Assembly (NCBI RefSeq): GCF_051903065.1 | Contig: NZ_CP178438.1 | Length of the DNA stretch: 64,000 bases | Origin: Escherichia coli | GTDB lineage: Bacteria; Pseudomonadota; Gammaproteobacteria; Enterobacterales; Enterobacteriaceae | Reading direction: 5' to 3' (one strand) | In this document: one piece after another, positions 1-64,000 of the stretch | Layout: each line of letters starts with the position of its first letter | How positions within the stretch are numbered: position 1 is the stretch's first letter | Program-made: the position numbers and the translations under genes | Notes under the pieces: model-generated | Databases searched by the model: none | Seen by the model: only the letters and a program-made list of their open reading frames with translations | Told to the model about the DNA's origin: nothing

Positions 1-22888: not shown

Positions 22889-23945
22889 GGCTTTGTTGAA
22901 TAAATCAGATTTCGGGTAAGTCTCCCCCGTAGCGGGTTGTGTTTTCAGGCAATACGCACGCTTTCAGGCATACCTGCTTTCGTCATTTTGTTCAGCGCTC
23001 GTACCAGGGCCATAGCCTCTGCAACCTGACCATCGTAGTCACGCAGTGTCAGTGAACCCCCGAACAGCTGTTTTACCCGGTACATCGCCGTTTCCGCTAT
23101 CGAGCGACGGTTGTAATCTGTTGTCCATTTCCACCGCGCATTACTCCCGGTCATTCGCTGATTAGCCACTGCACGGTTACGGTCTGCATATTCACCGGGC
23201 CAGTAACCCGCACCTTTTCGGGGAGGGATAAGCGCGCTGATTTTCTTACGCCGCAGTTCATCGTGACATAGCCGGGTATCGTAAGCGCCATCGGCGGCGG
23301 CTGACCTGATTTTCCGGTGGGTTTGCCGGATTAACCCGGGGAAGGCCTCTGAGTCCGTAACGTTGTTCAGCGACAGGTCAGCGCAGATGATTTCATGTGT
23401 TTTACTGTCAACGGCGAGATGCAGCTTACGCCAGATACGGCGGCGTTCCTGGCCATGCTTTTTGACTTTCCACTCGCCTTCACCGAAGACCTTCAGCCCG
23501 GTGGAATCAATTACCAGGTGTGCGATTTCACCCCGGGTGGGCGTTTTGAAACTGACATTAACCGACTTTGCCCGCCTGCTGACACAGCTGTAATCCGGGC
23601 AGCGTAGCGGAACGTTCATCAGAGAAAAAATGGAATCAATAAAGCCCTGCGCAGCGCGCAGGGTCAGCCTGAATACGCGTTTAATGACCAGCACAGTCGT
23701 GATGGCAAGGTCAGAATAGCGCTGAGGTCTGCCTCGTGAAGAAGGTGTTGCTGACTCATACCAGGCCTGAATAGCTTCATCATCCAGCCAGAAAGTTATG
23801 GAGCCACGGTTGATGAGGGCTTTATTGTAGGTGGGCCAGTTGGTGATTTTGAACTTTTGCTTTGCCACGGAACGGTCTGCGTTGTCGGGAAGATACGTGA
23901 TCTGATCCTTCAACTCAGCAAAAGTTCGATTTATTCAACAAAGCC
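22889..23945 (-). mobile_element. IS903-like element (IS5 family), 1057 bp, 18-bp terminal inverted repeats, 9-bp target duplication ctcctgaac
   Basis: Ends ggctttgttgaataaatc / gatttattcaacaaagcc; flanked by identical ctcctgaac at 22880..22888 and 23946..23954. Confidence 0.85.
22945..23913 (-). CDS. IS903-type DDE transposase (322 aa)
   Basis: ORF with ...FKITNWPTYNKALINRGSITFWLDDEAIQAWY... characteristic of IS903/IS102 transposase. Confidence 0.85.
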   Translation of the reverse strand: MKDQITYLPDNADRSVAKQKFKITNWPTYNKALINRGSITFWLDDEAIQAWYESATPSSRGRPQRYSDLAITTVLVIKRVFRLTLRAAQGFIDSIFSLMNVPLRCPDYSCVSRRAKSVNVSFKTPTRGEIAHLVIDSTGLKVFGEGEWKVKKHGQERRRIWRKLHLAVDSKTHEIICADLSLNNVTDSEAFPGLIRQTHRKIRSAAADGAYDTRLCHDELRRKKISALIPPRKGAGYWPGEYADRNRAVANQRMTGSNARWKWTTDYNRRSIAETAMYRVKQLFGGSLTLRDYDGQVAEAMALVRALNKMTKAGMPESVRIA

Positions 23946-24805
23946 CTCCTGAACTACCAGAGTTTTTATACAAACTCGAAAACTACACCGGCAGTATTGT
24001 AACCCGTGAAGCTACAAAATTGTTGATGCTCACAGGGCTGAGAACAGTAGAATTACGTATGGGGGAATGGTGTGAGATCGATTTTACCCAAAAGATATGG
24101 GAAGTTCCTCCGACCCGGATGAAAATGAGGAAGGAGCATATCGTCCCTCTGTCAGATCAGGCAATCCAGTCTCTGCAAATCCTCAAAGAACTGACTGGAA
24201 GATACAGATACATCTTTGCCGGAAGAAATGATGTTAACAGGCCTATCAGCGATGCAAGCGTCAATATGGTTTTGAAGAAGATTGGCTATGACAAAAAAGC
24301 TACCGGGCATGGATTTCGTCATACAATGAGTACTGTTCTACACGAGCAAGGATTCAATAGTGCATGGATTGAAATGCAACTTGCACATACGGACAAAAAC
24401 AGCATTCGTGGTACATACAACCATGCTCGTTACCTTGAAGGAAGACGAGAAATGATGCAATGGTACGCTGACTACCTTGATGCTCTTCGAAAAGAGTCAC
24501 CAGCTATATAATCGCTTGATTTTAAAGGCTGACTTAACGATATCCCCCTGATAGTCATTTATCAGTTATCTAATTATTAAGTCAGCCATAATCCCCTAAG
24601 TATCATTCCTTAATCAGATTCAGCACCTTGTAATACGACCGGTTAATTTAGAAAGAGACGATAGATAAACGCTTATGATGAAATACTAAGAAATTACTTC
24701 AGGCTCTATTAACTGGAGCTGTAATAGACAATAATTTAAATAACGCAATAGTTATATTTATATCTTAATATAAATTTCCACTGTATTTAAGGTAATGACT
24801 CCAAC

Positions 24806-25309
24806 TTATTGATAGTGTTTTATGTTCAGATAATGCCCGATGACTTTGTCATGCAGCTCCACCGATTTTGAGAACGACAGCGACTTCCGTCCCAGCCGTG
24901 CCAGGTGCTGCCTCAGATTCAGGTTATGCCGCTCAATTCGCTGCGTATATCGCTTGCTGATTACGTGCAGCTTTCCCTTCAGGCGGGATTCATACAGCGG
25001 CCAGCCATCCGTCATCCATATCACCACGTCAAAGGGTGACAGCAGGCTCATAAGACGCCCCAGCGTCGCCATAGTGCGTTCACCGAATACGTGCGCAACA
25101 ACCGTCTTCCGGAGCCTGTCATACGCGTAAAACAGCCAGCGCTGGCGCGATTTAGCCCCGACATAGCCCCACTGTTCGTCCATTTCCGCGCAGACGATGA
25201 CGTCACTGCCCGGCTGTATGCGCGAGGTTACCGACTGCGGCCTGAGTTTTTTAAGTGACGTAAAATCGTGTTGAGGCCAACGCCCATAATGCGGGCTGTT
25301 GCCCGGCAT
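24806..25309 (-). CDS. insB: IS1 InsB
   Basis: 167-aa [19 protein letters not shown]... Confidence 0.9.
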
Positions 25310-25503
25310 CCAACGCCATTCATGGCCATATCAATGATTTTCTGGTGCGTACCGGGTTGAGAAGCGGTGTAAGTGAACTGCAGTTGCCATGTTTTACGGC
25401 AGTGAGAGCAGAGATAGCGCTGATGTCCGGCGGTGCTTTTGCCGTTACGCACCACCCCGTCAGTAGCTGAACAGGAGGGACAGCTGATAGAAACAGAAGC
25501 CAC
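25228..25503 (-). CDS. insA: IS1 InsA
   Basis: 91-aa [43 protein letters not shown]... Confidence 0.9.
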
Positions 25504-25535
25504 TGGAGCACCTCAAAAACACCATCATACACTAA

Positions 25536-25937
<402 letters not shown>

Positions 25938-26033
25938 CATGCATCACAACAGCTCCTCATAGGCACTCAGTGGTCGATGTTCCACCTGACTGATCTGCTG
26001 CCAGAGCGGGGCGTGAGGTTCCGGTACTATCTG

Positions 26034-26330
26034 CTAGCCAGACGACACTGAGCAGAGGCGATGTGAGGCCACCAGTTTCTCATTACTGTAGATCCGCAAC
26101 TCATCGTTCAGCGATATTCGTATCGAGACTGGCTGACCACACAGCATTTCGGGAACGCTGTACTGATTACCTCCAACTTCGTTATAGCGGGTCCCAGGAC
26201 ACATGGCGGATGTCGAAGTAACTGGTATCGAAGTCTGTATCCGGTAACGGCTGCAGATGTTCCTGCTCCAGCGCGAAGCGCTGTTCCGGCGTTTCTTTGA
26301 ACTGACGAAGCTCCCATTTGTCAGCCACAT
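26034..26330 (-). pseudogene. IS21-family IstA transposase C-terminal fragment (opposite orientation to the istB fragment)
   Basis: ...YSVPEMLCGQPVSIRISLNDELRIYSNEKLVASHRL... resembles IstA C-terminus; frame disrupted upstream. Confidence 0.4.
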
Positions 26331-26616
26331 CGGCTAGCGCCAGCTAACCTATGCGGTACTGGCCTTGGTGCTAACCCGCGTTAAAGCTACCACGTTGATC
26401 AGAGCCTCTCTCCCGGAAAGTCATACTGTCTTACATATTAATCACTCAAAATAGAGTAAATAAAATCATACAACTAGAGAGTGATTATAATTGTTATTGA
26501 ACACTGGTTATCCCATTTTTGTTATATTGATCACAAAACCCTTCTTTTTATGATGATCTAAAAATAAATATTAAATATTGTGGTCAGGCCGCTAGACCAC
26601 AATAAGAGGAAATATC

Positions 26617-27906
26617 ATGAAAAGAAAAACCATGGGGTGGATTATCGTTTTTCTTCTGTTTATAGTTTACATGCTGAACTATATGGATCGTTCTGCATTA
26701 TCGATTACGGCCCCACTTATCGAAAAAGAGTTAGGCTTTAATGCTGCTGAAATGGGGATGATTTTCAGCGCATTTTTCGTTGGTTATGCTTTATTTAACT
26801 TCATTGGCGGTTGGGCCAGTGACAAAGTTGGACCCAAAACAGTATTTTTGGTTGCTGCACTGTTGTGGTCTGTTTTTTGTGGTATGACCGGTCTGGTCAC
26901 CGGATTATGGACAATGCTTGCCGTACGTGTTTTATTTGGTATGGCAGAGGGCCCGGTTAGTGCAGCAGGAAATAAAATTATTAATAACTGGATCTCGCGT
27001 AAAGAGTCGGCAACAGCTATCGGTATTTTTAGTGCTGGTTCACCACTTGGTGGCGCTATTTCTGGTCCGGTCGTTGGCTTGCTGGCAATATCACTTGGCT
27101 GGCGTCCGGCGTTTGGGATCATATTTATATTTGGCCTAGTTTGGGTATTACTGTGGTACTTCTTTGTCAGTGATAAACCGTCAAAAAGTAAACGTCTGGC
27201 AGCGGAAGAACGTGTCGATTTCGAAAACCATGACGATATTATTCTAGCCGAAGATGGTAAAGGTACACCTTCGCTTGGTTATTACATGAAGCAGCCGATG
27301 GTATGGGCGACCACGCTGGCATTTTTTAGCTATAACTATATTCTATTTTTCTTTCTTACTTGGTTTCCAAGCTATTTGAATCATTCATTACACATTGATA
27401 TTAAAGAAATTAGTATTGCAACTGTTATCCCGTGGTTTATTGGGGCAATTGGCATGGTGTTAGGTGGCGTCTGCTCTGACTTTATTTATCGTATTACGGG
27501 AAATGCCTTACTTTCTCGCCGTTTAATTCTCGGCAGTTGCCTTGCGGGGGCCGCGGTTTGTGTCGCTGTTTCCGGAACTGTTACCTCTATTGGTAGTGCG
27601 ATTACGCTGATGTCTGTTTCCTTATTCCTGCTTTATCTAACTGGACCTATTTATTGGGCTGTTATTCAGGATGTAGTGCATAAAGATAAAGTAGGTAGCG
27701 TAGGCGGTGCGATGCACGGTCTGGCAAATATTTCCGGCATTATTGGTCCATTGGTAACCGGTTTTATTGTCCAGTTCAGTGGTAAATATGATTACGCATT
27801 CTATCTTGCAGGTGCCATAGCAATCATTTCAAGTCTGCTGGTATTCATTTTTGTTAAAAATAAAGGATTGAAATTCAATGAAAGTCAAAGCTGTGTACAT
27901 CAATAA
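26617..27906 (+). CDS. MFS transporter, anion:cation symporter (sugar-acid) family
   Basis: 429-aa 12-TM ORF; N-terminus LNYMDRSALSITAPLIEKELGFNAAEMGMIFSAFF... resembles hexuronate/galactonate-type ACS transporters. Confidence 0.75.
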   Translation: MKRKTMGWIIVFLLFIVYMLNYMDRSALSITAPLIEKELGFNAAEMGMIFSAFFVGYALFNFIGGWASDKVGPKTVFLVAALLWSVFCGMTGLVTGLWTMLAVRVLFGMAEGPVSAAGNKIINNWISRKESATAIGIFSAGSPLGGAISGPVVGLLAISLGWRPAFGIIFIFGLVWVLLWYFFVSDKPSKSKRLAAEERVDFENHDDIILAEDGKGTPSLGYYMKQPMVWATTLAFFSYNYILFFFLTWFPSYLNHSLHIDIKEISIATVIPWFIGAIGMVLGGVCSDFIYRITGNALLSRRLILGSCLAGAAVCVAVSGTVTSIGSAITLMSVSLFLLYLTGPIYWAVIQDVVHKDKVGSVGGAMHGLANISGIIGPLVTGFIVQFSGKYDYAFYLAGAIAIISSLLVFIFVKNKGLKFNESQSCVHQ

Positions 27907-28903
27907 ACCTGGTGAAATTGCTACCCGTCTGGTCGATTATCCAGTAAGAAAAGATAATGAAGTTTTAATTAAAGTGGATGCAGCGGGAATTTGTGGTTCT
28001 GACATCGGTGCATTTCGTGGTACTAACCCACTGGTAACTTATCCGAGAATTATTGGACATGAAGTCACCGGGATTGTTCTGGAAACCGGTGAGGGGGTAC
28101 CACAAAATATCAAACAGGGCGACCGGGTTATTGTAGATCCCTATGTTTATTGCGGTCACTGTTATCCATGTTCTGTAGGTAGAACTAATTGCTGCGAGAA
28201 CTTAAAAGTCATCGGCGTACATATTGATGGCGCTATGCAAGAAGTGGTTTCGCATCCGGCTCACTTAATTCACAAAATTCCTGACAATGTACCGTCAGAG
28301 ATGGCGCCACTGGCTGAACCCTTAACTATTGCCCTACACGCATTACATCGAGCGCAATTGAAAGCAGGTGAACATGTCGTCATTATTGGTGCAGGCGCTA
28401 TTGGACTTATGGCGGCCCTGAGTTCGTTGAACTATAAAGCAACTCCCATTCTGGTTGATATTGTCGATGAACGGTTGCAATACGCGAAATCGCTCGGCGT
28501 ACCTTATGTAGTAAACTCCGCAAAAGCTAATGTTATTGAGGCAGTGAAAGATATTACACAAGGGACGATGGCTCAGGTTGTGGTGGAAGCCTCTGGTGCA
28601 AATAGCGCAATCAGAAGTACCCTGGATCTGGCCTCATTTGCAGGGCGTATAGCCTATACTGGTTGGCCAAAGCAGGAAACATCGTTACCAACTAATCTAA
28701 TTACCTTTAAAGAACTAGATTTACGTGGTTCCCGTACCAGTGCCGGTGAATTTGAAGAAGCCCTGCAAATGTTATCAACGCTGAATATTAATCCGGCTGA
28801 TATCGTGAGCAAAGTCGTGACAATAGATGAAGTTCCTGAGGCTGTAAAAGAGTTAGATCAATTTCCGGAACGCTATCTGAAAATTAACGTGAAATTCATT
28901 TAA
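27878..28903 (+). CDS. Zn-dependent medium-chain alcohol/polyol (sugar-acid) dehydrogenase
   Basis: 341-aa ORF with GHEVTG zinc-binding motif, CGHCYPC structural-zinc cysteines and GAGAIG Rossmann motif; overlaps transporter by 29 bp. Confidence 0.8.
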   Translation: MKVKAVYINKPGEIATRLVDYPVRKDNEVLIKVDAAGICGSDIGAFRGTNPLVTYPRIIGHEVTGIVLETGEGVPQNIKQGDRVIVDPYVYCGHCYPCSVGRTNCCENLKVIGVHIDGAMQEVVSHPAHLIHKIPDNVPSEMAPLAEPLTIALHALHRAQLKAGEHVVIIGAGAIGLMAALSSLNYKATPILVDIVDERLQYAKSLGVPYVVNSAKANVIEAVKDITQGTMAQVVVEASGANSAIRSTLDLASFAGRIAYTGWPKQETSLPTNLITFKELDLRGSRTSAGEFEEALQMLSTLNINPADIVSKVVTIDEVPEAVKELDQFPERYLKINVKFI

Positions 28904-28930
28904 TTATAATTAACAAAAATAAAAAGTCTG

Positions 28931-28959
28931 ACGCGTAGTGTATTCACTACGCGTTTTTT
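28931..28959 (+). terminator. Rho-independent terminator after the dehydrogenase gene
   Basis: Perfect 10-bp stem acgcgtagtg/cactacgcgt, loop tattc, followed by tttttt. Confidence 0.7.
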
Positions 28960-29393
28960 GTGTGCGCCGTGACTGGCGCTGTTCTTCAACTGTGGTGGCT
29001 GAAGAACGACTAAGAGGTGAAAGTTCTCCAAACACCCGGTGAGGGGAAATGTTAGCGGAAGGCAAGGATGTTCATCGCGAGGTGAAATCTGAAGGAAGCC
29101 GGATGCAAAATGCTGGCCTGACGAACAGGAAGCGGCTAAGGCGGCACAAATCACCAAAGCCCAATACTCACACGGAACGCGGTGACGTACAGCCGACAGG
29201 CATAAGCAGGAAAGTCGTGCGAATTACCCCGGGAGATCTGCCGCTCTGCCAGTGTGCTACCGACGCCGTAGTAGCGCTGCAAAACCGGCAGCATGAAGGG
29301 CCGAACATAATTAACCGTGATTAGGACATCCGAACCCGATGATGATTAATGAAGCATAAACGCAGGCAACTGCGGCCAGCGGCAGAAGAGACG

Positions 29394-30342
29394 GACGGCA
29401 TCCTGAGGTGTACTGGCAATAGCGGACACTACCATTTGTTCTTTTTTTAAGCAGCCATCTGATGATATTTTTCCCTGAAGGCTGCCGGGGAGATATTCCC
29501 CAGACGAGAGTGACGACGCTGACGATTGTAGAAAATCTCAATGTATTCCCGTATTACTGAGATGGCCTCATCCCGGCTATTAAAACGATAGTGGCTCAGG
29601 CTCTCATTTTTCAGCGTTCCCCAGAAGCTTTCCATCGGAGCGTTGTCGTAACAGTTACCTTTACGCGACATTGATGTTTTCAGACCAAACTGCTCCTGGA
29701 TGACCCGGTAATCGTATGCGCAGTACTGTGAACCTCGATCGGAGTGGTGGATTAGCCCAGCAGGTGGGCGCTGGCTCCTGAGCGCCATAAACATGGCTTT
29801 ACCTGTCAGCTCTTTTGTCATGCGCTCTCCCATGGCGTAGCCGACAATTTCGCACGTATAAACATCTTTGATGCCAGCGAGGTACAACCATCCCTCCTGT
29901 GTGGCAACATACGTCAGGTCCGCCACCCAGACCTGATTTGGTACTGTAGGAGCGAACGTCTGGTTCAGCAGATTTGGCGCAACTGGCAGATTGTGGCTCG
30001 AGTTCGTAGTCGCTCTGAACTTGCGTTTCTGCTTACAGCGTAGCCTTAGCTCCTTACGAAGACGTGCCAGTCGGTCACGACCAACGATGATGCCATTCTC
30101 TGCCAGCTCCGTCTGGAGCCGCCGGGTTCCATATGTTTCGCGAGTGCTGATATGTGCCACCTTAATCTCCAGTTTTAGCCGCTCATCACTTTGTTTTCTG
30201 TCTGAGGGGTCATGCTGTACCCAGTTGTAATAACCGCTCCTGGATACACCAAATACCTGACACATCGCTTCAATGGGAAATTGTTGTCGCCATTGTTCGA
30301 TTAACGCGTATTTTTCAGCGACTCCTGTGCAAAATACGCTGT
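29394..30342 (-). mobile_element. Right half of an IS3-family element (terminus tgaggtgtactggcaatagcggacact at 29394), including orfB 29447..30342, cut by IS30
   Basis: orfB with DDE integrase core ...HHSDRGSQY...; terminal repeat matches the IS3-family terminus at 45109. Confidence 0.7.
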
Positions 30343-31563
30343 TGTAGATTCAATCTGTCAATGCAACACCCCTTTCAATTATCTCTTTCGGTGTTTTGAA
30401 CTTCAGTGTCTTTCTCGGTCTGTTGTTTAGCTGAGCAGCAACCAGATCTAGTTCATGTTGAGTATATTGGGCAAGACATGTCTTTTTAGGAAAGTACTGC
30501 CGAATTAGCCCATTTGTGTTCTCATTTGTTCCCCGCTGCCAAGGACTCTGAGGATCGCAGAAGTAAACTTTAACGCCGGTGCTGACAGTAAATTCTAGAT
30601 GTCTGGCCAGTTCCATTCCTCTGTCCCATGTCAGTGATTTTCTGAGTTCTGACGGTAAACTCAGGAATTTGTCGGTAAGAGCCTGATTTACTGAGACAGA
30701 ATCTTTGCCCCTGAGTCTAAGGATGATCGTATAACGTGATTTTCGGTCTACAAGTGTGGCTATATGAGAGTTTTTTGTACCTAAGACTAAATCGCCCTCC
30801 CAATGCCCCAGAGAGCGTCTGTTATCGATATTTCGGGAACGTTCGTGAATTGGTGTTCCGTTCACTATGTTAATCGTACCTCTTTCGCCTTTGCGGGTAT
30901 GACGCCTGCCATGGCGAAGGCTATGCGACCGTCGCAGATGCTGTATATTCAGGTGGTGTAGCGCTTCACGGCTACGAAAGTACAGCGTTTTATAAATTGT
31001 CTCAGGTGATATTCGCAGCGTTTTTTGACGTGGTTTTGTTCGCCTTAACCATCCTGATATTTGCTCTGGAGACCATTTCATCTCCAGCTTTTCCAGAACA
31101 AGCTTTCGCAATGGTAAATTTTGATCCAGTAAGCACGGTTTTGGCCTTTTCGCCATTCTGTTGGCTCGGTTATTAGCATCAACAGCTTTGTAATAGCGTC
31201 TGCCCCGATTACGCTGAACTTCACGTGAGATCGTCGAAGGACTGCGATTCAGCGCAGTAGCTATCGCACGAATGCTCATTTTGGCTGACAAACCAGCTCG
31301 TATCTCCTCGCGCTCAGACAGTGTCAGGTGAGCTACAGCCCGCTTACGCTCATGGGGTTTTATGCCGCCAGTATCCCTTAACATAGTGAAGATCGTTCCG
31401 GGTTTTGAACCCAGGATATTCGCTATTTCACTGAAGCCTGTTCCGTTCTTCCATAGTTCAAAAACAGAGGCTTTTTCCTCTGCTGTAAATGTTCGTCTCA
31501 TTCAAAAAACCTCTGCAACCCCATGTTTTCACATAACTGTTGCGTTGACCAATTGAATCTACA
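30343..31563 (-). mobile_element. IS30 copy 1 (1221 bp) with intact 383-aa transposase (30350..31501)
   Basis: Ends tgtagattcaat...; transposase MRRTFTAEEKASVFELWKNGTGFSEIANILG... identical to copy 2. Confidence 0.9.
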
Positions 31564-31877
31564 ACGGCTTTTTTTAATATGTCCCGTTCGTCGGTAACCC
31601 GCTTCAGCTCTTTCTGGAGACGGCGGATCTCGGCCTGAGCATCTGACTGTTCTTTATTAGTGGAAGAATCCGGACCGTACTTCTTTATCCAGGAGTAAAG
31701 GCTGTGGGTGGTGATATTGAGACGTGTTGCAACGCTGGCAACAGAATAACCGCGATCAACAACCTGTTTGACTGCTTCAATTTTAAACTCTTCGGGATAA
31801 CGCTTACCGCTCATGGGCACCTCTCTTTAAGTCATCTTAAATGACTCTGAGGTGTCTATTAAACCTGTGGCGATTCA
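31564..31877 (-). mobile_element. Left part of an IS3-family element: orfA (31564..31814, ends ...ERDILKKA) interrupted by IS30
   Basis: orfA MSGKRYPEEFKIEAVKQVVDRGYSVASVATRL... with HTH; frameshift heptamer aaaaaag 4 bp before IS30 junction. Confidence 0.65.
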
Positions 31878-32271
31878 TTCGTCTTGTTTATCAGGTTATT
31901 GATGATATGTTAATTATTGCGGTAGTCGCAGTAGGTAAACGTGAACGTAGCAACGTTTATCATCTCGCCAGTGAGCGGATGAAATAATATCCCTGTCAGC
32001 ACTCTTTTTTATCTGCTGCCGTTTTTTCCGGTGATTTTTTTCTGCATGCAGAAAAAAGCCTGCCCGGAGGGCAGGCATGAAAGACAATCGCACAGTTAGT
32101 GTTGAAATTAATGATATCACGCATTATACCCGGTGGATACACAAACCATCCCATGTAAATGCACTGGCATCCTAATCTACGTCTGATAACAACTGCAATG
32201 GCTGGACCTGTGATTTAAGAGAAAGTTATTATGTTTATTGAATATAACCGAAGTGATAAATAAAAGTATTA

Positions 32272-32460
32272 TCACCTGTAATATTTATGCTTATTGCGTG
32301 GTTTTATCTGGTTATATAAAGCACAGATGTTCTCATTATTTTCTGAAAAATAACCATATGGATCGATTTCCCCCACCCAGCCGAAGCGGTTCGGCTCGTT
32401 CGGCGTGTCGTCGACACTGAAGCGCTTATCCACTTCGTTCCAGCGGTAAGAGTCGTCGCT
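32272..32460 (-). pseudogene. C-terminal fragment of an unknown protein, truncated upstream by an IS256-like end
   Basis: Open frame ...SDSDDSYRWNEVDKRFSVDDTPNEPNRFGWVGEIDPYGYFSENNENICALYNQ... with no recognisable family. Confidence 0.3.
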
Positions 32461-32701
32461 GTCGCTGACGAATGCCATCGGGTCGCTAAACAGCGTGATC
32501 CGCCATGCGATCAAAAAGCGTAAGTGTTTCCGACAGACGAGCCGGTGAAAAAAGTGGTGTGTCTGGCAATACAGGCATCGTCCCCGAAATGGACGATGCC
32601 GTTAAAGGACTGGGGTATGGCAATAAGCCGCTTTATTATCGGATTCAGTGACCGCCTGGACGGTTACTTTTGAGAAAAGGCATTTACACACAATCCTAAA
32701 C
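32456..32701 (+). mobile_element. IS256-family element 3' fragment (transposase C-terminus plus terminal repeat)
   Basis: Sequence at 32611..32701 is near-identical to the IS256-like end at 44381..44460; antisense ORF shares the WRITLFSD-MAFV frame with 43500..43829. Confidence 0.5.
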
Positions 32702-32847
32702 AGACTCCTATATTTCAGATTTTGTTATCAACGCATTTCAAATCTCTTAGAAATCATTACTGTCGTCATATTTTCCGAGGCAGCTCACCACCTAACCATG
32801 TCTTATCAACAATATTTTGTGAAGGATATTTATAATGTAAAGACACA

Positions 32848-45108: not shown

Positions 45109-45435
45109 TGAGGTAGCCTGAGTTTAACGGACACTCCTTCCTGAAATAGAATGGCATCAGAAGGAGCTAATAATGAGCAGAAAAACCCAACGTTACTCTA
45201 AAGAGTTCAAAGCCGAAGCTGTCAGAACGGTTCTTGAAAATCAACTTTCGATCAGTGAAGGCGCTTCCCGATTATCTCTTCCTGAAGGCACTTTAGGACA
45301 ATGGGTTACCGCCGCCAGAAAAGGGCTCGGTACTCTTGGTTCCCGCACGGTGGCTGAACTGGAATCTGAAATTCTGCAACTGCGTAAGGCGTTAAATGAA
45401 GCTCGCCTTGAGCGAGATATATTAAAAAAAGCCGT
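45109..45435 (+). mobile_element. Left part of an IS3-family (IS600-like) element: terminus tgaggtagcctgagtttaacggacactcc, orfA 45173..45435 (ends ...ERDILKKA) interrupted by IS30
   Basis: orfA MSRKTQRYSKEFKAEAVRTVLENQLSISEGASRL...; terminus matches the one at 29394. Confidence 0.7.
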
Positions 45436-47572
<2,137 letters not shown>

Positions 47573-47573
47573 T

Positions 47574-47897
47574 GTCGTTGAACTGCATAATACTGGCCCA
47601 AGCACCGCAACCAGTCTTGCTGCGCTTATCGCTTTATGTTCGATATTGCTGGCAAAACCAGTACAGGAACAGATGGTGGTGTTGGGCAGTATGACGCTTG
47701 GTGGAGTAATTAACCCGATACAAGATCTTGCTGCCAGTTTACAGCTCGCCTTCGACAGCGGCGCAAAACGAGTTCTGTTGCCGATGTCCTCGGCTATGGA
47801 TATTCCAACGGTTCCGGCAGAGTTATTTACCAAGTTTCAGGTGAGTTTTTACTCAGACCCGGTTGATGCTGTTTATAAGGCGCTGGGTGTGAATTAA
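47574..47897 (+). pseudogene. Lon-like serine protease C-terminal (proteolytic) domain fragment, 5'-truncated at the IS3-family terminus
   Basis: Manual in-frame translation ...TGPSTATSLAALIALCSILAKPVQEQMVVLGSMTLGGVINPIQDLAASLQLAFDSGAKRVLLPMSSAMDIP... retains GPS and AKRVLLP motifs of the Lon Ser-Lys dyad; no ATPase domain present. Confidence 0.5.
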
Positions 47898-47968
47898 TGT
47901 AGTAACTATTTTAATGAACTGGAGAGGACAATGGCTCAAGAACGTTCTGTAATTAAATTCATCAGACC

Positions 47969-48736
47969 GGTAATGACTCCAACTTATTGATAGTGTTTTA
48001 TGTTCAGATAATGCCCGATGACTTTGTCATGCAGCTCCACCGATTTTGAGAACGACAGCGACTTCCGTCCCAGCCGTGCCAGGTGCTGCCTCAGATTCAG
48101 GTTATGCCGCTCAATTCGCTGCGTATATCGCTTGCTGATTACGTGCAGCTTTCCCTTCAGGCGGGATTCATACAGCGGCCAGCCATCCGTCATCCATATC
48201 ACCACGTCAAAGGGTGACAGCAGGCTCATAAGACGCCCCAGCGTCGCCATAGTGCGTTCACCGAATACGTGCGCAACAACCGTCTTCCGGAGCCTGTCAT
48301 ACGCGTAAAACAGCCAGCGCTGGCGCGATTTAGCCCCGACATAGCCCCACTGTTCGTCCATTTCCGCGCAGACGATGACGTCACTGCCCGGCTGTATGCG
48401 CGAGGTTACCGACTGCGGCCTGAGTTTTTTAAGTGACGTAAAATCGTGTTGAGGCCAACGCCCATAATGCGGGCTGTTGCCCGGCATCCAACGCCATTCA
48501 TGGCCATATCAATGATTTTCTGGTGCGTACCGGGTTGAGAAGCGGTGTAAGTGAACTGCAGTTGCCATGTTTTACGGCAGTGAGAGCAGAGATAGCGCTG
48601 ATGTCCGGCGGTGCTTTTGCCGTTACGCACCACCCCGTCAGTAGCTGAACAGGAGGGACAGCTGATAGAAACAGAAGCCACTGGAGCACCTCAAAAACAC
48701 CATCATACACTAAATCAGTAAGTTGGCAGCATCACC
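47969..48736 (-). mobile_element. IS1 copy 2 (768 bp; insB 47984..48487, insA 48406..48681), no target-site duplication
   Basis: Same ends as copy 1; flanks catcagacc vs ggctgttta do not match. Confidence 0.9.
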
Positions 48737-48890
48737 GGCTGTTTATGCTACCCGATTCTCAAATCAATTACCGAAAGCTTCTGTTCATCAACTAACTCAT
48801 TACTTTTAATGATGGGGCCCTTTCTGGGGCCCAAGAAATTAACAACGCTAACAAACAACATAAATAACAATAAATTAAATAAAAAATTTC

Positions 48891-48909
48891 ATTCCTGCAG
48901 GGGACACCA
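48891..48909. repeat. attR: 19-bp direct repeat of the argW 3' end (attcctgcaggggacacca) marking the island boundary
   Basis: Exact match to 22061..22079. Confidence 0.8.
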
Positions 48910-49350
48910 GATACCCTTCAAACCAAATCTACCTTCATCCCGTAAACGATGGGTTTGGCAGCACACTTGCCCTATATCTACTCATTTTTACTGCAACAGG
49001 TTGAAATCTCAGCACTGTCAGAAAGCGCTGATGACTAAACAGCCCTGGGCCGGGCGATGTAACCATCACACAGAATCCTGATAGCGAAATATGGCGTGAC
49101 TCGATACTTCACTCCGCAATGCATTCCTTGATGAATTCGCAGGCCCGTGATACACGCGACAGGTCGCTGAATGACGACAATGTCCTGGAAATCAGCGAAC
49201 CGTGTATCCGGAGTACATTTGAGCGACTGTACCAGAACATGAATGAGGTGTTTGGATTAGGCGATTATTAGCAGGGCTAAGCATTTTACTATTATTATTT
49301 TCCGGTTGAGGGATATAGAGCTATCGACAACAACCGGAAAAAGTTTACGT

Positions 49351-50598
49351 CTATATTGCTGAAGGTACAGGCGTTTCCATAACTATTTGCTCGCGTTTTT
49401 TACTCAGGAAGAAAATGCCAAATAGCAACATCAGGCAGACAATACCCGAAATTGCGAAGAAAACTGTCTGGTAGCCTGCGTGGTCAAAGAGTATCCCAGT
49501 CGGCGTTGAAAGCAGCACAATCCCAAGCGAACTGGCAATTTGAAAACCAATCAGAAAGATCGTCGACGACAGGCGCTTATCAAAGTTTGCCACGCTGTAT
49601 TTGAAGACGGATATGACACAAAGTGGAACCTCAATGGCATGTAACAGCTTCACTAATGAAATAATCCAGGGGTTAACGAACAGCGCGCAGGAAAGGATAC
49701 GCAACGCCATAATCACAACACCGATAAGTAATGCATTTTTTGGCCCTACCCGATTCACAAAGAACGGAATAATCGCCATGCACAGCGCTTCGAGTACCAC
49801 CTGGAATGAGTTGAGATAACCATACAGGCGCGTTCCTACATCGTGTGATTCGAATAAACCTGCATAAAAGACGGGAAAAAGTTGTTGATCAAAAATGTTA
49901 TAGAAAGACCACGTCCCAACAATAAATATGACGAAAACCCAGAAGTTTCGATCCTTGAAAACTGCGATAAAATCCTCTTTTTTTACCCCTCCCGCATCCG
50001 CCGCTACGCACTGGTGATCCTTATCTTTAAAACACATGTTGATCATCATAAATACAGCGCCAAATAGCGAGACCAACCAGAAGTTGATATGGGGACTGAT
50101 ACTAAAAAATATGCCGGCAAAGAACGCGCCAATAGCATAGCCAAAAGATCCCCAGGCGCGCGCTGTTCCATATTCGAAATGAAAATTTCGCGCCATTTTT
50201 TCAGTGAAGCTGTCAAGCAAACCGCAGCCCGCCAGATAACCCAGGCCAAAAAAGAGCGCACCCAGAATTAAACCTACAGAAAAATTGCTTTGCAGTAACG
50301 GTTCATAAACGTAAATCATAAACGGTCCGGTCAAGACCAGGATGAAACTCATACACCAGATGAGCGGTTTCTTCAGACCGAGTTTATCCTGAACGATGCC
50401 GTAGAACATCATAAATAGAATACTGGTAAACTGGTTGACCGAATAAAGTGTACCTAATTCCGTCCCTGTCAACCCTAGATGTCCTTTCAGCCAAATAGCG
50501 TATAACGACCACCACAGCGACCAGGAAATAAAAAAGAGAAATGAGTAACTGGATGCAAAACGATAGTACGCATTTCTGAATGGAATATTCAGTGCCAT
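49351..50598 (-). CDS. cscB: CscB sucrose:H+ symporter (MFS, 415 aa)
   Basis: ORF MALNIPFRNAYYRFASSYSFLFFISWSLWWSLYAIWLKGHLGL... matches recalled CscB. Confidence 0.85.
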   Translation of the reverse strand: MALNIPFRNAYYRFASSYSFLFFISWSLWWSLYAIWLKGHLGLTGTELGTLYSVNQFTSILFMMFYGIVQDKLGLKKPLIWCMSFILVLTGPFMIYVYEPLLQSNFSVGLILGALFFGLGYLAGCGLLDSFTEKMARNFHFEYGTARAWGSFGYAIGAFFAGIFFSISPHINFWLVSLFGAVFMMINMCFKDKDHQCVAADAGGVKKEDFIAVFKDRNFWVFVIFIVGTWSFYNIFDQQLFPVFYAGLFESHDVGTRLYGYLNSFQVVLEALCMAIIPFFVNRVGPKNALLIGVVIMALRILSCALFVNPWIISLVKLLHAIEVPLCVISVFKYSVANFDKRLSSTIFLIGFQIASSLGIVLLSTPTGILFDHAGYQTVFFAISGIVCLMLLFGIFFLSKKREQIVMETPVPSAI

Positions 50599-50669
50599 AA
50601 TTACCTGCCTGTCGTTAAAAAATTCACGTCCTATTTAGAGATAAGAGCGACTTCGCCGTTTACTTCTCA

Positions 50670-51584
50670 CTATTCCAGTTCTTGTCGACATGGCAGCGCT
50701 GTCATTGCCCCTTTCGCCGTTACTGCAAGCGCTCCGCAACGTTGAGCGAGATCGATAATTCGTCGCATTTCTCTCTCATCTGTAGATAATCCCGTAGAGG
50801 ACAGACCTGTGAGTAACCCGGCAACGAACGCATCTCCCGCCCCCGTGCTATCGACACAATTCACAGACATTCCAGCAAAATGGTGAACTTGTCCTCGATA
50901 ACAGACCACCACCCCTTCTGCACCTTTAGTCACCAACAGCATGGCGATCTCATACTCTTTTGCCAGGGCGCATATATTCCGATCGTTCTGTGTTTTTCCA
51001 CTGATAAGTCGCCATTCTTCTTCCGAGAGCTTGACGACATCCGCCAGTTGTAGCGCCTGCCGCAAACACAAGCGGAGCAAATGCTCGTCTTGCCATAGAT
51101 CTTCACGAATATTGGGATCGAAGCTGACAAAACCTCCGGCATGCCGGATCGCAGTCATCGCAGTAAATGCGCTGGTACGCGAAGGCTCGGCAGACAACGC
51201 AATTGAACAGAGATGTAACCATTCGCCATGTCGCCAGCAGGGCAAGTCTGTCGTCTCTAAAAAAAGATCGGCACTGGGGCGGACCATAAACGTAAATGAA
51301 CGTTCCCCTTGATCGTTCAGATCGACAAGCACCGTGGATGTCCGGTGCCATTCATCTTGCTTCAGATACGTGATATCGACTCCCTCAGTTAGCAGCGTTC
51401 TTTGCATTAACGCACCAAAAGGATCATCACCGACCCGACCTATAAACCCACTTATTCCGCCTAATCTGGCGATTCCCACCGCAACGTTAGCTGGCGCGCC
51501 GCCAGGACAAGGCAGTAGGCGCCCGTCTGATTCTGGCAAGAGATCTACTACCGCATCCCCTAAAACCCATACTTTGGCTGACAT
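50670..51584 (-). CDS. cscK: CscK fructokinase (304 aa)
   Basis: pfkB-family sugar kinase ORF with GAGDAF motif, between cscB and cscA. Confidence 0.85.
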   Translation of the reverse strand: MSAKVWVLGDAVVDLLPESDGRLLPCPGGAPANVAVGIARLGGISGFIGRVGDDPFGALMQRTLLTEGVDITYLKQDEWHRTSTVLVDLNDQGERSFTFMVRPSADLFLETTDLPCWRHGEWLHLCSIALSAEPSRTSAFTAMTAIRHAGGFVSFDPNIREDLWQDEHLLRLCLRQALQLADVVKLSEEEWRLISGKTQNDRNICALAKEYEIAMLLVTKGAEGVVVCYRGQVHHFAGMSVNCVDSTGAGDAFVAGLLTGLSSTGLSTDEREMRRIIDLAQRCGALAVTAKGAMTALPCRQELE

Positions 51585-51799
51585 TTTTTTCCCTTAAATT
51601 CATCTGACTTACGCATAGTGATAAACCTCTTTTTCGCAAAATCGTCATGGATTTACTAAAACATGCATATTCGATCACAAAATGTCATAGTTAACGTTAA
51701 CATTTGTGATATTCATCGCATTTATGAAAGTAAGGGACTTTATTTTTATAAAAGTTAACGTTAACAATTCACCAAATTTGCTTAACCAGGATGATTAAA

Positions 51800-53233
51800 A
51801 TGACGCAATCTCGATTGCATGCGGCGCAAAACGCACTAGCAAAACTTCATGAGCACCGGGGTAACACTTTCTATCCCCATTTTCACCTCGCGCCTCCTGC
51901 CGGGTGGATGAACGATCCAAACGGCCTGATCTGGTTTAACGATCGTTATCACGCGTTTTATCAACATCACCCAATGAGCGAACACTGGGGGCCAATGCAC
52001 TGGGGACATGCCACCAGCGACGATATGATCCACTGGCAGCATGAGCCTATTGCGCTAGCGCCAGGAGACGATAATGACAAAGACGGGTGTTTTTCAGGTA
52101 GTGCTGTCGATGACAATGGTGTCCTCTCACTTATCTACACCGGACACGTCTGGCTCGATGGTGCAGGTAATGACGATGCAATTCGCGAAGTACAATGTCT
52201 GGCTACCAGTCGGGATGGTATTCATTTCGAGAAACAGGGTGTGATCCTCACTCCACCAGAAGGAATCATGCACTTCCGCGATCCTAAAGTGTGGCGTGAA
52301 GCCGACACATGGTGGATGGTAGTCGGGGCGAAAGACCCAGGCAACACGGGGCAGATCCTGCTTTATCGCGGCAGTTCATTACGTGAATGGACTTTCGATC
52401 GCGTACTGGCCCACGCTGATGCGGGTGAAAGCTATATGTGGGAATGTCCGGACTTTTTCAGCCTTGGCGATCAGCATTATCTGATGTTTTCCCCGCAGGG
52501 AATGAATGCCGAGGGATACAGTTACCGAAATCGCTTTCAAAGTGGCGTAATACCCGGAATGTGGTCGCCAGGACGACTTTTTGCACAATCCGGGCATTTT
52601 ACTGAACTTGATAACGGGCATGACTTTTATGCACCACAAAGCTTTGTAGCGAAGGATGGTCGGCGTATTGTTATCGGCTGGATGGATATGTGGGAATCGC
52701 CAATGCCCTCAAAACGTGAAGGCTGGGCAGGCTGCATGACGCTGGCGCGCGAGCTATCAGAGAGCAATGGCAAACTCCTACAACGCCCGGTACACGAAGC
52801 TGAGTCGTTACGCCAGCAGCATCAATCTATCTCTCCCCGCACAATCAGCAATAAATATGTTTTGCAGGAAAACGCGCAAGCAGTTGAGATTCAGTTGCAG
52901 TGGGCGCTGAAGAACAGTGATGCCGAACATTACGGATTACAGCTCGGCACTGGAATGCGGCTGTATATTGATAACCAATCTGAGCGACTTGTTTTGTGGC
53001 GGTATTACCCACACGAGAATTTAGACGGCTACCGTAGTATTCCCCTCCCGCAGCGTGACACGCTCGCCCTAAGGATATTTATCGATACATCATCCGTGGA
53101 AGTATTTATTAACGACGGGGAAGCGGTGATGAGTAGTCGAATCTATCCGCAGCCAGAAGAACGGGAACTGTCGCTTTATGCCTCCCACGGAGTGGCTGTG
53201 GTGCAACATGGAGCACTCTGGCAACTGGGTTAA
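51800..53233 (+). CDS. cscA: CscA sucrose-6-phosphate hydrolase / invertase (GH32)
   Basis: ORF ...HLAPPAGWMNDPNGLIWFNDRYHAFYQHHP... with the WMNDPNG GH32 motif; start set at MTQSRLH. Confidence 0.85.
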   Translation: MTQSRLHAAQNALAKLHEHRGNTFYPHFHLAPPAGWMNDPNGLIWFNDRYHAFYQHHPMSEHWGPMHWGHATSDDMIHWQHEPIALAPGDDNDKDGCFSGSAVDDNGVLSLIYTGHVWLDGAGNDDAIREVQCLATSRDGIHFEKQGVILTPPEGIMHFRDPKVWREADTWWMVVGAKDPGNTGQILLYRGSSLREWTFDRVLAHADAGESYMWECPDFFSLGDQHYLMFSPQGMNAEGYSYRNRFQSGVIPGMWSPGRLFAQSGHFTELDNGHDFYAPQSFVAKDGRRIVIGWMDMWESPMPSKREGWAGCMTLARELSESNGKLLQRPVHEAESLRQQHQSISPRTISNKYVLQENAQAVEIQLQWALKNSDAEHYGLQLGTGMRLYIDNQSERLVLWRYYPHENLDGYRSIPLPQRDTLALRIFIDTSSVEVFINDGEAVMSSRIYPQPEERELSLYASHGVAVVQHGALWQLG

Positions 53234-53240
53234 CATAATA

Positions 53241-54236
53241 TCAGGTGGAACAACGGATCAACAGCGGGCAAGGGATCCGCGTCACACTTCCCCCTTCACG
53301 ACCTTCAATAATATGCAATGCAGCTTCCCGCCCGATAATGTCATGTGGAAGCTGAATTGTGGTCAGCGGCGGTAAAAACAGATGCCCGACGCCAACCAGA
53401 TTATCAAAGCCCATTACGGCGACATCCTGCGGGATACGTACCCCCTTAGCCAGGAGAACCTGATAAGCCACAAAGGCTGCGCGATCGTTACCACATATCA
53501 GAACATCAAAATCTGGTTTGCCCGATTTGAAGTGGTCATTGAGTAAACTTGCGAGATCGGTGTAGTGATCATCACCTGTTGCCATGTGAAATTGTTTCAC
53601 CTCAGCCAGATCTCGTCCAGCATCACGCCAGGCCTGCTCAAATCCCTGCCGACGATACCCTGTTGCCAACGCACTTTCCGGTAGCCAGAAGCATAACGGT
53701 TGACGATAGCCCGCCGCGAGCAAATGCTGTGTTGATTCATATTGTGCAGTGTAATCATCAGGGATATAACTGGGTAACGCTGGGTCATCCGCCACACAGT
53801 TCGCCAATACAATATTTTCACCATACAGAGACTCAGGTAGCGTGATATGTCGCAGCCCCATTGTAGTATAGATAATGCCATCCGGACGGTGGGCAAGCAG
53901 CTGACGTGCCGCGCGGGCAGCGTCATCTTCAGAAAAAATATTGATTAAAAAACTATTCCAGCCGAACTCGCTGGCGGTTTGCTCAATGGCAAGCAGAATA
54001 TCAACAGAGAAAGGAGTGGTAGCAGTGTCCTGCGCCAGCACGGCGAGAGTCGACGGCTTACGTCCTTGAGCGCGCATCTTACGGGCGGAAAGATCAGGAA
54101 CATAATTCAGGGTCTGGATTGCCTGCAATACGCGGTCACGCGTTGCAGGACGCACAGATTCTGCATTATGCATCACCCGGGAGACTGTCATCATCGACAC
54201 TCCCGCCAGGCGTGCGACATCCTTTAATGAAGCCAT
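53241..54236 (-). CDS. cscR: CscR LacI-family sucrose operon repressor (start at MASLKDVARLAGVS)
   Basis: N-terminal HTH MASLKDVARLAGVSMMTVSRVMHN plus periplasmic-binding-like effector domain; track ORF over-extended upstream. Confidence 0.8.
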   Translation of the reverse strand: MASLKDVARLAGVSMMTVSRVMHNAESVRPATRDRVLQAIQTLNYVPDLSARKMRAQGRKPSTLAVLAQDTATTPFSVDILLAIEQTASEFGWNSFLINIFSEDDAARAARQLLAHRPDGIIYTTMGLRHITLPESLYGENIVLANCVADDPALPSYIPDDYTAQYESTQHLLAAGYRQPLCFWLPESALATGYRRQGFEQAWRDAGRDLAEVKQFHMATGDDHYTDLASLLNDHFKSGKPDFDVLICGNDRAAFVAYQVLLAKGVRIPQDVAVMGFDNLVGVGHLFLPPLTTIQLPHDIIGREAALHIIEGREGGSVTRIPCPLLIRCST

Positions 54237-54454
54237 ACCCAAGCCGTTTGCCGTAAAACGGGCACTGTAGCAGAAACAGACGTCACTGGCGAGATCCAAC
54301 GCCCTATCACCTGACACGGCAATACAATAAAAAATAACAATAATTCCCGGACAATTGTCCCCAATTCCGCCTCTGTTCTCGCCAACGAGTAACCATATAG
54401 GCAAGTAAGTAAAACATGCCAACTGGCATCGCCAACCTGGAGAAGAAAATATAA

Positions 54455-54685
54455 ATATGGATCATTGTGCTGCCGCTGTATCCCGACATCAGCCCGGAAA
54501 TTATTGCGATTGCTATCGGTTCAGGCGCGATTGGCTGCACGATCGTTACGGACTCGCTTTTCTGGCTGGTGAAGCAATATTGCGGCGCTACGCTCAATGA
54601 AACATTTAAATACTATACGACAGCGACATTTATCGCTTCAGTCGTCGCTCTGGCGGGCACATTCCTGCTGTCATTTATCATCTAA
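54455..54685 (+). pseudogene. dsdX: DsdX D-serine permease, 3' remnant (last ~75 codons)
   Basis: In-frame ...[54 protein letters not shown]... immediately upstream of dsdA; no 5' part or dsdC present. Confidence 0.7.
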
Positions 54686-54702
54686 GCGCAAAGAGACGTA
54701 CT

Positions 54703-56031
54703 ATGGAAAACGCTAAAATGAACTCGCTCATCGCCCAGTATCCGTTGGTAAAGGATCTGGTTGCTCTTAAAGAAACCACCTGGTTTAATCCTGGCACGAC
54801 CTCATTGGCTGAAGGTTTACCTTATGTTGGCCTGACCGAACAGGATGTTCAGGACGCCCATGCGCGCTTATCCCGTTTTGCACCCTATCTGGCAAAAGCA
54901 TTTCCTGAAACTGCTGCCACTGGGGGGATTATTGAATCAGAACTGGTTGCCATTCCGGCTATGCAAAAACGGCTGGAAAAGGAATATCAACAACCGATCA
55001 GCGGGCAACTGTTACTGAAAAAAGATAGCCATTTGCCCATTTCCGGCTCCATAAAAGCACGCGGCGGGATTTATGAAGTCCTGGCACACGCAGAAAAACT
55101 GGCTCTGGAAGCGGGGTTGCTGACGCTTGATGATGACTACAGCAAACTGCTTTCTCCGGAGTTTAAACAGTTCTTTAGCCAATACAGCATTGCTGTGGGC
55201 TCAACCGGAAATCTGGGGTTATCAATCGGCATTATGAGCGCCCGCATTGGCTTTAAGGTGACAGTGCATATGTCTGCTGATGCCCGGGCATGGAAAAAAG
55301 CGAAACTGCGCAGCCATGGCGTTACGGTCGTGGAATATGAGCAAGATTATGGTGTTGCCGTCGAGGAAGGACATAAAGCAGCGCAGTCTGACCCGAACTG
55401 TTTCTTTATTGATGACGAAAATTCCCGCACGTTGTTCCTTGGGTATTCCGTCGCTGGCCAGCGTCTTAAAGCGCAATTTGCCCAGCAAGGCCGTATCGTC
55501 GATGCTGATAACCCTCTGTTTGTCTATCTGCCGTGTGGTGTTGGCGGTGGTCCTGGTGGCGTCGCATTCGGGCTTAAACTGGCGTTTGGCGATCATGTTC
55601 ACTGCTTTTTTGCCGAACCAACGCACTCCCCTTGTATGTTGTTAGGCGTCCATACAGGATTACACGATCAGATTTCTGTTCAGGATATTGGTATCGACAA
55701 CCTTACCGCAGCGGATGGCCTTGCAGTTGGTCGCGCATCAGGCTTTGTCGGGCGGGCAATGGAGCGTCTGCTGGATGGCTTCTATACCCTTAGCGATCAA
55801 ACCATGTATGACATGCTTGGCTGGCTGGCGCAGGAAGAAGGTATTCGTCTTGAACCTTCGGCACTGGCGGGTATGGCCGGACCTCAGCGCGTGTGTGCAT
55901 CAGTAAGTTACCAACTGATGCACGGTTTCAGCGCAGAACAACTGCGTAATGCCACTCATCTGGTGTGGGCGACGGGAGGTGGAATGGTGCCGGAAGAAGA
56001 GATGAATCAATATCTGGCAAAAGGCCGTTAA
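54703..56031 (+). CDS. dsdA: DsdA D-serine dehydratase (442 aa)
   Basis: [34 protein letters not shown]... with PLP-lysine motif SGSIKARGG. Confidence 0.9.
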
Positions 56032-56138
56032 TAACATTTCAACGCAGCATCGCCATCCTTTCCCTGGGTGAGCGATGCTGCCGATGGCGCAGACTTAAGA
56101 TCCCCGGTCTTACCCGCTATAACCCCCTGCTTTTACCA

Positions 56139-57677
56139 TCACCCAACGCCTTTCGCTGTAAACGGCGGTTTCGCAAACCAAACCAAAACCGTAAGTAAGA
56201 TAAAAGCAATAGCCGCCATACGGAAAATCTCATTTGCAGAAATAGAAAGTGACTGCTGGGTTATTTCATTATTAATTTCATTAAGAACTCCTGAAAGCGA
56301 ACCATAGTATTTATCCATAATTTGTGACGATGAATTAAACACAGGGTTAAATTGATCGATGGTTGCTGTCAACTGACTATGGTGTAACGATTCGCGTCGC
56401 CCCCACAGCGTCATTGTCAACGACGTACCAACTGATCCTGACAAGGTACGAAAAAAATTACTCATACTCGAGGCATTGGCAAATTTATTATCTGGCAACC
56501 CTGAAAACGAAATCGTTGTTAAGGGTAAAAAGAAACAGGCAACGGCGAACCCCTGGAAAAACTGTGGCAAAATGATGCCTGTAAAATCAATCGTTGGCAT
56601 AAATGTCACAGAACGCCAGTAATAGCAAACCGCATACATCAAAAAACTAAATGTCACTAACAACCGCATGTCTATTTTGTTGCCATAACGTCCTATCAAA
56701 GGTGAAATTAATAGTGGCATGATGCCGATGGGCGCATAAGCAAGTCCGGCCCATATCGCATTATACCCCATCGTTTCCTGGAGTAACTGCGGCATAAGGA
56801 CGATCGCTCCAGAGTAAAATAAATACGCGCATGTGATACTCACTATACCAATGGTGAAATTACGGGACTTAAACAAACTGAGATCAAGAATCGGGTTCTC
56901 TGAGGTCGACTCCCAAATGACTAAAGAGATCAGAGAAATAACTGATACTACTGTTAATATTATTATTGTACTCGAGTTGAACCAATCCAGATCGCGCCCT
57001 TTATCAAGCATAATTTGCAAGCCACCAACACCGAGCACTAACAGGGTCAGTCCTGGTAGATTCATTTTGACCGGTGAAGTCTCAGTTTCTCTTCCTTTAA
57101 GTAAGGTTAAGCATAATGTCAGGACGATAATACCCATAGGGACATTGATTAAAAATATCCAACCCCAGCTAAAGTTATCGCAAATATATCCGCCTAATAT
57201 CGGCCCACATATCGGAGCTATAATCACGGTCATTGACCATAATGCCAGAGCAAATGTTCTTTTTTCTGGTGGATAATTCCTTAATAATAAACTCTGTGAC
57301 AGTGGAATTAACGGCCCTGCCATTAACCCCTGAACGACTCTAAAAAATATCAACACATCAAGATTGGTCGATAAACTACACATTAAGGAAGACAGCGAAA
57401 AAAAAGTGACTGAAAGTAAAAATAACCTTAATTCGCCTATTCTTTGTGCCAGCCTGCCGGTAACAGGGATCGCAATGGCATTTGCTACGCCAAACGAGGT
57501 GATAACCCAGGTGCCTTCGTCTGTTGATGCTCCCAGAAAGCCAGATATTGTCGGTATTGCGACGTTAGAAATAGTGGAATCCAACATTTGCATAAACGTC
57601 GCTAATGACAATGCAATAGTGACGCACCATAACGTCCCACCGGTTAATGGTGCTGGAGTTGATTTAGTGATTGCCAT
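56139..57677 (-). CDS. emrY: EmrY multidrug efflux MFS transporter (512 aa)
   Basis: 14-TM MFS ORF downstream of emrK. Confidence 0.85.
   Translation of the reverse strand: MAITKSTPAPLTGGTLWCVTIALSLATFMQMLDSTISNVAIPTISGFLGASTDEGTWVITSFGVANAIAIPVTGRLAQRIGELRLFLLSVTFFSLSSLMCSLSTNLDVLIFFRVVQGLMAGPLIPLSQSLLLRNYPPEKRTFALALWSMTVIIAPICGPILGGYICDNFSWGWIFLINVPMGIIVLTLCLTLLKGRETETSPVKMNLPGLTLLVLGVGGLQIMLDKGRDLDWFNSSTIIILTVVSVISLISLVIWESTSENPILDLSLFKSRNFTIGIVSITCAYLFYSGAIVLMPQLLQETMGYNAIWAGLAYAPIGIMPLLISPLIGRYGNKIDMRLLVTFSFLMYAVCYYWRSVTFMPTIDFTGIILPQFFQGFAVACFFLPLTTISFSGLPDNKFANASSMSNFFRTLSGSVGTSLTMTLWGRRESLHHSQLTATIDQFNPVFNSSSQIMDKYYGSLSGVLNEINNEITQQSLSISANEIFRMAAIAFILLTVLVWFAKPPFTAKGVG

Positions 57678-64000: not shown

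What the first reader, a model, noticed from the sequence alone, without database searches (positions are those of the whole stretch)
26617..28959. Orphaned sugar-acid/polyol catabolic cassette: ACS-family MFS transporter plus Zn-dependent dehydrogenase
The two genes overlap by 29 bp (translational coupling) and end in a strong terminator. They resemble transporter/dehydrogenase pairs for L-galactonate- or idonate-type substrates. No cognate regulator is adjacent: the only candidate, a GntR/FCD-family gene, lies ~10 kb away across IS elements and the autotransporter. Upstream is an IS21 fragment, so the native promoter and regulator context may be lost.
Basis: inference. Interest (0 to 1): 0.45.

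Follow-up and report, generated by a model that had tools for sequence, protein, structure and literature searches.

The report
Probable L-gulonate uptake and oxidation cassette
These two intact genes most likely let the E. coli strains that carry them import the sugar acid L-gulonate and feed it into the standard glucuronate pathway; their regulator is still present, only pushed 10 kb away by mobile DNA, so this is a sound but fairly ordinary accessory trait.

Summary
An MFS transporter gene (26617..27906) and a Zn-dehydrogenase gene (27878..28903) overlap by 29 bp and end in a strong hairpin plus T-run (28930..28959).

- **Substrate.** The dehydrogenase is 64% identical over its full length to HiGulD, the experimentally characterised L-gulonate 5-dehydrogenase of Haemophilus influenzae. 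It is only 36% identical to LgoD, 35% to RspB and 26% to IdnD.
- **Pathway context.** In Citrobacter and Salmonella the same pair sits directly upstream of uxuA and uxuB, followed by a convergent GntR/FCD regulator. In Aeromonas and Gallibacterium the orthologue lies with uxuA, a second dehydrogenase and a TRAP transporter. The inferred route is L-gulonate to D-fructuronate to D-mannonate to KDG. E. coli supplies uxuAB itself (5404 of 5426 complete genomes).
- **Not orphaned.** The GntR gene 10 kb away (39140..39811) is the cognate regulator. In a 93%-identical E. coli variant the sequence runs straight from the terminator into it. Here a 10.16-kb mosaic (28960..39119) lies between them, and it begins with a group II intron inserted just after the terminator.
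- **Regulatory region kept.** 182 bp upstream survive, including a 27-bp block with an inverted repeat that is invariant across five lineages.

This is a new member of a known kind, of modest interest. No activity was tested.

The parts
26435..26616 (+). Retained native 5' regulatory region of the cassette
   Evidence: Homology to the 93% E. coli variant (pF138-2, GZEC065) starts at 26435. The blocks conserved between species all lie within about 100 bp of the ATG.
26520..26535 (.). CRP-like site TGTTA-N6-TCACA (inference only)
   Evidence: GT.A....GATCAC is invariant in 7 sequences from 5 lineages while the flanks diverge. The match to the CRP consensus is judged by eye. Its distance to any -10 element is unresolved.
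26576..26605 (.). Inverted repeat TATTGTGGTC-N9-GACCACAATA, the candidate operator of the GntR/FCD regulator (alternatively a 5'-UTR hairpin)
   Evidence: Perfect 10-bp arms. It lies inside 27 consecutive invariant columns across E. coli (two variants), S. enterica, S. diarizonae and Citrobacter. The core TGTGGTC-N9-GACCACA occurs once per locus and is unique in the window. A variant stands upstream of the Erwinia ADH-GntR-MFS locus. Folded as RNA it gives -14.9 kcal/mol, z=-4.1.
26617..27906 (+). ACS-family MFS transporter, proposed L-gulonate:H+ symporter
   Evidence: Pfam MFS_1. TIGR00893 scores 329 bits, below the cut-off. The best solved structure is DgoT, 6E9N. Identity is 25-32% to K-12 ExuT, DgoT, LgoT and GarP. 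It is 93-94% identical in Citrobacter and Salmonella, where it heads an MFS-ADH-uxuA-uxuB operon. dN/dS against the 93% variant is 0.04.
27878..28903 (+). Zn-dependent dehydrogenase, proposed L-gulonate 5-dehydrogenase (GulD orthologue)
   Evidence: 64% identical over 339 aa to HiGulD (Q57517). It falls in a 100%-bootstrap clade with HiGulD that excludes RspB and LgoD. Catalytic Cys, His and Glu, the structural Cys4 and GAGAIG are conserved. dN/dS is 0.09.
28930..28959 (+). Intrinsic terminator, probably bidirectional in the ancestral convergent arrangement
   Evidence: The hairpin also scores as a terminator on the minus strand. In pF138-2 it fills the 58-bp gap between the ADH and GntR stop codons.
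28960..39119 (.). 10.16-kb mosaic inserted between the cassette and its regulator: group II intron fragment, IS3 interrupted by IS30, autotransporter, IS3 and IS4 fragments, isrC
   Evidence: The variant sequence is contiguous (L002 14522/14517) where the window has this gap.
28960..29403 (+). 5' fragment of a group II intron, starting GTGTG directly after the terminator T-run
   Evidence: Rfam RF02001 matches 29071..29222 at 89 bits. It is 83-92% identical to intron copies that carry ltrA/maturase genes in over 1000 E. coli genomes. The remainder lies at 44318..45092 (-).
39140..39811 (-). Cognate GntR/FCD-family regulator of the cassette, displaced
   Evidence: Pfam GntR plus FCD. It is 92% identical to the regulator adjacent to the 93% variant and 73-77% to those of Citrobacter and Salmonella. 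It is present in 209 E. coli genomes against 204 with the cassette.
39812..40411 (-). Remnant of the GGDEF gene that follows the regulator in the variant; end of shared homology
   Evidence: blastn shows 90% identity to L002 up to 40411. tblastn finds only broken C-terminal pieces of the GGDEF protein.

Best explanation
The pair is a compact, horizontally acquired L-gulonate utilisation module.

1. The MFS protein imports L-gulonate. This step is inferred from operon context only.
2. The Zn-dehydrogenase, a GulD orthologue, oxidises it at C5 with NAD+ to D-fructuronate. This is inferred from 64% identity to the characterised enzyme.
3. D-fructuronate is an intermediate of the resident hexuronate pathway. 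The host's own UxuB (fructuronate reductase) and UxuA (mannonate dehydratase) take it to KDG and on to central metabolism.
4. Expression is probably controlled by the convergent GntR/FCD regulator acting at the invariant TGTGGTC-N9-GACCACA repeat just upstream of the ribosome-binding site. The binding site is inferred.

In this window the regulator gene has been moved 10.16 kb away. The first of several mobile-element events there was a group II intron inserting just after the terminator. The regulator, the promoter-proximal region and both ORFs remain intact, so the module is probably still functional and regulated in trans.
For: - **Enzyme identity.** ADH is 64% identical to HiGulD (Q57517), against 35% to RspB, 36% to LgoD and 26% to IdnD. 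The GulD clade has 100% bootstrap support, and the Zn ligands and NAD motif are conserved.
- **The reference enzyme is characterised.** HiGulD was shown by kinetics, knock-out, transcript analysis and 13C labelling to convert L-gulonate to D-fructuronate with NAD+ (PMC5788505).
- **Synteny.** S. enterica and Citrobacter have MFS-ADH-UxuA-UxuB followed by the convergent GntR. Aeromonas has KdgA-KdgK-UxuB next to ADH-TRAP-GntR-UxuA. Gallibacterium has UxuA-GntR next to ADH-TRAP-SDR-UxaC.
- **The two-gene form recurs.** It also occurs in the S. diarizonae type strain.
- **The host supplies the later steps.** uxuAB is present in 5404 of 5426 E. coli genomes.
- **The regulator is cognate.** Homology breaks exactly at 28959 and resumes at 39120, and the regulator has the same distribution as the cassette.
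- **The regulatory footprint is intact**.
- **Purifying selection.** dN/dS is 0.04, 0.09 and 0.23 for the three genes.
Against: - No activity, transport or growth data exist for this protein pair.
- 64% identity does not fix substrate specificity. LgoD also acts on L-gulonate, according to the title of Kuivanen & Richard 2014 as cited.
- The transporter has no characterised close relative: 25-32% to K-12 ACS members and below the NCBIfam cut-off.
- About 30% of sampled E. coli carriers have IS1 inside the MFS gene, which suggests weak selection in E. coli.
- The N9 spacing of the repeat is unusual for GntR operators (own knowledge), and it would also form a stable RNA hairpin.
- uxuAB of this particular strain lies outside the 64-kb window and was not seen.
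Confidence: 0.7

Rival explanations
1. One reading: an L-galactonate or L-idonate type transporter/dehydrogenase pair (LgoT/LgoD-like or IdnT/IdnD-like), or a pair for some other hexonate.
For: The best NCBIfam model for the ADH is PRK10083, the YjjN/LgoD equivalog, at 244 bits. ADH, RspB and LgoD form one 100%-supported superclade. Enzymes of this group can accept both L-galactonate and L-gulonate (title cited).
Against: The PRK10083 score of 244 is well below the 376 cut-off. Identity is 36% to LgoD and 26% to IdnD, against 64% to HiGulD. Orthologues are operonic with uxuA and uxuB, the fructuronate/mannonate branch, and not with uxaA and uxaB, the tagaturonate/altronate branch that L-galactonate needs (pathway logic from established knowledge). 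IdnT belongs to the GntP family, not the MFS (established knowledge).
Confidence: 0.12
2. The cassette is functionally inert cargo in E. coli: silent, mis-regulated or decaying inside an IS-ridden island, as the word 'orphaned' implies.
For: IS and intron debris lies on both sides. The regulator has lost its adjacent position and the shared terminator. IS1 sits in the MFS gene in about 12 of 40 evenly sampled carriers, some with deletions. The cassette is present in only 3.8% of complete E. coli genomes.
Against: Both ORFs here are intact and 100% identical in the top-ranked genomes listed (25 shown). dN/dS is 0.04-0.09. 182 bp of upstream sequence with all conserved motifs is retained. The regulator is retained in essentially all carriers. 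The compact two-gene-plus-regulator form also exists in S. diarizonae and on a mobile IS1 unit.
Confidence: 0.15
3. Sub-hypothesis on regulation: the invariant repeat at 26576..26605 works as an RNA hairpin in the 5' UTR (stability or translation control next to the SD), not as the GntR operator.
For: It folds stably (-14.9 kcal/mol, z=-4.1) and ends 4 nt before the SD. The Erwinia variant changes one arm base in a way that keeps a G-U pair. The spacer/loop is also invariant among the enterics.
Against: The motif tracks the regulator clade rather than the MFS leader. It is found in loci carrying the 223-aa regulator type (the L036 contig ends before a regulator could be seen) and in the Erwinia locus, whose regulator is 39% identical. 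There it sits about 45 nt upstream of a different first gene. It is absent from the UxuR-type TRAP loci. No compensatory double changes were seen.
Confidence: 0.3

Closest known systems
Haemophilus influenzae L-gulonate cluster (uxuA, uxuR, gulD, gulPQM, kdgK, uxuB, kdgA; PMC5788505)
   Same: The first enzyme is the same: the ADH is 64% identical to HiGulD and falls in the same clade. The same downstream logic applies through fructuronate reductase and mannonate dehydratase, and a GntR/FCD regulator is present.
   Different: Uptake is by an ACS-family MFS instead of a TRAP GulPQM system. The regulator is a different FCD subgroup (31-34% to the UxuR-type regulators compared: E. coli UxuR, Gallibacterium and Aeromonas). 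The E. coli form carries no uxuA, uxuB, kdgK or kdgA of its own and must use the host copies.
E. coli K-12 LgoT-LgoR-LgoD (L-galactonate)
   Same: An ACS-family MFS is paired with a Zn-dependent sugar-acid 5-dehydrogenase, and the product enters the hexuronate pathway.
   Different: Identity is 28% (transporter) and 36% (enzyme). The gene arrangement differs: lgoT and lgoR are divergent from lgoD. LgoR gave no BLAST match to the window regulator. The product there is D-tagaturonate, which goes through UxaB and UxaA.
E. coli RspA-RspB (PDB 4ILK)
   Same: RspB is the closest solved structure to the ADH (208 bits) and belongs to the same sugar-acid dehydrogenase superclade.
   Different: Identity is only 35%. 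RspB is paired with an enolase-superfamily dehydratase, not with an MFS. RspB's reported link to L-gulonate is my recollection and was not checked here.
E. coli uxuAB-uxuR / exuT hexuronate system
   Same: It supplies the steps after D-fructuronate. In Citrobacter and Salmonella the cassette is fused to uxuA and uxuB genes that are 92% and 84% identical to those of K-12.
   Different: The window cassette adds an entry point for a hexonate, not a hexuronate. The MFS is only 25% identical to ExuT.
DgoT, D-galactonate:H+ symporter (PDB 6E9N)
   Same: It is the best structural relative of the transporter (138 bits). The TM1 Asp-Arg and TM4 Glu positions align.
   Different: Identity is 25%. The roles of those residues are recalled from the DgoT structure paper and were not verified here.

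Membership tests
L-gulonate 5-dehydrogenase (GulD, EC 1.1.1.380) | Medium-chain Zn-dehydrogenase fold (ADH_N plus ADH_zinc_N) | tested here: met
   Pfam E=7e-29 and 3e-26.
L-gulonate 5-dehydrogenase (GulD, EC 1.1.1.380) | Catalytic Zn ligands (Cys, His-Glu, Glu), structural Cys4 and an NAD-type GxGxxG followed by Asp | tested here: met
   GICGSD, GHE, AEPLT, CGHCYPCSVGRTNCC, GAGAIG and DIVDE all align with HiGulD.
L-gulonate 5-dehydrogenase (GulD, EC 1.1.1.380) | Groups with the characterised enzyme to the exclusion of paralogues with other substrates | tested here: met
   64% identity to Q57517 against 26-36% to LgoD, RspB, IdnD, Tdh and GatD. The clade has 100% bootstrap support in an NJ tree with 50 replicates.
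L-gulonate 5-dehydrogenase (GulD, EC 1.1.1.380) | Genomic association with fructuronate reductase and mannonate dehydratase | tested here: met
   Orthologues are operonic or adjacent in Salmonella, Citrobacter, Aeromonas and Gallibacterium. The genes are not adjacent in the window, but uxuAB is present in 99.6% of E. coli genomes.
L-gulonate 5-dehydrogenase (GulD, EC 1.1.1.380) | NAD+-dependent oxidation of L-gulonate to D-fructuronate | not testable with these tools
   This needs an enzyme assay.
ACS family of the MFS (sugar-acid:H+ symporters, DgoT-like) | MFS fold with a best match to the ACS / D-galactonate-transporter subfamily | tested here: inconclusive
   MFS_1 E=2e-65. TIGR00893 is the top hit at E=4e-98, but 329 bits is below the 395 cut-off. 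DgoT is the best PDB hit.
ACS family of the MFS (sugar-acid:H+ symporters, DgoT-like) | Conserved TM1 Asp-Arg and TM4 Glu (proton coupling and carboxylate binding in DgoT, from memory) | tested here: met
   MFS D24-R25 and E111 align with DgoT D31-R32 and E118 in K-12 numbering.
ACS family of the MFS (sugar-acid:H+ symporters, DgoT-like) | Transport of L-gulonate | not testable with these tools
   The substrate is inferred only from operon partners.
LgoT/LgoD L-galactonate system | Equivalog-level similarity to LgoD (NF007489) and LgoT | tested here: not met
   244 bits against a 376 cut-off. Identity is 36% and 28%.
IdnD/IdnT L-idonate system | Equivalog-level similarity to IdnD (NF007375) | tested here: not met
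   151 bits against a 469 cut-off. Identity is 26%.
GntR family, FCD (FadR-like) subfamily regulator | N-terminal GntR winged helix plus C-terminal FCD domain | tested here: met
   Pfam GntR E=3e-19 and FCD E=7e-22.
GntR family, FCD (FadR-like) subfamily regulator | Binds a palindromic operator at the regulated promoter and responds to a pathway metabolite | not testable with these tools
   The candidate site is TGTGGTC-N9-GACCACA, identified by phylogenetic footprinting only.
Bacterial group II intron (terminator-associated insertion) | Domain I-IV ribozyme sequence and structure with a 5' GUGYG | tested here: met
   RF02001 at 89 bits, E=5e-17. GTGTG lies at 28960.
Bacterial group II intron (terminator-associated insertion) | Intact domains V-VI and an intron-encoded reverse transcriptase | tested here: not met
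   Only fragments remain, at 28960..29403 and 44318..45092. No RF00029 hit was found. ltrA is present only in related copies elsewhere.

The most novel reading that the evidence does not exclude
The MFS protein is the first ACS-family L-gulonate:H+ symporter. The two-gene-plus-regulator unit is then a minimal plug-in that gives about 4% of E. coli strains access to L-gulonate by borrowing the resident uxuAB genes. L-gulonate is an animal uronate-cycle metabolite, and the unit spreads on an argW island and on an IS1 composite transposon on plasmids. Control would come from an FCD regulator using an unusual 7-N9-7 operator.
Probability: 0.5. Interest if true: 0.4.

Novelty: new member of a known kind. 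Interest (0 to 1): 0.3.

Why it matters
If confirmed, two genes now annotated only as 'MFS transporter' and 'zinc-binding alcohol dehydrogenase family protein' in E. coli, Citrobacter and Salmonella would gain a specific function. It would also identify an MFS-type L-gulonate transporter; the only one characterised in the work found here is a TRAP system. L-gulonate is made by animal hosts from glucuronate (PMC6353982), so the module could give a small nutritional advantage in the gut or in tissues. Its presence on plasmids and islands makes that trait mobile. The locus is also a clear example of a regulator that looks missing but has only been displaced by a mobile insertion at a terminator.

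Tried and rejected
- **LgoD or IdnD membership.** Rejected on NCBIfam cut-offs and identities.
- **A close characterised transporter.** None was found among the K-12 ACS members DgoT, LgoT, GarP and ExuT, all at 25-32%.
- **Autoregulatory copy of the repeat.** I looked upstream of the regulator gene and elsewhere in the window and found none.
- **Sigma-70 promoter scan.** Not informative: 6 sites found against 6.1 expected. The exact promoter and the phasing of the CRP-like site stay unresolved.
- **Literature.** Searches on L-gulonate, gulD, L-gulonate 5-dehydrogenase and RspB found no description of the enterobacterial MFS-GulD pair. The library lacks many subscription papers, including older work on L-gulonate in E. 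coli and Salmonella that I recall only from memory.
- **Right end of the insertion.** I tested whether it (39119) is the intron's 3' end. It is not. The intron remainder lies at 44318..45092 (-), and the sequence next to 39119 runs into what looks like an IS4-family end after about 26 bp of unknown DNA.
Full report
**Observation.** Two ORFs lie at 26617..27906 (429 aa) and 27878..28903 (341 aa) on the + strand and overlap by 29 bp.
- The first is an MFS_1 protein. Its best NCBIfam model is the D-galactonate-transporter (ACS) subfamily, scoring 329 bits against a 395 cut-off.
- The second has ADH_N and ADH_zinc_N domains.
- An 11-bp hairpin with a T-run at 28930..28959 folds at -17.6 kcal/mol, z=-5.
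- IS21-type debris lies upstream.
- A GntR plus FCD gene lies at 39140..39811 (-), beyond IS3/IS30 elements and an autotransporter.

The description is accurate.

**Distribution in E. coli.** The unit occurs in 204 of 5426 complete genomes. It comes in two lineages.
- 155 records are at least 99% identical. These are chromosomal and island-borne, as in the window.
- 50 records are about 93% identical, and all 30 plasmid-borne places appear to belong to this group.

In the window, tRNA-Arg(CCT) at 22005..22079 and an integrase fragment at 24020..24511 point to an argW island. The 93% form sits on a 7.3-kb IS1-flanked unit, 'EAL-MFS-ADH-<GntR-<GGDEF-<LysE. This unit has identical ends on plasmid pF138-2 and in the GZEC065 chromosome.

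**The regulator is not missing.** Homology between the variant and the window runs from 26435 to 28959 and resumes, in the same orientation, at 39120 and continues to 40411. In the variant the two segments are contiguous. The ancestral layout is therefore promoter, MFS, ADH, shared terminator, then a convergent GntR/FCD gene.
- The window regulator is 92% identical to the variant's regulator and 73-77% identical to those of Salmonella and Citrobacter, which occupy the same position.
- The regulator segment is found in 209 E. coli genomes with the same split (160 at >=99%, 48 at 90-95%) as the cassette.

**What separates them.** The intervening 10.16 kb (28960..39119) starts with GTGTG directly after the six-T run.
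- Rfam finds a group II intron D1-D4 match at 29071..29222.
- The fragment is 83-92% identical to introns that carry ltrA/maturase genes in over 1000 E. coli genomes.
- One full-length relative also sits directly after a hairpin and T-run, behind hdaA on a plasmid. This fits the terminator-targeting behaviour I know from class C introns.
- The intron was later broken by an IS3 element. In this window it was broken again by an IS30-associated inversion of 31796..45432, seen by comparison with strain AMSCJX02. Its remainder lies at 44318..45092 (-).
- The right-hand junction at 39119 is not an intron or IS end, and I could not explain it.

**The promoter region is retained.** 182 bp upstream of the ATG are shared with the variant. 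An alignment of seven upstream regions from five lineages is divergent except for three blocks.
- GT.A....GATCAC at 26521..26534, a CRP-like TGTTA-N6-TCACA. This reading is inference.
- GTGATCT.AAAAT, a possible -10 region.
- 27 consecutive invariant columns, ATATTGTGGTCAGGCCGCTAGACCACA.

The last block contains the perfect repeat TATTGTGGTC-N9-GACCACAATA at 26576..26605. Its core occurs exactly once in every enterobacterial locus carrying this regulator type and is unique in the window. A related TGTGGTC-N9-GGCCACA stands upstream of an Erwinia ADH-GntR-MFS locus whose regulator is 39% identical. The TRAP-type loci with UxuR-like regulators lack it. I take it as the probable operator. It would also form a stable RNA hairpin 4 nt before the SD, so that rival remains open.

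**Function of the dehydrogenase.** Homologues are widespread, and some JGI records call them L-gulonate 5-dehydrogenase. I recovered the H. influenzae protein HI_0053 (Q57517) from its cluster. This is HiGulD, shown by kinetics with NAD+, knock-out, transcript analysis and 13C labelling to oxidise L-gulonate to D-fructuronate (PMC5788505).

| Compared protein | Identity to window ADH |
|---|---|
| HiGulD | 64% over 339 aa |
| LgoD | 36% |
| RspB | 35% |
| Tdh | 31% |
| IdnD | 26% |

In a neighbour-joining tree the enzyme falls in a 100%-supported clade with HiGulD and with the Mannheimia, Gallibacterium, Aeromonas and Clostridium homologues. RspB and LgoD are the next relatives. Zn ligands and the NAD motif are conserved.

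**Synteny gives the pathway.**
- S. enterica and several Citrobacter species carry MFS-ADH-UxuA-UxuB with the convergent regulator. Those UxuA and UxuB proteins are 92% and 84% identical to the K-12 proteins.
- Aeromonas has KdgA-KdgK-UxuB next to ADH-TRAP-GntR-UxuA.
- Gallibacterium mirrors the H. influenzae cluster.
- The two-gene-plus-regulator form also exists in the S. diarizonae type strain.
- E. coli itself carries uxuAB in 5404 of 5426 genomes.

The product D-fructuronate would therefore enter the resident pathway. This is an inference from established hexuronate metabolism.

**The transporter is the weak link.** It is 93-94% identical in Citrobacter and Salmonella. It is about 50% identical to MFS proteins of Inquilinus, Trinickia and Bacillus, each of which sits next to a more distant Zn-dehydrogenase. 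It is only 25-32% identical to K-12 ExuT, DgoT, LgoT and GarP. The TM1 Asp-Arg and TM4 Glu align with DgoT. Its substrate rests on operon context alone.

**Selection.** Between the two E. coli lineages dN/dS is 0.04 for the MFS, 0.09 for the ADH and 0.23 for the regulator, so the genes evolved under constraint. Against that, about 12 of 40 evenly sampled carriers have IS1 inside the MFS gene, so the trait is dispensable in many strains.

**Verdict.** This is a sugar-acid cassette, but the best-supported substrate is L-gulonate. The cassette is not orphaned: its regulator has been displaced and its regulatory region is intact. Literature searches found no description of this enterobacterial MFS-GulD unit. 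It is a new member of a known kind of system, of modest interest.

Noticed in passing
window 28960-29403 (+) and 44318-45092 (-); L033 3501-~5397: Fragments of a group II intron whose 5' end abuts the ADH terminator T-run. A related full-length copy with ltrA on plasmid JE86-ST02_p1 also sits directly after a hairpin and T-run (behind hdaA). Relatives occur in over 1200 E. coli genomes.
   Followed up: partly
window 30350-31501 (-) and 45498-46649 (+); segment 31796-45432: Two IS30 copies lie in inverted orientation. The DNA between them is inverted relative to strain AMSCJX02, where the IS3 element split here by IS30 is intact. This looks like an IS30-mediated inversion.
   Followed up: partly
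L002 10307-18352 and L003 10307-18352: A 93% variant of the cassette rides on an IS1-flanked 7.3-kb unit (truncated EAL gene, MFS, ADH, GntR, GGDEF, LysE). The unit has identical ends on plasmids and in a chromosome next to the leuZ-associated integrase.
   Followed up: partly
E. coli hits H38, H41-H46, H58-H62: About 12 of 40 evenly sampled carriers have IS1A inserted in the MFS gene, some with an adjoining deletion. This indicates recurrent or clonal inactivation.
   Followed up: partly
window 39119/39120 junction and 38871-39119: The right boundary of the 10-kb insertion is not an IS or intron end. About 26 bp of unknown sequence separate it from what looks like an IS4-family terminus and transposase fragment.
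   Followed up: partly
window 38481-38603 (-): Full-length match to the isrC Hfq-binding sRNA (150 bits).
   Followed up: no
window 32848-36345 (-): A 1165-aa autotransporter with Autotransporter, AC_1, PATR, VirG-insertion and Pertactin domains, embedded between IS fragments.
   Followed up: no
window 22005-22079 (+) and 24020-24511 (+): tRNA-Arg(CCT) followed by a truncated phage-type integrase. The IS-rich region containing the cassette appears to be an argW-associated island.
   Followed up: no
E. coli genomes: The K-12 uxuAB query also hit 14 plasmid places and 9 records at 80-90% identity. These may be second uxuAB copies, or the four-gene MFS-ADH-uxuA-uxuB cassette present in some E. 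coli.
   Followed up: no
L036 5690-5735: In an unnamed 82%-identical homologue locus the conserved repeat carries a 7-bp duplication of the right arm (GACCACC AGACCACAA), and the MFS gene does not overlap the ADH gene.
   Followed up: no

What the first reader, a model, noticed from the sequence alone, without database searches (positions are those of the whole stretch)
31540..31600. Both IS30 copies are inserted at the identical position of the IS3-family frameshift window (second junction at 45415..45460)
The sequence immediately outside the IS30 left end is ...ttaaaaaaagccgt in both copies (31564..31577 revcomp and 45422..45435), 4 bp past the A-AAA-AAG slippery heptamer, interrupting orfA after ERDILKKA. 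The DNA further upstream differs between the copies (gaacgggacata vs gagcgagatata), so these are distinct elements sharing one precise insertion point. The dinucleotides flanking IS30 are gt (left) and ac (right) in both copies, not a simple 2-bp direct duplication. This suggests either a strong IS30 target hot spot in the conserved IS3 frameshift region or a targeted intramolecular transposition that created the second copy and the inversion together.
Basis: seen in the sequence. Interest (0 to 1): 0.6.

Follow-up and report, generated by a model that had tools for sequence, protein, structure and literature searches.

The report
IS30 hot spot inside IS3-family elements
Two identical copies of the jumping gene IS30 sit at exactly the same nucleotide of the frameshift signal of other (IS3-family) jumping genes because that conserved signal matches IS30's known preferred landing site; it is ordinary mobile-element biology, already visible in E. 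coli K-12.

Summary
Two 1221-bp IS30 copies, 100% identical and inverted, lie at 30343-31563 (-) and 45436-46656 (+). Each abuts ...TTAAAAAAAGCCGT on its left end and AC... on its right. The flanks diverge within 14-26 bp.

Four half-elements from three IS3-family hosts are involved. Copy 1 lies between an unnamed 'ISX' 5' half and an IS600 3' half. Copy 2 lies between an IS600 5' half and an IS911 3' half.

This site is a general IS30 hot spot:
- E. coli K-12 carries IS911A::IS30A and an IS600/IS911B-flanked IS30D at the same nucleotide.
- 54 of 78 IS30 ends in IMG/VR contigs abut such a site.
- A matrix built only from non-IS3 sites ranks these sites #1 and #5 of 28,001 positions.

Relatives give the history. 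The ancestor (strain 14EC033) has one IS30 and an intact IS600. An IS30 then entered the IS600 hot spot, and the 13.9-kb segment between the inverted copies flipped. One-step and two-step routes cannot be separated.

The odd left 'GT' of copy 2 is secondary. A sister genome keeps the canonical GCA-AC, so 3 nt were converted to match copy 1's flank. The 'GT' at ISX (GC expected) remains unexplained.

Verdict: real but already known in kind, of low to moderate interest.

The parts
29404..30342 (-). IS600-like element, 3' part (from the frameshift window to the right inverted repeat). It is now the right flank of IS30 copy 1.
   Evidence: Translation gives TAYFAQESLKNTR.... It is contiguous with the 5' part in relatives that have an intact IS600. 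The IRR tip was located.
30343..31563 (-). IS30 copy 1 (1221 bp). The IRR tip is at 30343 and the IRL tip at 31563. The transposase ORF is 30350..31501 (383 aa).
   Evidence: 3-4 nt different from K-12 IS30. RefSeq annotation of the identical region: 'IS30-like element IS30 family transposase'.
31564..31877 (-). 5' part of an unnamed IS3-family element ('ISX'), from its left inverted repeat to the frameshift window. It is the ancestral left flank of IS30. The junction reads GCC-GT instead of the canonical GCC-GC.
   Evidence: OrfA fragment MSGKRYPEEF...ERDILKKA. Intact copies read TTAAAAAAAGCC GC GGCGTAC. No native GT variant was found among 763 plasmid records.
31564..45435 (.). 13,872-bp segment between the two IS30 copies, inverted relative to the single-copy ancestor. 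It carries an autotransporter gene (32848..36345, -), IS66 remnants and an intact ISEc31-like element.
   Evidence: Segment comparison with L002, L066 and L070.
37414..38671 (-). Intact ISEc31-like IS3-family element. Its frameshift window (TTAAAAAAGGCT AC CGCG, centre about 38328-38329) is an unoccupied, top-scoring IS30 hot spot.
   Evidence: It ranks #1 of 28,001 positions in the ancestor-type locus. The same site is occupied by IS30 in L058, L047, L056 and L001.
45109..45435 (+). IS600-like element, 5' part (left inverted repeat to the frameshift window), now the left flank of IS30 copy 2. Its last 3 nt (45433-45435, CGT) are not IS600 sequence (native AAC) and equal copy 1's ISX flank.
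   Evidence: native GCAACAGCG in L002. (sister genome L064 has GCA-AC|IRL). (the exact GCCGT junction occurs in only 3 of 5426 genomes).
45436..46656 (+). IS30 copy 2 (1221 bp). The transposase ORF is 45498..46649 (383 aa).
46657..47572 (+). IS911-family element, 3' part (frameshift window to the right inverted repeat). It is the ancestral right flank of IS30, with a canonical AC-CGCG junction.
   Evidence: Annotation: 'IS3-like element IS911 family transposase, missing N-terminus'.
45173..45541 (+). 122-aa chimeric ORF: 87 aa of IS600 OrfA fused to 35 codons read into the IS30 left end. Its counterpart at copy 1 is 31458..31820 (-), 120 aa.
   Evidence: An ORF of the same 122-aa size was listed for 'IS911' next to IS30 in the hbp region of pColV-K30 (PMC2212542).

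Best explanation
IS30 has a known preference for long, roughly palindromic 'hot spot' targets, where it makes a 2-bp staggered cut at the centre. The -1 frameshift window conserved in IS3-family elements (TTAAAAAA(A/G)G(C/G)N | NN | ...) is a very good match. IS30 therefore lands again and again at the dinucleotide 3-4 nt after the A-AAA-AAG heptamer, splitting orfA from orfB and inactivating the host element.

History in this chromosomal island:
1. Shown: the ancestral state had one IS30 lying between an ISX 5' half and an IS911 3' half. That pairing is itself a recombinant of earlier hot-spot insertions. An intact IS600 lay 13.9 kb away in the opposite orientation.
2. Shown as an outcome, mechanism inferred: a copy of IS30 entered the IS600 hot spot by copy-out/paste-in, with the canonical AC duplication still preserved in a sister genome.
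3. Shown as an outcome: the 13.9-kb segment between the two inverted copies is inverted. Each copy therefore carries one old and one new flank, which is why neither copy shows a direct repeat. The inversion may have happened in the same intramolecular event or later by RecA recombination between the 1.2-kb inverted repeats; this cannot be decided.
4. Inferred: in the window's sublineage the 3 nt next to the left end of copy 2 (AAC) were overwritten with those of copy 1 (CGT). The likely route is gene conversion running out of IS30 into the 11 nt (TTAAAAAAAGC) that the two IS3-family flanks share.
For: Hot spot:
- The identical position is used in IS600 (GCA|AC|AGCG; 9 whole copies), IS911, ISEc31-like, ISX (GCC|GC|GGCG) and one more IS3-like element. 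ISX, IS911 and the ISEc31-like element are hit in both orientations, and whole copies whose two flanks come from one host show canonical 2-bp duplications.
- K-12 MG1655 has IS911A::IS30A, and IS30D flanked by IS600 and IS911B halves, at the same nucleotide.
- 54 of 78 IS30 ends in IMG/VR loci abut such a half-site.
- 1283 of 5426 complete E. coli genomes hold the IS600-5'|IS30 junction.
- A matrix from 16 non-IS3 half-sites ranks the ISEc31-like site #1 and the IS600 site #5 of 28,001 positions, at the exact dinucleotide.

History:
- The window reads S1-IS30rc-S5-rc(S2)-IS30-rc(S3)-S6.
- The reconstructed ancestor aligns colinearly at 99.83-99.85% with strain 14EC033, apart from an IS2 insertion there.
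- The uninverted two-copy isomer exists in strain WEC.
- A deletion derivative has the same IS30 joined to the same IS600 dinucleotide (L063).
- SNPs place the IS600::IS30 states in different clades, so this one IS600 was probably hit at least 3 times.

Conversion:
- Native IS600 here reads GCA-AC.
- Sister genome L064 has the same two-copy inverted arrangement with GCA-AC|IRL and groups with the window by 5 shared SNPs.
- The GCC-GT junction occurs in only 3 genomes, all of the window's sublineage.
Against: - The published 24-bp consensus (Olasz et al. 1998) could not be read, so the match to it rests on my own small matrix (16 half-sites).
- The IMG/VR and RefSeq counts include many copies related by descent, so they overstate the number of independent events.
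- The order 'canonical first, conversion later' assumes the two-copy arrangement arose once in the ancestor of the window and L064. Independent events or a back-conversion in L064 are not excluded.
- A conversion tract crossing 3 mismatches into only 11 nt of homology is unusual. IS30 workers reported conversion for IR-targeting, not hot-spot targeting (from my memory of the abstract of the paper cited as ref. 22 in PMC9333248).
- The GCC-GT junction at ISX (GC expected) is not explained by this model.
Confidence: 0.8

Rival explanations
1. One-step origin. The resident IS30, through an IR-IR junction or IS dimer, attacked the IS600 hot spot on the same chromosome. This created the second copy and the 13.9-kb inversion in a single intramolecular transposition.
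For: - The product has the expected anatomy: two inverted copies, each with one old and one new flank, and the AC/GT duplication split between them.
- The new copy has the same IS30 allele as its neighbour, whereas other IS600::IS30 insertions at this locus carry a K-12-like allele.
- IS30 is reported to generate inversions and deletions in this way (PMC9333248).
- The deletion derivative L063 is the outcome expected when donor and target have the same orientation.
Against: - A simple insertion followed by RecA inversion gives exactly the same sequence.
- The uninverted isomer exists in strain WEC.
- L063 can equally arise by insertion followed by recombination between direct repeats.
- The identical alleles could also reflect later homogenisation.
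Confidence: 0.4
2. Single insertion later copied. One IS3::IS30 locus was duplicated in inverted orientation, so the shared junction reflects common descent and not target choice.
For: The IS30 copies are 100% identical, and the 14 nt left of both copies are identical.
Against: - The flanks diverge after 14 nt (23 of 26 identical, then about 50%) on the left, and immediately on the right.
- The flanks belong to three different elements.
- The IS600 halves on the two copies reassemble into one intact IS600 in relatives.
Confidence: 0.02
3. The non-duplicated GT is an insertion signature. The 2-3 nt next to the left end travelled with IS30 as the spacer of the IR-IR junction and were ligated in instead of being repaired to a target duplication. 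Spacers of 2 bp are usual, and 1- and 3-bp spacers have been reported.
For: - The trinucleotide at the new IS600 junction equals the donor's flank.
- A second lineage (M217 type) has the IS600 5' half ending GCC-GC, the canonical ISX flank, with a normal AC on the right.
- At ISX, a GT flap would pair with the GC gap through G:C and T:G.
Against: - Sister genome L064 carries the canonical GCA-AC in the same arrangement.
- The replacement preserves length and register, which points to homology-guided exchange.
- A 3-nt flap does not fit a 2-nt gap.
- The ISX-GT flank is found joined to either end of IS30, which the flap model does not predict.
Confidence: 0.15

Closest known systems
IS30 hot-spot (HS) targeting, as described by Olasz, Kiss, Arber and colleagues
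   Same: - The exact same phosphodiester is used repeatedly.
- The duplication is 2 bp, at the centre of an imperfect palindrome with A-rich/T-rich arms and a G+C core.
- Several of the host elements are hit in both orientations.
- Donor copies generate insertions, deletions and inversions.
   Different: Nothing essential. The point I did not find stated in the searchable literature is that the hot spot coincides with the conserved frameshift window of a whole IS family.
E. coli K-12 nested elements IS911A::IS30A (CP4-6 prophage) and IS911B / IS30D / IS600 (KpLE2)
   Same: - Same nucleotide position: GGCT-AC|IS30|AC-CGCG, and IS600 GCA-AC|IRL.
- The same kind of hybrid flanks: IS30D lies between an IS600 5' half and an IS911B 5' half.
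   Different: - The window has two identical inverted copies 13.9 kb apart in another island.
- It has an ISX half as one flank.
- It has a converted junction trinucleotide.
Gene conversion associated with IS30 transposition (Olasz et al. 2003, J Mol Biol 334:967; cited in PMC9333248; abstract recalled from memory)
   Same: Short sequence stretches near an IS30 end are replaced by those of another copy, and homology is needed.
   Different: - That work concerned insertion next to an IS30 inverted repeat, and reportedly never saw conversion at hot-spot targets.
- Here the converted bases lie outside IS30, in flanks that are homologous only because both hosts are IS3-family frameshift windows.
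Inversion between inverted IS copies (classical IS-mediated rearrangement)
   Same: Two inverted identical copies bracket a segment that occurs in both orientations in different strains (the window versus strain WEC).
   Different: None. It is the ordinary expectation.

Membership tests
IS30 (IS30 family insertion sequence) | A 1221-bp element nearly identical to the reference IS30. | tested here: met
   Both copies are 1221 bp and differ at 3-4 nt from K-12 IS30A, IS30C and IS30D.
IS30 (IS30 family insertion sequence) | Imperfect 26-bp terminal inverted repeats beginning TGTAGATTCAAT. | tested here: met
   IRL is TGTAGATTCAATTGGTCAACGCAAC and IRR is TGTAGATTCAATCTGTCAATGCAAC, at all four ends.
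IS30 (IS30 family insertion sequence) | A single 383-aa transposase ORF. | tested here: met
   ORFs at 30350..31501 (-) and 45498..46649 (+), 383 aa each. RefSeq names them IS30 family transposase.
IS30 (IS30 family insertion sequence) | A 2-bp direct target duplication. | tested here: not met
   - In the window both copies are flanked GT...AC.
- This is explained by flank exchange plus a 3-nt conversion.
- The canonical AC...AC is present for the same insertion site in L064, WEC, fS54a and K-12.
IS30 hot-spot target | Repeated insertion at exactly the same position of the target, in independent events. | tested here: met
   At least 5 host elements are hit, three of them (ISX, IS911, ISEc31-like) in both orientations, and this single IS600 copy was probably hit at least 3 times.
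IS30 hot-spot target | A match to the long palindromic consensus of IS30 insertion sites. | tested here: inconclusive
- An empirical matrix from 16 non-IS3 half-sites ranks the sites #1 and #5 of 28,001 positions.
IS3 family (host elements IS600, IS911, ISX, ISEc31-like) | Two overlapping ORFs joined by a -1 frameshift at an A-AAA-AAG type heptamer. | tested here: met
   - The heptamer is present in all four.
- Intact copies are annotated 'programmed frameshift'.
- Frameshifting itself was not assayed.
Intramolecular transposition with inversion | A single-copy ancestor; two inverted copies bracketing the inverted segment; each copy with one old and one new flank. | tested here: met
   These features do not exclude insertion followed by homologous inversion.
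IS30 composite transposon | The whole IS30-segment-IS30 unit is flanked by one target duplication and is found as a unit at other sites. | tested here: not met
   - The outer flanks are an IS600 3' half and an IS911 3' half, which belong to the ancestral locus.
- Both outer ends are IRR.

The most novel reading that the evidence does not exclude
The recoding (frameshift) window conserved across the IS3 family acts as a family-wide landing pad for IS30, so IS30 systematically nests in and inactivates IS3-family elements. IS30 copies then sit in mutually homologous flanks, so copies in different hosts exchange junction nucleotides by short gene conversion. This happens at hot-spot sites, where conversion was reported not to occur. 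Examples are IS600 junctions carrying CGT or CGC from ISX flanks.
Probability: 0.45. Interest if true: 0.4.

Novelty: already known. Interest (0 to 1): 0.27.

Why it matters
- It explains a recurrent annotation pattern, 'IS3 family transposase, partial' next to IS30. About a quarter of complete E. coli genomes (1283 of 5426) hold the IS600-5'|IS30 junction.
- It shows how nested IS insertions seed inversions and deletions in genomic islands. Here the affected segment is 13.9 kb and carries an autotransporter gene.
- It warns that flanking dinucleotides of IS30 cannot be read naively as target duplications.
- It adds no new kind of system. At most it gives a tidy generalisation (a translational recoding signal doubling as a transposon hot spot) and a natural example of junction conversion.

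Tried and rejected
- Genome-collection scan for the IS30 left end: one match only, so it was useless as a survey. The IMG/VR scan replaced it.
- Published hot-spot consensus: Olasz 1998 and Olasz 1997 could not be obtained.
- No paper in the searchable library states that IS30 targets IS3-family frameshift windows. Only K-12's 'IS911 interrupted by IS30A' was found.
- Hypothesis that the left GT is the IR-IR spacer ligated in as a flap: it fitted the window at first. It was weakened by native IS600 being GCA-AC (3 nt differ, not 2) and by L064's canonical junction.
- Hypothesis that ISX has a native GCC-GT-GGC variant: no full-length exact match among 763 plasmid records.
- Hypothesis that the IS600 here natively has GCC: relatives at this locus have GCA.
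- Deriving the window directly from the commonest relative (CRE1540 type): impossible by one inversion. This led to the predicted ancestor, which was then found.
- Composite-transposon reading: rejected because the outer flanks are ancestral neighbours.

Full report
**1. What is in the window**

Two inverted repeats of 1253 nt (30337-31589 and 45410-46662) were found. Each consists of a 1221-bp IS30 plus short flanks. Copy 1 is 30343..31563 on the minus strand and copy 2 is 45436..46656 on the plus strand. The two copies are identical at all 1221 positions. They differ from the three IS30 copies of E. coli K-12 at 3-4 positions. Each encodes the 383-aa transposase.

The 14 nt outside the left end (IRL) are TTAAAAAAAGCCGT in both copies. 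Further out, 23 of 26 nt match, and identity then falls to about 50%. Both upstream frames end ...ERDILKKA. The right flanks both begin with AC and then differ.

**2. Four half-elements from three hosts**

| Flank | Identity | Coordinates | Evidence |
|---|---|---|---|
| Left of copy 2 | 5' part of an IS600-like element, from its left inverted repeat | 45109..45435 | MSRKTQRYSKEF... |
| Right of copy 1 | 3' part of the same IS600 | 30342 down to 29404 | TAYFAQESLKNTR |
| Left of copy 1 | 5' part of an unnamed IS3-family element, here 'ISX' | 31564..31877 | MSGKRYPEEF... |
| Right of copy 2 | 3' part of an IS911-family element, ending in the IS911 right inverted repeat | 46657..47572 | [13 protein letters not shown] |

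Intact ISX copies on plasmids read TTAAAAAAAGCC-GC-GGCGTAC. Neither IS30 copy lies between the two halves of one host element.

**3. The position is a general IS30 hot spot**

A scan of IMG/VR for either IS30 end gave 52 loci. In these and in other fetched loci, IS30 sits at the same dinucleotide in several hosts:
- IS600: GCA|AC|AGCG, in nine whole copies.
- IS911 and an ISEc31-like relative: GGCT|AC|CGCG.
- ISX: GCC|GC|GGCG.
- One further IS3-like element.

ISX, IS911 and the ISEc31-like element are hit in both orientations. Whole copies whose two flanks come from one host carry canonical 2-bp duplications.

Of 78 IS30 ends from IMG/VR with a readable flank, 54 abut such a half-site. Many of these are related by descent.

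E. coli K-12 MG1655 shows the same pattern:
- IS911A is interrupted by IS30A at GGCT-AC|...|AC-CGCG.
- IS30D lies between an IS600 5' half (GCA-AC|IRL) and an IS911B 5' half.
- Only IS30C lies elsewhere, in ydbA, with duplication CT.

The interruption of IS911 by IS30A is also noted by the IS30 laboratory (PMC9333248). An IS911 ORF abutting IS30 was listed next to hbp in pColV-K30 (PMC2212542).

In complete E. coli genomes, 1283 of 5426 hold the IS600-5'|IS30-IRL junction.

As a non-circular test I built a position matrix from the 16 distinct half-sites that are not IS3-family windows. Its arm consensus is A-rich followed by G/C. I scanned a 28-kb ancestor-type locus with it as a palindrome. 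The ISEc31-like frameshift site ranked #1 and the IS600 site #5 of 28,001 positions, each centred on the dinucleotide actually used.

I could not obtain the published 24-bp consensus. That IS30 has a long palindromic hot-spot consensus and makes 2-bp duplications is established knowledge (PMC9333248; Olasz 1998 recalled from memory).

**4. History of this locus**

The window is a chromosomal island next to tRNA-Arg. It is 100% identical over the queried 19.5 kb (window 29000-48500) to strains 23CRST031 and 23CRST027.

I divided the region into segments S1-S6. S1 ends with the IS600 3' half. S2 is the IS600 5' half plus 42 bp beyond its left end. S3 is the first 364 nt of the IS911 3' part. S5 is the region from the ISX half up to S2. 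S6 is the rest of IS911 and beyond. Relatives then show these arrangements:

| Type | Example | Arrangement |
|---|---|---|
| Window | window, L003, L064 | S1-IS30rc-S5-rc(S2)-IS30-rc(S3)-S6 |
| Commonest relative | CRE1540 (L002) | S1-S2-S3-IS30rc-S5-S6, with an intact IS600 |
| Deletion derivative | L063 | S1-IS30rc-S5-S6 |

Neither relative converts to the window in one step. Both derive from a predicted ancestor, S1-S2-rc(S5)-IS30-rc(S3)-S6.

That ancestor exists. 93 genomes have the diagnostic 'S5 end-intact IS600' adjacency. At least 37 genomes have ISX-IS30-IS911 contiguous, and at least seven genomes are in both lists. Strain 14EC033 aligns colinearly with my reconstruction at 99.83-99.85%, apart from an IS2 insertion.

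From this ancestor, an IS30 insertion into the IS600 hot spot plus inversion of the intervening 13.9 kb gives the window exactly.

The uninverted two-copy isomer also exists, in strain WEC. There the IS600-resident IS30 has canonical AC...AC flanks and a K-12-like allele that differs at 6 nt from the window's IS30. It therefore came from another donor.

Strains fS54a and FDAARGOS_536 also carry IS30 in this IS600.

SNPs in the shared segments place these states in different clades, interspersed with genomes whose IS600 is intact. This single IS600 copy was therefore probably hit at least three times.

In L063 the resident IS30 is joined by its right end to the same IS600 dinucleotide, with loss of 730 bp.

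**5. Why the flanks are GT...AC**

The two right-hand ACs are the canonical halves of the duplications in IS600 and IS911. Both hosts have a Thr codon (ACA/ACC) at the centre of the site. Because the segment between the copies is inverted, each copy pairs an old flank with a new one, so no direct repeat is expected.

The left GT of copy 2 is not original:
- Native IS600 at this locus reads GCA-AC.
- Sister genome L064 has the same two-copy inverted arrangement and groups with the window by five shared SNPs. It has GCA-AC|IRL.
- The window has GCC-GT, which is 3 nt different, preserves length, and equals the flank of copy 1.
- This exact junction occurs in only 3 of 5426 genomes, all of the window's sublineage.

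The simplest reading is a short gene conversion between the inverted copies. It would have run past the IS30 end into the 11 nt (TTAAAAAAAGC) shared by the ISX and IS600 flanks.

A second lineage (M217 type, at galF, at least 11 genomes) has an IS600 5' half ending GCC-GC. That is the canonical ISX flank. Its right side carries a normal AC. Foreign junction trinucleotides therefore recur.

The alternative is carry-over of the IR-IR spacer. Spacers of 1-3 bp have been reported (PMC5821093). This fits less well (see the rival explanations).

The GT at the ISX junction, where GC is expected, remains unexplained:
- No native ISX variant with GT exists among 763 plasmid records.
- The ISX-GT half is found joined to either end of IS30 in different replicons.

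**6. One step or two**

An intramolecular transposition with inversion predicts the same sequence as a simple insertion followed by RecA inversion. The two routes likewise predict the same deletion derivative. Both isomers occur in nature, and 1.2-kb inverted repeats flip readily. Today's orientation therefore carries no information about origin.

The new copy shares the allele of its neighbour. This mildly favours the neighbour as donor.

**7. Verdict**

Its explanation is IS30's known hot-spot specificity meeting a sequence that the IS3 family conserves for translational frameshifting. Ordinary IS-mediated rearrangement followed.

The same nested insertions are annotated in E. coli K-12, so the kind of event is already known. 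Two modest points may be new. First, the hot spot is family-wide across IS3 elements. Second, junction nucleotides can be exchanged between IS30 copies lying in different IS3-family hosts.

Noticed in passing
window 24791-25558 and 47969-48736: Two 768-bp IS1 copies, 100% identical and in direct orientation, bracket the whole 22.4-kb region that holds both IS30 copies. This could act as a composite unit or as a substrate for deletion. Relative ZF8-1 has an IS1-associated deletion that removed IS30 copy 1.
   Followed up: partly
window 37414-38671 (-), centre about 38328-38329: An intact ISEc31-like IS3-family element lies inside the inverted segment. Its frameshift window is the best-scoring IS30 target in the locus but is unoccupied here. 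The same site carries IS30 in other genomes.
   Followed up: yes
window 45067-45074 and 47013-47020: An imperfect 8-bp microhomology (AT[G/C]CCTAA region) marks the end points of a different inversion. That inversion is seen in the commonest relatives (CRE1540 type) and splits IS911. Its mechanism is unknown.
   Followed up: partly
window 31564-31568; also L001, L006, L012, L017: The ISX half ends GCC-GT where canonical ISX::IS30 insertions have GCC-GC. No native GT variant of ISX was found. The same GT half is joined to the IS30 left end in some replicons and to the right end in others.
   Followed up: partly
L067 (E. coli M217, galF locus) and at least 11 similar genomes: An IS600 interrupted by IS30 has the left junction GCC-GC (the canonical ISX flank) and the right junction AC-AGCG. 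This is a second case of a foreign trinucleotide at an IS600|IS30 junction.
   Followed up: partly
window 32848-36345 (-): A 1165-aa autotransporter gene lies in the invertible segment. Related plasmids carry IS30 and the ISX half next to a 95-99% identical autotransporter gene, so the module appears to move between plasmids and chromosomes.
   Followed up: no
window 41760-41843: Two tandem 42-bp units (93% identical) lie inside an IS66-family tnpC pseudogene.
   Followed up: no
L003 (strain 23CRST031), at the position of window 31788-31796: The otherwise identical strain carries an extra IS903B insertion in the ISX half that the window lacks. The window therefore comes from a very close but different genome or variant.
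   Followed up: no

What the first reader, a model, noticed from the sequence alone, without database searches (positions are those of the whole stretch)
47574..47897. Orphan Lon-like protease catalytic-domain fragment, possible remnant of a defence or proteolysis module
Immediately after the IS3-family terminus at 47572 an open frame encodes a Lon proteolytic domain with GPS and AKRVLLP motifs but no ATPase domain or start codon. Stand-alone Lon-like proteases occur as the last gene of BREX-type defence loci, so this may be the tail of a defence system otherwise deleted by IS activity. That link is speculative.
Basis: inference. Interest (0 to 1): 0.45.

Follow-up and report, generated by a model that had tools for sequence, protein, structure and literature searches.

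The report
Dead tail of BREX gene brxL
This is the last 109 codons of brxL, the final gene of a type 1 BREX anti-phage system, left between two insertion sequences in an E. coli genomic island; it is an ordinary pseudogene scar and almost certainly does nothing.

Summary
An open frame runs from just after an IS911-like terminus (47572) to a TAA stop at 47895-47897, with no usable start at its 5' end.

It is the 3' end of brxL, not a housekeeping Lon:
- The NCBIfam BrxL model matches at E=4e-48, covering profile positions 569-675 of 675. Lon scores only E=1e-8.
- PADLOC BrxL matches at E=1e-38.
- The translation is 99% identical to residues 586-694 of an intact 694-aa E. coli BrxL. That protein closes a brxA-brxB-brxC-pglX-pglZ-brxL operon in strain 13P460A.

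No other BREX piece survives in the window. The relic (47568/47573-47968) holds the brxL tail, the 33-nt spacer and the first 37 nt of the next gene. An IS911-like element cuts it on the left. An IS1 with no target duplication cuts it on the right. It lies in a decayed island at tRNA argW.

The same IS-brxL junction occurs in 64 of 5426 complete E. coli genomes, where RefSeq marks it as an incomplete "S16 family serine protease" pseudogene.

"Catalytic domain" overstates it. The fragment is only the C-terminal half of a Lon-like fold, and a serine replaces Lon's catalytic lysine. Published BrxL structures show no protease motif.

Novelty and interest are low.

The parts
47568..47897 (+). 3' remnant of brxL: codons for residues 586-694 of the 694-aa BrxL plus the TAA stop. 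The first 5 nt (47568-47572, CTTCA) are shared with the IS terminus, so the true breakpoint lies anywhere from 47568 to 47573.
   Evidence: tblastn with intact BrxL: residues 586-694 match 47568-47894 at 99.1% identity, E=1e-62. NCBIfam TIGR02653 BrxL positions 569-675 of 675, E=4.4e-48. PADLOC BrxL E=1.1e-38. PDB 8EMH residues 571-678 of 679. Junction alignment.
47898..47968 (+). Sequence that follows brxL in intact loci: a 33-nt spacer with a Shine-Dalgarno-like GGAGAGG, then the first 37 nt (ATG at 47931) of the hypothetical gene downstream of brxL. IS1 cuts it at 47968/47969.
   Evidence: Alignment with 13P460A and ZF8-1. blastn match 47568-47968 to L002 19995-20395. tblastn of the downstream protein, residues 1-16, at 47931-47978. 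In relatives without the IS1 this piece runs on to 565 nt in all.
45112..47572 (+). IS911-like (IS3 family) element that truncates brxL. Its right terminal repeat is intact (47549-47572), its left end is missing, and its orfA/orfB is interrupted by an IS30 copy (about 45431-46661). The left coordinate is approximate.
   Evidence: RefSeq annotation of the identical region. NCBIfam IS3 transposase hits for 45173-45541 and 46725-47564. IS30 inverted repeats 45431-45461 / 46631-46661. Only one terminal repeat of the element is found in the window. Other IS911 copies end at 47572.
47969..48736 (-). IS1A-like element that truncates the relic on the right. It has no 9-bp target duplication (catcagacc on the left, ggctgttta on the right), as expected if it caused or took part in a deletion.
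   Evidence: blastn to the IS1 of L002, 99.5% identity. RefSeq annotation. Flanks read. Relatives lacking this IS1 carry a further 164 nt of the relic and a CP4-like gene module here.

Best explanation
The feature is a non-functional 3' remnant (pseudogene scar) of brxL, the last gene of a type 1 BREX phage-exclusion operon (brxA-brxB-brxC-pglX-pglZ-brxL).

Likely history:
- An ancestor of this genomic island, or a donor of part of it, carried a BREX-1 cassette followed by the same hypothetical gene seen after brxL in strain 13P460A.
- An IS911-like element came to lie at codon 585/586 of brxL, and everything upstream (brxA to the first 585 codons of brxL) was lost. The IS has no brxL sequence on its other side and has itself lost its left end.
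- The downstream gene was cut after about 204 nt in the common ancestor of the 64 carrier genomes.
- In the lineage of this window an IS1 then removed all but 37 nt of that gene, together with an adjacent CP4-like module.

What remains encodes only the C-terminal 58% of BrxL's Lon-like C-terminal domain. It has no AAA+ ATPase, no DNA-binding N-terminal domain, no promoter call and no start codon at its 5' end. It therefore cannot provide BREX function, which needs the other BREX genes as well.

What is shown: its identity as brxL, the boundaries, the IS flanks, the absence of other BREX genes in the window, and its distribution. What is inferred: the order of the deletion events and the lack of expression.
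For: - Identity. BrxL-specific profiles match at E=4e-48 and 1e-38, against Lon at 1e-8. The fragment covers the extreme C-terminus of the profile and of the solved BrxL structure. It is 99.1% identical in protein and 98.3% in DNA to an intact E. coli brxL, and the homology continues past the stop codon into the next gene.
- Intact counterpart. The matching gene sits in a complete BREX-1 gene order (brxC there is itself split by an IS1).
- No other BREX sequence. blastn and tblastn with all six BREX proteins find nothing else in the 64-kb window.
- Boundaries. The IS911 terminus is at 47572 and IS1 starts at 47969 with no target duplication.
- Distribution. The same junction occurs in 64 of 5426 complete genomes. 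RefSeq annotates it as 'incomplete; missing N-terminus'.
- Open frame needs no selection. Of 18 variable sites among the window, two other remnant copies and five intact alleles, 16 are synonymous. At all but one of the 18 sites the remnant's base is also found in at least one intact allele. The single change confined to remnant copies is non-synonymous (V to I, 47718) and is shared with ZF8-1 but not Combat11I9. The frame is open because little time has passed since truncation.
- No expression signals. No sigma-70-like promoter or terminator was called in 47400-48100. There is no Rfam match, and the RNA fold is unremarkable at z=-1.7.
- Requirement for the whole protein. Restriction by BrxL needs its ATPase (E280Q loses restriction, PMC10164562). 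In E. coli, protection was also lost when brxB, brxC, brxX (pglX) or brxZ (pglZ) was deleted; deleting brxA had no effect (PMC6326788).
Against: - The frame is intact, with no internal stop or frameshift in 109 codons, and it is kept in 64 genomes. On its own that could hint at retention.
- An internal ATG (47673) is preceded by AGGA at 47665-47668, and a TTG at 47646 opens an 83-codon ORF. A short peptide is therefore not excluded.
- The outward-facing TTGACC in the IS terminal repeat (47561-47566) lies 19 nt from CATAAT (47586-47591). This weak hybrid promoter falls outside the scanner's 16-18 nt spacer rule (my reading of the sequence).
- Over-expression of a longer (807-nt) brxL 3' remnant in Salmonella changed global transcription (PMC9009780).
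- No expression data are available for this locus.
Confidence: 0.93

Rival explanations
1. [quoted passage not shown] That protein would have a biological effect, for example interfering with BrxL ring dimerisation in incoming or co-resident BREX systems, or perturbing transcription as reported for an engineered brxL 3' fragment.
For: - The frame is open, with in-frame TTG (47646) and ATG (47673, AGGA 4 nt upstream).
- A possible weak hybrid promoter is formed by the IS terminal repeat (my reading).
- The BrxL C-terminal domain mediates ring-ring dimerisation (PMC10164562).
- An 807-nt brxL 3' remnant driven by a strong cat promoter altered global transcription in Salmonella (PMC9009780).
Against: - Only 58% of the C-terminal domain is encoded (residues 78-185 of the 186-aa crystallised domain), and 74-83 aa from an internal start is less still. 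It is unlikely to fold.
- The promoter scan found nothing.
- The internal start and AGGA are inherited from the intact gene, not acquired.
- The only change confined to remnant copies is non-synonymous.
- The carrier genome closest to the window has no second brxL copy to interfere with (places_in_record = 1).
- IS1 erodes the relic further in this lineage, and another genome has an even shorter form (H71, 223 nt). That is the pattern of decay, not retention.
Confidence: 0.04
2. The fragment derives from an ordinary Lon-family protease or another Lon-domain protein (Lon, LonB/LonC, YcbZ, RadA/Sms, or a CARF-Lon of type III CRISPR) rather than from BREX.
For: Pfam assigns only Lon_C. RefSeq names it 'S16 family serine protease'. 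There are weak hits to Lon, RadA and LonB models (E=1e-8 to 1e-4).
Against: - The BrxL equivalog-level model scores 164 bits, against 34 bits for Lon.
- PADLOC CARF-Lon scores only E=0.054.
- It is 99% identical to annotated BrxL inside complete BREX operons, and the homology extends into the brxL-specific downstream sequence.
Confidence: 0.01
3. The brxL tail was carried here passively as IS-flanked DNA from a BREX locus elsewhere (for example the leuX island, by IS911 recombination, inversion or composite transposition). On this view the argW island never held a BREX system.
For: - The closest intact allele found sits at the leuX island, not at argW.
- The island is a patchwork of at least eight IS types, with two inverted IS911::IS30 copies that could mediate rearrangements.
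- No other BREX piece is present in the island.
Against: - The right side of the ancestral 565-nt relic is joined to CP4-like island DNA without an IS, so it is not a simple composite transposon.
- No genome was examined in which the reciprocal product (brxL 5' part next to an IS911 left end) exists.
- This rival changes only the history, not what the sequence is or does.
Confidence: 0.25

Closest known systems
BrxL of type 1 BREX (E. coli alleles such as WP_001193073.1 in strain 13P460A; Acinetobacter BrxL structures 8EMH, 8EMC, 8EIL)
   Same: The sequence matches the last 109 residues: 99% identity to the E. coli protein, and a strong match (E=1.2e-40) over residues 571-678 of the solved Acinetobacter protein. 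The stop codon and downstream spacer are the same as in the intact E. coli locus.
   Different: Residues 1-585 are missing: the N-terminal DNA-binding domain, the AAA+ ATPase and the first 42% of the C-terminal domain. There is no start codon or promoter, and none of the other five BREX genes is present in the window.
Lon protease proteolytic domain (Pfam Lon_C, MEROPS S16; E. coli Lon structure 1RR9)
   Same: It has the same fold family. It matches the Lon_C profile at positions 108-200 of 205 (E=1.7e-9), and the Ser of GPS aligns with Lon's catalytic serine.
   Different: The catalytic Lys position of Lon aligns to a Ser in the fragment. The K in AKRVLLP corresponds to a non-catalytic position. 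In Acinetobacter BrxL even the GPS serine is Leu. The structural paper finds no protease motif and assigns the domain a ring-dimerisation role (PMC10164562).
Engineered 'brxL 3' remnant in Salmonella StySA (delta-brxL::cat, PMC9009780)
   Same: Both are 3' portions of brxL left after loss of the 5' part, and both retain the Lon_C-like signature.
   Different: The Salmonella remnant is 807 nt, covers the whole C-terminal domain and is driven by a strong cat promoter. The remnant here is 330 nt, covers half a domain and has no detectable promoter.
Short brxL 3' remnants at the leuX/nanM defence hot spot of other E. coli
   Same: These are also brxL tails left after loss of a BREX cassette, annotated as incomplete hypothetical proteins.
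   Different: They sit at a different locus, are shorter (177-240 nt), belong to a different allele (91-93% identity), and the two examples examined are not bounded by IS911. They represent independent events.

Membership tests
BrxL (NCBIfam TIGR02653 / PADLOC BrxL) | Sequence match to the BrxL-specific profile, clearly better than to Lon, RadA or LonB profiles | tested here: met
   BrxL E=4.4e-48 (164 bits) against Lon E=1.4e-8 (34 bits). The score is below the whole-protein cut-off of 628 bits only because 16% of the protein is present. PADLOC BrxL E=1.1e-38.
BrxL (NCBIfam TIGR02653 / PADLOC BrxL) | Full-length architecture: N-terminal domain, AAA+ ATPase with Walker motifs, and Lon-like C-terminal domain (about 680-694 aa) | tested here: not met
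   Only profile positions 569-675 of 675 are present, corresponding to residues 586-694 of 694. It is a fragment of a member, not a functional member.
Type 1 BREX system | Operon brxA-brxB-brxC-pglX-pglZ-brxL present together | tested here: not met
   blastn and tblastn with all six proteins of the 13P460A locus find only the brxL tail in the 64-kb window. The intact gene order is seen in strain 13P460A.
Type 1 BREX system | brxL is the last gene of the operon, and the fragment derives from such a gene | tested here: met
   The near-identical full-length gene is the last gene of the operon in L002. The fragment shares its stop codon, spacer and the start of the next gene.
Lon protease (MEROPS S16) | Ser-Lys catalytic dyad in the proteolytic domain | tested here: not met
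   The Ser of GPS aligns with the Lon catalytic Ser, but the Lon catalytic Lys column holds Ser in the fragment (alignments to 7P6U and 1RR9). The literature agrees (PMC10164562, PMC9009780).
Lon protease (MEROPS S16) | Proteolytic activity | not testable with these tools
   This needs biochemistry. The fragment lacks half the domain, so activity is not expected.
Pseudogene / IS-generated gene remnant | Truncated relative to intact homologues, with the breakpoint coinciding exactly with a mobile-element terminus | tested here: met
   The IS911-like terminus is at 47572 and brxL homology starts at 47568-47573. The IS1 terminus is at 47969. RefSeq flags it as 'incomplete; missing N-terminus'.

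The most novel reading that the evidence does not exclude
The brxL tail is not inert. It would be transcribed from a hybrid promoter that uses the outward -35 of the IS terminal repeat, and translated from the internal ATG at 47673. The resulting 74-aa piece of the BrxL ring-dimerisation domain would modulate BREX systems arriving by horizontal transfer, or would perturb host transcription as the engineered Salmonella brxL remnant does.
Probability: 0.03. Interest if true: 0.55.

Novelty: already known. Interest (0 to 1): 0.1.

Why it matters
It matters little in itself. The result shows that this E. coli lineage, or the donor of its argW island, once had a type 1 BREX phage-defence system and lost it through insertion-sequence activity.

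It has two modest uses:
- **Annotation.** The RefSeq name 'S16 family serine protease' for this pseudogene (seen in the carrier genomes listed and examined, out of 64 that share the junction) could be sharpened to 'brxL, 3' remnant'. Calling it a protease is misleading, because BrxL's Lon-like domain lacks the catalytic dyad.
- **Lineage and turnover marker.** The IS911-brxL junction is a clean marker for this lineage. Together with the independent short brxL tails at the leuX hot spot in about 180 other genomes, it shows how often BREX cassettes are lost in E. coli and that their 3' ends tend to survive as scars.

Tried and rejected
- **Other BREX remnants in the window.** blastn of 25 kb of the intact locus and tblastn with BrxA, BrxB, BrxC, PglX, PglZ, BrxL and the downstream protein found nothing beyond the brxL tail and 16 residues of the downstream gene.
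- **The 'alkaline phosphatase' pseudogene at 32356-32469 (-).** I suspected a PglZ piece, but tblastn with PglZ found no match there. I rejected that idea.
- **Housekeeping Lon, LonB, RadA or CARF-Lon origin.** Rejected on profile scores.
- **An RNA element in or near the relic.** There is no Rfam match at E<=1 in 47300-49400, and the fold z-score is -1.7.
- **Promoter or terminator.** The scanner found none in 47400-48100. I noted by eye a TTGACC-19 nt-CATAAT combination but give it little weight.
- **Selection test.** Too few changes are confined to the remnant copies (one) to estimate dN/dS.
- **Large-database searches.** I did not use the protein, metagenome or structure searches. The E. 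coli genome collection and the profile libraries had already settled the question.

Full report

Yes. Translating 47574-47897 gives 107 residues and a stop: VVELHNTGPSTATSLAALIALCSILLAKPVQEQMVVLGSMTLGGVINPIQDLAASLQLAFDSGAKRVLLPMSSAMDIPTVPAELFTKFQVSFYSDPVDAVYKALGVN*.

The frame is open from 47565, immediately after the TGA (47562-47564) that ends the IS transposase orfB (46725-47564). By chance that stop lies in the same frame. There is no start codon at the 5' end. The first in-frame starts are TTG at 47646 (an 83-codon ORF) and ATG at 47673 (read).

The IS terminus at 47572 is confirmed independently. When window:47420-47720 is searched against 5426 complete E. coli genomes, IS911-like copies in other contexts stop matching at query position 153, which is 47572. 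The terminal repeat TGAAGTGGTCAACAAAAACTGGCC lies at 47549-47572 on the minus strand.

**2. What is it?**

Profile searches are unambiguous:
- The NCBIfam model for 'protease Lon-related BREX system protein BrxL' (TIGR02653) matches at E=4.4e-48 over profile positions 569-675 of 675. Endopeptidase La (Lon) reaches only 1.4e-8, RadA 6e-7 and LonB 4e-6.
- PADLOC's BrxL model gives E=1.1e-38 over positions 574-680 of 680.
- Pfam sees only the generic Lon_C domain, at positions 108-200 of 205 with E=1.7e-9.
- Among solved structures the best matches are the Acinetobacter BrxL entries 8EIL, 8EMH and 8EMC, at residues 571-678 of 679 with E about 1e-40.

**3. The intact counterpart**

In the E. coli genome collection the DNA matches 589 genomes. 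In the records listed from the 95-99% identity band, the match lies at the end of a full-length gene annotated brxL.

In strain 13P460A (locus L002) that gene is the last of brxA-brxB-brxC-pglX-pglZ-brxL, in the leuX island. The brxC there is itself split by an IS1.

tblastn with that 694-aa BrxL aligns residues 586-694 to 47568-47894 at 99.1% identity. blastn aligns 47568-47968 to the end of brxL, the 33-nt spacer and the first 37 nt of the following hypothetical gene, at 98.3% identity.

None of the other five BREX proteins, and no other part of BrxL, has any match in the window.

**4. Boundaries and history**

On the left, homology to brxL begins at 47568 and the IS ends at 47572. The 5 nt CTTCA are common to both, so the breakpoint cannot be placed more precisely.

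The IS911-like element has lost its own left terminal repeat; only one copy of the repeat exists in the window. An IS30 interrupts it, with inverted repeats at 45431-45461 and 46631-46661 (annotation). Decayed group II intron reverse-transcriptase pieces precede it, not brxL. The upstream part of BREX was therefore deleted or separated, not merely interrupted.

On the right, an IS1 begins at 47969 and ends at 48736. The 9 nt flanking it differ (catcagacc and ggctgttta), which is the signature of an IS1-associated deletion or recombination.

Relatives that lack this IS1 (ZF8-1, Combat11I9) carry the same IS911-brxL junction. In them the relic runs on for 565 nt, to about nt 204 of the downstream gene. 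A CP4-like module then follows: zinc-ribbon proteins, a Gp2-family protein, Hha, a GTPase, Ag43, DUF932 and an antirestriction protein. In the window all of this is gone, and only a 50-residue DUF4942 piece remains before cscB.

The whole patchwork lies in an island that starts at tRNA-Arg(CCU) argW, at 22005-22079. An IS splits the island's P4-type integrase (IS903B annotation).

**5. Distribution and age**

Exactly 64 of 5426 complete genomes have a match covering at least 80% of the junction-spanning query. They come from human, chicken and environmental isolates. RefSeq annotates the relic as 'S16 family serine protease; incomplete; missing N-terminus'.

I compared the 330-nt coding part of the window with two other remnant copies and five intact alleles:
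- 18 sites vary, and 16 of them are synonymous.
- At all but one site the remnant's base is also present in at least one intact allele.
- The one change confined to remnant copies is non-synonymous (G to A at 47718, Val to Ile). It is shared with ZF8-1 but not with Combat11I9.

The open frame therefore needs no explanation by selection. The relic has simply accumulated almost no changes since truncation. The data are too thin for a formal dN/dS.

**6. How the intact protein works, and why the fragment cannot**

BrxL is required for BREX restriction but not for methylation in E. coli (PMC6326788) and Salmonella (PMC9009780).

[quoted passage not shown] The Walker B mutant E280Q loses restriction (PMC10164562).

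My own alignment agrees. The Ser of GPS aligns to Lon's catalytic serine, but the column of Lon's catalytic lysine holds Ser in the fragment. The Lys of AKRVLLP corresponds to a non-catalytic position. In Acinetobacter BrxL the GPS serine is Leu.

The fragment covers residues 78-185 of the 186-residue crystallised C-terminal domain, roughly its last 58%. It has no ATPase and no N-terminal domain. It cannot form the ring, bind DNA or hydrolyse ATP, and the other BREX genes are absent.

**7. Could it still do something?**

I looked for signs of expression or of another kind of element:
- The promoter/terminator scan found nothing in 47400-48100.
- There is no Rfam match.
- The RNA fold is unremarkable, with z=-1.7.

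By eye, the outward TTGACC of the IS terminal repeat (47561-47566) lies 19 nt from CATAAT (47586-47591), and ATG 47673 has AGGA 4 nt upstream. Both features are weak, and the second is inherited from the intact gene.

The one published hint is that an 807-nt brxL 3' remnant driven by a strong cat promoter changed global transcription in Salmonella (PMC9009780). That construct covers the whole C-terminal domain, and this relic does not. I give a functional reading about 3-4%.

**8. Comparison with the known, and verdict**

This is a fragment of a known gene from a known system, broken by known mobile elements, and it is already flagged as a pseudogene in public annotation.

Two refinements apply. 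'Catalytic' is inaccurate for BrxL's Lon-like domain. The brxL-derived DNA also extends past the stop codon, to 47968.

Novelty: already known. Interest: low (0.1).

Noticed in passing
other E. coli genomes, e.g. L005:8998-9177 (strain 181.1) and L006:8998-9240 (strain ECJXMCRH7): A second, independent class of brxL 3' remnants exists. They are 177-240 nt long and 91-93% identical to the window's copy. In the two examples examined they sit at the nanM/leuX hot spot, right after a phosphorothioated-DNA-binding restriction endonuclease gene, with different cargo downstream. About 181 genomes fall in this identity band, so brxL tails seem to be recurrent scars of BREX cassette replacement.
   Followed up: partly
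window 22005-24511: tRNA-Arg(CCU) argW lies at 22005-22079. It is followed by a P4-type integrase gene split into two ORFs (22228-22899 and 24020-24511) by an inserted IS903B-like copy (about 22889-23948). The island that holds the relic has a dead integrase.
   Followed up: partly
window 29447-31820 (-) and 45112-47572 (+): There are two inverted copies of the same composite, an IS911-like element carrying an IS30 insertion. Only one terminal repeat of the IS911-like element survives in the whole window (47549-47572). The pair could mediate inversion of the roughly 13 kb between them.
   Followed up: partly
window 47562-47567: The stop codon of the IS transposase orfB (TGA at 47562-47564) is in the same reading frame as the brxL remnant. 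A single stop separates the two frames. With odds of one in three this is most likely coincidence, and the transposase gene is in any case broken by IS30.
   Followed up: no
window 47969-49271: The IS1 (47969-48736) lacks a 9-bp target duplication. Relatives without it carry a CP4-like module here (zinc-ribbon proteins, Gp2-family protein, Hha, GTPase, Ag43, DUF932, antirestriction protein). In the window only a 50-residue DUF4942 piece (49119-49271) remains before the csc sucrose operon, which indicates an IS1-associated deletion.
   Followed up: partly
window 43831-45134 (-): Decayed pieces of a group II intron reverse transcriptase/maturase (RVT_1 and GIIM hits below gathering score, spread over three frames) and a Mutator-family transposase fragment abut the truncated left end of the IS911-like element.
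   Followed up: partly
window 32356-32469 (-): RefSeq labels a 114-nt pseudogene 'alkaline phosphatase'. I checked it as a possible PglZ relic and tblastn with PglZ found no match there, so I do not take it for a BREX piece. Its origin is otherwise unexplored.
   Followed up: partly
L002:7327-11744 (strain 13P460A): In the closest genome with a full-length brxL, an IS1 splits brxC, so that BREX system is probably also inactive. IS attrition of BREX-1 seems common in E. coli.
   Followed up: no

Follow-up and report, generated by a model that had tools for sequence, protein, structure and literature searches.

The csc regulon located between argW and dsdA of Escherichia coli has reportedly been treated by Bockmann in 1992, Jahreis in 2002, Moritz and Welch in 2006 and Connolly in 2015. 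In E. coli EC3132, W and O157:H7 EDL933 it has the same four genes as the locus studied here, in the same order and orientation and with two 12-bp operators, and occupies the same chromosomal position, followed by a truncated dsdX and then an intact dsdA. K-12 and UPEC CFT073 carry an intact dsdCXA, the D-serine tolerance locus, of which dsdC and dsdX nt 1-1120 are absent here. The tRNA gene argW has been described as a hot spot where dsdC and part of dsdX are replaced by csc (PMC4366372, PMC3032704, PMC11251922). The csc locus of E. coli type is hardly found outside this species; the Cf_csc cluster of Citrobacter freundii encodes homologous proteins of the same non-PTS pathway, but cscA and cscR are each inverted and its DNA is too diverged for blastn (Stephens 2024, PMC11251922). 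The dsd system does not function in the absence of DsdC, and D-serine is then toxic (PMC7486766, PMC4366372); D-serine use has been lost in E. coli W (PMC3032704). The csc/dsdCX polymorphism and its phenotype of D-serine sensitivity, silent dsdA and slow csc-dependent growth on sucrose have been published (1979, 2002, 2006, 2015, 2020, 2024). So has its significance: sucrose use is acquired at the cost of D-serine catabolism, which is of use in urine and brain, and the polymorphism has been linked to the restricted niche of LEE-positive intestinal pathogens, since D-serine represses their type III secretion system.

Here we analyse positions 48910-56031 of a 64-kb window, the whole stretch of DNA that was available. 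Its cscBKAR cluster, adjoining argW in place of dsdC and most of dsdX, is a known E. coli variant, and we are highly confident that the interval is best explained as the standard csc-positive / dsdCX-negative haplotype of the argW-dsdA interval. Nothing was found against this identification. The original prediction had likewise called the arrangement a known polymorphism, in agreement with the literature and with its being a common haplotype in complete genomes. The csc part comprises the following features.

49351-50598, minus strand: cscB, sucrose:H+ symporter (LacY-like MFS), 415 aa, intact; TIGR00882, 593.6 bits; RefSeq WP_001197016.1
50670-51584, minus strand: cscK, pfkB-family fructokinase, 304 aa, intact; NF006957, 505.6 bits (cut-off 450)
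51691-51702 and 51755-51766: putative CscR operators in the control region between divergent cscK and cscA, each a copy of the 12-bp palindrome GTTAACGTTAAC
51800-53233, plus strand: cscA, sucrose hydrolase/invertase (GH32), 477 aa, intact; TIGR01322 (scrB_fam), 479 bits
53241-54236, minus strand: cscR, LacI-family repressor, 331 aa, intact; LacI-family matches
54237-54467: spacer of 231 bp of csc-side origin, presumed cscR promoter region, without K-12 homology, ending at the right junction

CscB, CscK and CscA pass their NCBIfam cut-offs, and the csc gene names agree with the RefSeq annotation of a record identical to this locus. According to ORF coordinates and strands, the cscKB operon is divergent from cscA, with which cscR is convergent across a gap of 7 bp. 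Family profiles, ORFs and the K-12 alignment thus bear out the predicted gene identities, the order cscB-cscK / cscA / cscR and the placement between argW/attR and dsdA. Compared to known csc strains only allelic differences are found, 1-4 aa in CscK (in which the DSTGAGD motif is kept) and in CscA, with another argW occupant upstream. CscB shows 100% amino acid identity to that of O157:H7 F8492, cscR is identical in DNA and protein to that of O157:H7 F8492 and D8, and the CscA translation shows the motifs WMNDPNG, RDP and EC. The spacer, found in 2691 genomes, has a 12-bp deletion relative to O157:H7. Inactivating mutations were looked for in the csc genes and none was found, all reading frames being uninterrupted. 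The GTTAACGTTAAC pair fits the 'two copies of a 12 bp inverted repeat' of the csc regulon, as Jahreis 2002 is quoted in PMC11251922. A scan of 48700-56300 for promoters and terminators was uninformative, giving 2 promoter-like sites where 11 were expected and 14 terminator-like sites where 8.2 were, and an Rfam scan of 48500-56400 at the gathering threshold gave no RNA family.

The steps by which the locus would act are drawn from published work on the same arrangement. Sucrose would be imported with H+ by CscB and split by CscA into glucose and fructose, the latter being phosphorylated by CscK, and, as long as sucrose is not abundant, CscR would act on the two GTTAACGTTAAC operators to repress the divergent cscKB and cscA promoters. 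The original prediction expected sucrose use to be gained, which has to be tempered because, in isolates that have only csc, sucrose supports slow growth or none, even where the genes are intact (PMC11251922). The csc genes could even be intact but phenotypically cryptic here, sucrose being used very slowly or not at all, with no real gain to offset the loss of dsdCX. In M9 sucrose most csc-only isolates were indeed classified as 'slow' or 'very slow' and five did not grow, four of these without a visible defect in the locus (PMC11251922); moreover, with cscR and both operators intact, repression at low sucrose is to be expected here. All csc ORFs and catalytic motifs are intact, however, with CscB and CscR identical to those of an O157:H7 strain, and in the EHEC lineage sucrose as sole carbon source supports growth until csc is deleted (PMC7486766). 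We regard a cryptic locus as a possibility with perhaps one chance in a few.

Downstream of the spacer only part of the dsd locus is left.

54468-54685, plus strand: 'dsdX, remnant of the gene for the D-serine permease (last 218 nt, 72 codons), without start codon and without promoter
54703-56031, plus strand: dsdA, D-serine ammonia-lyase, 442 aa, intact ORF; TIGR02035, 809.6 bits

By blastn and tblastn K-12 homology restarts at 54468, corresponding to dsdX nt 1121, within codon 374 of 445. The remnant matches positions 374-445 of 445 of profile NF007395 and is called a pseudogene by RefSeq. A dsdX remnant had been predicted, but as the last ~75 codons from 54455; its true start lies 13 bp further right. 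The last 218 nt of dsdX, dsdA and the downstream emrYK-evgAS are collinear with K-12 and 98.45% identical. The predicted loss of dsdC and of 5' dsdX (nt 1-1120), with dsdA kept, is confirmed by the K-12 alignment, by tblastn and blastn, and by the ORF. Searches with tblastn and blastn gave no match to dsdC or a second dsdX elsewhere in the 64-kb window, hence no intact copy lies nearby. The same holds for two complete genomes that match the locus for 100%, close relatives rather than the source strain itself, from which dsdC and 5' dsdX are absent: a chimeric query hit one place per record and no plasmid. Regarding a functional dsdCXA, dsdC is thus absent, full-length dsdX (445 aa) is absent and dsdA is intact. 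DsdA is identical to crystallised E. coli DsdA (PDB 3SS7) at 439 of 442 residues, differing by R224H, Q405L and T417A; R224H and Q405L are private to this DsdA, at positions where E. coli and Salmonella otherwise agree. The SGSIKARGG region, which we take to be the site of the PLP-binding lysine, Lys118, is unchanged relative to 3SS7.

Loss of dsdC and dsdX nt 1-1120 deprives the locus of both the permease and the DsdC-dependent promoter of dsdXA. With neither activator DsdC nor dsdX promoter, dsdA would be transcriptionally silent, while D-serine would still enter through other transporters and act bacteriostatically. Detoxification of D-serine is therefore expected to be impaired in this strain, as the literature reports for this arrangement. 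Alternatively, dsdA might not be silent, either because an internal promoter is kept in the 3' end of dsdX or by sucrose-induced read-through from cscA, in which case detoxification would be only partly impaired. That an intact dsdA ORF is kept across the csc-positive genomes examined would fit such expression, but in EHEC, where the genes are arranged likewise, the reporter signal of wild-type cscAp-dsdA fragments was low and cells were D-serine sensitive until cscR was deleted (PMC7486766), hence we think it unlikely. Silence of dsdA, the reading we prefer, appears reversible in the csc-positive arrangement, as deletions in the cscR region reactivated the gene by read-through from cscAp (PMC7486766). 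Here too cscA and dsdA share a strand, with only antisense cscR in between, and a ~1.1 kb deletion over cscR could put dsdA under the cscA promoter and bring back D-serine tolerance, as in EHEC. What this window adds is only the correct annotation of the strain: csc-positive, dsdCX-negative and probably D-serine sensitive.

The left side of the locus is defined by the following features.

22005-22079, plus strand: argW, tRNA-Arg(CCU), found by ARAGORN; its 3' end is the integration site, with attL core 22061-22079
48891-48909, plus strand: attR ATTCCTGCAGGGGACACCA, an exact 19-bp direct repeat of the argW 3' end 22061-22079
48976-49271, plus strand: decayed, internal fragment of a DUF4942 gene, frameshifted and with an internal stop, corresponding to about aa 38-151 of 280

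K-12 homology stops at 22080, the end of argW. From there to 48909 an IS-riddled island is found, of which attR marks the right end; in the annotation of a near-identical genome, a truncated integrase is present at the equivalent position beside argW. A fragment of a yeeU-family antitoxin lies left of attR. An ORF across attR (48809-49081, 90 aa) matches no NCBIfam or Pfam family and was discarded as spurious. Given the position of attR, the csc-side interval does start directly after it, as predicted, yet its first 441 bp, 48910-49350, had been counted as csc and hold the decayed DUF4942 fragment instead. The fragment matches Pfam PF13708 with 40.3 bits (gathering cut-off 25, E=3.4e-10), over profile positions 5-62 of 190 only, and RefSeq annotates 49089-49271 as a DUF4942 ORF of 60 aa. 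Its recognisable part is spread over two reading frames and interrupted by a stop, and a full-length, uninterrupted gene (~280 aa) is absent. Since it lies between attR and cscB, the left csc junction is placed at ~49263-49350. Alignment with K-12, proposed for mapping the junctions, gave 54468 for the right one; the left one, placed by the DUF4942 fragment, falls inside the predicted range ~48910..49350.

CP4-type tRNA islands have a distal module of yeeS, yeeT, yeeU/cbeA, cbtA, DUF5983, DUF957 and DUF4942. In UPEC_U013 the DUF4942 gene is the last intact gene of such a module, with only an IS110 fragment before kpsF. The relic has 73-74% DNA and 46-49% translation identity to this full-length gene (blastn, tblastn). 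It differs from the genes of CP4-type islands in being internal and frameshifted, unaccompanied by integrase or other island genes and outside the present attR. Whether 48910-49100 derives from an older element, as its left arm, was also considered. The sequence after attR aligned to that after argW in the window and in K-12 with scores of 18 and 16, no better than shuffles (mean 16.7, sd 2.6), and only a 9-mer was shared at the same offset, hence we do not count this comparison as evidence.

One place covering at least 80% of a 7.8-kb query of the locus was found in 2645 of 5426 complete E. coli genomes. The relic occurs at a coverage of at least 80% in 2627 genomes, about the number of csc-positive genomes; it is co-inherited with csc. 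The haplotype adjoins an empty argW in EC11, a P22-like prophage in O157:H7, a CP4-like island in D8 and the IS-riddled island here. In these four strains, empty site included, collinearity covers both the stretch between att core and cscB and the cscR-'dsdX junction; the latter is identical, and the dsdX breakpoint is the same in all four contexts aligned. Since csc lies beside unrelated argW occupants, the csc replacement and the island are independent events; since the replacement is found in about half of the species, with one and the same breakpoint in every aligned context, it is older than the strain-specific island. The original prediction of at least two independent events at argW-dsd is thereby upheld, but the csc insertion, which it named the second, is so in position and not in time.

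It could be argued that the present argW island brought in the csc genes as cargo, so that a single insertion would suffice. The csc genes are directly beside that island, and the yeeU-family fragment left and the DUF4942 relic right of attR are ordered as in one CP4-type island. However, the exact 19-bp att repeat lies between island and csc, in empty-argW strains the same 441 bp and csc come directly after the tRNA gene (in EC11 argW itself at the position of attR), and the same haplotype occurs next to the unrelated P22-like prophage and CP4-like island. Given attR and the empty-site strains we rule out cargo of the present island, which we consider extremely improbable.

With the csc replacement taken as separate from the present island, the relic at 48976-49271 points to a third, older CP4-type island, and its position between attR and cscB suggests at least three events at argW-dsd. 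On balance we lean towards a layered history of three or more events, in which the 441 bp from att core to cscB are the last trace of this older island, csc was captured at or carried on its distal end with the left breakpoint in the DUF4942 gene, and the island's attR, dsdC and 5' dsdX were removed in one event ancestral to all csc-positive E. coli. A single ancestral replacement would have inserted a module of ~5 kb (cscB-cscK, cscA, cscR and control regions; at most 49263-54467), displacing dsdC, dsdX nt 1-1120 and the distal part of the older argW island. The bulk of that older island would have been lost afterwards, leaving the 296-bp DUF4942 relic beside the att core; we infer the order of older island, csc capture and island deletion solely from this relic. 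Much later, a different island would have entered argW and decayed by IS insertions (22080-48909), and the attR so made now adjoins the relic. The relic is a small historical detail, but it sets the left csc breakpoint inside the older island rather than at the att site.

The genes of 49351-56031 were identified by means of an ORF listing and family scans, and are given here with the other features of the argW-dsdA region.

Features of the argW-dsdA region in the window
22005-22079: argW
32848-36345: intact autotransporter gene, 1165 aa
39140-39811: FadR/GntR-family regulator gene
49351-50598, minus strand: cscB, 415 aa; oligosaccharide MFS transporter (TIGR00882, 593.6 bits)
50670-51584, minus strand: cscK, 304 aa; fructokinase (NF006957, 505.6 bits, cut-off 450)
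51691-51702 and 51755-51766: two copies of the palindrome GTTAACGTTAAC, cscK-cscA intergenic region
51800-53233, plus strand: cscA, 477 aa counted from the annotated ATG; scrB family, 479 bits
53241-54236, minus strand: cscR, 331 aa; LacI family
54468-54685: 'dsdX, 72-codon ORF; matches only positions 374-445 of the 445 in the DsdX profile
54703-56031, plus strand: dsdA, 442 aa; TIGR02035, 809.6 bits

One RefSeq genome shows 100% identity across 48400-56200 and uses exactly the same gene names. cscB, cscK, cscA and cscR each run from a proper start codon to a proper stop codon without interruption by a stop; inactivating csc mutations, against which the original prediction of a sucrose module had cautioned, were not found in these four intact reading frames. 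CscB and CscR are 100% identical to their counterparts in O157:H7 F8492; compared with three other csc-positive strains, CscK and CscA show 1-4 residue differences. The GH32 motifs WMNDPNG, RDP and EC are present in CscA and the pfkB motif DSTGAGD is readable in CscK. The two GTTAACGTTAAC copies agree with the E. coli csc operators, two 12-bp operators that PMC11251922 credits to Jahreis et al. 2002.

Junctions were mapped using K-12 MG1655, argW through evgS, as reference. Homology stops at 22080 and restarts at 54468, which is dsdX nt 1121, within codon 374; from there 54468-61501 aligns unbroken with 98.45% identity. Hence 218 nt of dsdX (72 codons and the stop) survive in their original place, with 17 bp between them and dsdA, and RefSeq lists this piece as a pseudogene without N-terminus. 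A remnant had indeed been predicted, but as ~75 codons at 54455..54685, which is 13 bp off at the start and three codons off in length. Queries with K-12 DsdC and DsdX (tblastn, blastn) identified nothing besides 'dsdX in the 64-kb window, and with it no intact dsdC or dsdX nearby. A chimeric query, window 48737-50000 (1264 bp anchor) joined to 500 bp each from K-12 dsdC and 5' dsdX, ranked the complete genomes 23CRST027 and 23CRST031, identical at the locus, on top with one place per record, and had no matches among the plasmids of the collection. Judged at megablast sensitivity, these two isolates, which are close relatives of the window strain and distinct from it, lack dsdC and 5' dsdX anywhere.

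The dsdA gene is intact, as had been claimed, and its sequence has no sign of pseudogenisation; the product shares 439 of 442 residues with the E. coli DsdA of crystal structure 3SS7. R224H and Q405L are private to the window allele among five sequences compared, being absent from K-12, O157:H7, EC11 and D8, and structures of Salmonella DsdA also have R and Q at these positions; T417A yields the Salmonella residue. R224H and Q405L might reflect relaxed constraint on a silent gene, two changes being too few to judge.

The last 19 nt of argW, ATTCCTGCAGGGGACACCA, recur exactly once, at 48891-48909, which places attR just ahead of 48910, where it was expected. The first 441 bp of the noted interval 48910-56031, up to cscB, are something other than csc. 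The translation of 49053-49271 matches Pfam DUF4942 with 40.3 bits (cut-off 25, profile positions 5-62 of 190), and in searches with DNA the homology reaches back to 48976. In UPEC_U013 a full-length DUF4942 gene (280 aa) follows yeeU-cbtA-DUF5983-DUF957 as the last intact gene of the module; of this protein the window's relic retains just aa ~38-151, split over two frames and with an internal stop. K-12, aligned from argW to evgS, lacks the relic, while 2627 genomes, in essence the csc-positive ones, contain it at a coverage of at least 80%. This short relic suggests that the left csc breakpoint lies at ~49263-49350 and falls within the distal gene of an older island, which would since have been almost wholly deleted. 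The interval would then record at least three events, namely that older island, the replacement by csc and the island found there today.

Among 5426 complete E. coli genomes, 2645 have at least 80% of a 7.8-kb query covered by a single place, and the 231-bp cscR-'dsdX spacer occurs in 2691. Four argW contexts were aligned.

Occupants of argW in four csc-positive contexts
Window: IS-riddled island
O157:H7 F8492: P22-like prophage
D8: CP4-like island with Ag43, yeeS, yeeT and yeeU
EC11: no island (yfdC-argW-441 bp-cscB)

The stretch from the att core through cscB is collinear and the dsdX junction identical in all four, so the csc replacement is most simply explained as a single old event whose result about half of the species now carries. 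In these alignments argW occupancy varies independently of the replacement. This supports the prediction that the locus was hit at least twice independently; csc as a "second insertion" stands as a separate event, although in time it preceded the island.

All the sequence features that define the E. coli csc regulon at argW-dsdA are present, whereas of an intact dsdCXA locus only intact dsdA is. The arrangement is already known, on record since Alaeddinoglu & Charles 1979, then Jahreis 2002, Moritz & Welch 2006 and Connolly 2015, as cited in PMC7486766, PMC11251922, PMC4366372 and PMC3032704. The original reading of csc/dsdCX was correct except for minor shifts in coordinates and the attR-cscB relic. 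Function and phenotype we infer from literature on the identical arrangement. Two papers report this substitution, likewise at the argW hot spot, together with lost D-serine use (PMC4366372, PMC3032704). The window shares the geometry of PMC7486766, cscA (+), cscR (-), 'dsdX-dsdA (+), in which dsdA is silent yet functional and deletions of cscR restore D-serine catabolism by letting the cscA promoter, or a promoter upstream, drive dsdA. Csc occurs in about 35-37% of isolates, with near-universal carriage in phylogroups B1, D and E; isolates that have csc only show slow or no growth on sucrose, some without visible genetic defect (PMC11251922). Sucrose use was thus likely, though not assuredly, gained.

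A 12-bp indel at 54297/54298, ACGAAATTCTCG, is present in O157:H7 and absent from the window, EC11 and D8. The window spacer allele is found in ~706 genomes at ≥99%, versus ~1768 at 90-95%. Located 61 bp before the cscR start codon, the indel could affect cscR expression.

The 9-mer AAATCTACC lies at 22095-22103 and 48925-48933, at equal offset (+16 to +24) past the att core at argW and attR, where the flanks as a whole align no better than shuffled sequence; it could be chance or an integrase arm-site remnant.

The argW island (22080-48909) is a heavily decayed mosaic, with a truncated integrase adjoining argW and copies or fragments of IS903B, IS3, IS30 (two copies), IS66, IS911 and IS1. The IS1 ending at 48736 interrupts a yeeU-family antitoxin gene, of which only the final 73 bp (48737-48809) remain ahead of attR. 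The best complete-genome match, 23CRST027 (NZ_AP045789.1), is not identical: the window has 4.7 kb extra at 23948-28696 and at ~31790 lacks a ~1.06-kb segment annotated there as an IS903B copy. The alignment stops at 60445, just before an IS5 cutting evgS in 23CRST027; the window is collinear with K-12 across ~60446.

Four GenBank records labelled "complete phage genome" and 43-47 kb long (ON470594, ON470608, ON470622 and ON470589) also carry the relic and csc genes at one end. The csc stretch begins at the att core just past an excisionase gene; in the record inspected, ON470594.1, classed as Lederbergvirus (P22-like), it lies at 4001-9729 and extends into 'dsdX. Either the prophage calls were drawn too long in these records, or the records represent products of aberrant excision; the latter would provide a csc transfer route via argW phages.
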